Source: Promethearchaeota archaeon (lineage in GTDB: Archaea; Asgardarchaeota; Lokiarchaeia; Sigyniarchaeales; SOKP01). From it: 64,000 bases of DNA. Under the pieces are notes generated by a model. The model was not told the origin of the DNA. It worked only from the letters and a program-made list of their open reading frames with translations, and did not search any database. The stretch is taken from NCBI GenBank assembly GCA_048937405.1, contig JBHLNF010000001.1, positions 560,685 to 624,684 of the forward strand, read 5' to 3'. Shown here piece after piece: positions 1 to 64,000 of the stretch; positions within the stretch are counted from its first letter, which is position 1; every line of letters begins with the position of its first letter. The position numbers were made by a program, and so were the translations under genes.

Positions 1-1460
1 CCCCCTGTAATAGCATCAATTTGAAAATTTAAAAGCACTATCTTACTCATCGGTTTAAAGCATTTAACAATTGCTTTACAGGAGGCATCTACAGGTCCTA
101 CTCCCGTTGCTGATGCTACTTTTTGCATTATATCTCCATTATTTTTGATGTTTAGTCGAACTGTTGATGTAGGTGTAACTGATCCAGTTAAAACAGTTAA
201 CTCCTCAAGCGTTACAAATTGTTCTTCTTTTGGTATTTCACCCATAACATCTTTCACAATAGCTAAGAAATCCTCTTCAGAAACTTCATGCCCCTTATCA
301 CCAAGACTTTTTACATGTTCTCTTATTTTCATAAATTGTTCATCATTGGTCTTAATACCTAAGTCATCAATCTTAGCTTTAAGAGCATGACCACCTGTGT
401 GTTTTCCAAGTTTTATTGATTGCTTGATTATTGCTTCCACGTCGTCAGTACGGTGAATTCCTATTAATTCTGGAGTAATTGGTTCATATGTTCGTGCATG
501 TTGTATCATTGCATGAGCATGGATACCTGCTTCATGAGCAAACGCATTCTGACCTATTAGTGGTTGCAATCGTCCGATCCTAACTTTTCCACCACAATAA
601 CTCTCAATTAATTTGGCTGTGGGAAAAATTTTTGTTGTTTTAATATTCATAGGGATCTGGTATAAAGCATAAAGAGACATACAAGTTTCTTCAAAAGATG
701 CATTTCCTGCTCGTTCACCCAATCCTAAAATAGTTGTTTGAGCTTCTGAAGCACCATTTTCAAACGCAGCGACAGTATTTGCAACAGCAAGGCCAAAATC
801 ATTATGACAATGGGCTGCAATACGAATATTTTTAGGTAAAGCTTCATGATTCTTCCGAATAATATATCCAAAAGCTACTGGAGATATTGTACCTACAGTG
901 TCAGGTATATTTATTCGTGTGGCTCCGCTATCAATAGCAGTTAAATTAGCTTTAATTAAAAAGTCTAAATCTGATCTAGTAGCATCCTCTGCTGAAAATA
1001 AAACTATAGAATAATGTTCTTTAGCATAAGAGACAGTTTCTCTTATTCGTTCTATAACTTCATCTTTGGATAATTGAAGTTTTTCTCTCATATGTAATTC
1101 TGAAGTGGCGCAAAATAAATGTATACTATCCATATCAGCCTCGATAACTTTATCTATATCGGGTTTCGCTGTTCTAGCTAAACCCATCACTTCAGAATCC
1201 AAACCCATTTTTGCAATATCTCTACAAGCATCAAAATCACCTGGAGATGTTATAGGAAAACCCGCTTCTATAATATCAATTCCCAAATCATTAAGAGCTT
1301 GAGCAATAGATAGCTTTTCTTTATGAGTAAAACTTATACCTGGAGTTTGTTCCCCATCACGGAGTGTTGTATCAAAAAAGTATGCTCTCTCAGGAAGGAT
1401 AAGTGATCCTCTAATTTTTTCCATCATGTCGGAAACAGCAATATCGTTTTTATTTACCAT
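1..1460 (-). CDS. leuA: 2-isopropylmalate synthase / citramalate synthase family (DRE-TIM), runs off the window start
   Basis: Manual translation from ATG at 1460: MVNKNDIAVSDMMEKIRGSLILPERAYFFDTTLRDGEQTPG...; contains HCHNDFG, GERAGN, HEAGIH, LGKHTG and the C-terminal GVGPVDA motif. Not in the ORF track because it has no stop in the window. LeuA versus CimA cannot be settled from motifs alone. Confidence 0.88.
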   Translation of the reverse strand, partial: MVNKNDIAVSDMMEKIRGSLILPERAYFFDTTLRDGEQTPGISFTHKEKLSIAQALNDLGIDIIEAGFPITSPGDFDACRDIAKMGLDSEVMGLARTAKPDIDKVIEADMDSIHLFCATSELHMREKLQLSKDEVIERIRETVSYAKEHYSIVLFSAEDATRSDLDFLIKANLTAIDSGATRINIPDTVGTISPVAFGYIIRKNHEALPKNIRIAAHCHNDFGLAVANTVAAFENGASEAQTTILGLGERAGNASFEETCMSLYALYQIPMNIKTTKIFPTAKLIESYCGGKVRIGRLQPLIGQNAFAHEAGIHAHAMIQHARTYEPITPELIGIHRTDDVEAIIKQSIKLGKHTGGHALKAKIDDLGIKTNDEQFMKIREHVKSLGDKGHEVSEEDFLAIVKDVMGEIPKEEQFVTLEELTVLTGSVTPTSTVRLNIKNNGDIMQKVASATGVGPVDASCKAIVKCFKPMSKIVLLNFQIDAITG

Positions 1461-1496
1461 GTTTTTAACCTTTTATAATTTTATTTAAAATACATA

Positions 1497-1544
1497 GCCC
1501 TTATGCTTTCAAGAAGAAAAATTCGCTCTAGAAAGAATTAGGGC
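1497..1544 (-). terminator. Imperfect hairpin between leader ORF and leuA (candidate attenuator)
   Basis: Minus strand GCCCUAAUUCUUUCUAGAG...CUUCUUGAAAGCAUAAGGGC followed by UAUGUAUUUU; begins 4 nt after the leader stop codon. Confidence 0.5.
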
Positions 1545-1547
1545 GCT

Positions 1548-1649
1548 TTATAATAATAAGAGTAATAACAAACTCAATAATTCTAAAGGAAATAAACCTC
1601 TCAAACTTATTTTATTATTAGAAATAAGTAGACTTTGAGTAGCTTTCAT
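1548..1649 (-). CDS. Leucine-rich leader peptide (33 aa)
   Basis: ATG at 1649 to TAA at 1548: MKATQSLLISNNKISLRGLFPLELLSLLLLLLL*; 14 of 33 codons are Leu, the last seven consecutive (TTG TTA TTA CTC TTA TTA TTA); same strand as and 87 nt upstream of leuA. Confidence 0.7.
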   Translation of the reverse strand: MKATQSLLISNNKISLRGLFPLELLSLLLLLLL

Positions 1650-1700
1650 AATTTATAATCCTATTAGAATTTATGATTATTAAAATAGATTGATTATAAC

Positions 1701-1716
1701 CTTATAAATTTTTCTC
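1701..1716 (-). promoter_or_regulatory. BRE/TATA-like promoter upstream of the leader ORF
   Basis: Minus strand GAGAAAAA-TTTATAAG about 50 nt before the leader ATG; AT-rich background limits certainty. Confidence 0.4.
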
Positions 1717-1829
1717 TGAATTAGGTTACAATCATTTTAGAAAAGGTCTGAAACTCTTTTGAATATAGGATTACTATTAAAGAATTGTCAAACCAATTGA
1801 TTTTTACTTGAAAAAGAAAAGATATTTAT

Positions 1830-1995
1830 AATAATTTCTTTTGACCAATACCTATTTTTTCTAATAGTAGAAATTAAAGGTGAATCTGAAAGCCCTACTT
1901 CTTCCAAGAAATGGAGTATATCCTTGAATTTTGTAAAAGTAGTTTGATATTTTCCTTTTTTAAAATAAATTAATCCAATTCTATTATTATATTTG
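1830..1995 (-). pseudogene. Possible TPR-protein C-terminal remnant
   Basis: Startless frame reads YNNRIGLIYFKKGKYQTTFTKFKDILHFLEEVGLSDSP, resembling a TPR consensus (YNNIGxIYxxxGxY). Confidence 0.35.
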
Positions 1996-2058
1996 GATTT
2001 TTTTAATTTTTTGTATTTTTTCTAGGTATAAAAAGAATTATCTTAATCTATAAGTAGG

Positions 2059-2421
2059 TTATCTCACTACTTCAAATAGTTCAAGTAGCACATTATCAGG
2101 AGCACTAGCCATTACATATTTCAAGTTATTAAGACTTTTTATTTCATTACTAAATTGATAACCTATACTTTTCATATGTTCTACAAGAGTTTCTAAATCA
2201 TTGGTCTCAAATCCTAAATGCCAAAATGCTCCACTTCCTTTATCTTTAGGTGCTTGATTATAGATAATTATTTTTGATGCTCCAATTTCAATCATTACAT
2301 TTCGAGTTTCAGCGGATCCTCTATCGAACAAAATTTTAGCTTCAAACATATCTTGATAAAATTTGACACTTTCATCAAGATCAGATGCAAATAAATGGAT
2401 ATGATGAAGTGAGGTTTCCAT
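2059..2421 (-). CDS. VOC family (glyoxalase/bleomycin resistance) protein
   Basis: LHHIHL...SDLDESVKFY, WHLGFET, APDNVLLELFE motifs. Confidence 0.9.
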   Translation of the reverse strand: METSLHHIHLFASDLDESVKFYQDMFEAKILFDRGSAETRNVMIEIGASKIIIYNQAPKDKGSGAFWHLGFETNDLETLVEHMKSIGYQFSNEIKSLNNLKYVMASAPDNVLLELFEVVR

Positions 2422-2498
2422 AAATATTTTCCCTTTGAAATTTTTTTTTATTGTTATAAAATTTAATTATAGATATTTATCTAAAGCAAATATTATTT

Positions 2499-3533
2499 TT
2501 AGAATCTTTTTATTTTCTTAGGATATGCTTCAAACGACGTCCGAGGTTCTACAGAAATCCAATCCAAATTTTCTTCTAAATGTGAAAGAGATCTTAATAA
2601 ATCAAAAGTTAACCAGCGTGTGGCTCTTGGATGTGCTATATAATCCCATAGACCATATTCTCCTTGTTCAGATTTTACAAAGTTGATAAAATCAGAAATC
2701 CTTTCATCATTTTTACTTCCTCCAACTCTCCAACATAAATTTAATAAATGGGCAATGTCAAATTTTGCCATAAATGTAATAATTCCAAGGTTTCTTTCTA
2801 AACCAATTAACCGAGCTATTATAAAACCAAGATTACTTCTTAACTTTGAATCTGTTCCGAGTATTAAATCAAGAGCTCTCTTAGCTTCATCACTTTTACT
2901 ATATTTTGGATGATAAGCAAGACAACTAAGAACAGTTGTAGTATTAGATCGACATCCCCATCTTGAATGGGCAAGACGGCGATATCCCGCAATACCGCCA
3001 TAATTACCTGCAGATATCCCTACAGGCCATGCACCGTCTTCTAAACGTTGTTCCATTAACCAATCAAATGAATTCTTAATTCTTTTATCAGTATAGTATC
3101 CACACATAACTAATCCTAAAAGAGGAATTGCTGTTTGAACAGGCATCATTTGATATCCAATTTCTTCATCAGTAAGTTGTTTCTTGCTTGGCATTGGCCA
3201 AGACCCGTCTTCAAGCTGTTTTGAAAAGAGAAATTCTGCTGCTTTCTGCACCACTGGATGATTTGAATCAAATCCGAAGTAGCCTAATCTCTGTAATGCC
3301 ATTGAAGTTATTTGAAGGTTGTCGCTTGAAGATATTCGATTTACACCAAAAGAATCCCATGCTCCATTAGTTTTTTGGAGCTTGAATAATTCATTAACAA
3401 GTGGATCTGATTCCCTTATCTCTGACAATTCAAGCACTTCATTATCATCCTGAGGTAAGTGTAACAATTCAGTTAAGACCAAAAATCGTAAACAATATGA
3501 TGGATCTGTTAATAAAAGTGGAATCCAGGTCAT
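2499..3533 (-). CDS. Prenyltransferase/squalene-cyclase-repeat (QW repeat) alpha-barrel protein
   Basis: QW-like repeats LQKTNGAW, KQLEDGSW, QRLEDGAW, EQGEYGLW; no DXDD cyclase motif; overlaps upstream gene by ATGA. Confidence 0.75.
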   Translation of the reverse strand: MTWIPLLLTDPSYCLRFLVLTELLHLPQDDNEVLELSEIRESDPLVNELFKLQKTNGAWDSFGVNRISSSDNLQITSMALQRLGYFGFDSNHPVVQKAAEFLFSKQLEDGSWPMPSKKQLTDEEIGYQMMPVQTAIPLLGLVMCGYYTDKRIKNSFDWLMEQRLEDGAWPVGISAGNYGGIAGYRRLAHSRWGCRSNTTTVLSCLAYHPKYSKSDEAKRALDLILGTDSKLRSNLGFIIARLIGLERNLGIITFMAKFDIAHLLNLCWRVGGSKNDERISDFINFVKSEQGEYGLWDYIAHPRATRWLTFDLLRSLSHLEENLDWISVEPRTSFEAYPKKIKRF

Positions 3534-6500
3534 TTTCCTCCCTCTAATACTTCTTTTAAATATGGTGCTGTAGGAGTGTTTAGTTTAGCTACTTCACTAG
3601 GTGGTCCTTGTGCAATTACATAGCCTCCTTCTGGGCCTGCTCCTGGTCCTAACTCTATTAGCCAATCACAAGAAGCCAATATATGGGGATGATGTTCAAT
3701 AACAACTACACTATTGCCATTATCAACTAATAAATGTAGGGTATTAATTAGCTTAGAAACATCTTCTAAGTGTTGACCAATAGTCGGTTCATCTAGAATA
3801 TATTGTGTCTCTTTTTTAGAATTTTTAGATAGTTTTTTTACAATCTTAAGTCTTTGGGCTTCACCACCAGAAAGAGTACGAGCAGGTTGATTTAGTTGTA
3901 AATATTGTAGTCCTACTTTTTTAGCATAATTTAATTTAGTAGAAATAGATTCATAATCTCCAAATAATTCATATGCTTCCTCAATAGTTAAATTATTAAT
4001 ATCAGGCAAGGAAATTCCTTTAAAATGAACTTGCCATGCTTCAATTTGATACCCCGATCCATTACAAGTTTCACAAGTCTCAATAATATTAGGAAGAAAT
4101 TTCATATCTATTTTGATATAACCTCCCCCTTGACAAACAGAACATCTCTTTTTTAGTTTTTTTTCATCTAAAGCTAAAATTTTTGCATCTTCAGTCTCAG
4201 AAAATATTTTTATTATTGGAGATTCTAATCCTAAAAATTTAAGAGGACTTCCGATTTTAGATTTTGTTTGATCGATTAATATTGTCTGAGGTAAGTTACC
4301 TTCAATCTTCTCATACTCTCCCGGGTCAATAGGTTCTCGAGATACTGATGTTGTATGTTTAATAGGTACCAAGGCTCTTCCCAACGTGTCAATTATTAGA
4401 GTACTTTTTCCTGAACCAGAAACCCCACATACTCCTACTAATAATTTATGAGGAATCTCAATTAAATCCCCCTTTAAATTGTATTCTTTTGCTCCATAGA
4501 TCTTTAACCATTTTTTAGGTTCTCGGTGTTTTTTAGATACTTCAAATTTCTTTTTTCCACTCATCCAATCTCCCGTAATAGTTTTTGCTTTTATTATATC
4601 TTCTATAGTTCCTTCTGCAACAATTTCCCCCCCATTTACTCCCGCTCCAGGGCCCATATCAATTATATAATCCGCATTATTAATAATTAAAGGATCATGT
4701 TCAATAACTATGACTGTATTTCCGTTGTCCCTTAGTGCTTTTAATACATCTAATAAATTTTCAATTTCTGGAGGAGATAAACCTCTACTAGGCTCATCAA
4801 GTAAAATTATTAAAGATGTCAAATCACTACCCAATAATCCAGCTAGTCGCACTCTTTGAGCTTCTCCAGCAGATAAACTTTCAGCAACACGATTTAGAGT
4901 AATATAGCCTAATCCAATTTTAAGTAAAAAATCCAAACGTGTTAAAATGATCTTATAACTGTTTTTTACAAGATCAGGAATATAATCTTCAATCTTTACA
5001 TCTTTTAATATTCCATATAATTTGTTCAAAGAAATGTTACACATCTGAGGTATATTATAACCTTCTAATGAAATTGCTAAGTATTGAGGACGTAATTTTA
5101 ATCCATTACATTCATCACAAGTTTTTTTATCTGTATATGTACCTCCAACATCCCAATCTCTTAACCATTGTCCATAAAAACCTTGATACTGAATTAATTT
5201 CCTAGAGATTTGACCTTTCTTATTTTCAAATTCAACATCTAAAACTTCTTTATCTCCAAATAAAAATGCATCTTTTGCTTCTTTTGACATTTCAATCCAG
5301 GGTTTTGAAAAAGGATCAAAACCATAACGAGTTGCTAAAGCTTGGACTATATAATATCCACCATTATATGGTTTACATAGATAACCTTTCGGAAAAAAAC
5401 CTGGAGAGTACATGGCACCGTTACATAATGGTTTCTCGGGGTGAATTATTAATTTATTAGGATTAGGAACTTGAAATGAACCAACACCATGGCATTTGAG
5501 GCAAGCTGCCGAATAATTTGTAGAAATAAAATGTCGTGGTTTAGCAAGAGGTAATGAGATATTACACTTTTTACAATACCATTTTTCCTTTCTTTCCATT
5601 TTATGATTACATTTAGGACATAATATTTCTCCCATATATGAAAATATATTCGCTAAATGGAGTGTTAAACCTGTAACCCTTCCTATAGTATTTCGAAGAT
5701 TCAAAAACCAACCATGGATAATCTTTTCTGGTATTATTGATGCTGTTATCCCTAGACCTTGAATCTTTTCTACTAACGCTTCGGTACTTTCTTTAGTACT
5801 TTGTCTTTCATACATTGATAAGGTTTCTAAATATCTACGTCTTGCTTCCATCTCAAGTGTATCCATTATTAGGCTGGATTTCCCTGATCCTGAAACACCT
5901 GTGACTACAGTAAATTTCTTTTTTGGGATTTTGACATCTACATTCTTAAGATTATGAGCATGAGCGTTTTGAATGATAATGTATTCTGAACTTTTTCTTA
6001 CTTTCTTTTTTTTTTGGATTAATGGCATAACACGCTCTTCCATTTTTAAGGATTGAGCAGTAAGAGATTCTTCAGTTTCCATAAACTTATCTAAAGGACC
6101 TTGATACATAACTTTACCACCATTTGGTCCTGAACCCTGACCAAGGTCTATGACCCAATCAGCAGCCCTAATTATATCAATATTGTGTTCTACGATCACA
6201 ATTGTTGCTCCATTGTGGAGTAATCTATCTAAAATTGTTAATAATCCCGCTAAATCTTGAGAGTGTAATCCTGTTGAAGGTTCATCAAGAATTATTAAAT
6301 GATCTTTTAAATTTTTTTTTCCAAGGTATTTTGATAATTTAATTCGCTGAGCTTCACCCCCAGATAATGTTGGAGAAGGTTGACCTAAGGAGAGATATCC
6401 TAAACCTATATCATTAAGAGCTTTTAACATTTGTCTTACTGATTTAAAATCTCCAACAGTCAATCTTTTTTCTTTATCAAAAATCTTTACAACTTCTGAA

Positions 6501-8401
6501 ATTGGTAGATCATAGAATTCTGCTATAGAATACTCCTTATCCTCAAACTGAACTTTTTCCTCAAGTATCTCTTCAGAAAATCTCTGCCCATTACAGTCTG
6601 GACATGTGATCCAATTAGAGGGTAAATATCTCATCTTAATTTCAAGGGAACCCATCCCGTTACATGTTAGACATTGTCCTTCTGGAGTATTGAATGAAAA
6701 GAACGTAGCTTTAAATTTAGTAGCTTTGGCAAATAGCTTTCTAATAATATCAGCAATTTTAGTGTAAGTAGCTGGATTTGATCTTGGATTTTTCCCTATA
6801 GGTCCTTGATCTACCATGATAGGTCTCAATTTTGTTCCGGTAATGTTATTACAACCTATTGGTTCTTTTTTTTTTAATGAACTAAACAAAACATCTTCTA
6901 CCAATGTACTTTTTCCAGAACCAGATACACCTGTTATAACCGTTAGTCGGTTTAAGGGAATTTTAACATTAATATTTTTCAAATTATGCTTATAAGCTTT
7001 CTCAATTGTTAGAAAGAGTTGAGGTTTAGCTCTATGCTGGGGAATTATTACTCGTTCTCTCAAGCTAAAAAACTTTCCAGTAGGTGTATCTGATTTCCAT
7101 AACTCTGCAGGAGTCCCAGTAAATATAATCTCACCCCCTTCTCTTCCAGCTCCCGGACCAATATCAATAACATTGTCTGCATACATGGCAGCTTGCCGAT
7201 CGTGTTCAATATAAATTATTGGACCAGCAAGATTCTGAAGTATTGGCAGTAATCGCGCAACGTCAGATGGATGTTGACCAATCGTTGGTTCATCAAGGAT
7301 ATGAGTAATATCTTCTAATTCACTTAATAAGGCAATAGCTAGTCGAACTCTTTGAGATTCTCCCCTAGATAATGTTGGTGAAACACGGTCTAATTCTAAA
7401 TAATCTAATCCTACAGAATTTAATGAAAATAACCGTCTTTTTATTTCTTGTAATAACCTAACCGTAATCGAAAGTTCTTCTTTATAGAAATAAGCTACTA
7501 GTTCTCCAACTGATTTTGTTAAAATCTCGGGAAATAACATCCCCTCCCAAGTAACATTAGATGCAAGAGGGTGATATCCTGTTTCATTACATTGCTTGCA
7601 CCCTTTTCCTTTACAATAAGGACAATTTTTCTTAAAATGCATTGGCTCAAGATCTCCGAACCAAGTACCACATTCCACACATGCAGGCACTCGAGAAATA
7701 AGAAAATTAGATGTTTTTCCTTTAATTATTAATGAATTTGACCCTAATGAAGAGATAATTTTAACTATGTCTCGGATCTCATTAATATTAGTGCTTGTTG
7801 TTACTTGGCCAATTTGAATCTGAATATCATGAGGTTCTTTTGGATTTAATTTTGAAATTATGGATTGTCCATCCACCAAGATAGTTTCAGGACTGAATTT
7901 CTTCTTCAAAAGGTTAATTAAGGTTTGATGACTCCCTTTTAATTTTCTTACTAAAAGAGCTGATATTGTAACTGGCTCGATATGTCTTAATCCTTCAATT
8001 TTCGCGATTATTTCATCTTCTCTTAAAATGGATAATTTAGAACCGCAAACATGACATGTTCTATCACCAAATCTAGCATAAAGAATTTTTAATAAAGGTA
8101 TAAGACCTATCGCAGATGCCAAAATAGAATTAGGGTTTCGGTTAAGTACATTTTGACTAAGCGCTATTGTAGGTCCTAAACCAGTGATTGACCTTACTTT
8201 TGCAGGATTTAGTTTCATCTCTTCTTTACTAACTGAAAATGCTTCTAAAAATCTACGTCTAGCTTCTTTATATAATGTATCGAATATTAGTGAGGTTTTT
8301 CCCGATCCAGAAACCCCTGTTACCACAGTAAGTCCGTCCTTGATGGTAACATCAATATCTTTTAGGTTGTTTTCTCTTGCACCTTGAATTTTTATTTCCA
8401 T
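3530..8401 (-). CDS. Double-length UvrA-family ABC ATPase (two fused UvrA units, four NBDs)
   Basis: Four GVSGSGK[ST] Walker A motifs, four signature motifs (LSRGE, LSGGE, LSAGE, LSGGE), four LDEP Walker B motifs, many CxxC zinc modules. Confidence 0.92.
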   Translation of the reverse strand: MEIKIQGARENNLKDIDVTIKDGLTVVTGVSGSGKTSLIFDTLYKEARRRFLEAFSVSKEEMKLNPAKVRSITGLGPTIALSQNVLNRNPNSILASAIGLIPLLKILYARFGDRTCHVCGSKLSILREDEIIAKIEGLRHIEPVTISALLVRKLKGSHQTLINLLKKKFSPETILVDGQSIISKLNPKEPHDIQIQIGQVTTSTNINEIRDIVKIISSLGSNSLIIKGKTSNFLISRVPACVECGTWFGDLEPMHFKKNCPYCKGKGCKQCNETGYHPLASNVTWEGMLFPEILTKSVGELVAYFYKEELSITVRLLQEIKRRLFSLNSVGLDYLELDRVSPTLSRGESQRVRLAIALLSELEDITHILDEPTIGQHPSDVARLLPILQNLAGPIIYIEHDRQAAMYADNVIDIGPGAGREGGEIIFTGTPAELWKSDTPTGKFFSLRERVIIPQHRAKPQLFLTIEKAYKHNLKNINVKIPLNRLTVITGVSGSGKSTLVEDVLFSSLKKKEPIGCNNITGTKLRPIMVDQGPIGKNPRSNPATYTKIADIIRKLFAKATKFKATFFSFNTPEGQCLTCNGMGSLEIKMRYLPSNWITCPDCNGQRFSEEILEEKVQFEDKEYSIAEFYDLPISEVVKIFDKEKRLTVGDFKSVRQMLKALNDIGLGYLSLGQPSPTLSGGEAQRIKLSKYLGKKNLKDHLIILDEPSTGLHSQDLAGLLTILDRLLHNGATIVIVEHNIDIIRAADWVIDLGQGSGPNGGKVMYQGPLDKFMETEESLTAQSLKMEERVMPLIQKKKKVRKSSEYIIIQNAHAHNLKNVDVKIPKKKFTVVTGVSGSGKSSLIMDTLEMEARRRYLETLSMYERQSTKESTEALVEKIQGLGITASIIPEKIIHGWFLNLRNTIGRVTGLTLHLANIFSYMGEILCPKCNHKMERKEKWYCKKCNISLPLAKPRHFISTNYSAACLKCHGVGSFQVPNPNKLIIHPEKPLCNGAMYSPGFFPKGYLCKPYNGGYYIVQALATRYGFDPFSKPWIEMSKEAKDAFLFGDKEVLDVEFENKKGQISRKLIQYQGFYGQWLRDWDVGGTYTDKKTCDECNGLKLRPQYLAISLEGYNIPQMCNISLNKLYGILKDVKIEDYIPDLVKNSYKIILTRLDFLLKIGLGYITLNRVAESLSAGEAQRVRLAGLLGSDLTSLIILLDEPSRGLSPPEIENLLDVLKALRDNGNTVIVIEHDPLIINNADYIIDMGPGAGVNGGEIVAEGTIEDIIKAKTITGDWMSGKKKFEVSKKHREPKKWLKIYGAKEYNLKGDLIEIPHKLLVGVCGVSGSGKSTLIIDTLGRALVPIKHTTSVSREPIDPGEYEKIEGNLPQTILIDQTKSKIGSPLKFLGLESPIIKIFSETEDAKILALDEKKLKKRCSVCQGGGYIKIDMKFLPNIIETCETCNGSGYQIEAWQVHFKGISLPDINNLTIEEAYELFGDYESISTKLNYAKKVGLQYLQLNQPARTLSGGEAQRLKIVKKLSKNSKKETQYILDEPTIGQHLEDVSKLINTLHLLVDNGNSVVVIEHHPHILASCDWLIELGPGAGPEGGYVIAQGPPSEVAKLNTPTAPYLKEVLEGGK

Positions 8402-8417
8402 ACTATTAAAGATTCTT

Positions 8418-10925
8418 TTAATTAAGATAGGGACCTGTTTTGGACTTTTTATTCATTTTAATTTCAATTGGAGTTCCCTCTGCGATGACTTCTCCTCCTT
8501 TTGGTCCTCCATCAGGTCCTAATTCGATTATATAATCACAATATGAGAGGATCTCTGGATCATGCTCAATAATTAGAACAGTATTGCCCTCTTGAACTAA
8601 TTTTTCAAGTAAATCTATTAATTTAATTGTATCATAAAACGATAATCCAACAGTAGGTTCATCTAAAATGTAAAGAGATGACCCTTTTCTGATTTTCCCT
8701 AATTCTTTAGCCAATTTTACTCGTTGTGCTTCTCCTCCGCTAAGTGTTGGAGCAGGTTGTCCAAGTTCGATATAACCCATTCCAATCTCATCCAATATCT
8801 TAAGTACTTTTGAGATACCTTCTTGCGATTTAAACAACTGTGCTGCTTCATTAACAGTCATTTGAAGTACATCTGATATAGATTTTCCTTTATATTTAAC
8901 TTCTAAAATTTCAAGTCTGTATCTTAATCCCTTGCACTCCTTACATGGAATTTCAAAACTAGTAAGAAAAGATACTTGTAGGTCTTGTACACCCTGCCCT
9001 TTACAAGCGGGACAACGACCACGATCAGAATTATAAGAAAAATGTCCAGCGGTATACTTTCGTTTTTTAGCTTCACCAGTCTTTGCAAATAAGTTTCGAA
9101 CCTTATCCCATATTCCTATAAAGGAACAAGGGGTTGAAGTACGAACTCGTGATATGGGTTTTTGATTAACAACAACTACTCCATCAATATTTTCCCACCC
9201 TTCTACTTGTCCAGAATATTCTAATAAATCTCCGCCATTTTCTTCCTCTTCTTCACCATTTTCTCCCTTTTTATTAATCTTATTTTTTCCTTTTCTTCTA
9301 AAATATGGTCTCAATAAAGGAACTAATGTATCTAATATAAGAGAGCTTTTTCCAGACCCTGATACTCCAGCAATACCCACCATTACTCCTAAAGGAAATT
9401 TAATGGTCACATCTTTCAAATTGTTTGTGGTTGCATTCTTGAGTGTTAGATATTTCATATCACCTCCAATTTTCCTAACAATACTGGAATCTTTCTCAGG
9501 CAATGAAATAGTTTCAGCAAGAAATTGTCCTGTATATGATTCCTTAATCTTTTTAATTCCTTCAATTGTTCCTTGATAAACAATATTACCTCCATCAATA
9601 CCTGCACCCGGACCAATATCGATTATTTCATCTGCAATATCTATGAATCGTTTATCATGTTCAACAACAATAACAGTATTACCTAATTCCTTTAATTGTT
9701 GCAAAATATGAACTAAGGAATCTTTTTCTTTCTCATGCAAACTCATGCTGGGCTCATCTAAGATATAAACCAAGGAATCTAATCCTCCATCTAAATGAGA
9801 CATTAGTGAGAGCCTTTGTAATTCTCCTCCACTTAGTGTAGGTAGGGAACGATGTAAATGTAAGTAAGATAATCCAACATTGATCATTCGGTTCAAACCT
9901 TGTTTAACATTTTCAAGCATAAATCTTCCTTGTGGACTTCTAATATCTTCATCTGTTAAATTATCAATGAAATATTTGAGTTCATCAATTGTCATTGTTG
10001 CAAGTTCCCCTATATGTCTATCCGCAATTTTTATTTCCCTTGCTTCTTCATTAATACGAAATCCTTGGCATTCATCACACTTCTTCTTAGACATATATTC
10101 TTTAGTAATTTTATTCTTTCTATATGCACTCTTACCTTCTGTCATCGCACGTTTCATATGGGGGATTATCCCTTCAAATACTCTTTCTAATTCTCCTTGA
10201 AATGTTTTTGATTCCCACGAAAACTTAAACTTCTTACCTTTACTCCCATAAATATATAGGTCTTTAATTTCTTGTGGCAAATCCTTATAAGGAGTCTTAA
10301 TGTTAAAATCAAAGAAATTTGGAAGTTGTTCAACAAATCTTATTTGATCAGCAAAGCATCCTGATCCAGCTTTAGTAATTTGTAGTAAATTTCTATTATA
10401 ATCTTGAACAATCATTTGTTCTGTAAAATGCATCTCATATCCTCGACCTTTACATGCTAAACACATCCCAGAAGGTTCATTAAACGAAAAATGCTTAATT
10501 TGCTTACGTTCTACCACCATCCCACATAAATCACATTCCAGAGTTGATTGATTTACTGGATCTTTGCAGATTGGACAGATTAGGATTCCTTCTGTAGCAT
10601 ATAACATTCGGATTAGACCATATATCCCAGTTTTAGTACCAACTGTAGATCGTGGGTTAAATACTCTTGTAGTCCTCTGCTCAACCGCCACAGTTGGGCT
10701 TAAGCCTTCAATCATATCAAAAGGTTTTTCATCTTCAAACTTGGGAGGAAATCCAATGGACTGGAGATACCGATTCATTCCCTCATCAAATATTATATCG
10801 AATGCTAAGCTAGACTTTCCTGAGCCAGATACTCCTGTAATAAGGATCATCTTTCCCTTAGGAATATCTACATCTATATCCTTTAAATTATGTATTCTTG
10901 CTCCTCTTACTTTTATAACATCCAT
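8418..10925 (-). CDS. UvrA-family ATPase lacking the UvrB-binding domain (class II-like)
   Basis: Two GVSGSGKS, two LSGGE; first zinc module CPIC...CDLC has only about 10 residues between the pairs. Confidence 0.9.
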   Translation of the reverse strand: MDVIKVRGARIHNLKDIDVDIPKGKMILITGVSGSGKSSLAFDIIFDEGMNRYLQSIGFPPKFEDEKPFDMIEGLSPTVAVEQRTTRVFNPRSTVGTKTGIYGLIRMLYATEGILICPICKDPVNQSTLECDLCGMVVERKQIKHFSFNEPSGMCLACKGRGYEMHFTEQMIVQDYNRNLLQITKAGSGCFADQIRFVEQLPNFFDFNIKTPYKDLPQEIKDLYIYGSKGKKFKFSWESKTFQGELERVFEGIIPHMKRAMTEGKSAYRKNKITKEYMSKKKCDECQGFRINEEAREIKIADRHIGELATMTIDELKYFIDNLTDEDIRSPQGRFMLENVKQGLNRMINVGLSYLHLHRSLPTLSGGELQRLSLMSHLDGGLDSLVYILDEPSMSLHEKEKDSLVHILQQLKELGNTVIVVEHDKRFIDIADEIIDIGPGAGIDGGNIVYQGTIEGIKKIKESYTGQFLAETISLPEKDSSIVRKIGGDMKYLTLKNATTNNLKDVTIKFPLGVMVGIAGVSGSGKSSLILDTLVPLLRPYFRRKGKNKINKKGENGEEEEENGGDLLEYSGQVEGWENIDGVVVVNQKPISRVRTSTPCSFIGIWDKVRNLFAKTGEAKKRKYTAGHFSYNSDRGRCPACKGQGVQDLQVSFLTSFEIPCKECKGLRYRLEILEVKYKGKSISDVLQMTVNEAAQLFKSQEGISKVLKILDEIGMGYIELGQPAPTLSGGEAQRVKLAKELGKIRKGSSLYILDEPTVGLSFYDTIKLIDLLEKLVQEGNTVLIIEHDPEILSYCDYIIELGPDGGPKGGEVIAEGTPIEIKMNKKSKTGPYLN

Positions 10926-10941
10926 TATATAACTCCTATTT

Positions 10942-11613
10942 TCATTTTATTTTTTGCAATACATAAGTTGTACAATCAAAACCGCTTGGATTTTTTTTTA
11001 CCATTTCTATTTCTCTTAAATGTCGTCTTATCTCTTCAATCTCATCAATTTTATTATATTTTTCACGTAAAATATTAATTTTTTTTTCTAAGGGAGCATA
11101 ATATTCCTTCCACCAACACTCATCTTCCCAAGGTATTTGTTTCACTATTTTAAAACCGTATTTTGGATACTGCTTTATCTTCTTATCTACCCAATTATTA
11201 ACCTCCCCAGTAATCATATAACCATTTCCTTTTAGAATTCTAATACATTCAGTCATAACTTTCTTGAAATCAAGAAGATGTATTACTCCTTCCTCCCAGA
11301 GAATATCAAATGTCTCATCTGCGAATTGAGTATCATATGCAGATCGATTAAATATTTTTACTCTATTTTTAAGTCCTTTTTCCTTAATCTTTTGATTTAA
11401 TTTATCTAAGGCATCCTGATTGACATCAATCCCGATTATTTCTCCATTGCTTAGCTCGGCTAGCTCTAAGGTGGGCATACCTGTTCCACATCCAATATCA
11501 AGGATATGAGGTTTATCCATCTCAGGAATACTTTTAAATGCTTCTCTCGTATATTTAAGAAACACTGAACGAAAACCTTCAACATCTAAATCATTCAATA
11601 TTTCTTCAGACAT
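10942..11613 (-). CDS. Class I SAM-dependent methyltransferase
   Basis: ILDIGCGTG motif I; FDILWEEG. Confidence 0.92.
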   Translation of the reverse strand: MSEEILNDLDVEGFRSVFLKYTREAFKSIPEMDKPHILDIGCGTGMPTLELAELSNGEIIGIDVNQDALDKLNQKIKEKGLKNRVKIFNRSAYDTQFADETFDILWEEGVIHLLDFKKVMTECIRILKGNGYMITGEVNNWVDKKIKQYPKYGFKIVKQIPWEDECWWKEYYAPLEKKINILREKYNKIDEIEEIRRHLREIEMVKKNPSGFDCTTYVLQKIK

Positions 11614-11631
11614 TTATATTCACCTTTTCTT

Positions 11632-12798
11632 TTAAATTGCATTTTTTATAATTTCCCAAGCGTTTGTTTCTAAATCACACCATTCCTGAATACCTTTATT
11701 TATCTCAGGAATACGTTGTCTCCATGAATTAGTTTCCTTCAGAGCACCTTTTAAAGCTATTTCAGCTTCTTCATCAATCTTTACTAATTGTTTTTGATAG
11801 TCTTTTTCACCTTTTTCGGTAATATCCCCACTCTTTAGATATAATTCTCTCAATTTTGCTATATTAGGTAAATCATCTGGTAGTATTTGATGCTCTACTT
11901 CTCTCAATTTAATTATTATATTATCATAAACATCAGCAGCTTTTAGGAGACCATCATTATTTAGGAGTTCTCCCGCCTCTTTCAAGAAATCTCGATATAA
12001 TATGCGGAACATAGCACCTCCAGTACCACCAGTCTCCATATAAATAAACACACTGACTAAGCCATATAATAGATCATTATCATTAAAGCCGGCCCACGTA
12101 GGGAGCATTTCACGCCATTTCTGAAATCCTTTCAACCCCATATTACGTATAGGGGGATTAAACATAAAATTTGCATTTGCTTTAATTGATGCTGGAATGC
12201 TTTTTTTAATATCCTTCACTTTTTTTGGCAGTATTATTTCAACTAACTTGTTTTTCGCAGGAAATGGTGCATACTTGCTTGCTCTAGCAGTTTTAAGTTG
12301 AGAATATGTCATTATATGCGGATTAGCATATCTATCCGATATATATGCTTCATCTTTATCTTCATCTATCCCATATATTACAAAAGTATGGGCTCCAAAG
12401 TGCCCTGAACCTTCATTTGGTATGGGTGTTCCCTCTGCAAAGAAGAAAGGTAAGTATGCAAAATCAACAAACGTTATAGTTGGCTGTCCCTTTTGTAATA
12501 TACTTACCAAATTATTGTGTGCTGAATTTATAGAGGCAGTTTCTGTTATTTTCACATTCCCTCCTAAAAGAGGTAGCATCCTTTCAAAAATTTCAGTATT
12601 TTTTACACTCATTCCTAACACCATTGGAAAGGGCATATTTTTCATATAGAAATAAAAAAAACCCAGTCCTGAACACAAACCTAAAATCATTGGTTCAGAA
12701 ATGTCTATATTATAATATGCAAGCACTTTCCTTAAACTCGATAGCTGACAATTTGCACCAGCCATATGTTTAAAATCGTCTATTACTATTCTAACCAT
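11632..12798 (-). CDS. BtrH N-terminal / DUF4872-type protein (Cys-His papain-like fold)
   Basis: GANCQLSSL, SEPMILGL, VDFAYLP, HFGAHTFVIYG, GTGGAMFR. Confidence 0.75.
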   Translation of the reverse strand: MVRIVIDDFKHMAGANCQLSSLRKVLAYYNIDISEPMILGLCSGLGFFYFYMKNMPFPMVLGMSVKNTEIFERMLPLLGGNVKITETASINSAHNNLVSILQKGQPTITFVDFAYLPFFFAEGTPIPNEGSGHFGAHTFVIYGIDEDKDEAYISDRYANPHIMTYSQLKTARASKYAPFPAKNKLVEIILPKKVKDIKKSIPASIKANANFMFNPPIRNMGLKGFQKWREMLPTWAGFNDNDLLYGLVSVFIYMETGGTGGAMFRILYRDFLKEAGELLNNDGLLKAADVYDNIIIKLREVEHQILPDDLPNIAKLRELYLKSGDITEKGEKDYQKQLVKIDEEAEIALKGALKETNSWRQRIPEINKGIQEWCDLETNAWEIIKNAI

Positions 12799-12808
12799 TT
12801 TTTTACAC

Positions 12809-13945
12809 CTAATTTTTAATTTTTGATAATTTCTTGAAAGCTTGTTCTTCTTTTTTAGTAATATTTTTTGCTATATTATGCAGTTCAACAAAATCTACAT
12901 GATTTAAACAATTATACTTATGTTGATCACAAGCATTCTTCAAAGTTTGTGCAATAAAAGTCCAGTCTTGTGCTGATTCATTAATAATCGGAATGCATTC
13001 TTTAAGAATACCGAACTCATCGGAGTTCCATGCTCTTCGACCTTCTTTAAGCTCAGGATAAGAAAGTAATTCTTCTAGGAAATCTTTATATAGCTTGCGA
13101 AAAGACCCACCTCCTGTCCCCCATGTCTCTATGTAGCCAAAAGTAAGTTCAAACATTAAATGCGCTAAAGAGATTTCTTCCCCTTTTGAATTTGTTATGT
13201 TTTTATTTAGCTTATCTTTCCAAGTGGGTATAGAATTTGCAAATTGCTTTAATCCTTGGATACCATTATTATTACTGGAAGGTCTTAACATATTTGTTAC
13301 TACTTTTTGAATCGCTAGTTTTACTCCCGCTGATAAAGGTGGGTATTTACCATCGGGACGAGGGGTCATAAAAAACTGAGTATTTTTTGGATGTAAAAAC
13401 TTAGGTCCATACATAGAACTCCTTGCTCTTTTTAAAATATCTATAGAGACTTCTTGAAATCCTTCAAATTCAGTGTCTCCTATATACGCTATTCCCTTCT
13501 CCTCATTATATCCCCCTAGTGTTACTGTATGTCCTCCAAAATGAGCTACATCTAGTTCTTCATCAAATCCTTCATAAGGCATATAAGCAATATCTACTCT
13601 CAAAATAAGAGGAATATCTTGATCTAATATTCTTTTTGATTCCTGCCATGCTTTATCTGGATTTGTAAAAGATTGTTTTCTAAGTGTGATGCCCAACAAT
13701 CGACAAGCAAGACTATTTGGTTCAATTGTACCTTGCTTTCCTCCCAAGAAAAAAGGTATCTCAGATTCAGGAATAAAAGATGCTTGACTGGTTGTATCGA
13801 AAAATCCAAAACCCATAGTCCCATCTAACCCAAATGCCATGGGTTCAGACATTGGAAATCTGTAATATTCAAAAAGATCTCTCATTGAACTAGACTCACA
13901 GTGATAACCAATTCTATGGACTAAATTTTTTACCCTATGTGCCAT
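12809..13945 (-). CDS. BtrH N-terminal / DUF4872-type protein, paralog
   Basis: GYHCESSSM, SEPMAFGL, VDIAYMP, HFGGHTVTLGG, GTGGGSFR. Confidence 0.75.
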   Translation of the reverse strand: MAHRVKNLVHRIGYHCESSSMRDLFEYYRFPMSEPMAFGLDGTMGFGFFDTTSQASFIPESEIPFFLGGKQGTIEPNSLACRLLGITLRKQSFTNPDKAWQESKRILDQDIPLILRVDIAYMPYEGFDEELDVAHFGGHTVTLGGYNEEKGIAYIGDTEFEGFQEVSIDILKRARSSMYGPKFLHPKNTQFFMTPRPDGKYPPLSAGVKLAIQKVVTNMLRPSSNNNGIQGLKQFANSIPTWKDKLNKNITNSKGEEISLAHLMFELTFGYIETWGTGGGSFRKLYKDFLEELLSYPELKEGRRAWNSDEFGILKECIPIINESAQDWTFIAQTLKNACDQHKYNCLNHVDFVELHNIAKNITKKEEQAFKKLSKIKN

Positions 13946-14570
13946 TTCTTATTTCCTCATTAGAATTATAATCATCAGGTCCAATTTGACCTCCAATTTT
14001 TTTAATATCCTCTAAGACCATCTTGAAGAATTTTTCATCAGTTTTTAAGACTTCAATTGGGTGAATAAAAAGACCAGTTACATTAATAGGCATTCCTGCA
14101 TAACTTCTTATCATGTCATCTAACATTTTTTCTAATTCCTTTCTATTTTTCTTAACAATTTTTAATGAATTGGAAAATACCTTAACTTGCTCCTCAAGAA
14201 TAAGAATCGGAAACATAGAAAATGCAACATAAAAATCTTCATCATTCTTACCCATGTAATTATATAAAACATTGTACACTTTTTTTTTTAAAATATCATA
14301 ACCATAGTTTGTGATTTGATATATTTTTCTGGTTCTTCCATCAATTTTTTCTTCATAGCTTTGGACTAAATCATCGTTCTCTAGGCGATCTAATGTTCGG
14401 TATATAGTAGACAATGAAAAACCTACTCCTATATTTGTCCAATCTCGCATTCCTCTTTCTTCAATTCTCTTATTAATATCATATACATGGCATCCACCCT
14501 CGTACATCTTTTCATTTACTAAGCCTAATAAGACAAATGCTTGATGTTTTAATTCATAATTTTCTCCCAA
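13935..14570 (-). CDS. PadR family transcriptional regulator
   Basis: HVYDINKRIEERGMRDW, STIYRTLDRLE, RKIYQIT; overlaps the next gene by 11 nt. Confidence 0.88.
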   Translation of the reverse strand: MGENYELKHQAFVLLGLVNEKMYEGGCHVYDINKRIEERGMRDWTNIGVGFSLSTIYRTLDRLENDDLVQSYEEKIDGRTRKIYQITNYGYDILKKKVYNVLYNYMGKNDEDFYVAFSMFPILILEEQVKVFSNSLKIVKKNRKELEKMLDDMIRSYAGMPINVTGLFIHPIEVLKTDEKFFKMVLEDIKKIGGQIGPDDYNSNEEIRNGT

Positions 14571-14956
14571 TTTACTTCACCATTAAAGACTGATCAAATT
14601 CTTCGTAATTTCTATCTTAGGTCTTCAAGACTTTTTATTCATTTATATTTGCATTTTATTAATTTTGAAAATATTCTATATATGCAAAATATGAATAATG
14701 AATATATAAATATTTGCAAAAAGTGAAATATGACAATATTCATCATTAAAATTATCTATTATATATCAATTTATTTTAATATTGAAGTCGTCATATTAAT
14801 CCAAGTAAAATTCAATTTTAACTAAAAGAAAAAAGCAGGAGATCAAAAATCAAGGAAAGTGAAGAATTAGAGCTTTTAATTAGAAGATTTTATGAAGAAA
14901 ATCCTTTAGATGTTGAAATTTATAAAAATGAACATAGAAAAAGAACAAGATCTTAT

Positions 14957-15469
14957 ATGAAAGGTGATCTGATTATTTCAATTATCTTCATAACAATTTT
15001 CCTAATTTTACACTTTACAATTAGAACAAAAACTCTAAATATTATTACTATAGAAATTTTCTTAGCAATTTTTGGTGTTTTAGGACTTGTGTTTCGTTTC
15101 TTGCTTTCCTTCAGATTAAGAGAGGATTATGATATGGGAAAATGGGTTTTAAAGGAGATAAAGGGGGCTTGTAAGGGATGCAAAATCAATAAGAATTCTT
15201 TCATTCCTAATAAGCGTGTCACCCCAAAACGAGAGAGAGAACCAATAGCTTGGAGAGAAGTAGAATCCATTGATATTCAAATCTTGTATCAACCTCCTTC
15301 CTCTGATGAGGTGTCTGGTCATTATAATCATTATTTAAAAGTTAATTTAAAGGATGGAAGGACCCCAAAACTTATCTTGATTACATTCAGTTTATCAGAT
15401 AAAGGTAACAATAATTTTGTTATTCTAATGAAAAAATTTTGCGAATTTTTAATCGAAATCAATCAATAA
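14957..15469 (+). CDS. Hypothetical membrane protein, possibly degraded
   Basis: Two N-terminal hydrophobic segments; frame stays open upstream to 14822 without a start codon. Confidence 0.45.
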   Translation: MKGDLIISIIFITIFLILHFTIRTKTLNIITIEIFLAIFGVLGLVFRFLLSFRLREDYDMGKWVLKEIKGACKGCKINKNSFIPNKRVTPKREREPIAWREVESIDIQILYQPPSSDEVSGHYNHYLKVNLKDGRTPKLILITFSLSDKGNNNFVILMKKFCEFLIEINQ

Positions 15470-15595
15470 TTTAATTTTTTTTAAAGATGAAGTTGCGAAG
15501 GATTTATTTATTTTCTCAGAGATCCAATTAAGAAATTTTTAAAATAAAATAATTTTCAAATTCATTAAAATTTTAAATTTTCTTTAGATATCTGG

Positions 15596-16024
15596 TTAAC
15601 CTTCTTTCCAATCTCCTAAAAGTTTTCTTGTAGTAACGATTTGTCCCAAATGATAAGATGTATGCTGAAGAAAAACAAGAAATAATCTAAAATAAGATAT
15701 ATCAGGAGTATTTTCTGGTCCAATTTTAATTCTATTCATAAAATCAATTTTCTCAAGCTTTTTGGCAGCTAATTCAAGTTTATTCTTAAATATATTAACA
15801 AGCTCTATGAAATTGTCATCTTCAATCAACTTTTCATCAGTGGGCCAATTTTCTTCATTACTAATTTTAGTCCAATCTATAACTTTCCCGTCGAGGTTCT
15901 GTAATAAAATATCTTGCCAAAAAACAGTATGATGTAATAAATCCCAACAGGAGTGATATTTATTTGAAGGTCGTTTTCTTGCAGTTTCTGGGGTTAGTCC
16001 TTCAATAGCTTTCATTGGTTCCAA
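15596..16024 (-). CDS. DinB family protein (5' end may be frameshifted)
   Basis: HSCWDLLHH...WQD and HTSYHLGQI motifs. Confidence 0.85.
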   Translation of the reverse strand: MEPMKAIEGLTPETARKRPSNKYHSCWDLLHHTVFWQDILLQNLDGKVIDWTKISNEENWPTDEKLIEDDNFIELVNIFKNKLELAAKKLEKIDFMNRIKIGPENTPDISYFRLFLVFLQHTSYHLGQIVTTRKLLGDWKEG

Positions 16025-16240
16025 GTGAGTTAAAAATCCATTAATACCACTAGTTAGATCTTTTTAAACTGTTCACTCAAAAAATCATCATATTCCTTTA
16101 ATTATTCAATATTTGTTTTATTTCTCAATTATATAATATGTTTAAAAATAAAAAATCCTGTTTATTTAGGATCTTTTTGTGGGTAAAAATTTTCGAATTA
16201 ATTAAAATTTTAAATTTGTAGTGACATTATACAATCGATT

Positions 16241-17056
16241 ATGCAAAAATCTCTCGAACAACGTGTAGAGATTATATTTCAAGACAATGTAAAAAATATT
16301 GAATTACTTAGTTATTTTAAGAGATCTACAAAAAAGACTCCAGTTTTTTTGGGGGATATTAATAGAAAATATACTGAAATTCGACCTCTATTAGATAGAG
16401 GATTAATAATTGATCAGAAAGCTGTAAAAACTTATATTTTTTATCTTGACAAATTTGAGAATTATTTTTATGAGCAATATCAAGAAAAGATAGATATTCT
16501 AAAAGTTGAGATTTGGAGTAGGAAAAGAAAGAAAAATGAGCTTATTGAACTCACAGAAAACATAACACCAGAAGAAGGATGTGATGATTATGAAGAAAAG
16601 CTACGTGCTTGCATTGATTTTGCCAAAAAATCGATTGAAAAATTAGATATTATGGAGATTGAAAAAGAAGATTATAATAATATAGTTGGAGAATTACAAG
16701 TAAAAAAGCAAAGTGATCCCCTTCATAATTTTCTGATGTATATTCGAAATGATAAGGAAATTATTTTTAATAAGAGAACTGAAGATGATGATGGACTCAT
16801 TCATAAAAAAATACTTAATTATTTAAATAAAAGTACTAATGGGAAAGGATGGCAATTTTTCACCGAACTAAAAAAAAAAGGTTTTTTTAAAGAATTTTCA
16901 CCTGCTAAAACCTATTTCATAACTGAGCTTGGTTTGATGGTTGATAGAAAGTTAAAAGAAATGATGTGGAAACAAGAAGAAAATTTTGAAAAAACTGAAA
17001 TGGAAAAAGCTCAAGAAGAAGAATTTAATAAACTAAAAGATTTATGGGGTTTATAA
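16241..17056 (+). CDS. Hypothetical protein
   Basis: 271-aa ORF with genome-typical composition; possible C-terminal winged helix (LKKKGFF...TYFITELG). Confidence 0.7.
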   Translation: MQKSLEQRVEIIFQDNVKNIELLSYFKRSTKKTPVFLGDINRKYTEIRPLLDRGLIIDQKAVKTYIFYLDKFENYFYEQYQEKIDILKVEIWSRKRKKNELIELTENITPEEGCDDYEEKLRACIDFAKKSIEKLDIMEIEKEDYNNIVGELQVKKQSDPLHNFLMYIRNDKEIIFNKRTEDDDGLIHKKILNYLNKSTNGKGWQFFTELKKKGFFKEFSPAKTYFITELGLMVDRKLKEMMWKQEENFEKTEMEKAQEEEFNKLKDLWGL

Positions 17057-17287
17057 GAATCCAGAGATAAGATCTCAGATAAGAAAGATTCTTTTTCAAG
17101 GTTTTTTGCTTTTTTTATGGTTTCTGAGAATGATTATAATTTCCCAATCAGAATAAATTTTAGTAATAACTATTTACTTATAAATAATGCGGACCCGAAT
17201 AATACGGAACCTTTTTATATGATAGTTAATAATCTATACTTGCATAATTATTTTTAAATCTATAATTTAAAATTTATGGAGTGTGAA

Positions 17288-17737
17288 ATGAAGAATATAA
17301 ATGAGAAGGATAAAATAATGTCTTGTTTAATGGAAGGGTTCAACTGATCTCAAGCGATATTTTCAACATATGCTATTAGATTTGGTATAAATCGTGAACT
17401 AGCATTAAAAATTTCTGGAGGTTTCGGAGGTGGCATGGCAGGTTTAGGTAATACTTGTGGGGCTATTACCGGTGCTTTTATGATCTTAGGACTTAAGTAT
17501 GGTAATGAAAAAATTGGAGGAGAAGAGCCAAATAAAAAGCTTTTTACTATGATTAGAGAATTTGTCTCGCGATTCGAATTAACTTATAATACCATTAAAT
17601 GTAGAGACTTAATTGGTTATGATATTAGCACACCTGAAGGAAGACAACTTGCTAAAGACAAGAATATTTTCAATACTATATGTCCAAAAGTAATTTTAAA
17701 TTCTGCTGCTATTCTTGAAGAGATGTTATCTAAATAA
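17288..17737 (+). CDS. C-GCAxxG-C-C family redox protein, predicted selenoprotein (Sec20), 149 aa
   Basis: ATG 17288 preceded by GGAGTG; MKNINEKDKIMSCLMEGFN-U-SQAIF...GGFGGGMAGLGNTCGAITGA...IKCRDL...IC. In-frame TGA at 17345-17347 occupies the family's first conserved Cys (G[FY]NC[AS]Q). The ORF track only shows the part after 17435. Confidence 0.88.
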
Positions 17738-17826
17738 TTTTTAAAAAAAGATATAAGAATAAAGAAAAACTGTAGTTTTAAAATTCAAAAAAAGGAATAT
17801 ATAACAATAGAGGCGTTATCATATAT

Positions 17827-18078
17827 ATGGATAATCGAACCACAGCATTGATAGGTATTGGAGCTACAGTCATTACGCAATGCCAGCCCTGATTTGAGAC
17901 TATGTTCAATTTTGCTCAAAAAAGCGGTGTTAATGAACAAGAAATATTAGACGCAATTAAATTAGCAAAAAAAGCAAGAAAACACGCAATTTCGAGGATG
18001 GATAAATTTATTTCAACATTTTTAGAGTCAAATGAAGGATCTGTGAAGAATTCCGGAAAAAGTGGATGTTGTAGTTAA
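17827..18078 (+). CDS. AhpD/carboxymuconolactone decarboxylase family protein, predicted selenoprotein (CxxU, Sec22), 83 aa
   Basis: MDNRTTALIGIGATVITQCQP-U-FETMFNFAQKSGVNEQEILDAIKLAKKARKHAISRMDKF...SGCCS*; TGA at 17890-17892 replaces the second Cys of CQPC and the frame continues 61 more codons in family-like sequence. Missing from the ORF track. Confidence 0.85.
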
Positions 18079-18110
18079 ACTTTGGAAATATTATGCCATT
18101 AAAAAAATAA

Positions 18111-18156
18111 ATTGAATGATATCCTTCAGTAAAAATGATAGTGAGGGATTGACAAT
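18111..18156 (+). ncRNA. SECIS element, eukaryote/Lokiarchaeota type (cis-regulatory RNA)
   Basis: AUUG A AUGA UAUCCUUCAGU AAAAA UGAU AGUGAGGGAUU GA CAAU: AUGA/GA kink-turn core, AUCCUUCA/UGAGGGAU helix, apical A-run 11 nt after AUGA, closing AUUG/CAAU helix; 32 nt after the stop of a UGA-containing gene. Confidence 0.85.
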
Positions 18157-18369
18157 AGGATAGCTTCCTTTAAGTATCTTTTAAATTTTTCAGTAAGTTA
18201 AATTGTAAGTATATAATTTTTTATGGTTTGTTTAAGGAATTATCTTGAATAAAGTATAAATTTATCTCGAATAATCAAGAGATAAGATTTCCGATCAGAA
18301 CAAACATTTTAAAGGAGAATCTAAAATATAAAAAAGAAAATAAGAATATTCATAAATTTGAATGTCTGA

Positions 18370-18831
18370 TTATACAATAAAAGAGATTGTGTCTACAACA
18401 TTTCCAAAAATCCCTGCTGTAAGAACCTTTTCAGGCTTAATAAATATTCTCGTAAATTTTTCCAAACCTCCGGCAGTCAGCTGTTCATAAATTTTTCTTG
18501 TCATCTCTCCGTGATAAGATAAGAATTCATCAAAGGTTTTTTGATTTAAAATTTCTAATTCTGCTTTACCCTTGATATATATAACTTTAGGCATTCCAGA
18601 CGAATCAGTTGCATCAAAAGTTAACCAAATATTGTTATTATTTTTGATATTGTTAATCTTTTTTCTTGTGTTTTTTGATAAGATAATACAATTTAATTGG
18701 GATGTTATTGAAAATTGAACCAGAGTTGTGTGAGGTTCACCATTACCACAAGTACTTAGGGAGCAATTTCTAATTTCTTTTAGGATATTTAGGATTTTAT
18801 CTTTTTGTTCTTCATTCAGTTTATTTACCAT
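18370..18831 (-). CDS. Pyridoxamine 5'-phosphate oxidase-like (split barrel) protein
   Basis: LSTCGNGEPH, RKKINNIKNNNNIWL, IKGKAE pattern. Confidence 0.8.
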   Translation of the reverse strand: MVNKLNEEQKDKILNILKEIRNCSLSTCGNGEPHTTLVQFSITSQLNCIILSKNTRKKINNIKNNNNIWLTFDATDSSGMPKVIYIKGKAELEILNQKTFDEFLSYHGEMTRKIYEQLTAGGLEKFTRIFIKPEKVLTAGIFGNVVDTISFIV

Positions 18832-18936
18832 ATTCTTTCACATTAAAGTTTTTTTGATTTTCAGGATATATATATTATTACATAAAACATCAGATATATT
18901 GGAATAATAATTACTTTAATTAATGTATTCCACAAT

Positions 18937-20613
18937 TTAAACCATTTTTATTTTTGGTTTGGTTATGATAAACTGACATTTTGGACAGATTTTATAATAG
19001 CGGTAACCTTGCATTGTGCTAAAAAAGTTCGAACCTAAAATACCTGCTGGTAAAATAAAAAGTGATACTCCCAGAAAAGCTAAAGCAATTGTACAAAAAC
19101 GACCTCCTGTAGTTATCGGGTATACATCGCCAAATCCAGTAGTTGTGAACGTGATAATTCCCATCCACAATGTAGTAGGAATATCTGAAAATTTAGTTGG
19201 TTGAGCATTTCTCTCTAAATAATAAATTAATGTAGAAGCAAATATAAGAAAAATACAACAGAGAGTAGTAGTAACTAAAAACTCTCGTTTTGTTTCCTTA
19301 AAAATTAATCCTGTAACCCTAAACACGTCAATAAAATGACCTATTTTAAAAATAACTAACATTCTTAAAATTTGAAGGTATAAAACTAAAATGCGAATAT
19401 GATTTAAAAAAAATATAAGATACAAAGCAATAAGAATAATAATGTCAATAATAGCTATTGGACTTAAGATATATTTTATTCTTCCTCTAATAGGATTCTT
19501 AAATTTCTCTTTTTTTGAAGCAACGACACACCAGACTCGTAATATATATTCAACGGAAAATACAATGATTGAAAATATTAACAGTGAATTTAATAAAGAT
19601 TTAAATTCTAAATATAATTCTGGATTGGTTCCAACCATTACTGCTAAAATATTTAGTGTGATAATACTTGCAAAGAAAATAAATACAATCTTTTGACCTA
19701 ATTTAGAGGGAAATCTAAAATGAATTAGCTTATATATTTTCTTTTTATAATTTCCCTTTGAAGAAATTTTTAAATCTTTTTTCTTGTCTTTCTTTTTTCT
19801 TAATTGCATTATAAACTCAGATTTTGAAATAACTTCTTGACAATTGGGACAAATTTCTGAGGAAGGTTTCCTCTCTTCAAGTTCCTCAAGGAATCCAGAT
19901 ACAATAACACTAGCGGGTAATAAGAATAATGTTATTCCAATAAAGGATATAATTCCTGATACAATTTTTCCAAATAGAGTTAAAGGTACAATATCCCCAT
20001 AACCGATTGTAAAAAGATTTATTGCCGTAAACCACATAGAGCTAAATAGATTAGTAATTTTATCAGGTTGGGCATCATGTTCAGCAATATATATGAATAT
20101 CGCTCCAAAAAACATCAAAATTAAAGAAAGCATTAAAGTGATTAATAATTCTTCTTTTTTGCGTTTTATTACCGCTAATATAATTTTAAAAGATCCAGAA
20201 TAACGAGTGAATTTAAGAAGTACAAATAAACGCAAAAATCGTGTAAAATCCATTACATCAATAACAAAAAAACCTATCAAATAGGTTACAAATGAGATAG
20301 CACTTAGAAAATCAATTACTCCTATAATACTTGTAAAATAATCCCATCGAGTTGAAATTGAATTTCCCACTCTAATTTTTTGATTATATGTCCAAAAACG
20401 GAGAAAATATTCCAAATTAAATGTAAAACCAATAATGCAAGATAATAAAATAAAGACTACATAGAATTGTTGTAGTAAATTTTTTTCGGTTTCTAATATT
20501 GCGATAGTCCCATATACAAAACTTGACATAATCAGCCAAATGGTTATAAATTTTGCTGAAATAGTCTTTACAATTGGAAAATTCAAACTTTTAAAGATTT
20601 TCTCTTTTATCAT
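18937..20613 (-). CDS. Potassium channel with two fused 6TM (Kv-like) repeats
   Basis: Two pore loops TIGYGD and TTGFGD, two EYxLRxW S2 motifs, S4-like RFLRLFVLLKFTR, each repeat followed by CPxC. Confidence 0.9.
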   Translation of the reverse strand: MIKEKIFKSLNFPIVKTISAKFITIWLIMSSFVYGTIAILETEKNLLQQFYVVFILLSCIIGFTFNLEYFLRFWTYNQKIRVGNSISTRWDYFTSIIGVIDFLSAISFVTYLIGFFVIDVMDFTRFLRLFVLLKFTRYSGSFKIILAVIKRKKEELLITLMLSLILMFFGAIFIYIAEHDAQPDKITNLFSSMWFTAINLFTIGYGDIVPLTLFGKIVSGIISFIGITLFLLPASVIVSGFLEELEERKPSSEICPNCQEVISKSEFIMQLRKKKDKKKDLKISSKGNYKKKIYKLIHFRFPSKLGQKIVFIFFASIITLNILAVMVGTNPELYLEFKSLLNSLLIFSIIVFSVEYILRVWCVVASKKEKFKNPIRGRIKYILSPIAIIDIIILIALYLIFFLNHIRILVLYLQILRMLVIFKIGHFIDVFRVTGLIFKETKREFLVTTTLCCIFLIFASTLIYYLERNAQPTKFSDIPTTLWMGIITFTTTGFGDVYPITTGGRFCTIALAFLGVSLFILPAGILGSNFFSTMQGYRYYKICPKCQFIITKPKIKMV

Positions 20614-20905
20614 GTGTACTTCTATATCTTAATTCTGTATCATGATTATTAAACAATTTTAAGAATTTTTAAAAATATTATTATACTTCACATTTTTATA
20701 GTTGTTGGCAAAAAGTAATCCTAAATTAGATTGAAAAAATTGTTAAGTTAATGAAAATGTTCTCAAAAAATAAAAAATAGAAATGCTCTAAGTTCTCAAT
20801 TTTTAATGATTACTATTTAAAATATGATTAAATGTTTTTTTAAATAAAAAAAAGTGGTTAGTATAGAATTTTGGCATAAAAGACAAATTGAAAATTTATT
20901 GAAAA

Positions 20906-21421
20906 CTAACTGTTCTCAGTTTTTGATATCATTTTAGAAATATTATCTATTTCCTTTACATAGTTTGCAGTTAAATCAGTTATTAATAGTTTTGAATTAC
21001 TAGTCGAAATTAAATTACCTTTCATATCATGTATTTTAGCGATTGCATGAAGAACATTGTTACTTTCATTAATTACCTTTCCTTGAACTCTAACTTTTTC
21101 CTCAACTTTAACTTTTCCTATAAAATCAACATGGAAATCCATACTAATTGGAAAGCCTTCATAACCTAAAGTGGCTACTGCCATACCAATAGCATTATCC
21201 AACATCCCACACTGTATTCCTCCATGGAATAAGTTAACGGGATTTGTCATTTCTGATCTAATGAAAAATTCCAATTCTACAAAACCACGTTCCACATTTA
21301 TAATTATCCCATTTAGCCATCTTGCATAAGCAATTTTGGCAAAATTTTTTAATTCAATACCTTTCATAGAATTAAAAAACGATAACATATGTTTTGAACG
21401 TTCATCAGTATTTTCAAGCAT
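20906..21421 (-). CDS. PaaI family thioesterase (hotdog fold)
   Basis: NPVNLFHGGIQCGMLD motif. Confidence 0.9.
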   Translation of the reverse strand: MLENTDERSKHMLSFFNSMKGIELKNFAKIAYARWLNGIIINVERGFVELEFFIRSEMTNPVNLFHGGIQCGMLDNAIGMAVATLGYEGFPISMDFHVDFIGKVKVEEKVRVQGKVINESNNVLHAIAKIHDMKGNLISTSNSKLLITDLTANYVKEIDNISKMISKTENS

Positions 21422-21430
21422 ATTTGATTA

Positions 21431-22234
21431 TCACCTAAATCTTTTTTCTAGTGTTTTTTGATGTATAGCGAAAGCTACAAAAAGAAATCCAAATCCAAAT
21501 CCTAGAAGTACTAAAATATCAATTAGTAATCCGAAAGATCCAAATGCACTGACCTCTCCTAAGCCAATGTTTAATACATCAAGACAATATGTAATTGGAG
21601 AGATTACTGCAGTTGCAATTGAATTAATTGGCATAAACAGCGGACTGATAAATAATAATGGAAATTTAATTAAAATTTGTAATATCATTGTATTTCCAGG
21701 ATTTCTTGTTGGTGGCGAGGAAATTATCAAACTAAAACTAGAAAAAACTAATGAAGCAAGAATCATACCGGTAATAATTAGAAAATAATTAATAACTAAT
21801 CCACTTGATAGGAATATTACTCCTAAAACCAAAGGAATTGACGAGAATAATAAACCATATATAAATGAACTCCAAATACTACCAATTAATATTGTCTTAA
21901 TTGAAACTGGACAAGTAGTTAAACGCTCAAAAGTACCACGAATAGTCTCCCATGGAAAAATGATTGGTCCCAATGAAGTCGAAGTTAAGAAAAGAACCAT
22001 TGCTATTATTCCAGAAATAAGGTAAATTGGTGATATGGTTCTTCCTATTGTAAAAGCAAAAAATAATATTATTGGAAAAAAGATCCCTTGAATTAATACA
22101 GGTGGTTTATTATAATAAATTCTCAAATCTTTTTTAGTAATTATAAAAGATCTCTTTATTTGAGTTTTAAAAGTACTAAACCTAGATTCTTTAGATAATA
22201 TAAATTCCTTATTAATTTTTATCACCTCTTTCAA
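21431..22234 (-). CDS. ABC-2 type transporter permease
   Basis: Six hydrophobic segments, ETIRGTFERLTTCPVS, SPITY. Confidence 0.9.
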   Translation of the reverse strand: MKEVIKINKEFILSKESRFSTFKTQIKRSFIITKKDLRIYYNKPPVLIQGIFFPIILFFAFTIGRTISPIYLISGIIAMVLFLTSTSLGPIIFPWETIRGTFERLTTCPVSIKTILIGSIWSSFIYGLLFSSIPLVLGVIFLSSGLVINYFLIITGMILASLVFSSFSLIISSPPTRNPGNTMILQILIKFPLLFISPLFMPINSIATAVISPITYCLDVLNIGLGEVSAFGSFGLLIDILVLLGFGFGFLFVAFAIHQKTLEKRFR

Positions 22235-23201
22235 TGATTTTTAAAAATGCATCTTCTAATTTTGGTTGATGCGTATTTACTTGTTTTATAATTAAATGAT
22301 TTTGCTTAATGAAATCTACAATTTCACAAATAGCCTTATGAATATCTTCAACAATTATGTGAAACCCTTCATTTACCTCTTGAACTTCTCTTACAGAACT
22401 CAATTCTTCAATTTTAGTTTTATTTACACCATTAGCAAAATAAAAATCGATTGCTTTATATTCTTGAGTTAATTTTTTTAAGTTTCTAGGAGTATCCAAA
22501 CTAATTACTTTACCATGATTAATAATTGCGATTCTATGACATAATTTATTCGCAACTTCCATGTCATGCGTTGTTAGAAATATTGTTACCCCTTTTTCAT
22601 TATACTCTCTTATCAATTGTTTTATTATACGAGCAGACTGCACATCTAATCCACTTGTGGGTTCATCAAGAAATAAAATTTCTGGATTACTCATTAACGC
22701 CATGCATAGCAATAATCTTTGTTTCATTCCCTTCGAATATTTCATTGATTTTAAATTGCGCTTTTCGTATAGTTCGAATTTTTTAAGTAAAGTCTCTGCG
22801 CGATTTAAGCGAGTTTTTTTAGGAACACCATAAATTTCTCCAATAAACATTAAATTCTGTAATCCAGTTAGGTCGAAATATACATTAGCTTCTTCAGGAA
22901 CGTTTCCTGTGATTTGTTTTACGAGAATTTGATTTTTCCATACATCATGGCCAAAAATAGATACATTTCCCTTTGTAGGTCTTAATACCCCTGTCATCAT
23001 CCGTATTGTTGTAGTTTTACCTGCGCCATTTGGACCTAAAAACCCAAAAACCTCCCCTTTTTTCACCTCGAAGCTAATATCGTCAACTGCACGAATATTA
23101 CCCTTTGTTTTCTGTGGAGTATTTGGTCCCATCTTCATACCTTTCCCTTTTTTTGGAACATCAAAATATTTAGATAGATGGTTTATCACTATAACACTCA
23201 T
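22212..23201 (-). CDS. ABC transporter ATP-binding protein (DrrA-like)
   Basis: GPNGAGKTT, YSKGMKQR, LDEPTSGLD. Confidence 0.95.
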   Translation of the reverse strand: MSVIVINHLSKYFDVPKKGKGMKMGPNTPQKTKGNIRAVDDISFEVKKGEVFGFLGPNGAGKTTTIRMMTGVLRPTKGNVSIFGHDVWKNQILVKQITGNVPEEANVYFDLTGLQNLMFIGEIYGVPKKTRLNRAETLLKKFELYEKRNLKSMKYSKGMKQRLLLCMALMSNPEILFLDEPTSGLDVQSARIIKQLIREYNEKGVTIFLTTHDMEVANKLCHRIAIINHGKVISLDTPRNLKKLTQEYKAIDFYFANGVNKTKIEELSSVREVQEVNEGFHIIVEDIHKAICEIVDFIKQNHLIIKQVNTHQPKLEDAFLKIIERGDKN

Positions 23202-23227
23202 TATTACACCTCTTTAAGAAAATCTCC

Positions 23228-23386
23228 TTATTTTTCCTCTTCTTCTAATTGAATGTGTTTTAAAAGTTCATTGATTGGTTGATCTCCATGACATTTAATA
23301 ATTTGATTTAAAGTACACCCCTGTGGATGCTTCTCTTTTATTTCTGGTTTATCACATTCACATTCTTCCGTTTCTTTAATTTTCAT
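23228..23386 (-). CDS. Small Cys/His-rich protein (52 aa)
   Basis: MKIKETEECECDKPEIKEKHPQGCTLNQIIKCHGDQPINELLKHIQLEEEEK*; preceded by AAGGT, 26 nt upstream of the ABC ATPase; below ORF-track cutoff. Confidence 0.75.
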   Translation of the reverse strand: MKIKETEECECDKPEIKEKHPQGCTLNQIIKCHGDQPINELLKHIQLEEEEK

Positions 23387-23577
23387 TTTATTAATACCTT
23401 TAACTTTTTTTTTCCATTTTTTTAATTTTCTAAATAATACAGATAAATCCCTCTATTATGTAATATTTCTGTATTCAGTTTGATATCTAAATTATTTTAC
23501 TGCCATTTTCTTAGTCTTACATTCATTATCAAAACCTAAATTGAACTACCATAATAAAGGTTTTTATTTGATTTTTA

Positions 23578-23604
23578 ATTAGTTAAATGATAGATTAAAC
23601 TAAT
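23578..23604. promoter_or_regulatory. Inverted repeat, candidate operator
   Basis: ATTAGTTAAAT-GATAG-ATTAAACTAAT (11-bp arms, one mismatch) in the divergent region before an ArsR-like gene. Confidence 0.5.
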
Positions 23605-23666
23605 CAAACCATATATTTAAATATTTCTAGAATCTTTATATTATAAGATTTTGATGGTTTAAGGAT

Positions 23667-24014
23667 ATGACGAAAGAAATAGATCTTGAAGATATTAGTA
23701 CATATGTAAAAGCTTTACATTGCCAAATTCGATGGGTTATAATAGACATTTTAGGAGATGGCCCAATGTCTTCAGATGATCTTTTTAATCATCTCAAAGA
23801 TGCTAGTGAAACCATAGATGATAAAAATCAATGTCATGGAATGTGTGGTAAAGGAGATTTTAAAAATTTGAAGAAAGCAAATTTATATTATCATCTTAGA
23901 GAATTAGAAAATGTAGGTATTATTAAATCGGATTATAAGCCAAGTGAAAATAAAAGAGCTCCTGAAAAGGTATGGAAGTTGAATATGGAAAAATTAACAA
24001 TAAACCTGAAGTAA
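23667..24014 (+). CDS. ArsR-like winged-helix regulator with Cys/His insert
   Basis: KALHCQIRWVIIDIL, NLYYHLRELENVGII; insert QCHGMCG. Confidence 0.85.
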   Translation: MTKEIDLEDISTYVKALHCQIRWVIIDILGDGPMSSDDLFNHLKDASETIDDKNQCHGMCGKGDFKNLKKANLYYHLRELENVGIIKSDYKPSENKRAPEKVWKLNMEKLTINLK

Positions 24015-24218
24015 TTAAATCCTATTCTCATTCTCTTATAAAAATAGCATCAACTTTTTACAAGATAAATTATAAATTTTTTTTAATTAATTAGAAAACA
24101 ATAGAATATAGTGTTTATATTCATATTTAGAAAATAAAGGAGATAGGTTTAAATAAGAGAATAGCACTTTTATCCTTAACATTTATTTTAAATATAAAAT
24201 TATAAAGTTGATATAAAA

Positions 24219-24641
24219 ATGAGTGAAAAAAGTAAGAAAGATTCAAATGAATTATTAAATATTCTGATGATTATCATCGGGCTTCTCTTTATCTTTAAAG
24301 CAGTTATGGAATTTTTAGCTTGGGCAGACATTCTTACACCAGAATGGGCAATAAATGATGATATACTTGCTGTTTTCGGTGGACAAGCAACAATTTCACT
24401 TTTACTAGGATTTTGGTGTTTAGTAGCGGGTATTGGATTGTTTAGGGAAGAGGAGTACGCATTAGGAATGGGATTGGTTGTATTAAGCATAATGGCGGCA
24501 TCAGGCATTATGACTATAATTTCATGGATCGGAGGAGGTTTTGATGCTTCATATTGGCCTAATTATCTTATAATAGTTGCAACAATAGTAGGCGTCTTAG
24601 GATTTTTCTGGTTACTTTTTACATACAAAAGGTATGATTAA
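24219..24641 (+). CDS. Four-TM membrane protein
   Basis: Four hydrophobic segments in 140 aa. Confidence 0.8.
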   Translation: MSEKSKKDSNELLNILMIIIGLLFIFKAVMEFLAWADILTPEWAINDDILAVFGGQATISLLLGFWCLVAGIGLFREEEYALGMGLVVLSIMAASGIMTIISWIGGGFDASYWPNYLIIVATIVGVLGFFWLLFTYKRYD

Positions 24642-24804
24642 ACTTTTGAAAATTTTTTCTTTTTTTTTCTTTTAATTTTAATTCCTATTCATAACTTTAA
24701 CAAAGTGAAGGATCATTTTAAAATTATTAAAAAAAACTAATTTAAGTCAACAAAAACAATAGTAATTGAGAATTTTCTTTTAATTATCTGTATTAGAATA
24801 ATCC

Positions 24805-25701
24805 TTAACCTTCAATTGCATCAAAAGTCCACATACTAAGAAATTTTTCTCTTAAATCATTAGCAAGATTAGGATCCACGACATTCATGCATGCAAATAT
24901 TTGGTAAGGTTTAATTGGATTTTGAAGTTTAAACATTATTCTTTTTTTATCAAATATATCGAATAACGTTGGTGATCTTTGATAAATGTATTTCATATTG
25001 CACCCAGGCAACTCCGGTGATAATCCATACAGTTCGTTCTGAATTTTTTTTAATTCATCGAAAATTTTAGCATTTTCTTCTTTTTGTTCCTTTGTAAGAG
25101 GGCGGTTATCATATTCAAAACTCCAGAGATCTCTTAATTTAACTCCGCGATTAAGCGCTTCTTTAAGCGCATTATAGATTAATTTTGCATAAGGTAAAAT
25201 TTTTAGAGTATTTTTATTGATAAATTCATTAAGAATTATCTCTTCTTTTGCTTCATCTATAAGTTTAACATAAAGAGAAAGGATAGATTTAGTTCCATAA
25301 ACTGTCGACCAGAAGATTTTTGAGGGTTCTTTTTGAATTAATACATCAGAATTATAAAGTTCAGACTCTAGAATTTTAGCCCGATCATATAAATATCCTA
25401 TTTTTCGTTTACTTTCTTTGGATTGAAAGCTAATTAAATTATCTAATCCTTTATTCAATGATATTGCCCTATATTTTTTTGGTCGAGATTCAACTATTTC
25501 AATTAGTCCTTTCTTGTTTAAATCATCTAAAATTTCATATATTCTTCCACTTGGAACAGTAGATTCTGAAGATATTTCCTTAGCGGTAGGGGGATTAGTT
25601 TTTGAAGAAGTTAAAAGTACTATATACGCATTGATTTCATAAGTTGAAAGGCTTGCTTCATTAAGAAATTCTTTTAATTCTTCCATTAAGGTTTTAGACA
25701 T
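24805..25701 (-). CDS. TrmB family transcriptional regulator
   Basis: LSTYEINAY, VPSGRIYEILDDL, SRPKKYRA; C-terminal PLD-like effector domain (IFDKK). Confidence 0.92.
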   Translation of the reverse strand: MSKTLMEELKEFLNEASLSTYEINAYIVLLTSSKTNPPTAKEISSESTVPSGRIYEILDDLNKKGLIEIVESRPKKYRAISLNKGLDNLISFQSKESKRKIGYLYDRAKILESELYNSDVLIQKEPSKIFWSTVYGTKSILSLYVKLIDEAKEEIILNEFINKNTLKILPYAKLIYNALKEALNRGVKLRDLWSFEYDNRPLTKEQKEENAKIFDELKKIQNELYGLSPELPGCNMKYIYQRSPTLFDIFDKKRIMFKLQNPIKPYQIFACMNVVDPNLANDLREKFLSMWTFDAIEG

Positions 25702-25751
25702 CACTATTCATATATAATATTTACAACTTAAAATTAGTTGTTTTTGATCGA
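25685..25751. repeat. 67-bp duplicated promoter segment, copy 1
   Basis: 66/67 identical to 27853-27919; includes first trmB codons and the palindrome ACAACT-N7-AGTTGT (25723-25741). Confidence 0.9.
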
Positions 25752-25798
25752 TTAATCATTATAAATACCATTTATTTTCATAAAATGGTGATTTCAAA

Positions 25799-26899
25799 AT
25801 GAATGATAATAACAACATTTATTTTAAATTGCAGCAACACTTTAATAGAATGCCTGTAGGACTTCCAAAATCTCAATCTGGAGTCGAAATTCGTTTATTA
25901 AAACTACTATTTACTGAAGAAGAAGCTCAGTTGGCAATGGAACTAAATTTTAATCCGCAGAAACTTGAAAAAATTTATCGAAGATTAAAGAATAATAACA
26001 TTTCTTTAGATGAATTAGATAATAAATTAGAGAAAATGTATGAAAACGGAACTGTTATAAGACTCATAAATAATGATGAAAAGCTATATTCTCTAGCAGC
26101 ATTAGTTCCAGGTATATTTGAATACCAATTAGGGCGTCTTACACCAGAACTAATCGATATAATCTTCCAATATTTTGAAGAAGCTTACTTTGAAAAGGAG
26201 TTTAACGTTTCAGGAATTCCTCAAGTTCGCACTGTACCTATTGAACAAGCTATTCCTATTGATTTACCGATTGCATCTTATGACAAGATTCGAAAGTTAA
26301 TAGATATCTCTAGTGAAATCGGTATTATGGATTGCATTTGTAGAAAGGCCCATGATATGATTGGTGATCCTTGTAAAAGAACAGATCTCAGAGAAACATG
26401 CTTAACATTTGGAGGAACAGCTAAAATATTCTATGAAAAAGGAGAAGCAAAATTCATATCAAAAGAAAAAGCTTGTGAATTGATAAAAGATTTTGAAGAA
26501 GCGGGATTAGTTCCACAAGTATCTAACTCCCAACAACCTGATTTTATATGTAACTGTTGTGGTTGTTGTTGTGAGGTACTAACAAATCAAAAACGCTTTG
26601 ATAAGCCTGCTGAATTATTTGCATCAAATTATCATGCAATTATTGATAAGAATTTATGTGTTGGATGTGGAGTTTGTGAAGAACGATGCAATATGGATGC
26701 TATTTCCTTAATTGATGGAGTTAGTGAGATTAACCTGGGAAGATGTATTGGATGTGGGCTCTGTATTCCTACTTGTTCTGAAAATGCAATAAAATTAGAA
26801 ATGAATGAGAAAGAGACTATACCACCATTGAATATACAAGGAACTTATATAGAGATTATGAATGCAAAAGCAAAATTAGCTCAAACTACTAAAAAATAA
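25799..26899 (+). CDS. 4Fe-4S dicluster protein with N-terminal HTH-like domain, copy 1
   Basis: CICR, CNCCGCCC, and two CxxCxxCxxxC motifs. Confidence 0.9.
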   Translation: MNDNNNIYFKLQQHFNRMPVGLPKSQSGVEIRLLKLLFTEEEAQLAMELNFNPQKLEKIYRRLKNNNISLDELDNKLEKMYENGTVIRLINNDEKLYSLAALVPGIFEYQLGRLTPELIDIIFQYFEEAYFEKEFNVSGIPQVRTVPIEQAIPIDLPIASYDKIRKLIDISSEIGIMDCICRKAHDMIGDPCKRTDLRETCLTFGGTAKIFYEKGEAKFISKEKACELIKDFEEAGLVPQVSNSQQPDFICNCCGCCCEVLTNQKRFDKPAELFASNYHAIIDKNLCVGCGVCEERCNMDAISLIDGVSEINLGRCIGCGLCIPTCSENAIKLEMNEKETIPPLNIQGTYIEIMNAKAKLAQTTKK

Positions 26900-26902
26900 G
26901 AG

Positions 26903-27346
26903 GTGGTCTATGTGAATGTAAGTAAAGATATGGAAGAAAATATAAAAGAACATTTTGGATATAACGATGAAGAAGTTAAGATTTTTCTTGATAATCCTAG
27001 AAACATTGATGTTCTTTCAAAATCAATGAAGTTGCTTGGAAAAACTATTATCGCTGAAGTTGTTGAATCGCATGGCTGTAATAGTCAGCATAAAGTAGGA
27101 GATAAGATCTATTTTGATGGAGGAGGAAGTCTCCTGACTAAATTATCCCCTAGTCGAATATGTATCTATGCAATAGCAGATCTTAAAAGATTAATCACCT
27201 CAGCTAATGAATTACTTTTTGCTGGGGTAGATCCAAATGAAATGCGATTTAAACGAATTAGTTGTAGTGATGTAGGATTAAAATGTGGTGGATGGGGACA
27301 AATTGTCCTAGAGCTTAAAGTAGTAGATAGAAATAAATTAAAATAA
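26903..27346 (+). CDS. Small Cys-motif protein (TIGR04076-like), copy 1
   Basis: GCNSQHKVGDKIYF, ICIYA, SCSDVG...GGWG. Confidence 0.8.
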   Translation: MVYVNVSKDMEENIKEHFGYNDEEVKIFLDNPRNIDVLSKSMKLLGKTIIAEVVESHGCNSQHKVGDKIYFDGGGSLLTKLSPSRICIYAIADLKRLITSANELLFAGVDPNEMRFKRISCSDVGLKCGGWGQIVLELKVVDRNKLK

Positions 27347-27405
27347 TTTTTTTTTTTATTATTTTGAGTTAAATTATAAATTTCTGCCAATTCGAGAAAA
27401 TCTTC

Positions 27406-27869
27406 TCATCTATTTAAAATTCTTGTTATTTCCTTTTTGGTTGTGTGTTTATAGAGAGAAATATTGCCATCACAGATTATACAATATGTCCCATAGGGAT
27501 CTAAACCATTTTCTTACGCTTCCTTACGCTCATTGATTTTAATAGCTTTAAATTTTCCTTTTTTATCTGTTTCCATCGTTTTTTCAATAAGATCCGTAAT
27601 ATATAGACATTGGTCATTATGAACTATCGTGACCCCTTCTGAATATTCTTTTTGTTTATTCATATTTATTGGATTAAATCTTGGTTTGGGACGTTTTTAT
27701 TGAAAATTTTTGCATATAATAAAAAATATGGGTCAATTTCATCCACTTTTTCAAATCCATGTTTTATTAGGAGTTTCTTCTTTGAAAGCCACCCACCTTT
27801 TTCAGCGGACATTTCTAATATTCCATGCATTACCTGCTCTTTTAAATCTTCAATTAAGGTTTTAGACAT
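27406..27869 (-). pseudogene. Chimeric remnant: trmB N-terminus joined to a YoaP-domain GNAT fragment
   Basis: Starts MSKTLIEDLKE (cf. TrmB MSKTLMEELKE), continues GWLSKKKLLIKHGFEKVD; frameshift near 27690 to ...GVTIVHNDQCLY...KEA*ENGLDPYGTYCIICDG with a premature TAA. Confidence 0.7.
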
Positions 27870-27919
27870 CAGTATTCATATATAATATTTACAACTTAAA
27901 ATTAGTTGTTTTTGATCGA
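27853..27919. repeat. 67-bp duplicated promoter segment, copy 2
   Basis: 66/67 identical to 25685-25751. Confidence 0.9.
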
Positions 27920-27954
27920 AAAATAATTTATTTTAAAAGTTGTACTTAAAATTT

Positions 27955-28446
27955 ATGGAAAAAAAAGAATTAAAAGAGCTTTTAATCAAATCTTGGATGA
28001 TTCATGATGGAATGTGGTTTTATCATTGCTTAAAAGAATGTGGTATTGATATAGCTAATAAAATTAACAAAGCAGCAATTAAATCCATGTCGAAAATTGA
28101 AATTAAACGAATTCAAAAAATATTTGGAATCAATTCAATTGAAAATTTTAAAGATATAAAAAACATTTTAGAAAAAACACTAGAAGTATTTAAAGCTGAT
28201 TTTATGGAATTTACTTACACTTTTACAGCAAACAACCACATGCATTGTGAAATGAAAAATTGCTGGGCATATGAAGGTGTAAAAGGAATGGGAGTAATAG
28301 ATCAATATGAATGCGGGGTATACACAAGAATTGAAGGATGGTTTGAAACTTTAGATATAAAATTTGAAGTAAAACCGCCTATAAATGGGTGTTTAATGAA
28401 TCGTGTTGGAAATTGTTCAAGAGATTTTATATTCCAATTAGAATAG
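27955..28446 (+). CDS. DUF6125-like protein
   Basis: KSWMIHDGMWF, C-W, YECG, C-terminal CLM...C; ATG at 27955 preferred over TTG 27940. Confidence 0.7.
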   Translation: MEKKELKELLIKSWMIHDGMWFYHCLKECGIDIANKINKAAIKSMSKIEIKRIQKIFGINSIENFKDIKNILEKTLEVFKADFMEFTYTFTANNHMHCEMKNCWAYEGVKGMGVIDQYECGVYTRIEGWFETLDIKFEVKPPINGCLMNRVGNCSRDFIFQLE

Positions 28447-28541
28447 TTAGAAATGAGTCTTTTTCTATTAAAACCTAAATTTAGTTTTTTATGATCGATA
28501 AACAATTAAAAATACTTTTTTTTTATTGTATTTGATCAATA

Positions 28542-29645
28542 ATGACGGAAAACAATAATGAAGTATATTATGATCTACAACTCCATTTGAATAAAATGCC
28601 AGTAGGATTTCCAAAAACAGATTCTGGTGTAGAATTTAGGGTTTTAAGAGATTTTTTCACTCCAGAAGAAGCTTATATCGCTACCAAACTTGATTTTTTA
28701 CCACAAAAAATCAGAAGCATTCATCGTAAACTGAAGAATCGTGATATTCCTCTACAACATTTAGAAAGTAAATTAATTCAAATGTATCGGAAAGGAACAA
28801 TCAATATGGGTGAAGAGAATGGTGAAAAAACTTATTCAAATGCTCCAATTGTAATCGGTATGTATGAGTACCGACTGGGAAGGCTCACACCAGATTTTGT
28901 AAAAAATGCTTTTCAATACTTTGATGAAGCATTTTTTGAGAAAGAGTATAATAAAACTGGTATACCACAATTGCGTACTATTCCAATTGAAAAAGCCATT
29001 ACGAATGATTTAGCTGCTGCTACATATGACCAGATTCGAAATTTTATTGATAATTCAAATACCATTGGAATTATGGATTGTATTTGTCGTAAGGCACATG
29101 ATTTAATTGGTGATCCTTGTAAAAAAACAACTTTACGAGAAACTTGTATGGTATTTGGTTCTGCTGCCAGACGTTTTAATGAAATGGGAGAAGCAAGATT
29201 TATTTCTAAAGAAGAAGCAATTAGTCTTATAGAAAAATTTGAGACCATTGGATTGGTACCTTCACCGTCAAATTCTCAAAAACCATTTGTTATTTGTAAT
29301 TGTTGTGGTTGTTGTTGTGAAGTAATTATAAATCAAAAGAAATTTGACAATCCTGCACAATATTTCGCAACCAATTTTTATGCTGAAATAAATCTTGACG
29401 ATTGTATAGGTTGTGGAATATGTGAAGAAAGATGTCAAATGAATGCTATTAGTATTGTTGATGAAAAAAGTATTATTGATCTTGACAAATGTATTGGATG
29501 TGGTGTTTGTATACCAACATGTCCTGAAAATGCTATTGAATTGAATAAAAAGGAACAGGAAATTATTCCTCCAATCGATACAAGAGCTACATATGTAGCA
29601 ATAATGAATAAAAAAGCAAAATTAAATCGAACTAATAAAAAATAA
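28542..29645 (+). CDS. 4Fe-4S dicluster protein, copy 2
   Basis: Full-length paralog of 25799-26899 with identical Cys motifs. Confidence 0.9.
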   Translation: MTENNNEVYYDLQLHLNKMPVGFPKTDSGVEFRVLRDFFTPEEAYIATKLDFLPQKIRSIHRKLKNRDIPLQHLESKLIQMYRKGTINMGEENGEKTYSNAPIVIGMYEYRLGRLTPDFVKNAFQYFDEAFFEKEYNKTGIPQLRTIPIEKAITNDLAAATYDQIRNFIDNSNTIGIMDCICRKAHDLIGDPCKKTTLRETCMVFGSAARRFNEMGEARFISKEEAISLIEKFETIGLVPSPSNSQKPFVICNCCGCCCEVIINQKKFDNPAQYFATNFYAEINLDDCIGCGICEERCQMNAISIVDEKSIIDLDKCIGCGVCIPTCPENAIELNKKEQEIIPPIDTRATYVAIMNKKAKLNRTNKK

Positions 29646-29648
29646 GAG

Positions 29649-30089
29649 GTGGTCTATGTGAATGTAGGTAAAGATATGGAAGAAAATATAAAAGAACATT
29701 TTGGATATAATAATGAAGAAGTTAAGACTTTTCTTGATAATCCTCGAAATATTGATATTCTTTCAAAATCCCTAAAACTACTTGGAAAAACTCTCGTTTT
29801 CGAAGTTATTGAATCTCATGGGTGTAATAGTCAGCACAAAGTAGGAGACAAGATCTATTTTGATGGAGCAGGAAATCTTCTGACTAAGTTATCCCCTAAT
29901 CGAATATGCATATATGCATTAGCAGAACTTGATAAATTAGTCTATACTGCCAATGAATTACTGTATGCGGGAATTGATCCAAATGAAATGCGATTTAATC
30001 GTGTTAGTTGTGCTGATGTAGGATTAAAGTGTGATGGATGGGGACAAATTGTACTGGAACTTAAAATTATAGATAGAAATAAATTATAA
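29649..30089 (+). CDS. Small Cys-motif protein (TIGR04076-like), copy 2
   Basis: Close paralog of 26903-27346. Confidence 0.8.
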   Translation: MVYVNVGKDMEENIKEHFGYNNEEVKTFLDNPRNIDILSKSLKLLGKTLVFEVIESHGCNSQHKVGDKIYFDGAGNLLTKLSPNRICIYALAELDKLVYTANELLYAGIDPNEMRFNRVSCADVGLKCDGWGQIVLELKIIDRNKL

Positions 30090-30452
30090 TAAGGCTTTTT
30101 TTTTTTAATCTTTTAAGCTCTAAAATAAGAGATAAAAATATATGAGACACGTTAATTCCTTCCAATAGTAGAAAAAGAAAATTCCTATTGAAATTGTCTT
30201 AATTTTTACATCATAATTATTCTGAATCTTCAAAAAAGCTTTGTCTGATTTATTCATAGCTTATCAAATAAAATACTAAGGGTACCAACTTAACTTAGAT
30301 TTGTCATATATATTTCTATATAGTTAATAATAAATAACAATAAAAGTCTTAAAAATCTTAAAACAAAATAAATCTTAATTAAAATTATTGAATATTCTAA
30401 TACATTAAATATTATAATTAAAAAATAAAAATTAAAATCAAGTGATTATTCA

Positions 30453-31262
30453 ATGGCATGGATTATTAAAATGATTAGTTTTATTATAGGGGGGATTTTA
30501 TTAGTCTGGTGTATAGTAAACAGATATAGTAAAAATGGGAAAGTGATAGGAGAACCTTTAGGTATGCCAAAGGGAACTGTTCGAGCTTTAATTACAATTA
30601 TGCTGGTATCCTTTCCCTTAGGATATATATTGGAGGAGGATCAAGAAATTCCTGGATTAATAATAAATTCTATATTTGTTGCAGTAGCATTTTATTTTGA
30701 AGCAAGGAAAAGTGAACGTGAAAAATTACAACAAATTGTTAATGAAATAAAAGATCCAGAAATGGTTACTATTGATTTGCGAAAAGAAAAATTTCCTCTT
30801 TATCTACCAAAATACACAGTACGATTTTTCTTAATAATAATATTAGTAGCTATCCTAATTGTTAATTATTATCTTTACCAAACTCCTTTTGAAATAACTA
30901 ATACATTAATAGATCTATTGATTATTATCAGTTTATTTATTTTTGGGGGGATTTTTAGATCTATTTCAAAATCTAGGGAAAGAAAAAGGATAGGAGAGGA
31001 GGTGAAAAACATGGATGCTTCACTTACAGATATCCAAGTTGTAGAGAAATTAATGTTAGAACCAAGTTGGTGGAAAAGTACAGGCAGAAGTATATTATCG
31101 ATAATAATGTTAATCACAATTATAACAGCATTAACTTTTTATATATTTGAGTGGAATTACGAAATATATACCATAGAATTTACAGCAACGGATACCTATG
31201 TATTTTCAGTACGTGCAATATTATTACTGCTTATCAATGCATATTATGGTTTCAGAGCATAG
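30453..31262 (+). CDS. Membrane protein with internal PLxxPKxTVR repeat
   Basis: PLGMPKGTVRALI and PLYLPKYTVRFFL each precede TM pairs. Confidence 0.75.
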   Translation: MAWIIKMISFIIGGILLVWCIVNRYSKNGKVIGEPLGMPKGTVRALITIMLVSFPLGYILEEDQEIPGLIINSIFVAVAFYFEARKSEREKLQQIVNEIKDPEMVTIDLRKEKFPLYLPKYTVRFFLIIILVAILIVNYYLYQTPFEITNTLIDLLIIISLFIFGGIFRSISKSRERKRIGEEVKNMDASLTDIQVVEKLMLEPSWWKSTGRSILSIIMLITIITALTFYIFEWNYEIYTIEFTATDTYVFSVRAILLLLINAYYGFRA

Positions 31263-31537
31263 TTTAATAACAAAATTTCCTCTTTTTTTTAAACAAACCA
31301 ATTTCAAAAACTCTAATGAAACTTATTAATAGGTTTTGTTTGAAATAATACATTTGTAAGTAGTTATAATTGATGAATTCATAAATGAAAAAAATAGAAT
31401 TTTATTATTAAGGAAGGTGATAATGAGGATATCGAGGGATTTTAATTATATATCTTAATTCTGCAGCGTTTTCCGGATTGTATTATATTACACTTCAGGA
31501 TATTGAATTGAGGCAATAAAAAAATGATTATTAAATT

Positions 31538-32557
31538 TTAGAGATGAAATTCTGTTCCAGTTACTCCTAATGTATGTGATGGATGTCCCTTCACACTCAT
31601 TCTTTTATTAAATTCAAAACCGGTGCAATGTATACCGCAGGTAACTTCAGGATTTAAATCTTCAATAAATTGGATTGTTTCATCAATCATTGCAATTGGA
31701 ACATTCGCTTTATGAAAACCCCCAATGATAGCATACACTTTCTCAATACCAGTCAATTTTTGGGCATGTTTTATTGTGTTGATTATACCTGCATGTGCGC
31801 ATCCCGTTAGAATTACTAAACCCTTGTTTTTAATATTAATATAAATCGAGGTTTCATCTCGAGCAGTATATTTTTTGAAATTATTTTTCTCATCTGAAAC
31901 TAGACGTCCTTTAGTTACTTCATTATCATCAAATATTTCTATTGCTCCACTCGTTATGAATCCTTTTTCTAATTTTTGAGGTTCTCTTGTCTCAATAATT
32001 TTTATATTGTGTTTTTTAGCACGATTAAGAATCAAATTTCTATTTAGTAGTGGATACATTCTATGTTTTATAATAGTTCCGTTTTCTTTAAGTTGTTCTA
32101 AGGAAGATTCCAATTCTTGTATGGTGACTTCTTTATCATCTCTAAATTCTATTTGATGAGTCTGATAAAAACATTCAGGATTTAAATATAACTCACATCC
32201 TTCATTTAATTGAGGTATAACTTTCATTAATCCACCAAAGTGGTCATAATGACCATGACTTAAGATTGCTTTTTCAATATTGTTTAAATCTATATTAAAA
32301 ACATCGCAATTCTCAATTATTGTCGATTTTAAACTTCCAGTATCAAATAAATAATTATGAGGTATACCATCTTTTAAAAATGTAATTAGAATTGCTAGAC
32401 CATGTTCACCGATAGCTTGAATGGCTTCTGCTCTTGGTTGAATAACTTTCCCTAAAAATTTATCTTCTGTAAATAGAGTTACATCAACAGTATTAGTTGT
32501 TAAAACTTTTAAGGTTAAGTTCCCACTTTCTAATCCATCATTAATATTGGCAATCAA
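31538..32557 (-). CDS. MBL-fold metallo-hydrolase (COG1237-like)
   Basis: EHGLA, FDTG, SHGHYDHFGG, TGCAHAG, GGFH, HCTG. Confidence 0.92.
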   Translation of the reverse strand: MIANINDGLESGNLTLKVLTTNTVDVTLFTEDKFLGKVIQPRAEAIQAIGEHGLAILITFLKDGIPHNYLFDTGSLKSTIIENCDVFNIDLNNIEKAILSHGHYDHFGGLMKVIPQLNEGCELYLNPECFYQTHQIEFRDDKEVTIQELESSLEQLKENGTIIKHRMYPLLNRNLILNRAKKHNIKIIETREPQKLEKGFITSGAIEIFDDNEVTKGRLVSDEKNNFKKYTARDETSIYINIKNKGLVILTGCAHAGIINTIKHAQKLTGIEKVYAIIGGFHKANVPIAMIDETIQFIEDLNPEVTCGIHCTGFEFNKRMSVKGHPSHTLGVTGTEFHL

Positions 32558-32897
32558 ATTAATTTCATCTCAAATAAATCTAATAGTTTATAATGTTTTA
32601 TTTTTTTAGAATAAAAAATCTTTTTCCAATAATCATCTTATAAAATTCTAGTCTTTCAACTATACTAATAAAAAATTAATATTGTAAAACTAATCTAATC
32701 TAAAAATAAAAACTAAAGATAATTGGCAAAATAGATGAAAAAAAAATGCGATCATTGTGGAATGATTCGATCAACAAAGGATTTAGTTTTATTAGAAAAT
32801 AGAAATTATATGTGTTTCTCTTGCTGGAACAAATTTAAAAAAAGAAAAAGTGAAATAGTTAAAAAAAAGTGAGTTTTTAAATCTCCTCCTTAAAGAA

Positions 32898-33119
32898 CTA
32901 ATCGTAAGAAACTAAAAATGTATATTTTTCAAGATTAAACTTCTTTATTTTAATCTCGTTTTTTTGTGCTTTTTTAGGAATAAGAGGGATTTTAATTACA
33001 ATTTTATAGTTCTCTAAATAAAGATTATTATAAAAAGTATTCTCACATTTATCCCAATCGATGAACTTTTGTATTGGAATTTGATCTTTTTTTACTGATG
33101 GAAATAATGACATAGCCAT
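32898..33119 (-). CDS. Small hypothetical protein
   Basis: 73-aa ORF with ATG start; no recognised motif. Confidence 0.45.
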   Translation of the reverse strand: MAMSLFPSVKKDQIPIQKFIDWDKCENTFYNNLYLENYKIVIKIPLIPKKAQKNEIKIKKFNLEKYTFLVSYD

Positions 33120-33514
33120 TTTTCTAATCTTTACATAGATTTATTTTTAATATAATTATATAAAAATCTTATTATTTTACCCCTTTTCGGATGTAATAGC
33201 TACTCTTAAATACCAAATAATTGGCAATTTATGAATAAGCGCTTTAAATCGTGCCATTTATATTATAATAAAGTGATTATTTAAATGTTTCTCTAATGAT
33301 AAATAAAGTAAATTTAAATTCTGAACTACTTTTCAAACCTTTTTATAAAAGATACTCTTTATTCAATTCAATATCATTATAATTTAGATTTTAAAACTCT
33401 TAGAATTCTCAATTTAGAAATAGTTAAATTGATTTATATTAAATCGATATTTCTATTTAACCATAACCAATTAGATTAAGTATTTTAATATAAGGAACAC
33501 CAGAAAATTAAAAA

Positions 33515-33985
33515 ATGCACGATTCAACTAAAATTGACCTGAAATCATTCATAAAGAATGAGATTATTAAGGACATTAAAAAGATTAGAGGTAAGCATGC
33601 ACCAATCTCAGAAATTTTTCAAAATACAACTAAAATTTTAGTAGTAGATAAAATTTATGATTTAAGAGATAAGAATAAATATTTTTTCCTATTTATTGCT
33701 AAAAATTATATGAAAATGCCAAAATTCAGATATTTTCTAGTTATCTCCTTAGCAAATAATAGTTCTGATTTCTTGGTTCAGATCGCAAAGGATTATGCAA
33801 TTAAAAATGATCTTAGATTAATTCAATATTCAATTTTCCCTAAGATGTTAAGAATTCAGTTGTTACTAATAAAAGAAATTAATCATTTTGAGGATTATAA
33901 TAATTTTTTGGAAAAATTGATATTAATCAGAAGTAAGTTTCGACATAAATTAGATAAAATTAAGAATTTGTTTGAAAATGAATAA
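33515..33985 (+). CDS. Hypothetical protein
   Basis: 156-aa ORF upstream of pyk. Confidence 0.65.
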   Translation: MHDSTKIDLKSFIKNEIIKDIKKIRGKHAPISEIFQNTTKILVVDKIYDLRDKNKYFFLFIAKNYMKMPKFRYFLVISLANNSSDFLVQIAKDYAIKNDLRLIQYSIFPKMLRIQLLLIKEINHFEDYNNFLEKLILIRSKFRHKLDKIKNLFENE

Positions 33986-34081
33986 TTTTTAAGTACATAC
34001 ACAATAATAATATTATTCATCACTCAATTATATATGATTTTAGAATCGGAACTATTTAAAAAATAAAAAAAGTGTATTAAA

Positions 34082-35536
34082 ATGTCATTTAGAACAAATA
34101 CAGTAAAAATTGTTGCTACATTAGGCCCAGCATCAAGCTCAAAAGAAATGCTCAAAAAACTTATTGATGCAGGAGTAGATATTTTTAGATTAAATTTTTC
34201 TCATGGATCTCATGAAGAAAAACAAGAATTAGTTAAGAGAATTAGAGAAGTAGACGATTACATAGGGATTTTAGCTGATATTCAGGGACCTAAAATTCGA
34301 GTAGGGCATTTTAAAGATGATATAGCTTATAATCTGGCTATAGGTCAAGAAATAAAAGTATATGAAAAAGAGATTGAAGGAGATCAAAATCAATTTTCCA
34401 TTCCCCTACCAGGATTTCTAAAATCTGTAAATGTGGGAGATACCTTTTTTGTTAATGATGGAATTATTAAGATAAAAGTAAAAAATAAAGAAAAAGATTA
34501 TATTATTGGAGAAGTATTAGCAGGAGGAACTATTAGTAATAGAAAAGGAGTGAATATTCCCTCTGGTGAATTATCCCAGAAAGTGCCTACAGAAAAAGAC
34601 AAAAAGGATTTGGAATTTATTGCAAAAATTGATCCAGAATATGTGGCAATTTCATTTGTATCAGGAGGAGATGATGTTCTTCACGTTAAAAGACTTCTTG
34701 AAAATTTTAATAATTCAAAAATTAAATTAATTTCAAAAATTGAACGTCCAGTTGCATTGGAAAAATTTGATCAAATTTTAGAAGTAAGTGATGGAATCAT
34801 GGTAGCTAGAGGGGATTTAGGTGTTGAAATAGATCCAGATAAAGTACCCTTATGGCAAAAAGAAATGATTTACAAAAGCAATCGGGAAGGAAAAGCCATC
34901 ATTGTAGCCACACAAATGCTTGAATCAATGGTTACAAACCCTATTCCTACTAGAGCAGAAGCAAATGATGTTTACAATGCTGTTATGGATGGTACTGATG
35001 CTGTAATGCTTTCAGCAGAGACTGCAATGGGAAAATATCCAGTTAACGCGGTTCAATATATGAATCAAATATCTAAGACAGCAACTGAAAATATGGTAAA
35101 AAGAGCTCCAGATGAGTATGATTCAGACAGGCTAACTCATACTCAAACATTGGGACATGCCATCCATTCTTTAGCTACTGAAATGGAAGAATTGAATTTT
35201 AGAGGAAAAATTCTAGTTATAACTCGAAGAGGATATGGTGCAAGGATGATTGCAAAGTATAGACCTCCATTACCAATAATTGCTATAACACCATATAAAA
35301 GAACAGCAAGGGAATTAAACTTAGTGTGGGCTGTAAAGGCTATTCAAATTGAAAATATTGATTTCTTTAATATGAATGCTGAAGAAATTATTGAGCAGTC
35401 TGTCAAACATGCAGTTGAAAATAATTTGCTAGATGAGAATGAGCATGTTATAATCTTATTAGTTTCAAGAAAGTTTGAGCGCAGAGGAAATCTAGTAGGA
35501 CTTTATTATGTAGGAGAAATCTTAGAATCTGAATAG
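34082..35536 (+). CDS. pyk: Pyruvate kinase
   Basis: KIVATLGPAS, RLNFSHG, DIQGPKIR, MVARGDLGVE, ATQMLESM, PTRAE, DAVMLSAETA. Confidence 0.98.
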   Translation: MSFRTNTVKIVATLGPASSSKEMLKKLIDAGVDIFRLNFSHGSHEEKQELVKRIREVDDYIGILADIQGPKIRVGHFKDDIAYNLAIGQEIKVYEKEIEGDQNQFSIPLPGFLKSVNVGDTFFVNDGIIKIKVKNKEKDYIIGEVLAGGTISNRKGVNIPSGELSQKVPTEKDKKDLEFIAKIDPEYVAISFVSGGDDVLHVKRLLENFNNSKIKLISKIERPVALEKFDQILEVSDGIMVARGDLGVEIDPDKVPLWQKEMIYKSNREGKAIIVATQMLESMVTNPIPTRAEANDVYNAVMDGTDAVMLSAETAMGKYPVNAVQYMNQISKTATENMVKRAPDEYDSDRLTHTQTLGHAIHSLATEMEELNFRGKILVITRRGYGARMIAKYRPPLPIIAITPYKRTARELNLVWAVKAIQIENIDFFNMNAEEIIEQSVKHAVENNLLDENEHVIILLVSRKFERRGNLVGLYYVGEILESE

Positions 35537-35711
35537 ATATAAGGAGCAAATATAAATTAATCTTAATTATTAATGATCTTTACTCATATATGAAAAAATT
35601 TTTTACTTAAAAATTATATAGATTAAACTCCATTTTAATAAATTAAAGAATTTTTTATACAATATATTAACTTAATCAATTTATAAAAAATTAGTACTTT
35701 AGTTTAAATAT

Positions 35712-36152
35712 ATGAGTGAAGAATGGAAACACGCCTATTGGGTATCAACTCTAGGAAAATGGGCTTGGGTAATAGGTATTATAAATGGAATTATCAATAT
35801 CATACGGGGTTTTTTTGGATTTTTTGTAATTGGACTAGGAATATTTGGAATTGGACTTCGTATTTGGTTGATAATCAGTGGTATTATAATAATCTTAATA
35901 TCGTTTGTTATAATTAAACCTAAATTTTCCTATAAATGCGCAATTAAAGATTGGGATGGTTTATATAATTGGTTCCTAATCATTGGAGAGGTGAGGATAC
36001 CATGGATGCTTTTGTGGGGAATAATTATAGAAATTTTTGGATATGGGTGGGGTGGCTTACCCATTATAATCTGTTCCTTGGCTTTATTAATTGCTGGTCC
36101 AAAGAAATATGATTGGAACGCTGAAAAGAAGCATGAATTGAAAGCTGAATAA
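35712..36152 (+). CDS. Hypothetical membrane protein
   Basis: Trp/Gly-rich hydrophobic segments. Confidence 0.75.
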   Translation: MSEEWKHAYWVSTLGKWAWVIGIINGIINIIRGFFGFFVIGLGIFGIGLRIWLIISGIIIILISFVIIKPKFSYKCAIKDWDGLYNWFLIIGEVRIPWMLLWGIIIEIFGYGWGGLPIIICSLALLIAGPKKYDWNAEKKHELKAE

Positions 36153-36244
36153 ATAATACTTAATTTTTTTAGTAAATTTTCAGTGTTATATTCTATTAAT
36201 TAAAGGCTAATTTTTAGTACATAAAACTCTCAAAGTAATTTAAT

Positions 36245-36664
36245 TTGATAAAATATAATATATACGATTGTCTTAAAACATACAAAAATACAAAATATAC
36301 TGGTATGAGAGTAGGAAGCTCTCATCATTGGAATTACAATAATGGTAAATGGCATGAAACTAAAGAAGCACCTGATAAATGGAGTTTTAAGTTTAATTCA
36401 ATAAAAACTAGAGTTAATTCAGCACCAAATAATTCTGGAGCAAAAATTAACACTAAATTTCATTGGTATATAATAGCTGATCAAATTGCAACTAAGATCG
36501 ATAATAATTCCTATATGACTTCCATGAATGGAATTAAATTTAAAATAGGGCATAAACGACCATATTGGAAAGCATTTAGTTATTCATATCCCGAACAAGT
36601 ACCCTATAAAGAAAGAATAATAAAAATATTAGAAGAAACATTAGAAAAATTAAAAAATAAATAG
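36245..36664 (+). CDS. Conserved-looking hypothetical protein
   Basis: YTGMRVGSSHHWNY...WHETK...FHWYIIADQ...KIGHKR, Trp/His rich. Confidence 0.75.
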   Translation: MIKYNIYDCLKTYKNTKYTGMRVGSSHHWNYNNGKWHETKEAPDKWSFKFNSIKTRVNSAPNNSGAKINTKFHWYIIADQIATKIDNNSYMTSMNGIKFKIGHKRPYWKAFSYSYPEQVPYKERIIKILEETLEKLKNK

Positions 36665-36997
36665 AAATTTAACTAATTTTACCTATATCTTTAACATTTA
36701 CATATTTTATGATATTTGATTTTATATTATCAACAGATATTTTCTTTTCATCTCGATGAATAATAATCTCTATAATTTCACTTCTTAGAATAGGAGAATT
36801 ATATCTTTCTTTAAAAAATATAAACCGATTTGAATTTTTAGATAATTTATTTAGTTGATATATATTAATTATCCCTATTCTACTCGTTGGGACATCTATT
36901 TTGTGATCTTTAAAAATTATTTCACATAATACTTCTTTTGTGTTTATCACGAAATATTTTCTGGATCAAATTATTTAAAGAAAAATAATTAAAAAAA

Positions 36998-37513
36998 TTA
37001 ATATTTCTCATAATGCACTATCTTTTCAATAGGATTTCTATCTTTTACTCCTCCTTTGGGCTTAAGAGGGTATCCTAAAGGCGTTAATCCCATAACTTTA
37101 TAATTTTTTGGAATATTTAATATTTTTTTTATTTCTATTTCATTAAACCAACCAATCCAACAAGTAGCTAATCCTTCTGCTGTTGCAGCTAATATTAGAT
37201 GTTCAAAGCAAATTCCAAAATCTACACCATAGTATTTTTCACCATTTTTATTTCTTCCTGAACCCTCTTCACTTATTATACCAACTATAAACATTGGAGC
37301 ATTATTAAATTTTTGATCTTGATCAATTGCTTTCCATATTGCTTTGACATTGTCAGGATTTTGAACAATAATCAGCGATACACCTTGTTTATTAGCCCAA
37401 GTAGGGGCTAATCTTGTTGCCTCCAAAATTTTATCAATCTTCTCTTTTTCAGGCATTTCTGTTCTATAAACCCTATAACTCCTTCTATTTTTTACTACTT
37501 CGTAAAAGTCCAT
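36998..37513 (-). CDS. Nitroreductase family protein
   Basis: RRSYR, LAPTWANKQ, LAATAEGLATCWIG, PLGYP. Confidence 0.93.
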   Translation of the reverse strand: MDFYEVVKNRRSYRVYRTEMPEKEKIDKILEATRLAPTWANKQGVSLIIVQNPDNVKAIWKAIDQDQKFNNAPMFIVGIISEEGSGRNKNGEKYYGVDFGICFEHLILAATAEGLATCWIGWFNEIEIKKILNIPKNYKVMGLTPLGYPLKPKGGVKDRNPIEKIVHYEKY

Positions 37514-37664
37514 TTTTAAATCTCCTTTTTATTTTAAAAATTCTTTAATTGAATAAGTAAGAAGTTGGGCTATTATTAAATATTTAGTTTGAAAAATATA
37601 AATAATAGATATATACTTGATTCTATCTTATTTAACTTTAAATTCCAAAATTATAATAAACAAA

Positions 37665-38174
37665 TTATGATTTTCCATTTCTAGTTTTATTCCAAATACT
37701 ATAAGGAATCCAGTCATTCTCCTCACTTGGTTTAACGTAAAAAATCTTACTCCGAAAATCATAGAAAAAATAATTAGTTGGACTAGTTTCAATTCTACCA
37801 ATTAAATATCTGAAAATTAAACTAGAAAAAATAATTAAAAAGCCAATAATGATTATTTTGATACCTAGATCTTCAAATATTTGATGAAAAACAAGGCAAA
37901 AAATACCAAAAATAACATTAAAAATTCCAATTGTAAAACTTGAAATGGATATATAAAGATATATTTTCCATTTATAAAACTTATTCTTACAATTAAAACA
38001 AATAGGAACTTCAAATAAAAACCTTAAGACTTCCTTATTTCTAATTTTTTTTAGTAATTTTCGTTCTGCTAATTGTTTATATTTATATGGCTTAGAATAA
38101 GCGTTTACAGTACCACAAACTAAACATTTAAATTTCTTTAGAATTTCTGGCACTTCTTTTTCTTTATTTTCCAT
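37665..38174 (-). CDS. Hypothetical protein, two CxxC plus two TM segments
   Basis: CLVC, CFNC, then two hydrophobic helices. Confidence 0.65.
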   Translation of the reverse strand: MENKEKEVPEILKKFKCLVCGTVNAYSKPYKYKQLAERKLLKKIRNKEVLRFLFEVPICFNCKNKFYKWKIYLYISISSFTIGIFNVIFGIFCLVFHQIFEDLGIKIIIIGFLIIFSSLIFRYLIGRIETSPTNYFFYDFRSKIFYVKPSEENDWIPYSIWNKTRNGKS

Positions 38175-38330
38175 TTTAAATGCAGAATTAGAATTTAGTG
38201 TAAAATTTCTATAGTTTATAAACCAACATTTTTTTGTTTTTTAGTTTATTCTAATAAATTTACAGTTTCCTCTTAAATAAAATTATAACTTTTCGTTAGG
38301 TTCTTAAATCAAAAGTTATAAGACAGGGTA

Positions 38331-39356
38331 ATGGAATCTAAAGAAATTTATATTGCTTATAATGTTGAGTTGGGGAGACTCTTTAAGGTCGGATATGGCC
38401 TTCCAAAAAATCCAGAAAATTATACTTGGATGTGTAGAACTTGTAAAAAACCAGTTTTTTATAACCGATATGAAAAGTGTTTCAAACATCGAGGATTGAA
38501 ACCAGAAGGCTTTGAACCTGAGACTATAGAACATAAAACTATGAAAAATTACTGGTATACAGTATTTCCAAAATTTAATAATATTAAATCACGACAAAGG
38601 GAATTCTGGTTAGAAGATCAAGTCGCGGATGTATATTTTGAATTACGAGATGGAAAAAAAGTAGCAATTGAGTGCCAAAATTCTCCTATATCTGCAAAAA
38701 AATTAATTGAAAGAACGAAAAAGTACACTCAAAAGGACATCTATGTTTTATGGGTATTTAACGGATCTGGAACCTGTGTATCGGAAGAAAAAAGACCATT
38801 TAATACCGAGAAGATCCGAGTTTTAAAGGAAGAAAAAAGGGTACATAACCTATATGGGGGTCGAATTTATTATATGAATGTGATTGGTGAAGAAGTTATT
38901 GAACCACCATACGCTATCCATTTTTCTCCTTATTTTGAAATTAAAAAACTTGAAGCAAATATATATGGATATGAAAAATATTACAAAGAGTTCCAGAGTG
39001 CAACTGTAGGGACTATTTATTCATATAATGTTTTATGTATAGAGTATAGAGGATATAAATTAGCTCGATTTATGGATAAAAATGTGAGTATCTCATGCAC
39101 TGAACAACTTGAGGTGCATTTAAGGGAAATCTGCCGTAAGAAATTTGAAGAGGCCAACTTAACTGAAACACAAGAAATTGAACTCCCTGTCAATCTATTA
39201 ATTAAACTTGTGTGCGATGATTTTGGATATTTTCTCCCTTATTTGATTCTTAAAAGATCAAGGAAAAGGATAAAAAGAGTTAGATTTGAGCGTCAATTGG
39301 ATGATGGATATAACATTCGAGATATAATTGTTGTAAGAATTTCTGATTATCTTTAA
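38331..39356 (+). CDS. CoiA-like PD-(D/E)xK nuclease family protein
   Basis: CRTC...FKH, ETIEH, ADVYF...AIECQNS, ERTKKY, YVLWVF. Confidence 0.8.
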   Translation: MESKEIYIAYNVELGRLFKVGYGLPKNPENYTWMCRTCKKPVFYNRYEKCFKHRGLKPEGFEPETIEHKTMKNYWYTVFPKFNNIKSRQREFWLEDQVADVYFELRDGKKVAIECQNSPISAKKLIERTKKYTQKDIYVLWVFNGSGTCVSEEKRPFNTEKIRVLKEEKRVHNLYGGRIYYMNVIGEEVIEPPYAIHFSPYFEIKKLEANIYGYEKYYKEFQSATVGTIYSYNVLCIEYRGYKLARFMDKNVSISCTEQLEVHLREICRKKFEEANLTETQEIELPVNLLIKLVCDDFGYFLPYLILKRSRKRIKRVRFERQLDDGYNIRDIIVVRISDYL

Positions 39357-39687
39357 TCAAAAAATCTTATATAACTCTATTTAGAAAATCACCATGAATC
39401 AAACATCTTGAATGATCAAATTATAAAAAAATAAAAAATAGAATTCTAAATTAAATAATTTTTATGAGAAATGTGTTTTTTATATTTTTTTTAAAAAATC
39501 TTAATTGCTTTTAATTTCTCTTTAGTTTTGAGAAAAATTATCATCTAATTATAAACATATTCAAGAAAACTCTATAAATTTTTTATTTATTTTTTTGAAA
39601 TAAAACAGTTTTTTAAGACTAAACATTGTCTATTCATTTTTGAAAAAATAAACATAAGATTTATATATGTTAATTTACACTTATATA

Positions 39688-39708
39688 TTGTCAATCGAAG
39701 GTTGACAA
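39688..39708. promoter_or_regulatory. Perfect inverted repeat upstream of grpE, candidate heat-shock operator
   Basis: TTGTCAA-TCGAAGG-TTGACAA, next to TTATATAT boxes at 39661 and 39681. Confidence 0.6.
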
Positions 39709-39758
39709 ACACAAGTTATTACAAAAAAAAAGGGATTTAAAACTCAAAAAACAAAAAA

Positions 39759-40487
39759 ATGGCATATAACATTAAAAATGGAATGGGAGATGTAAAATCT
39801 ATGACATTTGAAGATTATTATGATAGATTTATTAACAACAGAGGATTGTTACAAAGGAAATCAGATCAGATTCTAATTTCTAAAAGCGATTATAGTCGAC
39901 TTAAAGCGAAATCAGAAAAGTATGAAGCACTAGTAGAAGAACATAAAAAGATTAAGACTCAGAATGACCGTTTGTTAAAAGAATTAGACGATATGAAAGA
40001 AGATGGTCGAAAATTCAAAGAATTAATGGAAGAGAAAGAGAAATATTTAAATGCCCTTTTAAGAATACGTGCTGATTTTGAAAATTACAAGAAACGCACA
40101 GAACGAGAGAATTCCAAGTATAAGTCATATATTATAGAATCTTTGTTAAGAAAATTAATCAATCACTTTGATGATTTAGTGAGAGCATTTAATTTACTAA
40201 AAATGTTTGATGAAAAAGATGGAATCAAAAAGGGATTTGAAATCATAGTTAAGAATTTTGAAAAGATATTAGATGAAGAGGGAGTAAAACCTATGAATTC
40301 AGAAGGTGAGATATTTGATCCTTATAAGCATGAGGCAGTATTAGTCGAAGAAGGTCGAGATGATCTCCCTGAAAATACAATATTAGAAGAAATAACTAAA
40401 GGTTATTATCTTAAAGATAAGATTTTAAGACCTGCAAAGGTCAAAATCTCAAAAAAATCAAAATTAACAATATTAAATGAAAATTAG
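39759..40487 (+). CDS. grpE: Nucleotide exchange factor GrpE
   Basis: ADFENYKKR, FDPYKHEAV, KGYYLKDKILRPAKV. Confidence 0.96.
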   Translation: MAYNIKNGMGDVKSMTFEDYYDRFINNRGLLQRKSDQILISKSDYSRLKAKSEKYEALVEEHKKIKTQNDRLLKELDDMKEDGRKFKELMEEKEKYLNALLRIRADFENYKKRTERENSKYKSYIIESLLRKLINHFDDLVRAFNLLKMFDEKDGIKKGFEIIVKNFEKILDEEGVKPMNSEGEIFDPYKHEAVLVEEGRDDLPENTILEEITKGYYLKDKILRPAKVKISKKSKLTILNEN

Positions 40488-40533
40488 AAAAAAATCAAAA
40501 TTGAAAAATAAAATAAAAATGGAGTGATGAATT

Positions 40534-42447
40534 ATGGGAAAAATAATAGGAATCGACTTAGGAACGTCAAATTCAGCAGCAGCCATACTTATTGGCGGTA
40601 AACCAACAATAATACCTAGTGCAGAGGGCTTAACCTTAGGTGGTAAGGCTTTTCCATCTGTAGTTGCTTTTACGAAGGATGGTCAGAGATTAATTGGAGA
40701 ACCTGCTCGAAGACAAGCAATCTCTAATCCAGATCGCACAATTACTGCCATAAAGAGAAAGATGGGTACATCGTATACTGTAAAAATTGATGGGAAGGAT
40801 TATACTCCTCAAGAAATTTCCGCAATGATTCTGAGGAAAATTAAAGAAGATGCTAGTGCTTATTTAGGTGAAGAAGTTACTGATGCTATTATCACTGTAC
40901 CAGCATATTTTAATGATAATCAAAGACAAGCTACTAAAGATGCGGGAAGGATCGCGGGATTAAATGTAAAACGTTTAATTAACGAACCCACTGCCGCAGC
41001 TGTAGCTTATGGATTAGACAAGAAAAATGCAAGGTTAAAGATCGCAGTATTAGATCTTGGTGGGGGTACTTTTGATGTTACGATAATGGAAATGGATAAT
41101 CAAGTTTTTGAAGTAATATCTACAGCAGGTGATACTCAGCTAGGAGGAACAGACATGGATAAGATTCTTGTGGATTATATAGTTTCAGAATTTCAAAGAG
41201 ATCAAGGTGTAGATCTTCGAGGGGATTCTATGGCAATGCAAAGAGTCCGGGAAGCCGCAGAAAAGGCTAAGATTGAATTATCTACTTCAATTACGACTGA
41301 TATAAATTTACCTTATATAACTGCAACTAAAGAAGGACCAAAACATCTTAATATGACACTCACGAGAGCTAAATTAGAGCAACTCATTGAACCTGTGCTA
41401 AAAAGATTAGATACTTCTATATTAAAGGCTCTGCAAGATGCTGGTATGGCTAGAGGAGATGTTGATAAGATTATATTAGTTGGTGGTCCGACAAGAATGC
41501 CTGTTATTCAGAAGAAATTTGAAACTTTGCTTGGTAAAACTCCAGAAAGGAGTATTGATCCAATGGAGTGTGTTGCTATGGGTGCTGCCATTCAAGGAGG
41601 TGTATTAACTGGTGAGGTCGAAGATTTACTTTTATTAGATGTGACTCCTTTGTCTTTAGGAGTTGAGACATTAGGTGGTGTCTTTACAAAACTGATTGAA
41701 AGGAATACTACAATACCAACTAAAAAGGCTGAAACATTCTCTACAGCAGCTGATAATCAACCAGCCGTAGAAATTCATGTATTACAAGGTGAAAGACCAC
41801 GAGCAGCAGATAACATCACATTGGGAAGATTTCATTTAAATGGTATACCACCTGCACCTCGGGGAATACCGCAGATTGAAGTAACATTCGATATTGATCA
41901 AAATGGAATTTTAAATGTCTCAGCGAAAGATAAAGGAACTGGAAAAAGTCAATCAATAACAATTACAGCCTCTACAAAGATGTCTGATGATGAAATTAAG
42001 CAAAAAATTCGAGAAGCTGAAAGTAATGCTGAAGAGGATAGAAAATTCAAAGAATTAACTGAGGTTAAAAATCATGGAGAATCTTTAATTTACCAAACTG
42101 AAAAACTTTTGAAAGAGAATGAAGGTGTAATTGGAGATTTGAAATCGAAAATATTTGATAAAATTGCTGAATTGAGAAGTGCAATGGAATCTGAAGATGT
42201 TGGTCGAATTAAGAATGCTACAGAAGCCTTACAGAATTCATTACATGAGATTTCTTCTCGAATCTATGGTCAACAACAAGGACCTTCTCAAGGAGCTTAT
42301 CAGGGTGCTCCACCTGAAGGTATGGGAGATATCCCACCAGGATCCTCATATGGATATCAAGGAAAAACTCAAGATGAAATTGAAGAAGAACAATTCAGGA
42401 AAGCAACAGGCCAAGATGATAATGTAGTTGATGCAGAATATGACTAA
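40534..42447 (+). CDS. dnaK: Chaperone DnaK
   Basis: [37 protein letters not shown]. Confidence 0.99.
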
Positions 42448-42478
42448 GTTTTTTTTTTTTTAATTTTTTTTTATTTTT
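42448..42478 (+). terminator. Oligo-T tract after dnaK
   Basis: Long T runs directly after the TAA; archaeal intrinsic terminator-like. Confidence 0.45.
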
Positions 42479-42535
42479 ATAGAAATTCACGATTATTGAA
42501 TTATTTTTCATTACTAAAAAAAGGGGTTGTAAACC

Positions 42536-43543
42536 ATGACAAAAGATTATTATAAAATTTTAGGAATAAATAAAGGAGTTTCAAAAGAAGAAATTAAAAG
42601 AGCATTTCGTAAGATGGCTCGAAAATATCATCCTGATGTTAATCCAGATGAACCAAAATCGGGAGAAAAATTTAAAGAGATAAATGAAGCTTATACAATT
42701 TTGAGTGATGATAAAAAAAGAGAGATGTATGATAGATTTGGAGTTGTAGAGGGGGATCCATCCTCATATCAAAATTCGGATGGTTTTCCTGGAGGAGGAA
42801 GGGTTCATCGAAGTCCAGATGGTACAACCTATTATTATACATCCTCAGGATCACCAGGAGGATTTGATTTTAACGAAATTTTTGGAAATCATAATAATTC
42901 TCGAAGTAGAAGTGGTGGTTTTGATTTTTTTAATGATTTAGGAGATATTTTTGATGTATTCTCAAAAAGAGGTAGAAGTTCACGAGTCAGTTCAAGCAAT
43001 TTTGGAAGTAGACCATTAGAGGGCGATGACTTAAGATATGATATTGAAATCGATTTTATGGAAGCTTTCTATGGAGAAGAAAAAAGAATATCATATAAAG
43101 ATCCAAATACAAATCAAATGTCTACATTAAAAGTTAGGATTCCAAAAGGAATTAAAGATCAACAAAAGTTACGTCTTAAAGGTAAGGGATTATCTGGTAT
43201 AAATGGAGGTGCTCCAGGAGATTTATATATAAATGTAAATATAAAATCTCATCCAACTTTTAAACTTGAAGGGAATGATATTTTTGTTGAGAAAGAAATT
43301 CCATTTACAACTGCTGTACTTGGAGGAAAAATTCAAGTTCCAGGTATTGAAAAAGATTTAACCGTAACTGTACCTCCTGGAACTTCGGATGGATCAATTC
43401 TAAGATTAAAAAATCAAGGATTTTATTTTACAGGATCAGAACAAAGAGGAAGTGAATTAGTTAAAATCAGTATAGATATTCCAAAAAAACTGAATAAATC
43501 CCAAAAAGAATTATTAGAAAAATTAAAACAAACTGGATTATAA
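42536..43543 (+). CDS. dnaJ: DnaJ class B protein (CbpA-like, no zinc finger)
   Basis: J domain with HPD, G/F region, C-terminal domains; no CxxCxGxG repeats. Confidence 0.93.
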
Positions 43544-43560
43544 AAGTGATCTTAACAATG

Positions 43561-46170
43561 ATGAAATTTGATAAATTTACTATAAAAGTACAAGAAGCCT
43601 TGTTGGCGGCAAGGTCTCTAGCTCAAGAAAGAGATCATCAAAAAATTGATCCAGTTCATTTATTAATTGCTTTTATAGATCAACAAGATGGAATTTCAAC
43701 ACCTTTATTGCAAAAATTAGGGGTAAGCATAAAAAATATATTGAGTGATCTCTACAGTGAAATGGGGAGGATTCCAAAGGTATCAGGTTCAGGAGCAATG
43801 GATGTGGTTTTATCTCGCGAATCAAGTACATTGTTTGATTTAGCTTGGAAAGAGGCTGATTTATTGAGAGATCAGTACTTAAGTACCGAACATTTATTAA
43901 TAGCTATGAGTAGTAATCATTCATTAACTGTATATTCAATTTTAAACAAAAATGGAATAACAAAAGATAGAATTTTACAAGCATTAAAAACTATTAGAGG
44001 GCATCAAACAATTACGGATCAAGATCCAGAGGGAAAATATCAAGTTGTTGAAAAATACAGCCGCAATTTAACAGATTTAGCAAGAATAGGTAAATTAGAT
44101 CCCGTAATAGGAAGGGATGATGAAATTAGAAGAGTTATGCATATTTTATCTCGCAGAACAAAGAATAATCCTGTATTAATTGGGGAGGCAGGAGTAGGAA
44201 AAACAGCAATAGTAGAAGGATTAGCACAGAGAATAGCAAATGGAGATGTTCCAGAATCATTAAAAGAAAAAGATATTTTAGCTATGGATTTAGCAGCAAT
44301 GGTTGCAGGAGCTAAATATAGAGGTGAATTTGAAGATCGGCTTAAAGCTTTTATAAAGGAAGTTGAAAAAGGTTCAGGAAAATATATACTATTTATTGAT
44401 GAGCTCCATACATTAGTTGGTGCTGGTGCAGCACAAGGTGCGATTGATGCTTCAAATATGTTAAAACCAGCATTAGCTCGAGGTGAATTAAGAGCAGTAG
44501 GGGCAACAACTTTAGACGAATATAGAAAGTATATCGAAAAAGATGCGGCATTAACACGACGGTTCCAAACAGTGTATGTTGATGAGCCTTCAGTGGAAGA
44601 TTCAATAGCTATTCTTAGAGGGTTAAAAGAAAAGTATGAAATTCATCATGGAGTAAGAATTACAGATTCTGCAATAATTGCAGCAGTTACATTATCGCAT
44701 AGATATATTTCAGATCGCTTCTTACCTGATAAAGCTATTGATTTAATGGATGAAGCAGCCTCAAGATTAAGAATTGAAATAGATTCAATGCCAACTGAAA
44801 TTGATGAAATTGAACGAAAAATCATTCAATTAGAGATTCAAAAGGAAGCTCTCAAAAAAGAGGATGATAAATCAAGTAAAGAACATATGAAGAAACTTGA
44901 TGAAGAACTGCATAATCTCAGGGAAGAGAATGATAACTTAAAACTACAGTGGAATAATGAAAAAAATGTAATCTTAAAGATTAATCAGATAAAAAGAAAT
45001 ATGGAAGAAACAAAAATTGAAGCTGAAAAAGCTGAAAAACGAGGAGATCTTGGAAAGGCTGCTGAATTAACATATGGAATGCTAAATGAATTGAAAAAAG
45101 AACTAGACCACTATAATACTGAACTATTAGAAATTCAAAAGAATAAAATTATGTTAAAACAAGAGGTAGATGATGAAGATATAGCCAAAATAATTTCTCA
45201 ATGGACTGGAATTCCCGTATCCAGAATGTTGGAAGGCGAAAGGGAGAAATTACTAAAGATGGAGCAAAGATTGAAAAAAAGAATTGTTGGACAAGACGAG
45301 GCACTAAACAAAATATCAAATGCAATTCGGAGAGCTAGGGCGGGAATACAAGATCCTAATAGACCTATTGGGACTTTTATATTTATGGGTCCCACTGGAG
45401 TTGGGAAAACGGAGACTGCAAAAGCGTTAGCAGAATTTCTTTTTGACGATGAAAATGCTATGGTAAGAATTGATATGTCCGAATTTATGGAAAAACACAG
45501 CATTGCGAGATTGATTGGTGCGCCTCCTGGTTATATAGGATATGATGAAGGAGGCTACTTAACAGAAGCAGTCAGAAGAAGACCATATTCTGTTATTTTA
45601 TTTGATGAGATCGAAAAAGCTCATCTTGAAGTATTTAATATATTATTGCAAATTTTTGATGATGGTAGATTAACAGATGGGCACGGACGTACAGTTGATT
45701 TTAAAAATACAATAATTATTATGACAAGTAATATTGGGAGTCAATACATTCTTGATTCTAGAAATGATGATCCTTTAAAAAATCGAGAAATGATTTTAAA
45801 GACACTTAAAAATTATTTTAGACCAGAATTTCTCAATAGAATTGATGAAATTATTATTTTCGATTTCTTAGATAAAAATCACTTAGAAGAAATTGTGGAT
45901 ATTCAAATTAAAAATTTAAATAAAATCTTATCAGTTCATAAAATCCAAATACTACTTACTCAAAAAGCAAAACAGTTCCTAAGTGAGAAAGGCTATGATC
46001 CTGATTATGGGGCAAGACCTTTAAAAAGGACAATTCAGAATTATATACAAAATCCATTATCATTAAAAATTTTAGAAGGGGATTTTATGGAAGATAGCAC
46101 TGTTAGAGTTGATATTGATAATAAAAAATCATTATCATTTGAAAGAATTGGAAAAATGGATGTGAATTAA
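43561..46170 (+). CDS. clpB: ATP-dependent disaggregase ClpB
   Basis: [21 protein letters not shown], full M-domain coiled coil, [15 protein letters not shown]; start could be 43546, 43558 or 43561. Confidence 0.98.
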
Positions 46171-46229
46171 TAATTGGTCTACAAATGTTTTATAATTTTA
46201 GATAAAATAAATTTATTGAGGATATTAAA

Positions 46230-47123
46230 ATGGGCTTAAATACTAAAAATAATATTGTTTTAAATGTATGTCCTGAATGTGGAGGATCAATAATTCCATT
46301 ATTAGAGACTGGTGATGTTGTATGCAATCAATGTGGATTAGTAATTGATGAAAGAAATGTCGATTTTTCACAAAATGGGAGGAGAGCTTATACACATCAA
46401 GAAAAAAATAATAGGGAGCAAACAGGGGCTCCAATTTCAATTTTATTACCCGATATGGGATTAAGCACAGTTATAGACAGAACTAAAATAAGTAATCCAG
46501 ATTTAAAAAGAGCTGCTAAATGGAATACCCGTATAACGTGGCAAAAAAGAAATTTATTAATAGCATCAACGGAATTGAAAAGGATTAGTACAAATTTAAA
46601 CTTACCAATATACGTGAGAGAAGATGCTATGCGTCTTTATAGGGAAGCTTTCAAAAAAAAATTACTAAGAGGAAGATCTATTAATGCAATGGTTGCGGCA
46701 TGTTTATACTTGGCGTGTAGAAGAAAACAACTCCCTAGAACGCTTCAAGAAATAACCAATGAAGCTTCTGCAAATGCTAAAGACGTAAGAAGAAGTTATA
46801 CAACTTTGATTAAGGAATTCAATTTAAAATCTCCTTCTACTGATCCAATTTCTCTTATTCCAAGATATATAAATGATTTAGAATTAGATTCAGAAATAGA
46901 AAAATTAACAACTAAAATTTTAAACACGTATAAAGCAAGATTTTCTATTAGTGGGAAAGATCCAAAGGGTTTATGTGCGGGTGCAATTTATTTAGCTTCT
47001 AAAATTAAAAATAGAGATATTACCCAACAAAAAATTGTTGAAAATGTAGGAATAACAGAGGTTACACTTCGGTCTCGTTATAAAGAATTGAAAAATAAAC
47101 TAAAAATCACATTACCTATATAA
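46230..47123 (+). CDS. tfb: Transcription initiation factor IIB
   Basis: CPEC...CNQCGLV zinc ribbon, two cyclin repeats, GITEVTLRSRYKEL. Confidence 0.97.
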   Translation: MGLNTKNNIVLNVCPECGGSIIPLLETGDVVCNQCGLVIDERNVDFSQNGRRAYTHQEKNNREQTGAPISILLPDMGLSTVIDRTKISNPDLKRAAKWNTRITWQKRNLLIASTELKRISTNLNLPIYVREDAMRLYREAFKKKLLRGRSINAMVAACLYLACRRKQLPRTLQEITNEASANAKDVRRSYTTLIKEFNLKSPSTDPISLIPRYINDLELDSEIEKLTTKILNTYKARFSISGKDPKGLCAGAIYLASKIKNRDITQQKIVENVGITEVTLRSRYKELKNKLKITLPI

Positions 47124-47306
47124 AAATATAAAATTCTATTTTTCTTTTAGTTATATAATTTTTGATCGTGTAATCAGAGAATTTCTTTTTTTTACTATTT
47201 AGTAATGAATTAAGACCTTATTTCGATTTCATAAATGTTAAATATTTTATTTTTTATTATAAGTGAGAGTTAATAAAATCACTAAGTAGGAAATTTTCCA
47301 GTAATC

Positions 47307-48191
47307 ATGAAACCACTGATATTTTTAGTTGAAGATGATGAAATTCTACTAAAGAATTTTCAAATTTTCTTTGATATGAACGATTATGAATTAGTAACTG
47401 CTCTGAATGGAAGTCAAGGATTAGAAGTTCTCTCTAATCTAGAGCGTCCTCCAGATATTATAATTAGTGATATTTTAATGCCTATAATGGATGGATACGA
47501 ATTTTATATGAAAGTTTCAGAAAAAACAGAGTGGTCAAGAATTCCATTTTTCTTTCTTTCTGGTAAAGTTGAACCTGATGATGTAAGATTTGGTAAAATG
47601 CTTGGAGCAGATGATTATATTACGAAACCTTTCAGTCCAAAAGAATTATTAGAAAAAATTCGATTAAAAATAAAAGAAAGTAGAGAAATAAAAAAAAGTT
47701 CAAAAGAACTCGAAGAAAAATTAAAAAATATACTAAAATTCGAAGAGCCTTCTCTCGAATCGTTTAGTAGAGCGGATTTTTACTATATTTTTCAAATGAG
47801 TTGGGACGACAATAAAGGACCTGTAGTATTGGATTATTATCCAAAGAATCTGATTCCTTCACTCAATCTTGAAGAACTAACATCTCAGCTATATTCCACT
47901 TTAATAAAAATATATGAATTTGAACAGGTTCTAGAAAAAAAACAATTCATAATGAGAATTGTAAAAAATCTCATAGATGCTTATGCCTTAATTGATAAAT
48001 TGGAAGAAACCTCAGTAATAGAACCAAAAAGTGGTAAAGGAACATTTATGATTTGTGCAATTACACCCAATTTTCATTATTTAAATTCAAAAAGAATTAG
48101 AGAAATCCTCACAAAAATAGCTTTTAATATAAAGACTAAAAATGAATGGAGTATAAAAGAATACTGGGAAGAATTATCCAAAATTGAATGA
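47307..48191 (+). CDS. Response regulator receiver fused to a longin/uDENN-like domain
   Basis: VEDD, PDIIISDILMP, ITKPF; C-terminal YIFQMSWDDNKGPVVLDYYP. Receiver is secure, the C-terminal call is inference. Confidence 0.8.
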   Translation: MKPLIFLVEDDEILLKNFQIFFDMNDYELVTALNGSQGLEVLSNLERPPDIIISDILMPIMDGYEFYMKVSEKTEWSRIPFFFLSGKVEPDDVRFGKMLGADDYITKPFSPKELLEKIRLKIKESREIKKSSKELEEKLKNILKFEEPSLESFSRADFYYIFQMSWDDNKGPVVLDYYPKNLIPSLNLEELTSQLYSTLIKIYEFEQVLEKKQFIMRIVKNLIDAYALIDKLEETSVIEPKSGKGTFMICAITPNFHYLNSKRIREILTKIAFNIKTKNEWSIKEYWEELSKIE

Positions 48192-48309
48192 TTTTTCTGT
48201 TCTACTTTAATGATATTTAAAGGAAATTTTTAACCCAAATATTTTATCTGATTCTGGATTTTAGATTTCACTGTAAAATAAATAATAAATTTTATTTAAG
48301 AAAAATATA

Positions 48310-48726
48310 ATGACAGAATCAAATCAAGAGAATAAAAAGTTACAAGGTTTTGCAATTCTAATCAATAGTATCCTCGCACCTTTAAATGAAAACAAGCAGT
48401 TTAAAGAGAAATTTGGAAAAATCGATACTAAAATTCTCTTAAACGCTTCAAATTTAGATTTTGCTGCTCTTATTATAATTAATGATGGAATAATAAGAGT
48501 TGAGAGTATACCAAATAAGCCGAAAGCAAATTTAAAAAAAAAAAGGATAGGATGGAAAGGATTTTTAGAAATGGATACATATACATTTCTTTCTATTGCT
48601 ATGAATAACCTATCACCACTAAATATTGGGAAAAAATGGCTAACTCGTAAAGTAAAAATACGTGGAATTAGGAAATTACTTATTTTATTAAAAGTCTTAA
48701 AGTTTTTAACAACTTATAAAGATTAG
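48310..48726 (+). CDS. SCP2-like lipid-binding domain protein
   Basis: TFLSIAMNNLSP...WLTRKVKIRG resembles the SCP2 C-terminal pattern. Confidence 0.6.
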   Translation: MTESNQENKKLQGFAILINSILAPLNENKQFKEKFGKIDTKILLNASNLDFAALIIINDGIIRVESIPNKPKANLKKKRIGWKGFLEMDTYTFLSIAMNNLSPLNIGKKWLTRKVKIRGIRKLLILLKVLKFLTTYKD

Positions 48727-48813
48727 ATTTTTTTATAAATATAGAATATTGAAGAATAATTTACTTTGAAGAACTAATAATATTTAATGAAATAAATTTC
48801 TTAAAGATTGATT

Positions 48814-49506
48814 TTATTTTTCTTCTAAAGCTTTCTTTTCAAATAATCTTTTTTTCAATTTAACCATTTGGGTATCCATATCATAATCTACTAACTCCAC
48901 CTTTGCAAGTTCCTGAACAGCTCTTAAAACAAACGCACCAGAAATTCCAGTAGTATTCTTTATTTCATCTCGTGACATAGATTCTTTATCACCGTGGAGG
49001 ATTTTTAAGATTCTATAATGTGGTTGTCCCTGCCAAATTTCAGAAACTAGAACAGTATAAATTGATAATAAAGCACGAACTTTTTCAAAATTGAATTCTG
49101 CATGTTCAGCTTCTTCGGCTGCTTTCATAAATTTTTCTAATTCGACTTTAACTTTCTGATACTCATCTAATAATTTCACTTGTTCTTCTGTTAGAGACCC
49201 AATCTTTTGATCTCTTTCTTTTTTTTCTTTTTCAAGTTTTTTTGTTTCTTCTTCTAGCTTTATCTTTTCTGTTTCTAATAATTGTTTTTCAGTTTCTAAT
49301 TTATTCTTAGCTTCTTCGAGTAATACTTTCTCTTGTTCAAGTTTTTGTTTTTCTTTACTTAACTCTACTTTATCTGTTTCAAGTTTAATCAATGCTATTC
49401 TTGAAGTTTCTAAAACTTCAATAAATTCCTTAAAACTAGATTCCGTAGCTCGAATAGTTTCATCAATTACATTTAAAGTTTTATTTTCTTCTAACATTGG
49501 AGTCAC
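48814..49506 (-). CDS. Coiled-coil protein with C-terminal winged helix
   Basis: Heptad KxxLExE repeats followed by MSRDEIKNTTGISGAFVLRAVQELAKVELV; ATG at 49497 is the likelier start. Confidence 0.8.
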   Translation of the reverse strand: MTPMLEENKTLNVIDETIRATESSFKEFIEVLETSRIALIKLETDKVELSKEKQKLEQEKVLLEEAKNKLETEKQLLETEKIKLEEETKKLEKEKKERDQKIGSLTEEQVKLLDEYQKVKVELEKFMKAAEEAEHAEFNFEKVRALLSIYTVLVSEIWQGQPHYRILKILHGDKESMSRDEIKNTTGISGAFVLRAVQELAKVELVDYDMDTQMVKLKKRLFEKKALEEK

Positions 49507-49615
49507 AAATAATAATTTTTATTTTAGCATAAATAAAAATTCATAATATAATATTAAACTTATATAAAAATATTAAAATCTATATTAATAGCTATATATT
49601 ATTTTAATATTCATT

Positions 49616-49948
49616 TTAGTCTATAATTTCATCATATAGTTCTCTAAGATACTCTTTAATTTTATCAAAATGTTTTTTGCCAAATTCTGTGAGAGAATAA
49701 TACTTTCTTATTTTTCCTTCCACATTACGTTTTTCGAAAGATAGTAGACCAGAAAACGTTAATCTATTTAACCATGGATATAAAGTTCCGTCTGAAATGT
49801 TATAATCATTTTGGATTAGTTTTTTTTTCAGCCAGGAACCATAAAATGGATCTTTTCTTGCATAATATAGAATTTTGACTAATATGGAAATCTTTTGAAA
49901 TCTTCTCAAGGGATTTATAGATCTGATTTGTGAACCCATTTTTTGCAT
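49616..49948 (-). CDS. PadR family transcriptional regulator
   Basis: FYGSWL, ISDGTLYPWLNRL, RKYYSLT. Confidence 0.92.
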   Translation of the reverse strand: MQKMGSQIRSINPLRRFQKISILVKILYYARKDPFYGSWLKKKLIQNDYNISDGTLYPWLNRLTFSGLLSFEKRNVEGKIRKYYSLTEFGKKHFDKIKEYLRELYDEIID

Positions 49949-50001
49949 AAAAGAAAATTGAAAATGAATAATATTAATAAATCATAATTCAAATTTAATA
50001 T

Positions 50002-50029
50002 TATCGTATATCGATATCGGTAATCGATA
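50002..50029. promoter_or_regulatory. Tandem ATCG-N5-CGAT palindromes, candidate PadR operator
   Basis: TATCG-TATAT-CGATATCG-GTAAT-CGATA between divergent padR and MFS genes. Confidence 0.65.
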
Positions 50030-50078
50030 TTAATTAAATTCACTATAAAAATTGAATAAATATCATAATTGATTTATC

Positions 50079-51323
50079 ATGTCCCAACCTGAAAGAAATA
50101 ATTCAAAGAAAAAAGTTAATCAAAAAAAGAAGATGATCTTAGGAGTCTCTGTGCCTGTCTTCATTATGGGGCTTGTTTCTTTTTTTACTGATGTTTCTTC
50201 AGAAATGATCCAAGCAATTCTACCGCTATTTATTATCTCTATTGGTGGAACAGTCTTTATTTTGGGATTGATTTCTGGGGTTACAACCGCCCTTTCAAAT
50301 GTTATGAAGGGTTTTTCGGGGTGGTTAAGTGATAAAATAAATAAAAGAAAGCCATTTGTGGTGGCAGGATATTCTCTTTCTAATATTTCAAAACCTTTTA
50401 TTGGGTTCAGTCCCTCTTGGCAATATATTTTAGGACTTAAAGCTACTGATCGATTTGGTAAAGGTTTAAGAACCTCTTCCAGAGACACATTAATATCTTA
50501 TTATGCTATTGAGAAAGGAAAAGCTTTTGGAATACATCGAGCTATGGATACTTTTGGAGCAGTTGTAGGCTCCCTCTTAGCATCTCTATTTCTTATTTGG
50601 GCATGGTCATATTCACACATAATCTTTTTTTCTATAATCCCTGGAATTTTTGCTATTTTTTTTATTTTAATGGTGAAAGATGTCGATCCATTAAAATTAG
50701 ATGAAAAAAAGCTAAAATATTATGGAATATCAAAAATTGAGGAACTCGACAGAAATTTCATTAAATTAATTATCATTTTAGGAGTAATAGAGTTTGCCAG
50801 TTTAGATATATCATTTCTAATTATTAGATCCAATGATTATATTGGTTCATTGATTTTTTTAATACCATTACTTTATCTTCTAAGTAATATTACTTATATG
50901 TTTTTTTCTCCAATTACTGGAACACTCTCAGATAAAATCGGACGCAAGCCTGTGATTATTATTGGTTTATCTATATTGCTACTTTCTTGTTTTATCTTAA
51001 TATTCCCTATTGAAAGTTCATTATTTTCATTAATATTAATTATCGTGATTTATGGATTATACGGATTCTATATGGCATCTGTAGACCCAATTTCAAGAGC
51101 TTATATTGCTGATTTAGCAGGTAAAAATAAAAGAGGTAGAGCTTATGGATATTATTATTTATCTGTTGGGCTTATCTCAATGGCAGAATCTCTTATTTTT
51201 GGATGGATTTACGATTTCTTTTCATATAGTTGGGCATTTATTTATGTATCAATTCTATTATTTATTTGTATAGTAGTATTTTCTCTCACTGACTTCTCAA
51301 AAATTATTCAAAAAAAGAATTAA
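50079..51323 (+). CDS. MFS transporter
   Basis: GWLSDKINKRKP, DRFGKGLRT, SDKIGRKP; about 12 TM. Confidence 0.95.
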   Translation: MSQPERNNSKKKVNQKKKMILGVSVPVFIMGLVSFFTDVSSEMIQAILPLFIISIGGTVFILGLISGVTTALSNVMKGFSGWLSDKINKRKPFVVAGYSLSNISKPFIGFSPSWQYILGLKATDRFGKGLRTSSRDTLISYYAIEKGKAFGIHRAMDTFGAVVGSLLASLFLIWAWSYSHIIFFSIIPGIFAIFFILMVKDVDPLKLDEKKLKYYGISKIEELDRNFIKLIIILGVIEFASLDISFLIIRSNDYIGSLIFLIPLLYLLSNITYMFFSPITGTLSDKIGRKPVIIIGLSILLLSCFILIFPIESSLFSLILIIVIYGLYGFYMASVDPISRAYIADLAGKNKRGRAYGYYYLSVGLISMAESLIFGWIYDFFSYSWAFIYVSILLFICIVVFSLTDFSKIIQKKN

Positions 51324-51405
51324 TTCGATTTATTTTGAATATTCCTAAAAAATGTATAAACTATATAAATAACATAAAGAACTGATTTTACAAAGTGATA
51401 GAAGT

Positions 51406-52197
51406 ATGAAAAAAGAAATTTGTCTTTCTTCAAATGATGTTGTTCAGGCTGCAATAAAAGCATCAAATAAAACTCTAAAGGATTTTGAGATAGATCCTAA
51501 TGTAATGATTATTTTTTCCGGTGGATTATTAAATTACTTAAAAGAAAAAGCTACATTAGAAGAATCAGATTGGTTAATACCATTTCATCCCTATAGTAGT
51601 GAAAAAATATTCCGAGGGATGTATTATAATATTCCTATTACAATAATCATACCTCCAATGGGGGCCTCACCAATGGCAACAATTGCAGAGGATTTAATTT
51701 TTTGTGGAGCAAAGATTATTCTTCTTGTATGTGGCTCATGGGGAATAGGAAAAAATGTAAAATTGCTCGATTATTTAATACCTACACATGGTTTAGGACC
51801 AGATGGAACAACAATACACTATGGAAGAAAACTTGACGAAGAAGTTGAATTAGATAAAGAGATTGTAAATCTATTAATAAAAGAAACAAAAGATAGAGTA
51901 GATAACTATCATATTGGGAAGAATTTTTCTAAAGAAGCATTTTATCAAATTCACAAACAAGAAATATTCGAATTACAAAAGAAGGGTTGTATTTCAATGG
52001 AAAATGGAGAAGTTAATGTTTTAGCTACAATCTGTAAACAAAGAAATGTAAATTTTAGTGCCATTTTTTATAGTTACTATATTCCTCTTGAGGGTTGGAA
52101 TGTACCTTGGACGCAAAAAAGAGAAAATTATAAAGAATGTGTGAATTTAGAGGGAGAAATTGCATTAGCTACGATTTTAAGATTAAATAAAATGTAA
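51406..52197 (+). CDS. Nucleoside phosphorylase family protein (PNP/UDP)
   Basis: MGASP...AEDLIFCGAK, GSWG, DGTTIHY; the canonical EME motif appears altered (SMENGE). Confidence 0.75.
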   Translation: MKKEICLSSNDVVQAAIKASNKTLKDFEIDPNVMIIFSGGLLNYLKEKATLEESDWLIPFHPYSSEKIFRGMYYNIPITIIIPPMGASPMATIAEDLIFCGAKIILLVCGSWGIGKNVKLLDYLIPTHGLGPDGTTIHYGRKLDEEVELDKEIVNLLIKETKDRVDNYHIGKNFSKEAFYQIHKQEIFELQKKGCISMENGEVNVLATICKQRNVNFSAIFYSYYIPLEGWNVPWTQKRENYKECVNLEGEIALATILRLNKM

Positions 52198-52210
52198 AAC
52201 GGTATGAAGA

Positions 52211-53473
52211 TTATTTTTGTTTAATCCAAAACTGAGCTAAATAAATTAAAACCTCTGCAGATTTCTGTAATGCAATAGTAGGTATAAATTCTTTTCTAGA
52301 GTGAAATAATTCTCCACCTGTGAAGATATTTGGGGTAATTATGCCTCGAGCACTTAATTGGGCTCCATCAGTACCTCCTCTTATTGAATGAATTTTTACT
52401 TCTAATCCTGCTTTTTCAATTGATTTTTTCGCTAACTCTACAACGTTAATATTTTTCTCTATATACCTAAGCATATTAAGATATTGATGTGTAAAATCTA
52501 TATCGATACTTAATCCTGGATACCGAAGTTCATAAGTTTGTTTTAAACTTTTTAAGTAATTAATTCTCCTTTGATTATTTTCAGTCTCAAAATCTCTGAT
52601 TAGCATTCTTGCTTTAGCTTCTTCAGCTTTCCCTTCCAATTTTGCTAAATGATAATATCCTTCTCTTTCTTCCGTATGCTCTGGTGATTCTGCTTCAGGA
52701 AGTTCACTAAAAAACCTACTCGCAATTTGAATTGCATTAATCATTTTATTTTTAGCATATCCCGGATGAACATTTAAGCCTTTAAATTTGAATAGAGCTA
52801 ACCACGCATCAAAACATTCATATTCCAATTCACCAATTTCTCCACCATCTAAAGTATAACATATTTCCGGTAATTTCTCTGTATCTACTTTCTGAATTCC
52901 TAATCCAATTTCTTCATCAGGTGAAAAACAAATATGTATTGGTCCATGCTTTAATTCGTCAAATTTATTCCATGCCGCACATGATGCCATAATTTCTGCA
53001 ATACCCGCCTTGTCATCAGCACCTAATAATGTATCTCCTTGAGAAGTTATAATATCAAAGCCTTTATATTTCTCTAAATTAGGAGAATCATGAAGAGTTA
53101 AAGATAATTCACTGTCTTTTTCATATAATATCGGATCTCCATTGTAATTTTTATGGATTACAGGCTTTACGTCCTTTCCATTTACTGATTCAGATGTGTC
53201 TAAATGTGCTAAAAATCCAATAGGTTGGGTTTTTTCAAAACCTTTACTTGGAGGTAAAAATGCATAAACAAAACCAAATTCATCATGAACAATCTGTTCA
53301 AGATTCAATTCCTTTAATTCCTTAACCAATACTCTTCCTAAATCTAATTGGATTTTTGTAGACGGTGTGTTTTTTATATTCTGATCTGAAGTAGTCCATA
53401 TTTTTACATATTTCAAAAAGCGTTCTAAGGCATTATTAAGAAGAAATTCTTGTGTCTCCTTTGTAAGCTCCAT
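52211..53473 (-). CDS. pepT: Peptidase T (M20B tripeptidase)
   Basis: AHLDTS, LGADDKAG, PDEEIG, HPGYAK, IRGGTDG. Confidence 0.96.
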   Translation of the reverse strand: MELTKETQEFLLNNALERFLKYVKIWTTSDQNIKNTPSTKIQLDLGRVLVKELKELNLEQIVHDEFGFVYAFLPPSKGFEKTQPIGFLAHLDTSESVNGKDVKPVIHKNYNGDPILYEKDSELSLTLHDSPNLEKYKGFDIITSQGDTLLGADDKAGIAEIMASCAAWNKFDELKHGPIHICFSPDEEIGLGIQKVDTEKLPEICYTLDGGEIGELEYECFDAWLALFKFKGLNVHPGYAKNKMINAIQIASRFFSELPEAESPEHTEEREGYYHLAKLEGKAEEAKARMLIRDFETENNQRRINYLKSLKQTYELRYPGLSIDIDFTHQYLNMLRYIEKNINVVELAKKSIEKAGLEVKIHSIRGGTDGAQLSARGIITPNIFTGGELFHSRKEFIPTIALQKSAEVLIYLAQFWIKQK

Positions 53474-53649
53474 ATCAAATGAAATTAATCTTATATTTTA
53501 AATTTGAATAATAATAAATATAATTCAATATTTTGAGCTTTTTATCAGAAATAAACAAAAAAAAAAAAATAAGCCTTTTAAAAATTAAAAAAATATGGAA
53601 GCAATTTTTTTCTTTATATATTAATCTAAAAAGTTAAGATATGAATTAG

Positions 53650-54603
53650 TTACCAAAATCCAAATTTTTCATCCAGTTTTGTTCCAAATACGAGAAGGTA
53701 TGGCACCACAAGATCTAATAATCCAGTATAAAGATTTATTATTGGTGTAAAAATTAGTATAGCAGATATACCGGTTATATTTGCTAGCCCTATAACTTCA
53801 AGATTAATATATTCAAAAAAATCCGCCCATATCGTTGCTACGAATATGAAATTTAAAACAAGCATCGCTCCTATTCTTAAAACAATACTAGCTGCTCCAC
53901 TTAAACCATAGAATTTTCGATCTTTTAATTTTCGACTAGTAGGAGTTCCATTCATTCTCCATCTTAATATTAAATATGGAATAATTATATGTGGTATCGT
54001 TGCAAAGAATTTAAATGCAGGTCCAACTCCAGTTGGATCAATAATGAGCAAGCCAAAAGAACCTGTTACAGAGCAAATTAATCCTGATCTGATACCAAAT
54101 ATCAAAAAACAAATAATCCAAAACCATGATGTTGGATCAAATAGAGCAATACCCCAACCCTGTACTCTAGATGCATTTATTATTGGAGAAAGTATAATAG
54201 CAACAGCAGTAGAAAGTCCTCCGAAAATAGCACCTCCAGCTAGTTCGATTTTGAACTGTGTGCTTTTCGATCTAACCGTTTCTATTTCTCCAGGTTGAAT
54301 CTTTTCTTTATCTCCTGTTTGTTTTACCACTTCATCAATTTTTTCAATCTTAGTCTTTTCTCTCAATTCCCATTTTTTAAATTGCTCTTCTAAATTTTGA
54401 ATAAAGTCTCCTACATCTTCTTTATTAACTATTATTTCATCTCCATCAATGGTTAAATTGAATTTTTCTGCCCATTCTACAATCTTTTTATTGAATGTTT
54501 TTTCATCAATTTCTAGAAAATCACGTAACATATCAGATCTAATTTTATTTGATACATTGATGATTTTTCTCAACTTTTCTATTGAACTCATTTTTATAAG
54601 CAC
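53650..54603 (-). CDS. Soluble N-terminal domain fused to ECF S-component-like membrane domain
   Basis: About 100 charged residues then six TM segments with FDP...FLIFG motif; ATG at 54591 also plausible. Confidence 0.7.
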   Translation of the reverse strand: MLIKMSSIEKLRKIINVSNKIRSDMLRDFLEIDEKTFNKKIVEWAEKFNLTIDGDEIIVNKEDVGDFIQNLEEQFKKWELREKTKIEKIDEVVKQTGDKEKIQPGEIETVRSKSTQFKIELAGGAIFGGLSTAVAIILSPIINASRVQGWGIALFDPTSWFWIICFLIFGIRSGLICSVTGSFGLLIIDPTGVGPAFKFFATIPHIIIPYLILRWRMNGTPTSRKLKDRKFYGLSGAASIVLRIGAMLVLNFIFVATIWADFFEYINLEVIGLANITGISAILIFTPIINLYTGLLDLVVPYLLVFGTKLDEKFGFW

Positions 54604-54615
54604 TAAAAATATAAT

Positions 54616-54783
54616 TTAAGCTATATTCAAACTCTGAATTCTGGAATTAGTGATTATTCCAACAAGTAACCATGAAAGAACAGTAGAAAGAGCTCCAAAA
54701 ATAGCTCTTTCTGCTAGTTCTATCATAAATTGATATTCATTGGATCTAATCGCCTCTATTTCTCCCGTTAGAATTTCAGACAT
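54616..54783 (-). pseudogene. Truncated paralog of the membrane domain of 53650-54603
   Basis: MSEILTGEIEAIRSNEYQFMIELAERAIFGALSTVLSWLLVGIITNSRIQSLNIA* aligns with EKIQPGEIETVRSKSTQFKIELAGGAIFGGLSTAVAIILSPIINASRVQGWGIA. Confidence 0.75.
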
Positions 54784-55105
54784 AATATTAGCTTATTTTT
54801 ACGTGTTAATTTTAATAAGTAGAAAAAATATTTTTGATATTTAAATTTTAGGTAAAATAAAACTGCTGTTAAAGTCCACTATTATAGTATTTATATTGAT
54901 ACAATGATTAATTCTTTAAAATTGGTTAATCATGTAAGAGTTCATCACTAATAATATTGCTATTAATGAATTATTTCTTCTAAACTATTATAAAATAAAT
55001 ACTTTTATCTACTCATTTTTGGAGATATAGTCAAAACTAATTAGTTATTTGAATTATTTGATATTTAATCTATTTATAAAATTCTTTTCTAATAGAATTA
55101 TATGA

Positions 55106-56020
55106 TTGAAAGGTTTAGAATCAATGGTTAGTAAAGAAATGGAAAAATTAATTATTCAAATGAAACAAAATAAAGGAGATAACTATAAACCTAGTGTTAA
55201 AGGATATCGAGAGTCATTTGATCAACTTGCTCAATTAATTAAAATACCTAAAGATGTAATGTGTGAGCCAGTTGATGTTGAAGGAATTTCTGCTGAATGG
55301 ATTTCTATCTCTAAAAAGCAAAATAATTTTGTTGTTTTATATTTTCATGGGGGTGGTTATGTTGCAGGATCCATTAATTCTCATCGTGGATTATGCGCTC
55401 GATTAGCTCAAGCATCAAATACACGAGTAATGATAATTGATTATAGACTTGCTCCGGAATACCCCTTTCCTGCAGCATTAGAAGATTGTTTGAAAGTCTA
55501 TCAATGGCTTACTTCTTTCGAAGGAATTAAATCAAAATATATAATTTTAGCAGGAGATTCAGCTGGAGGCGGTTTAACAATATCTACTTTAATAAGATTA
55601 AGAAATGAAAAATTAAATTTACCTAAAGCTGGAATATGTTTGTCTCCTCTCACAGATTTAGCAATTTCTGGGGATTCAGTAAATACAAAAGCAGAAATTG
55701 ACCCTCGGGTAACTAAAGAAGACCTACTGTTTATTGCAAAACAATATCTAAGAAATGAAGATCCTAAAAATCATTATGCATCTCCACTATATGCAGATCT
55801 TCAAGGTTTACCACCTTTACTTATCCAGGTTGGAACATCAGAAATTTTATTCGATGATTCAATTCGTTTTGCGGATCGTGCTAAATCTGCAGGTATTGAG
55901 GTTTCACTTGAAATATGGGATGATATGTTTCATAACTTCCAACTTTATGCTTATTCTGTACCAGAAGGTCAAGAAGCAATTAATAAAATTGGAATGTTCA
56001 TACAAAGAATTTTAAAATAA
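55106..56020 (+). CDS. Alpha/beta hydrolase, HSL-family esterase
   Basis: HGGGY, DYRLAPE, GDSAGG, MFHNFQ. Confidence 0.95.
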   Translation: MKGLESMVSKEMEKLIIQMKQNKGDNYKPSVKGYRESFDQLAQLIKIPKDVMCEPVDVEGISAEWISISKKQNNFVVLYFHGGGYVAGSINSHRGLCARLAQASNTRVMIIDYRLAPEYPFPAALEDCLKVYQWLTSFEGIKSKYIILAGDSAGGGLTISTLIRLRNEKLNLPKAGICLSPLTDLAISGDSVNTKAEIDPRVTKEDLLFIAKQYLRNEDPKNHYASPLYADLQGLPPLLIQVGTSEILFDDSIRFADRAKSAGIEVSLEIWDDMFHNFQLYAYSVPEGQEAINKIGMFIQRILK

Positions 56021-56024
56021 TCTG

Positions 56025-57380
56025 TTATTTTAATAACTTTTTTTCTTTCGCATCTAGAGCGAGCCAATCACTAACGATTTTAAGTTGTTTTCTTGAAGCT
56101 CCACATATTAATTTAATAAAAGGAAGAAAGTCTTGAATAAAATCTAATTGAGAAATCTCATATTTCTTTTTGAGCTTTTCTAATAACTCATTTTCAGTAT
56201 TCGTTAGTGTATTATAGGTTCCCGATGTATATCTGGGAAATACTACTCGCCTAAAACCTTTTGTAATTGGTGTCTCTTTTCTTGAGAGAGCTACACCTCC
56301 TGCAAAAAGGTCAAAAAAATAGGGTAGTAAACCCCAATATTGATTCTTCCGTATTCTTCCAAAAATTTCATCAGCTAAAGAAAGATTTTCAAATGCATTA
56401 GCAAGCTCTCTATTTGATTTGATAAATGTTAAAAGATTTTCATTAATCCACTTATATAAAAAATTATAATCAACATCAGATTTATTAGTTAGATTTCGAG
56501 CTTCCCTTACTGAAGAAACCTGAAATAACTCTCTAATTAATGAAAATATTTCTTCTAAATTATCACGATGAAGACTAAGGATTAATTCCTTTGTATCTCC
56601 TTCAATGTTTCCTTGGGTAATTCCCTGAATATCATTGATTACTCCTCTTAAATCACCATTATTCTTATCAATAACTAATTCTAAATCCTCTTCTTTAAGA
56701 TTTGTGATCTTTTCAGCCTTTAAAATGTTTTTTGCAATCTTTTTCACTTGATCTTTTGGTAGAGGATGAACCTCATATCTTCGAATTTTATTATATAATG
56801 GTTGCAAATTAGTTTTGTATTCGTTAGAACACATGATAATAGGGAATTGTGTATTTTCTATTAATTCAATTATAGTAGGGATTGCACCTCTATCTTGAAC
56901 TCCATAAATTCCATCAATCTCATCGATTAAGATTAATTTTTCTTTCGATTGAATTATAAAATCCATAATTCCACGTGTTTTTGTTGTTTCTTTTAATCGT
57001 TTTTCAATCTTAACTCTTGTTCGAGTATCAGAGGCGTTAGTTTCTATTACTTCCATATTGAAATCATTGGCTAGGGCATAAGTGATTGATGTTTTTCCAA
57101 TCCCAGGAGGTCCTTCTAATAAAATTGCTGCTTTTTCAGGAGGAATCTTAAACTCCTCTTTTTGTTTTTTGTCAATTACATTTCTATTATATTCTCGAAT
57201 CTGTTTGTTTTCACTATTCACTCTTTTCCTTTCCTCAAAAAAATTCTTAATAAAATTAGTTAATTCTTCAGATAAATTTACCCTATGACCACTCATCCTA
57301 GCAGAGGGTAAAGCCATATCATTAATGCTTTTTGGACGATATTTCTCAACCCATGGAATATCCAATTTTACTTTTGACAA
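56025..57380 (-). CDS. rfcL: Replication factor C large subunit
   Basis: PWVEKYRP, GPPGIGKT, ETNASDTR, IDEIDG, GDLRG, WINEN, LSLAD. Confidence 0.93.
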   Translation of the reverse strand: MSKVKLDIPWVEKYRPKSINDMALPSARMSGHRVNLSEELTNFIKNFFEERKRVNSENKQIREYNRNVIDKKQKEEFKIPPEKAAILLEGPPGIGKTSITYALANDFNMEVIETNASDTRTRVKIEKRLKETTKTRGIMDFIIQSKEKLILIDEIDGIYGVQDRGAIPTIIELIENTQFPIIMCSNEYKTNLQPLYNKIRRYEVHPLPKDQVKKIAKNILKAEKITNLKEEDLELVIDKNNGDLRGVINDIQGITQGNIEGDTKELILSLHRDNLEEIFSLIRELFQVSSVREARNLTNKSDVDYNFLYKWINENLLTFIKSNRELANAFENLSLADEIFGRIRKNQYWGLLPYFFDLFAGGVALSRKETPITKGFRRVVFPRYTSGTYNTLTNTENELLEKLKKKYEISQLDFIQDFLPFIKLICGASRKQLKIVSDWLALDAKEKKLLK

Positions 57381-57392
57381 TTTAAATTCTCC

Positions 57393-58439
57393 TTACATAT
57401 ATTCTGAAAATAAACAAATTTTAGATAGAAGAGTAGATACTTGAATGTCATTATCCATGCCCAATAAAGAACGAACATCAGCATCAGCAACATAATTTAT
57501 TAATTTACACCGAACAAATTTGCTTAAAGGTAGTTTATTTAGTTCATCAATCAGAAGTTTGAAAAATTCATGAATATCATATTTATAATTAGATAGGATT
57601 TTCCTTGATAATTCTCTAACTTTTGGAAAATCACCTTTAAAAGCAAGCATTAAAAGACTTCTTAAAAGATTATTATGGAATTTTTGAGAAAATTCATATA
57701 ATTTTTCCATATCAATTTTTTTTCCTGAGATGCTACTTAATTGCAAAAGATCTATAGCTCGAGATATTTTTCCTTCAGAAATCCTGTATAAAACTTCAAT
57801 TACATTATCATCAATCTCCAAGGATTCTTGTAAAGCAATATTTTTTATTAAATCTTTAAAATCATTTAACTTTACAGGTGATATTAAAACAATTTGACAT
57901 CTGCTAACAATTGGATCAATAATACTTGAAATTTTTGTGGTAATTAATATCATTCGACAATTTCTACCATATATTTCCATTAACCTCCTAAATCCTTGCT
58001 GGTTTTGACCCAATGCTTCAAAATTTTTAACTGTTAAAATTTTAAAAGGAGAACCTCCTAATACTTTTAATTGAACAAAAGGTTTTACTCGTGTTTGAAT
58101 AAAGGCAGGAGTTGTTATGGTTCGTCCAGCAATACTTCCAATTTTACTTGTAGAAACATAGGCATCAGATCGTGCTTGATTTCTCTCTTCTTGACTTAAA
58201 GGTACATTAGCATAGACTAATTTAAAATTTGCGTCATAATTTTTTTTAAGAAACTCTTTTGAAAATAATTGGGCTATTAATGTCTTACCAATACCTTTAG
58301 CTCCTACAAATATCATATGTGGAAAATTTTGTTGTTGAATTATTTTTTCTAAGATTTCTTTAACAGATTTTCTTCCATAAATTTGCTTTAAATTTTTTGG
58401 ATGATATTTTACCCTCCAAATAGGTATTTCTTCTTCCAT
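57393..58439 (-). CDS. Replication factor C small subunit 2 (degenerate Walker B)
   Basis: PIWRVKYHP, GAKGIGKT, KNFE where DEAD is expected, IIDPIVSRC. Confidence 0.85.
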   Translation of the reverse strand: MEEEIPIWRVKYHPKNLKQIYGRKSVKEILEKIIQQQNFPHMIFVGAKGIGKTLIAQLFSKEFLKKNYDANFKLVYANVPLSQEERNQARSDAYVSTSKIGSIAGRTITTPAFIQTRVKPFVQLKVLGGSPFKILTVKNFEALGQNQQGFRRLMEIYGRNCRMILITTKISSIIDPIVSRCQIVLISPVKLNDFKDLIKNIALQESLEIDDNVIEVLYRISEGKISRAIDLLQLSSISGKKIDMEKLYEFSQKFHNNLLRSLLMLAFKGDFPKVRELSRKILSNYKYDIHEFFKLLIDELNKLPLSKFVRCKLINYVADADVRSLLGMDNDIQVSTLLSKICLFSEYM

Positions 58440-58478
58440 CCTAAATTTCCCCTTTTTAGAAGTTGTTTATACTCTTAG

Positions 58479-59450
58479 TTAAGATTCAATACTCTCGATT
58501 AATAGAGCTAAAAGTGCTAAAATTTGAACTAATTCATCTGCTCCTTGACTTATTCGATAATCAATTTTTCCAATATAAGCTTTCAGTTCACTCACTTTTT
58601 CTGTATTAATATTTAATGATGGTAAAATCTCTGATATTTGTCTAATAAAATTCCGGCTATCAATGGTTTCAATTGATTGAATAATTTTTCTCGTTTTTAT
58701 AAGATCTTTACTTTTTATTGCTTTGGTTAGGTCTTTTAGAGTTTGTTTATCTAAGAATCCTGAAATTTTAAGTATTTCATCAATATTCAAATTTTCCAAG
58801 AGGTCAAGAGCAACAGCCATTTGAAGAGTATTTATTGCTTTCCGAAGATCTCCTCCTGAGATAAAATACAATTGTTCAAAAAATTCTTTGCTTTTATCAG
58901 AAGGTATTTTCAAATTTTCTTCTATACTAATAGACTTTAATCTTTCTATAATTTTCTCCTTAGGTAAACTTACAAACCTAAAAACAGCACATCTTGATAT
59001 AATCGGATCTATTATCCTATTTATATAATTACATAAAAGAATGAATTTAATGTTATTTGATGTTTTTTCAATAATTCTTCTAAGTGCTTGCTGGACTTGT
59101 CCAGGAATATTATCTGCTTCATCTAAAATCACAAATTTTAAAGATCCATTTCTTATTAAATTTTGATTAACAAAATTCTTCATAACATTTCTTACAAAAT
59201 CTATTCTTACTGTATCAGAGGCGTTTAATTCCAAAATGTTTGTTTCTAACTCCTCTTTTTTAAGAAAGAATCTTGCTATTATTAAGGCAGTACTAGTTTT
59301 TCCTGTTCCTGCGGGACCAGTAAAAATTAAATGAGGAATATTTGTGCTATTTACAAATTTCTTGAGATTATTGACAGCAATACTTTGACTTACGATATCA
59401 GAAAATGTTTTAGGGCGATACTTCTCAACCCATGGAATTTCTAAATTCAT
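58479..59450 (-). CDS. rfcS: Replication factor C small subunit
   Basis: PWVEKYRP, GPAGTGKT, ELNASD, LDEAD, SRC, GDLRKAIN. Confidence 0.96.
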   Translation of the reverse strand: MNLEIPWVEKYRPKTFSDIVSQSIAVNNLKKFVNSTNIPHLIFTGPAGTGKTSTALIIARFFLKKEELETNILELNASDTVRIDFVRNVMKNFVNQNLIRNGSLKFVILDEADNIPGQVQQALRRIIEKTSNNIKFILLCNYINRIIDPIISRCAVFRFVSLPKEKIIERLKSISIEENLKIPSDKSKEFFEQLYFISGGDLRKAINTLQMAVALDLLENLNIDEILKISGFLDKQTLKDLTKAIKSKDLIKTRKIIQSIETIDSRNFIRQISEILPSLNINTEKVSELKAYIGKIDYRISQGADELVQILALLALLIESIES

Positions 59451-59459
59451 CTTTTTATA

Positions 59460-59942
59460 CTATTTTTCATTAGCATTGTTTTCTTTAGTTAAATCTAACT
59501 CTAAAACTTCATATATTTTTTTGAAGTTCATTTTCTCATATAATTTGGAAGCTTCTACCGCTTTTTTCTTAATATTTACCCTAACTTTTTCAACATTTAT
59601 TTTTTTTAGGTGTTCCAATGCTTTTTCCAATAGAAGACTTCCAAATCCTTTTTTACGATATAATTCTTTCAGAAAGAGTTGTTTAATCGAACCTTCAGAA
59701 GATCCAAATGGGTCAATTCTTAATTCTGCAATAATCATTCCAATAATATCACCAGAATCTTCATCTACTGCTATCAATATTCCATGACGTTGAAGAGGAT
59801 CATAAAGACGCCTTCGAATTCCCCAATCAAAGCGTTTCGGATCAAATTTTTGTCCTAATCCTTCAACCAATTGTTTTGTTAAATCTCTTAAATCATCTAT
59901 GTGTTCAGGATTCGCAACTTGTACTATTATATTTGAACTCAT
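59460..59942 (-). CDS. GNAT family N-acetyltransferase
   Basis: YRKKGFGSLLL, LYEKMNF. Confidence 0.9.
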   Translation of the reverse strand: MSSNIIVQVANPEHIDDLRDLTKQLVEGLGQKFDPKRFDWGIRRRLYDPLQRHGILIAVDEDSGDIIGMIIAELRIDPFGSSEGSIKQLFLKELYRKKGFGSLLLEKALEHLKKINVEKVRVNIKKKAVEASKLYEKMNFKKIYEVLELDLTKENNANEK

Positions 59943-60124
59943 GTTATACCATCGTGAATGTCACATACTTTATTATTAACATAATTATTAATATTTTAAA
60001 ATTTAAATCTTCTTGACTTGAAATTGATAAAATAATATTTAAGATATTAATGAATACATCTTTTAATTAAAACAATAGCATTTTAAAAAAATTAGAATAA
60101 AATAAACATTATGAAATAAAGATA

Positions 60125-60412
60125 TTAAAAGTGGCGAGCAGATGTACCATCCCAAGCTGTTACATCTTTGTTTACCCATCCACATTTAGGACATTTCTCT
60201 GGAAGCTCCCAACTCTCTAATGCAGGGTGAATTCGACAATATAAACCTCCACAACTTTCACAAACCAGATACTTCGCGCCACATCCAGCACACATTTTTA
60301 ATTGCCCCTGTTCTACAAATGGAAATGCTCTTCGCATCCATTCATCATGAGCAAGAGAAAATTGATCCTTTCCACATACTATACAATGTACCCCATCCTC
60401 TTCGAGACTCAT
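60125..60412 (-). CDS. Small zinc-binding protein (four CxxC)
   Basis: CIVC, CAGC, CESC, CPKC. Confidence 0.8.
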   Translation of the reverse strand: MSLEEDGVHCIVCGKDQFSLAHDEWMRRAFPFVEQGQLKMCAGCGAKYLVCESCGGLYCRIHPALESWELPEKCPKCGWVNKDVTAWDGTSARHF

Positions 60413-60592
60413 ATTATTTTCACATTATACTCTTCATTTATTTTAACAAATGTATTTTGAAAAAGTATTTTAAACTTTTTCTATGTCGTAATATTAAATT
60501 AATAATAAAATTATAAATTAAAGATTTTCTTAAAAAGTAAAAATAAATTATAAAATAAAACTAATGATGAAATTTTAAAGATTATTTTATTA

Positions 60593-60910
60593 TTACATTT
60601 TTAATTTCTTAGTTTTTGTTTTAATTTCAGGATTTATTTTCTCTAATTCTCCAATTAATTGAAATGTTTTATCATCATTTAATGATTCACTGAATTTTAA
60701 AAGCATTTCTTTCGAACCGACAAATAAACCTCTCTTTTTTAAAGGTTTTCCATCATCTTTTAAAGGATTAATTTCTAAGAACAGTAACGCGGGTTTAGTT
60801 TTGGTTGCAGGAACCTTGACTACAAAAACTCCTGGAACAGGAGTTTCCAATTTTTCCCAATCAGTTCCGTTCTTTAAATGATCTTTTAATTGACTTTCAA
60901 TGTTTGACAT
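60593..60910 (-). CDS. Hypothetical protein
   Basis: DWEKLETPVPGVFVVKVP...LEINP...KKRGL; 105 aa. Confidence 0.75.
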   Translation of the reverse strand: MSNIESQLKDHLKNGTDWEKLETPVPGVFVVKVPATKTKPALLFLEINPLKDDGKPLKKRGLFVGSKEMLLKFSESLNDDKTFQLIGELEKINPEIKTKTKKLKM

Positions 60911-61218
60911 AATCTTCTTTATTTATGTATAATTTTAATCATAGATTTTTTTTTAAATTTAAAAATTTTATTGCTGTGTTACATGTAACATATAATACCA
61001 ATATAAAAATTTTTGGATTGAATTAATATATCATTATTTACTAAAAACTGAATTAAATAACCAATTATTAAATGTAAATCATTAAATTTCTCCAAATTAA
61101 TATTCAGAATTATATCCAAGTTCTGTCGGATTTCTAGGGGTTGATTTCCACTAAACCTTTAAATATATCACTCTCGTATATATTTTTATCAATTAAAATA
61201 AAAAAATTGATGCATAAG

Positions 61219-61440
61219 ATGAAACTTATTTCTGTAAACTTGCCTGAATCTTATCTTAAAGTTCTAGAGATACTGGTAATTGATGGAAAATTCCCAAATC
61301 GATCTGAAGCAATTAGAGTAGCAATTAGAGATCTAATTAAAACAGAATATTTAATAGAAGAATCTGTAACTAGGGATATTGCTCCTAATATTATTAAATC
61401 AGAAGTAGAAAATGAACTTCAAAATAATTTATTAAACTAA
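61219..61440 (+). CDS. Ribbon-helix-helix (CopG/Arc-MetJ) protein
   Basis: MKLISVNLPESYL...GKFPNRSEAIRVAIRDLI; start moved from 61141 to ATG 61219. Confidence 0.9.
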   Translation: MKLISVNLPESYLKVLEILVIDGKFPNRSEAIRVAIRDLIKTEYLIEESVTRDIAPNIIKSEVENELQNNLLN

Positions 61441-61489
61441 TATTATTTTTTTTTTCTTTATTAGAAAATAATAAAGTAAAGAAACTCTA

Positions 61490-64000
61490 TTACTTCTCAC
61501 GTTTTCCTAACAAATCTAAAACCTTTTTTCTTCTCTCTTCTCGTCTAGCTGCAATCCTTCTTCTTAGAATTTCCATTTCATCCTCAATAGGTTCTTGTCC
61601 AGCTTTAGTCGATTCCCTTAATGGTTTTTTACTAACTTTACTCCTAAATTCTTTAATTTTGTTGTCAATTTCTTTGACGATTTCCTTTCCCAAATTTAAT
61701 TCTTCAAGTTTGAATTTAGCTTCGTTTAATTCAGAAATTACTTTCATAAACTGGTTATTATTGGCAGATATTTGAGCCTCATCTAAAGCTTTATATGCTG
61801 CTATAAAGATTCCATTCTTAGACTCTTCAATATCTACATCTATTGTTATTAATGGAATTTCTGATATGGATTTATAATTATTGATCTTTTCATAAATTCT
61901 CTCAATTTCGTCATGCTTCTCTAATTTCTTTAACTTTTGGACTTCTTCTCGTAATATTAATATTCCCTCATTATATTTGAGGCTATCTAATAACTTATAT
62001 GCATTGTTTAATTTGATGGAAATTTTTTTATCAAGTTCTCTCTTAGCCGCTTCTTTTCTTTCGTCTTTTTTTTGTTTCTCAAGTTTTTTGCGTTCTTTTT
62101 TAGCATCCTCTTGTAAAAGAGCAATTTGTTTTTCTTCTTCAATTTTCTTTGTCTTAATTTCTTCAAAAAGCTCTGCTTGCTTCTGTTCTCTTTTGAGCTT
62201 AAACAGAAGTTCATTATTTATTCTTGATACTTCTCGTTGCCAAAATATTTTTTGGAATAAGTCCCGAGCAGTTATATATTTCTCATAAGCCTGAGTAAAT
62301 TTACCATCATTCATTAGAGCTGTACCTTCTTCTAAAAGTTCATATGCTTCTTCAGAAGTTTGCCTTTCCTGTTCTTTTTCTGTCTGAATTTTTAAGATCT
62401 CTTTACGTTTCTCTTCTTGTTGTTGCTTTTTTATTAATTCTGTTTCAATCATTTTCTTTTCTAAGAGTTCTTCCATTTGTTTTTTTTGAGCTTTTTTATC
62501 TTCAAGAGCTTTTTGTTCAAGTTCAAAAGCTTTTTTCTTATTATTAATCATGACAACTGAATCTCGAACCATATTGATGCCTTCTTCCCATTTTATATCA
62601 ATGAATATTTTTTCACTTTCTTTATAGAATTCTATAGCTTTTTCAAAATTCTCTTGTCTCAGTTCACGTTTAGCTTGATCCATCAAACGAAAAGCCTTGT
62701 CTTTTTGAGTTTCAAATTGAGCTACTCTTTCTTTTCTTAAATCCAAATTTTGTTTTTTTTGTTGGAGCAGTTTCTCTTGCTCTATTCGTGCCTTTTCTAA
62801 TAATCTTTGTTGAATTACTAATTCTTCTTCTCTCTTTTTAACCTTTTCTATTTCTAAAGCTCTAAATTTTTTGTCCTGTTCTAACTTTTCTTTATAATAA
62901 TTTATTGTATCAATTAGTTTAGCAGATTCTTCCTTCCAATCAATTTCCTCAAATCGCTTGCGAGCTTTACGATAAATTTCAATAATTTTTTCATATGGAG
63001 CTTCATAATCAAAAATACCCGCTTTTAGCTTTATTTCATATTCTTGAGCCATTCTCTCAGCATCTTGAATCATTTTAAAGATTCTTTCAGCTGTTTCATC
63101 AGCTTTATTTCGTTTTTCCTCAAATTCAGATAATCTTTTCTGTCTTTCTAGAAACTCTTTTTTTGTATCTGCCTTAAAGAGTTCCAAATCAATTTTTGGT
63201 TGTTCTAATTTTTCTTGTTCGATTTTTCTTAATTTCTCATCTTTTTCTTTTTTATCTTTATAAAAATTTATGGTTTTATTTAATCGATTAGCTTCATCTC
63301 TCCATCCGATTTTTGTAAATAGTTCTCTGGCTTCTTCATAATTAGATATTGCTTTATTATATGGACTTTCATATACTAGAATATCTTTCTTGATACTTAA
63401 TTCATATTTTTTAACTGCTTTTTCTGTATCATCAATAAGATTCATTGCCTTATCTAATATTATATCCTCTTCTTTAAATTCTGTTTCGAGTTCTTTTATT
63501 TTATCTGGTTTAGCAGGTTTAATTTCACTTTTATCAATTTTTTTTAATTCTTCGAGTTCTTTTTCTCTTTGAGCTTTTTGAGCTTCAATTTCCATTAATT
63601 TTTCATGTTTCTCTAATTTTTCTTGGTAGATTTTTATTTGATTTGCATAGATTTCTGATTGCTCTCTCCAGCCTCTCGCATAGACTTTTTCTCTTAGATT
63701 TTCGTAAATCTCAATTATTTCAGAATAAGGGGTCTCTTTTAATACCCCTCCTTCTTTGATAGCTTTTTTCATTGCCAAATCAAATTCCCTTTCGCGTTTT
63801 TCTGCTTTATTAACCATCTCCATAATATAGTTTTGGAATTCTTTTTCTTCCTCCTTTTTCTTAATAATATCCAATTTTTTTTGGTCAGGTTCTTCAACTT
63901 TTTCTATTTTATGCATCTCTTCAAGTTCTTTTTCTCTTTGAGCTTTTTGAGCTTCAATTTCCATTAATTTTTCATGTTTCTCTAATTTTTCTTGGTAGAT
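61490..64000 (-). CDS. Large helical-repeat/coiled-coil protein, 5' end outside the window
   Basis: Frame open to the window edge; recurring YxxAxxxFxxIxWxxE units about every 100-125 aa separated by E/K-rich coiled coil. Confidence 0.88.
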   Translation of the reverse strand: MYQEKLEKHEKLMEIEAQKAQREKELEEMHKIEKVEEPDQKKLDIIKKKEEEKEFQNYIMEMVNKAEKREREFDLAMKKAIKEGGVLKETPYSEIIEIYENLREKVYARGWREQSEIYANQIKIYQEKLEKHEKLMEIEAQKAQREKELEELKKIDKSEIKPAKPDKIKELETEFKEEDIILDKAMNLIDDTEKAVKKYELSIKKDILVYESPYNKAISNYEEARELFTKIGWRDEANRLNKTINFYKDKKEKDEKLRKIEQEKLEQPKIDLELFKADTKKEFLERQKRLSEFEEKRNKADETAERIFKMIQDAERMAQEYEIKLKAGIFDYEAPYEKIIEIYRKARKRFEEIDWKEESAKLIDTINYYKEKLEQDKKFRALEIEKVKKREEELVIQQRLLEKARIEQEKLLQQKKQNLDLRKERVAQFETQKDKAFRLMDQAKRELRQENFEKAIEFYKESEKIFIDIKWEEGINMVRDSVVMINNKKKAFELEQKALEDKKAQKKQMEELLEKKMIETELIKKQQQEEKRKEILKIQTEKEQERQTSEEAYELLEEGTALMNDGKFTQAYEKYITARDLFQKIFWQREVSRINNELLFKLKREQKQAELFEEIKTKKIEEEKQIALLQEDAKKERKKLEKQKKDERKEAAKRELDKKISIKLNNAYKLLDSLKYNEGILILREEVQKLKKLEKHDEIERIYEKINNYKSISEIPLITIDVDIEESKNGIFIAAYKALDEAQISANNNQFMKVISELNEAKFKLEELNLGKEIVKEIDNKIKEFRSKVSKKPLRESTKAGQEPIEDEMEILRRRIAARREERRKKVLDLLGKREK
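63555..64000. repeat. Identical 77-bp intragenic direct repeat (63555-63631 and 63924-64000)
   Basis: Copies match base for base, spaced 369 bp (123 codons); the second is cut by the window end. Confidence 0.9.

Follow-up and report, generated by a model that had tools for sequence, protein, structure and literature searches.

The window analysed here, a stretch of 64,000 nt from the genome of a Promethearchaeota archaeon (Asgardarchaeota; Lokiarchaeia; Sigyniarchaeales; assembly GCA_048937405.1, contig JBHLNF010000001.1, positions 560,685 to 624,684), opens with a leuA gene on its minus strand, the strand on which all features observed at this locus lie. In a profile search, the full-length protein scored 562.9 bits on the 2-isopropylmalate synthase subfamily model NF002085, whose cut-off is 517; on the citramalate synthase model (cut-off 450) it reached no more than 218.7 bits. 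Its domains are an HMGL-like domain (PF00682) and PF08502 (LeuA_dimer), i.e. the C-terminal allosteric/regulatory domain. Judged by these matches, the window gene is a true 2-isopropylmalate synthase, which removes a caveat of the preliminary description that the enzyme could be CimA; the CimA paralogue is instead encoded separately, on another contig (C20; TIGR00977, 677 bits), behind an Ile-rich leader of its own. The order of genes on the leuA strand is leuA, then leuC (TIGR02083, 652 bits against 610.65), leuD and leuB, and the closest leuA loci in public genomes belong to Promethearchaeota or Promethearchaeia metagenome-assembled genomes. An actin-family protein (PF00022, 378 bits) is encoded 4 kb from the leu operon, and this, with the related loci, marks the host as an Asgard archaeon.

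Every element of the preliminary description (a BRE/TATA-like box, a Leu-rich small ORF with a terminal Leu run, a hairpin, a U-rich tract and the leuA start) was recovered upstream of leuA, together with a second helix. The features are, in the direction of transcription:

1702..1716, minus strand: BRE/TATA-like promoter element, TTTATAA at 1708..1702 with a purine-rich stretch before it (read from the sequence).

1650..1683, minus strand: 5' strand of helix P1, in the 5' UTR of the leader ORF, including the Shine-Dalgarno (SD)-like GGAT at 1661..1658; predicted duplex with 1600..1565.

1548..1649, minus strand: leader ORF (uORF), ATG start, 33 codons, 14 of them Leu.

1565..1600, minus strand: 3' strand of helix P1, inside the uORF and ending right before the terminal Leu run (duplex prediction and window test).

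1551..1571, minus strand: terminal run of seven Leu codons, using TTG, TTA and CTC; the proposed sensing codons.

1550..1548, minus strand: uORF stop codon TAA (read from the sequence).

1497..1544, minus strand: helix P2, a long hairpin with closing stem GCCCU/AGGGC, starting 4 nt past the stop (minimum-free-energy fold).

1511..1545, minus strand: short GC-closed hairpin (1545..1524) and U-rich tract (1523..1511), beginning 3 nt past the stop; an alternative fold that shares the 5' arm of P2.

1461..1496, minus strand: A-rich linker of 36 nt between P2 and the leuA ATG, with SD-like AGGT at 1471..1468.

3..1460, minus strand: leuA (2-isopropylmalate synthase), ATG at 1460, running off the window start; the full gene encodes 538 aa.

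The TTTATAA word lies 53-59 nt ahead of the uORF ATG, the two SD-like motifs each stand ~9-12 nt before their start codons (GGAT before the uORF, AGGT before leuA), and the end of the uORF is 87 nt from the start of leuA. These motifs are called SD-like against an anti-SD sequence assumed from other archaea, as an SSU rRNA gene was not found in the assembly.

The small ORF could in principle be an accident, with TTA repeats in an AT-rich spacer happening to form a reading frame, as the preliminary description had cautioned, and the composition of this 4.47 Mb genome (28.9% GC, with TTA the commonest Leu codon at 51% of Leu codons in long ORFs) lends that reading some initial plausibility. However, only 23 runs of at least seven Leu were found in all six frames of the genome, most of them out-of-frame readings inside genes. 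An unbiased scan covered 2747 intergenic ATG-started ORFs of 8-70 codons located at most 250 nt from a long ORF and scored how far a single amino acid is over-represented among the final 14 residues of each; the leuA leader came out on top (p 6e-7). The run is moreover conserved, with synonymous changes, in ~50 species, and this conservation already refutes a chance origin, to which we accord next to no probability.

The comparative evidence comes from 51 Promethearchaeota leuA loci obtained in a second search for relatives and sharing 64-95% LeuA identity. An ATG-started uORF with a terminal Leu run precedes leuA in 47 of them; the four exceptions comprise two loci whose contigs end ~130 nt upstream, one interrupted by an N gap and one in two pieces, the second piece of which has no gene start and was left out of the uORF scan. 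All six Leu codons occur at the tail positions, so that the conserved, synonymously varying poly-Leu uORF anticipated for relatives is indeed there. Across the 51 distinct leaders the uORF stop lies 86-102 nt from the leuA ATG, with one at 125 nt, and this distance varies over all three phases, which rules out stop-codon read-through or frameshifting into leuA. Putative signals for expression of the leader recur as well: TTT[AT]AA words cluster at -58..-55 from the uORF ATG in 24 of the 51 leaders, and an SD-like GG is found at -12..-9. With the filters used here, no such leader was found in Hadarchaeota, in Methanobrevibacter and some methanogens, or in two higher-GC Asgard families. A Leu-rich ORF upstream of leuA in Methanophagales (L097) was dismissed as a chance reading, being out of frame inside the end of the upstream gene and having no start.

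Within the leader peptide, conservation is confined to the tail. Leu occupies the last four uORF positions in 86%, 94%, 98% and 94% of the 51 leaders and accounts for 82% of the last seven residues, whereas the rest of the peptide is variable across relatives. The residues that replace Leu in the tail are Asn, Asp, His and Ser; Ile contributes 0.6%, and there is no Val, Phe or Met, although small ORFs of this genome contain more Ile and Phe than any other residue. Because the replacements are polar and almost never hydrophobic, selection, as read from these substitutions, acts on the Leu codons and not on hydrophobicity. Leu-rich tails could be membrane-active, and the uORF might accordingly be imagined as encoding a short hydrophobic peptide that serves some independent function; yet such a peptide would hardly tolerate Asn, Asp, His and Ser while shunning Ile, Val, Phe and Met, nor would the remainder of it be expected to go unconserved. 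A feature less favourable to a codon-based sensor is that the tail relies mostly on the common codon TTA, which makes up 72% of its Leu codons and thus exceeds the 51% seen in long ORFs genome-wide. On the tRNA side, aragorn reported only 7 tRNAs for the whole genome, with no tRNA-Leu among them.

The leuA leader has counterparts elsewhere in the same genome. The preliminary description had pointed to ilv, his, trp and thr genes as places to look for cognate leaders, and inspection of the genes downstream of the 15 top candidates of the unbiased scan yielded such leaders for Ile, Trp and His, the remaining candidates being non-cognate. A 23-codon leader with 12 Ile precedes the citramalate synthase gene cimA; a 17-codon leader with three Trp precedes trpD, and another with the pattern W-x-W-x-W-x-W precedes a gene for a TrpB-like enzyme (trpB2); and a leader whose tail contains four His, as two His pairs, precedes hisIE. 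Each of these sister leaders has a stable hairpin at or just past its stop codon. The paralogous synthases LeuA and CimA thus each carry a leader that matches their own end product, a correspondence between predicted enzyme and leader that we consider the strongest internal control. Leaders rich in the cognate amino acid on four further operons of the genome also weigh against the independent-peptide explanation of the leuA uORF.

Downstream of the uORF stop, helix P2 is the minimum-free-energy fold of the first 62 nt in all 51 distinct leaders, with a mean z of -3.5 relative to dinucleotide shuffles and 40 of the 51 below -2. Its position is also constrained: relative to the stop, its first nucleotide is at +3 in the median leader (range -2 to +7) and its last at ~+56, with 32-44 nt (median 36) between its end and the leuA ATG in 50 of 51 leaders. 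When 51 and 24 leaders were aligned with MAFFT, RNAalifold returned no structure, as the hairpin arms were misaligned, and column-vote and Nussinov consensus methods proved unreliable; these were replaced by per-sequence folds, a covariance model and a duplex test that compares cognate arms with arms permuted between species. In the covariance-model alignment (39 distinct sense-strand sequences, the model being seeded on 12 close relatives), 85.5% of P2 alignment cells hold canonical pairs, whereas the 500 shuffles gave 71.6% and never attained the observed figure. Cells changed on both sides number 103 against 32 ± 6 in shuffles, a difference to be read in the light of an alignment that is fitted to the structure and of sequences that are related. 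The permutation test is independent of any alignment, as it compares duplex energies between fixed windows for cognate and permuted species pairs, and for the arms of P2 it gave a z of -12.9.

Several properties indicate that P2 is a structure of RNA on the leuA strand, namely that it folds more stably on the sense strand than on the antisense strand in 44 of 51 leaders and that 12% of its pairs are G-U. The two arms also differ in composition: purines make up a fraction of 0.23 of the 5' arm but 0.75 of the 3' arm, with the excess on the 3' side in 47 of 51 leaders, and an SD-like tetramer occurs in 40 of 51 3' arms compared with 1 of 51 5' arms. The polarity of the arms is fixed beyond what pairing requires.

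If P2 were instead a DNA palindrome bound by a transcription factor near an internal leuA promoter, neither its strand bias nor its G-U pairs, nor arms that vary while staying complementary, would be expected; these fit RNA rather than a protein-binding site. The linker does provide such a promoter with a candidate element: just past P2, at -36..-30 from the leuA ATG, lies a TTTAAAA-like word, close to where TATA-like words peak weakly genome-wide (-35..-26 from ATGs). The same word counts to some extent against the leader as the sole point of control. The best-conserved feature of the linker is a GG at -11/-10, within the -15..-6 interval in which SD-like GG is concentrated genome-wide. On these motifs, a leadered, SD-dependent leuA mRNA and a transcription start inside the linker, which the preliminary description had listed among the observations that would refute its proposal, are both possible, and leuA may also have its own promoter. 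An explanation of the locus that dispenses with sensing altogether, whether as a functional peptide or as a palindrome, appears to us very improbable.

A second helix, P1, pairs the start of the leader transcript with the body of the uORF. In this genome the predicted duplex has a dG of -18.2 and a z of -3.3 (mean z -2.2 over the 51 leaders), and the cognate-versus-permuted test gave z of -4.4 to -4.8 for windows that comprise, on one side, the SD-bearing 5' UTR together with the opening 20 nt of the uORF and, on the other, uORF nt ~62 to 21 before the stop. Counted back from the last nucleotide of the stop codon, the 3' strand of P1 ends at a median of 21 nt. A stretch of ~23 nt between P1 and P2 hence holds the terminal Leu run and the stop, and a ribosome located there has to unwind the last part of P1, the first part of P2, or both. 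In models of the full-length RNA, the uORF's ribosome-binding site is less often unpaired than that of leuA (0.43 vs. 0.53, p 0.006). Beyond P1 and P2, co-varying window pairs were marginal (z -2.6 to -3.2), including the P2 5' arm with the apex (z -2.7), and none of them supplies a terminator/antiterminator pair.

These elements do not assemble into a conserved bacterial-type terminator. Archaeal polymerase, for its part, is not known to rely on hairpin terminators. The preliminary description had proposed the short hairpin and its U-rich tract as the terminating element, and this part of the proposal did not survive comparison: T runs of at least 5 occur past P2 in 4 of 51 leaders and within P2 in 15 of 51, and the short hairpin followed by U5 is limited to this genome and its nearest relatives. 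Gene ends of this genome carry T≥7 in 17% of cases against 7% in the control, with no hairpin enrichment (mean z -0.17, equal to upstream regions). Since gene ends here have oligo-T without hairpins, the short hairpin with U5 is best regarded as a local feature, and conserved control through a hairpin-plus-U terminator is rejected. The same holds for an alternation of terminator and antiterminator helices that exclude one another (1:2 and 3:4 versus 2:3), for which there is weak support at 1:2 and none at 3:4; when the halves of P2 are folded alone, the 5' half is slightly better than chance (mean z -0.96) and the 3' half is not (z -0.15). The lack of a conserved oligo-T past P2, in a genome whose usual gene ends are oligo-T, and of any supported trp-type exclusive helix both count against an attenuation mechanism at this locus.

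Sequestration of the leuA ribosome-binding site was also examined as an output and rejected, having no covariation and only a small modelled effect. Among the 51 leaders, no window around this site, linker included, co-varies with any other. A stem between the Leu run and the SD is no more stable in cognate (-5.7 kcal/mol) than in mismatched (-6.0) or shuffled (-6.1) combinations (permutation p 0.93). Imposing a stalled ribosome on the model raises the accessibility of the leuA site from 0.52 to 0.58 overall, with an increase in 21 leaders, a decrease in 7 and no change in this genome.

These results bear on the possibility that the leader does gauge leucine and acts after transcription, on translation or mRNA stability. 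A stalled ribosome would then free the leuA ribosome-binding site, offer the SD-like P2 3' arm as a landing site or protect the mRNA against decay from its 5' end, after the pattern of mycobacterial poly-Cys short ORFs (10.1101/834739), ermC and the actinobacterial LEU element (PMC1262725). Such an output would suit the tightly held distance between P2 and the leuA ATG, the preference for SD-like tetramers in the P2 3' arm, the slight modelled gain in accessibility on stalling and the bacterial precedents just cited. Yet the Leu-run:SD duplex and the covariation analysis count against it, and in the model the leuA site is about half unpaired even with no ribosome on the leader. In addition, P1 partly closes the uORF's ribosome-binding site, which fits a single co-transcriptional round of leader translation better than sensing at steady state. 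We therefore consider post-transcriptional action unlikely.

The reading that we favour, with a probability of roughly 0.7, is that the leader is a cis-acting, ribosome-read leucine gauge, in other words a leader-peptide attenuator, for the leuACDB operon. Its transcript would begin ~30 nt before the uORF, and the 33-codon leader would be translated. When charged tRNA-Leu is scarce, the ribosome would dwell on the last Leu codons, its footprint covering the stop codon and the pyrimidine-rich 5' arm of P2; while it remains there, P2 could not form, and polymerase would proceed into leuA. When leucine is plentiful, the ribosome would finish and depart, P2 would fold, and expression of the operon would fall. 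This direct-occlusion geometry was retained because the locus offers one conserved hairpin whose 5' arm can be reached by a ribosome stationed at the final Leu codons; with footprint sizes assumed from other organisms, that arm is covered by a ribosome positioned at the stop or at the sense codons just before it. The decision would most likely be taken on the nascent transcript, through premature termination or cleavage, because P1, once transcribed, closes the leader's own ribosome-binding site. We infer leader translation, stalling, the sign of the P2 effect and the level at which it acts, the sign being taken from regulatory logic. The sensing part of the model, in turn, is strongly supported by comparative evidence. 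Of the original proposal that leucyl-tRNA sensing controls leuA, what stands is a conserved cognate leader in front of a real leuA, and what falls away is a conserved terminator.

The sign of P2 could also be the opposite one. In a factor-dependent scheme resembling that of the E. coli tna operon, the U/C-rich 5' arm would serve as an entry site for FttA/aCPSF1, masked first by the stalled ribosome and later by P2, which would then protect read-through. The fixed purine polarity of the arms and the lack of an oligo-T terminator past P2 both speak for this scheme. PMC8716108 reports that aCPSF1 acts together with terminator U-tracts, and PMC11616081 that FttA is a factor-dependent terminator working with Spt4/5. 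However, P2 would be needed only after the decision has been taken, yet it is the most strongly conserved element of the leader, and a pyrimidine-rich 5' arm is not shared by all of this genome's other leaders. We regard a protective P2 as rather unlikely. More widely, the leuA leader and its sister leaders could belong to one ribosome-directed regulon in Asgard archaea, in which Leu, Ile, Trp and His leaders gauge charged tRNA and adjust their own biosynthetic operons through a hairpin abutting the end of the leader ORF, and in which a co-transcriptional decision is imposed on a eukaryote-like polymerase, perhaps via FttA/aCPSF1. We advance this wider scheme tentatively, as having somewhat less than an even chance of being right.

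In bacteria, leader-peptide attenuation is the textbook outcome of coupling between transcription and translation, and amino-acid control in archaea is, to our knowledge, ascribed to DNA-binding regulators. Our literature search found no report of leader-peptide attenuation in an archaeon, an absence that is no proof. If the wider scheme holds, archaea would have yielded their first example of attenuation by transcription-translation coupling, with an output unlike the bacterial hairpin-plus-U terminator. The conserved cognate leader and its sister leaders make the archaeal ribosome directly testable as an amino-acid sensor, and the way in which the hairpin acts could uncover a new connection of translation with termination, RNA processing or initiation in archaea, within the lineage closest to eukaryotes. 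Annotators of archaeal genomes also gain a criterion by which regulatory small ORFs that are still missing from the annotation can be found.

In bacteria, the leuL, hisL, pheL and trpL leaders consist of a short translated ORF rich in codons for the end product, with helices within reach of the stalled ribosome, and the leader's own ribosome-binding site pairs with a later segment. The archaeal leader resembles the enterobacterial leuL type (leuABCD) in its cognate-codon ORF, in the helices near the stall site and, through P1, in a paired leader ribosome-binding site. As in the classical trpL/hisL/leuL type, the ORF is co-oriented with the operon, lies upstream of it and appears to have start signals of its own (the SD-like GGAT). 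It differs in that both alternative helices and a hairpin with a U-tract are missing as conserved features, that the Leu run closes the ORF and abuts the hairpin, and that the host is an archaeon. No match to the Rfam Leu_leader family (RF00512) was obtained when positions 1..5000 of the window were searched with cmscan at E up to 1, the only hit being the unrelated Srn266 (E 0.81).

A second group of bacterial systems is similar in layout. The pyrBI leader of E. coli senses UTP via polymerase pausing, and tnaC, a Rho-dependent system, senses free tryptophan via its nascent peptide. Both share with the archaeal leader a single hairpin or factor site by the end of the leader ORF, which the ribosome covers and which needs no antiterminator. 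They differ from it in the signal, as the archaeal leader is proposed to sense tRNA charging through a run of codons rather than UTP or free tryptophan; its effector may be polymerase, FttA/aCPSF1 or a nuclease.

Two further bacterial systems match the locus in gene or in genomic spread. The actinobacterial LEU element also precedes leuA and consists of a uORF with a Leu run and, between this and the leuA SD, a compact RNA structure; mutations in its Leu codons left regulation unaffected, and its authors favour a protein binder (PMC1262725). The two loci thus have the gene and the Leu-run uORF in common, whereas the base stem of the LEU element, formed by the Leu run and the SD, was not found here, as the duplex comparison above indicates. 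In the mycobacterial 'Cys ribulon', ribosomes stalled on poly-Cys leaderless short ORFs block a duplex that sequesters the downstream ribosome-binding site (10.1101/834739). That duplex is without a conserved counterpart in the 51 leaders, and the archaeal uORF is predicted to be leadered, with an SD-like motif, rather than leaderless. The likeness lies in the use of cognate-codon short ORFs by several operons of one genome, there for Cys and here for Leu, Ile, Trp and His.

Citramalate synthase, the LeuA paralogue of the source genome (G000), is preceded on contig C20 by an Ile-rich short ORF that is its predicted cognate Ile leader. The synthase (TIGR00977, 677 bits) starts 105 nt downstream of this ORF, whose stop is followed by a long hairpin containing an internal loop rich in U. 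Short ORFs rich in Trp codons or ending in a His-containing tail were likewise found before trp and his genes.

C20:77276-77348 (locus L103:151-222), plus strand: Ile-rich short ORF, 23 codons, 12 of them Ile
Locus L101 (C7:22178-23943), minus strand: contains a Trp-rich short ORF with four Trp codons, before a TrpB-like gene
Locus L110 (C11:1149-2603), minus strand: contains a Trp-rich short ORF with three Trp codons, before trpD
Locus L113 (C7:728389-729693), plus strand: contains a 54-codon ORF with a tail containing four His (two His pairs), before hisIE

Each of the two Trp-rich ORFs has a GC-rich hairpin overlapping its stop, and at the His-tailed ORF, which lies 81 nt from hisIE, a long hairpin stands directly 3' of the stop. 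Before leuA in another family of the same order (loci L009 and L074), a 72-codon ORF with 21 Leu codons is located 359-578 nt upstream of the gene, and the leader architecture is unreadable there because a run of N separates the two.

Three other short ORFs were also noted.

Locus L102 (C28:342971-344286), minus strand: contains an ORF of 19 codons, five of them Trp and three Cys
Locus L112/L117 (C25:146124-147040), minus strand: contains a 28-codon Ile/Leu/Val-rich ORF
C2:16421-16523 (locus L116:172-273), plus strand: ORF of 33 codons, 17 of them Met and 5 Thr

The gene 179 nt downstream of the Trp/Cys ORF encodes a 308-aa protein with no match among NCBIfam models, and this ORF could be a Trp leader whose target gene has no assigned function, or could have arisen by chance. 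Located 104 nt upstream of the gamma, delta, and alpha subunits of a pyruvate/2-ketoisovalerate-type ferredoxin oxidoreductase, the Ile/Leu/Val-rich ORF could either act as a branched-chain leader or encode a small membrane peptide. The Met-rich ORF, 153 nt past which pyrG (CTP synthase) begins, is no cognate leader and probably represents low-complexity ATG-rich DNA.

The leuACDB operon and its candidate Leu leader have the following genes nearby.

Window 2059-2421, minus strand: small VOC/glyoxalase-family protein, adjoining the next
Window 2499-3533, minus strand: 344-aa protein with weak matches to squalene/oxidosqualene cyclase C-terminal repeats
Window 3530-8401, minus strand: UvrA-like protein, 1623 aa
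C7:555873-556874 (locus L031:10874-11875), minus strand: actin-family protein (PF00022, 378 bits)

The first two sit between the promoter region of the leader and the UvrA-like gene. The UvrA-like protein is almost double the normal length. Five stretches of it match TIGR00630, it also matches PRK00635, a long "excinuclease ABC subunit A" model, and it is apparently a UvrA with an internal duplication. The actin-family gene lies ~1 kb beyond where the leu operon ends and fits an Asgard origin.

Follow-up and report, generated by a model that had tools for sequence, protein, structure and literature searches.

A candidate two-gene selenoprotein unit followed by a single lokiSECIS-type element in a Lokiarchaeia-type archaeon

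Layout of the locus

The window, meaning the whole stretch of 64,000 nucleotides analysed here, lies on contig C7 of a Lokiarchaeia-type genome of 4.47 Mb with 29% G+C. It contains two neighbouring genes, ORF1 and ORF2, followed by a hairpin of the SECIS type and a small accessory hairpin. The features are listed below in the order in which they occur.

17288 to 17737, + strand: ORF1, 149 aa from the ATG at 17288, a putative redox protein of the C_GCAxxG_C_C family, with stop codon TAA
17345 to 17347, + strand: UGA codon 1, in ORF1 (GFN-U-SQ), 771 nt before the AUGA of the SECIS
17738 to 17826, + strand: spacer between ORF1 and ORF2, 89 nt, A/T-rich, with a T5 run, TATA-like stretches and GAGG at 17810-17813
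17827 to 18078, + strand: ORF2, 83 aa, AhpD/CMD-like, with a C-Q-P-U motif, a C-terminal ...GCCS tail and stop codon TAA
17890 to 17892, + strand: UGA codon 2, in ORF2 (CQP-U), 226 nt before the AUGA of the SECIS
18108 to 18157, + strand: lokiSECIS (Asgard type I eSECIS-like element), from a leave-one-out covariance model and covariation
18157 to 18169, + strand: accessory hairpin AGGAUAGCUUCCU, directly 3' of the SECIS core, from folds and sequence comparison

An original prediction, made from the sequence alone, had described two adjacent same-strand genes 89 nt apart, each with a single in-frame TGA at a conserved redox Cys, and had placed these codons about 225 and 770 nt ahead of the hairpin. 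The layout above confirms this arrangement, with distances measured to the AUGA at 18116. The prediction had also held that standard annotation truncates the first gene and misses the second. ORF1 is indeed truncated, but ORF2 has not been missed; it is called as a truncated product of 58 aa (P0003). The upstream neighbour, on the same strand, encodes a 271-aa protein of no known family, and a PNPOx-like gene and an ion-channel gene lie downstream on the opposite strand.

The ORF1 reading frame, in which the TGA is read as a sense codon (...MEGFN-U-SQAIF...), could open either at 17288 or at an alternative in-frame ATG at 17276. The former is the likelier start because the homologues begin their alignment at the M of 17288 and a GGAGTG precedes it (17278-17283, 4 nt ahead of the ATG). 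Residue numbers for ORF1 are nevertheless counted here from 17276.

Contigs assembled from four more sequencing runs, belonging to two studies, again have both TGAs, which argues against an assembly error at either codon. The ORF1 TGA is unchanged in these contigs, variant haplotypes included, and the ORF2 TGA lies within an exact-match contig from the second study.

The SECIS element and the selenocysteine machinery

In the lokiSECIS type, an AUGA precedes a helix of 9 bp, the helix is capped by a loop of 11 nt that has about five A at its start and (A)G at its end, and a GA follows (Mariotti et al., PMC4989117). The hairpin downstream of ORF2 has a core at 18116-18152 in which the same parts follow in order: AUGA (18116-18119), the 5' strand of helix II, UAUCCUUCA (18120-18128), a loop, GUAAAAAUGAUAG (18129-18141), the 3' strand, UGAGGGAUU (18142-18150), and GA (18151-18152). 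As the type demands, AUGA stands directly 5' and GA directly 3' of the main helix, and a 4-bp helix I is possible between 18111-18114 and 18153-18156. The A-rich loop contains AAAAA and ends in AG, and the element sits 37 nt past the stop of a gene with an in-frame UGA at a Cys/Sec column, in keeping with the tens of nucleotides that separate other lokiSECIS elements from their genes. The accessory hairpin is a further likeness, as the genome's other lokiSECIS elements, and those of relatives, are trailed by an equivalent. However, the candidate departs from the type in two respects. Its loop has 13 nt, with an extra GU ahead of the A run, as against a very constant 11 nt, and only eight of the nine helix positions are paired, the first, beside the core, being a U.U. 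It also has the lowest score of the accepted elements.

An Infernal-style search with a model of Asgard SECIS had been suggested as a check on the prediction. For this, a leave-one-out covariance model (R1) was built from eight other lokiSECIS elements of the genome, with the candidate excluded. The top match of the 64-kb window is the candidate itself (18108-18157; 36.2 bits, E 1.9e-6), with a genome-wide E of 1.3e-4. It is one of 11 matches of at least 36 bits in 4.47 Mb; eight of the other ten lie just past TGA-carrying ORFs (HdrA-VhuD four times, HdrA, PrxL and two unassigned ORFs), and the remaining two, on contig C16, flank a small UGA-containing ORF. A strict lokiSECIS pattern has 12 matches in the genome compared with 0, 1 and 4 in three shuffled genomes. 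Most of the 12 fall right after ORFs with an in-frame TGA, namely three HdrA-VhuD pairs, one HdrA, one Prx-like gene and two unassigned ORFs, and the covariance model adds a fourth HdrA-VhuD pair. In a comparison of 10 elements, pairing of the helix reaches 93%, as against 57% for shuffled sequences and about 50% when the partners are slid, and all nine helix pairs show compensatory changes.

Two lower-scoring matches were rejected as false positives. One, at 45756-45803 (25.2 bits, second in the window), lies inside a ClpB-like ORF without a TGA, while the other, at C7:368207 (28.8 bits), is inside a coding region and has no AUGA.

An Rfam scan of 16500-19000 at E <= 10 returned no SECIS family, the eukaryotic SECIS_1 included, and only miRNA and snoRNA noise. 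Because the element fits the lokiSECIS type and has no Rfam SECIS match, it is assigned to the Asgard lokiSECIS class and not to the eukaryotic family as modelled. The eukaryote-type SECIS of the original prediction therefore holds as a hairpin, while its type needs amending. By sequence and structure this is a genuine lokiSECIS-type element, with a predicted role in directing selenocysteine (Sec) insertion.

The Sec machinery of the genome, another point on which the prediction could be checked, is complete. SepSecS (377 bits), SelD, with one in-frame TGA in its frame read as Sec, a PSTK-like protein (E 8e-45) and an EFSec-like GTPase (231.8 bits, the next translation factor scoring far lower) are all encoded. 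The tRNA-Sec gene escaped Aragorn, an Rfam model, a GC-island scan and an anticodon-stem scan of the genome. It was located by blastn with the tRNA-Sec of relatives at C7:230424-230576, about 225 nt upstream of SepSecS, and contains two introns, one of 34 nt in the D arm and one of about 30 nt in the T loop. Within the genus, 17 of 26 genomes have a tRNA-Sec, at 59-64 bits. The lokiSECIS elements, the intron-rich tRNAs and the PSTK/SepSecS route are in keeping with an Asgard archaeon of the Lokiarchaeia type.

ORF2 and ORF1 as putative selenoproteins

ORF2 reads ...TQCQP-U-FETMF... around its UGA, giving the motif C19-Q-P-U22. It passes the PF02627 CMD cut-off only just (25.3 bits, cut-off 23) and has weak matches to several AhpD-type selenoprotein models. 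The original prediction took it as established that both this family and that of ORF1 have Sec forms in bacteria, and both are known bacterial selenoprotein families (PMC13188914). The bacterial AhpD/CMD-like CxxU selenoproteins (NF041047 GSU3128, TIGR01926, PF02627; PMC13188914) resemble ORF2 in the replacement of the second Cys of CxxC by Sec, in the AhpD/CMD fold signature and in a small size of about 84 aa. They differ from it in that ORF2 falls well below the cut-off of NF041047, the GSU3128 family (seleno)protein (21.3 vs 110 bits), and so is not an equivalog member. Furthermore, ORF2 is followed by a lokiSECIS in its 3' UTR, where the bacterial genes have an in-CDS SECIS, and it has a C-terminal CGCS/CCS tail and an archaeal host.

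In a word-indexed protein search, ORF2 matched nothing beyond its own truncated product of 58 aa. When 1.8 billion proteins were searched with a profile, 1879 relatives emerged at E <= 0.001; many have a length of 80-90 aa, a CxxC and a C-terminal CGCS. Across 160 genomes of the class there are six short relatives (80-92 aa), five of which have CxxC (CQQC, CQNC, CQPC, CEKC and CTSC), and the UGA of ORF2 aligns with the second Cys of this motif. The sixth, from another genus (G051), reads CKP-TGA in the same column and has a lokiSECIS of 50.4 bits 30 nt past its stop. Another family member, P0006, reads CKPW in the protein collection. On its own contig (L104), from an independent metagenome, the W is a TGA, again in the same column, with a lokiSECIS of 38.7 bits 16 nt past the stop. 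Sec forms of this family, like those of the ORF1 family, are rare, and gene callers cut them short or, as in P0006, mistranslate them with W.

An ORF2-like gene with a lokiSECIS exists as a module in other Lokiarchaeia. The five Cys-form loci have no SECIS match above 14 bits in a model search with filters off, so that TGA and SECIS occur together in 3/3 Sec forms and 0/5 Cys forms. The prediction that the ORF2 TGA occupies a conserved redox Cys, and that Cys/Sec homologue pairs should be sought, is borne out by five Cys forms and two further TGA forms. Because two relatives elsewhere have a TGA in the same column together with a lokiSECIS, and the Cys forms are without SECIS, ORF2 is well supported as a selenoprotein; the UGA is very probably decoded with Sec as part of a CxxU motif, directed by the lokiSECIS past its stop.

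These observations also bear on the reading in which neither UGA is recoded, with assembly errors or two dead genes and a hairpin that arose by chance. Nothing specific speaks for it, apart from the fact that hairpins are common because the region is very AT-rich. On the other hand, the recurrence of both TGAs in four more runs from two studies, a hairpin score of 36 bits with a model built without the candidate, the joint occurrence of TGA and SECIS among the ORF2 relatives and the complete Sec machinery leave it close to refuted.

ORF1 belongs to the C_GCAxxG_C_C family, with scores above cut-off for both PF09719 (E 4e-31, 108 bits, cut-off 27) and TIGR01909 (75.4 bits, cut-off 47.4), the latter named 'C-GCAxxG-C-C family (seleno)protein' by NCBI. 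All four conserved Cys positions are represented, by U24 in place of the first Cys and by C61 (NTCGAITG), C108 and C135. Homologues occur in 141 of the 160 class genomes, the best with 56% identity, and in all 29 of the closest Lokiarchaeia-class homologues the TGA column is Cys (GF[NSR]-C-[SA]Q), as the prediction of a TGA at a conserved Cys required. The family has known Sec forms in bacteria (table in PMC13188914). Compared at the family level and not column by column, the bacterial C-GCAxxG-C-C selenoproteins (TIGR01909/PF09719 forms 1 and 2, PMC13188914) share with ORF1 the replacement of a conserved Cys by Sec. ORF1 differs in being archaeal and in having neither a SECIS of its own nor a bacterial in-CDS SECIS.

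The Sec form of ORF1 has a far narrower distribution than the family. No other genome among the 160 of the class has a TGA at this column. Five class homologues were flagged for an in-frame TGA, and none has it at the Cys column. Scans of metagenomes and genome collections gave no close relative, the best reaching 47% identity, and only Cys forms. Among the genomes of the class examined, the putative Sec form is confined to one species.

Such a distribution could also arise if ORF2 alone were a selenoprotein and ORF1 had recently been inactivated or truncated at its N-terminus, any translation restarting at M54 (17435) to give the annotated 100-aa product. A single nucleotide change from TGY to TGA suffices for this and looks like a null mutation, the several Cys paralogues of ORF1 in the genome could cover the loss, the gene pair is not conserved, and the 89-nt spacer with its T5 run may separate the transcripts. 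However, the stop falls on the very codon expected for the Sec form of the family, and a working Sec module adjoins it on the same strand. ORF1 has no other lesion, and its N-terminal 53 codons are conserved like the rest of the protein, which holds both for the 23 codons before the TGA and for the 29 after it. Three haplotypes from two studies retain the TGA, with no indels and no extra stops. One of them has 10 differences over 17235-17603, with four synonymous and four non-synonymous codon changes and no indels in ORF1, counts too small for significance (P about 0.1 by estimate). The haplotypes speak mildly against a decaying pseudogene, and the loss of ORF1 is, overall, rather unlikely. 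ORF1 is probably a selenoprotein, although less securely so than ORF2.

A probable shared element for two cistrons

The original prediction found no second SECIS between the genes, and this stands. A covariance model and a K-turn hairpin scan revealed no other lokiSECIS-like element in 17000-18100. In the spacer (17738-17826) the best model score is 10.2 bits (E 9.7), from loop positions only, and there is no K-turn hairpin. Hairpins of the form [AG]UGA...GA/AA with 6 bp or more do not start anywhere within 17620-18115. A loose K-turn hairpin scan gave nothing but noise apart from the SECIS itself. The element at 18108-18157 is the only one of its kind able to serve either gene.

ORF1 could instead be decoded as Sec on a transcript of its own, through a signal other than a type I lokiSECIS, whether in the 5' UTR, in the coding sequence or of a divergent SelD type. 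There is precedent for such signals, as the SelD genes of Lokiarchaeota use a type II-like element that is missed by a type I model, and one archaeal 5'-UTR SECIS has been documented (PMC4989117). In this genome, the strict type I pattern does not match anywhere in the SelD 3' UTR, and weak AUGA...AA/GA hairpins near ORF1 lie at 17130-17166 and 17619-17658. These weak hairpins, however, are AU-only or without an A-rich loop and are not reported by the model at E = 10, while the loose scan yields about 18 such matches per 1.2 kb, which is the noise level. Together with the lack of a longer hairpin in the stretch from 17620 to 18115, this makes a separate signal for ORF1 improbable.

The reading preferred here is that of a two-gene selenoprotein unit in a Sec-using archaeon of the Lokiarchaeia type, with one 3' SECIS for both UGAs, and on balance it is likely to be correct. 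In this proposal, the codon for the first catalytic Cys of ORF1 would have changed to UGA, ORF1 would be co-transcribed with ORF2, so that the 3' SECIS is on the same mRNA, and the element would act on the ORF1 UGA 771 nt upstream, an arrangement shared with the HdrA-VhuD pairs found elsewhere in this genome. ORF1 would then most likely be decoded as Sec because it is transcribed together with ORF2. We infer Sec insertion, co-transcription and the action of the SECIS on ORF1 from the sequences compared here.

The original prediction had inferred a combination of operon organisation with eukaryote-style recoding across a stop codon. Such a combination is not new. For the HdrA-VhuD genes (hdrA-frhD/mvhD) of Lokiarchaeota, a single lokiSECIS was reported to serve both cistrons of what was presumed to be one polycistronic mRNA (Mariotti et al. 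2016, PMC4989117), and this was confirmed across >400 Asgard genomes (Huang et al. 2024, PMC11227280). In this published precedent the element reaches back by as much as about 2 kb, to UGAs of the preceding cistron (PMC4989117).

The present genome has four HdrA-VhuD pairs with one lokiSECIS each. Like these, the locus has two UGA-containing genes on the same strand, the second of which is followed by the only type I lokiSECIS. A stop codon stands between the UGA of the first gene and the element; this stop is UAA or UAG, and in ORF1 it is UAA and not UGA. The distances of 771 and 226 nt are inside the HdrA-VhuD range of the genome, in which the first HdrA UGA is about 2.4 kb from the SECIS. 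If ORF1 is decoded, a shared element is the simplest route, because there is no other lokiSECIS-like element and the distances are within this range. Taken as a separate step, decoding of ORF1 with Sec through the shared SECIS is rated somewhat likelier to occur than to fail.

In other respects the locus differs from HdrA-VhuD. The present pair combines different families, C_GCAxxG_C_C and AhpD-like. Its spacer and its lack of conservation count against certainty on sharing. The spacer has 89 nt and a T5 run, whereas the genome's HdrA-VhuD pairs are separated by roughly 6-21 nt. The T5 run (17738-17742) immediately follows the ORF1 stop. Such a run is the kind of signal able to end archaeal transcription, and the TATA-like stretches of the spacer could drive a separate ORF2 transcript. 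HdrA and VhuD always co-occur, whereas the present pair is conserved in no other genome examined, so that neither the short spacing nor the conserved co-occurrence of HdrA-VhuD is seen in ORF1-ORF2. None of the 29 loci with an ORF1 homologue has an ORF2 homologue beside it, and no other locus examined has the pair. The two other Sec-form ORF2 genes each have a TGA-free DUF166 gene as their upstream neighbour. The closest relatives, in which the syntenic site was traced through the upstream 271-aa gene, are without the ORF1-ORF2 unit and have other genes downstream. They therefore offer no orthologous locus for comparison.

Currently, published lists of selenoproteins comprise seven families in a survey of >400 Asgard genomes (PMC11227280) and eleven archaeal families in a 2026 review (PMC13188914). 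Neither the AhpD/CMD-like nor the C_GCAxxG_C_C family is among them, and because of this absence the two would be additions to the archaeal selenoproteins. The surprise is limited, since the general principle of one lokiSECIS for two cistrons is already known. What would be new, beyond the two families, is a second, looser kind of shared-SECIS pair. The family of ORF2 offers a clean natural experiment, in which a SECIS is found with TGA and none with Cys. ORF1, in turn, is a testable case for the reach of a eukaryote-like 3' SECIS in a prokaryotic operon.

ORF1 also bears on the origin of new selenoproteins, and suggests that Sec may be gained by a single mutation upstream of an existing module. 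In a broader form of this proposal, for which the prospects appear evenly balanced, a lokiSECIS may recode a UGA in any gene on the same transcript, even an unrelated one 89 nt and one stop codon upstream ('SECIS piggy-backing'), and ORF1 would be a freshly born, species-specific selenoprotein. If piggy-backing is true, a gene lying by chance upstream of a selenoprotein module could give rise to a new selenoprotein through one Cys-to-UGA mutation.

Other lokiSECIS elements of the genome

Other lokiSECIS elements, scored with a covariance model built on eight of the genome's elements other than that of the ORF1/ORF2 unit, have been identified outside the window.

lokiSECIS elements and associated ORFs (L012 and L015 are extracted loci; U, in-frame TGA)
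L015:2743-2985, + strand, small single-pass membrane ORF (...DTGG-U-GCALIG...)
L015:3001-3035 (C19:95112-95146), lokiSECIS after this ORF, 56.4 bits
L012:2507-2980, + strand, ORF (about 158 codons) in which two in-frame TGA stand side by side (...AVHAD-U-U-ADVMK...)
L012:3001-3035 (C7:547321-547355), lokiSECIS of the double-TGA ORF, 50 bits
C16:26173-26220, - strand, lokiSECIS, 44.8 bits
C16:26634-26681, - strand, lokiSECIS, 52.1 bits

The L015 element has the highest score among those of the genome. The L012 element, about 13 kb ahead of the window, starts 20 nt 3' of its ORF, and together with its 3' hairpin it is similar to the SECIS and 3' hairpin of the ORF1/ORF2 unit. Neither the single-pass membrane ORF nor the double-TGA ORF matches a Pfam family. 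On C16, the two elements are separated by about 460 nt and lie one on each side of a small two-helix membrane ORF that carries ...IFIKS-U-GMTFE..., a case where adjacent lokiSECIS elements are not shared.

The false-positive level of the model is indicated by a 25.2-bit match at window 45756-45803 (+), which is not a lokiSECIS, as it lies inside a ClpB-like ORF (43546-46170) without TGA.

The tRNA-Sec gene

C7:230424-230576, tRNA-Sec gene with two introns, outside the window

The D arm is interrupted by an intron of 34 nt and the T loop by one of about 30 nt. Neither Aragorn nor the Rfam tRNA-Sec model detects the gene; SepSecS follows about 225 nt downstream. Introns may likewise explain why, across the genus, 9 of 26 genomes yield no tRNA-Sec match above the cut-off.

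The short AhpD-like family and its SECIS

The AhpD-like protein encoded at window 17827-18078 and its relatives (alignment A3, P0005-P0024) share a conserved Cys-rich C-terminal tail (CGCS, CCS or CGCG), preceded by a variable linker, that may form a second redox or metal site.

A conserved order, in which a DUF166 gene is followed by a short AhpD-like gene with CKP-U and then a lokiSECIS, was found at two loci.

DUF166, AhpD-like and lokiSECIS loci
L096:3730-4814 (contig C18 of G051, a genome of another genus)
L104:308-1399 (SRR6208352 metagenome contig)

DUF166 is a known selenoprotein family of bacteria; the DUF166 genes at these loci contain no TGA.

Contigs from other metagenome runs show a sharp rise in depth at the apical part of the window's SECIS (18125-18170). 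Several contigs match this part alone, and their differing flanks still include AUGA plus the helix start. Related SECIS elements, at other loci or in other organisms, have this apical sequence in common.

A public protein collection includes a Sec-form protein of the family (P0006, from L104:1084-1341). Its UGA codon is given as W, evidently the result of gene calling with TGA translated as W, one way in which Asgard selenoproteins can stay hidden in databases.
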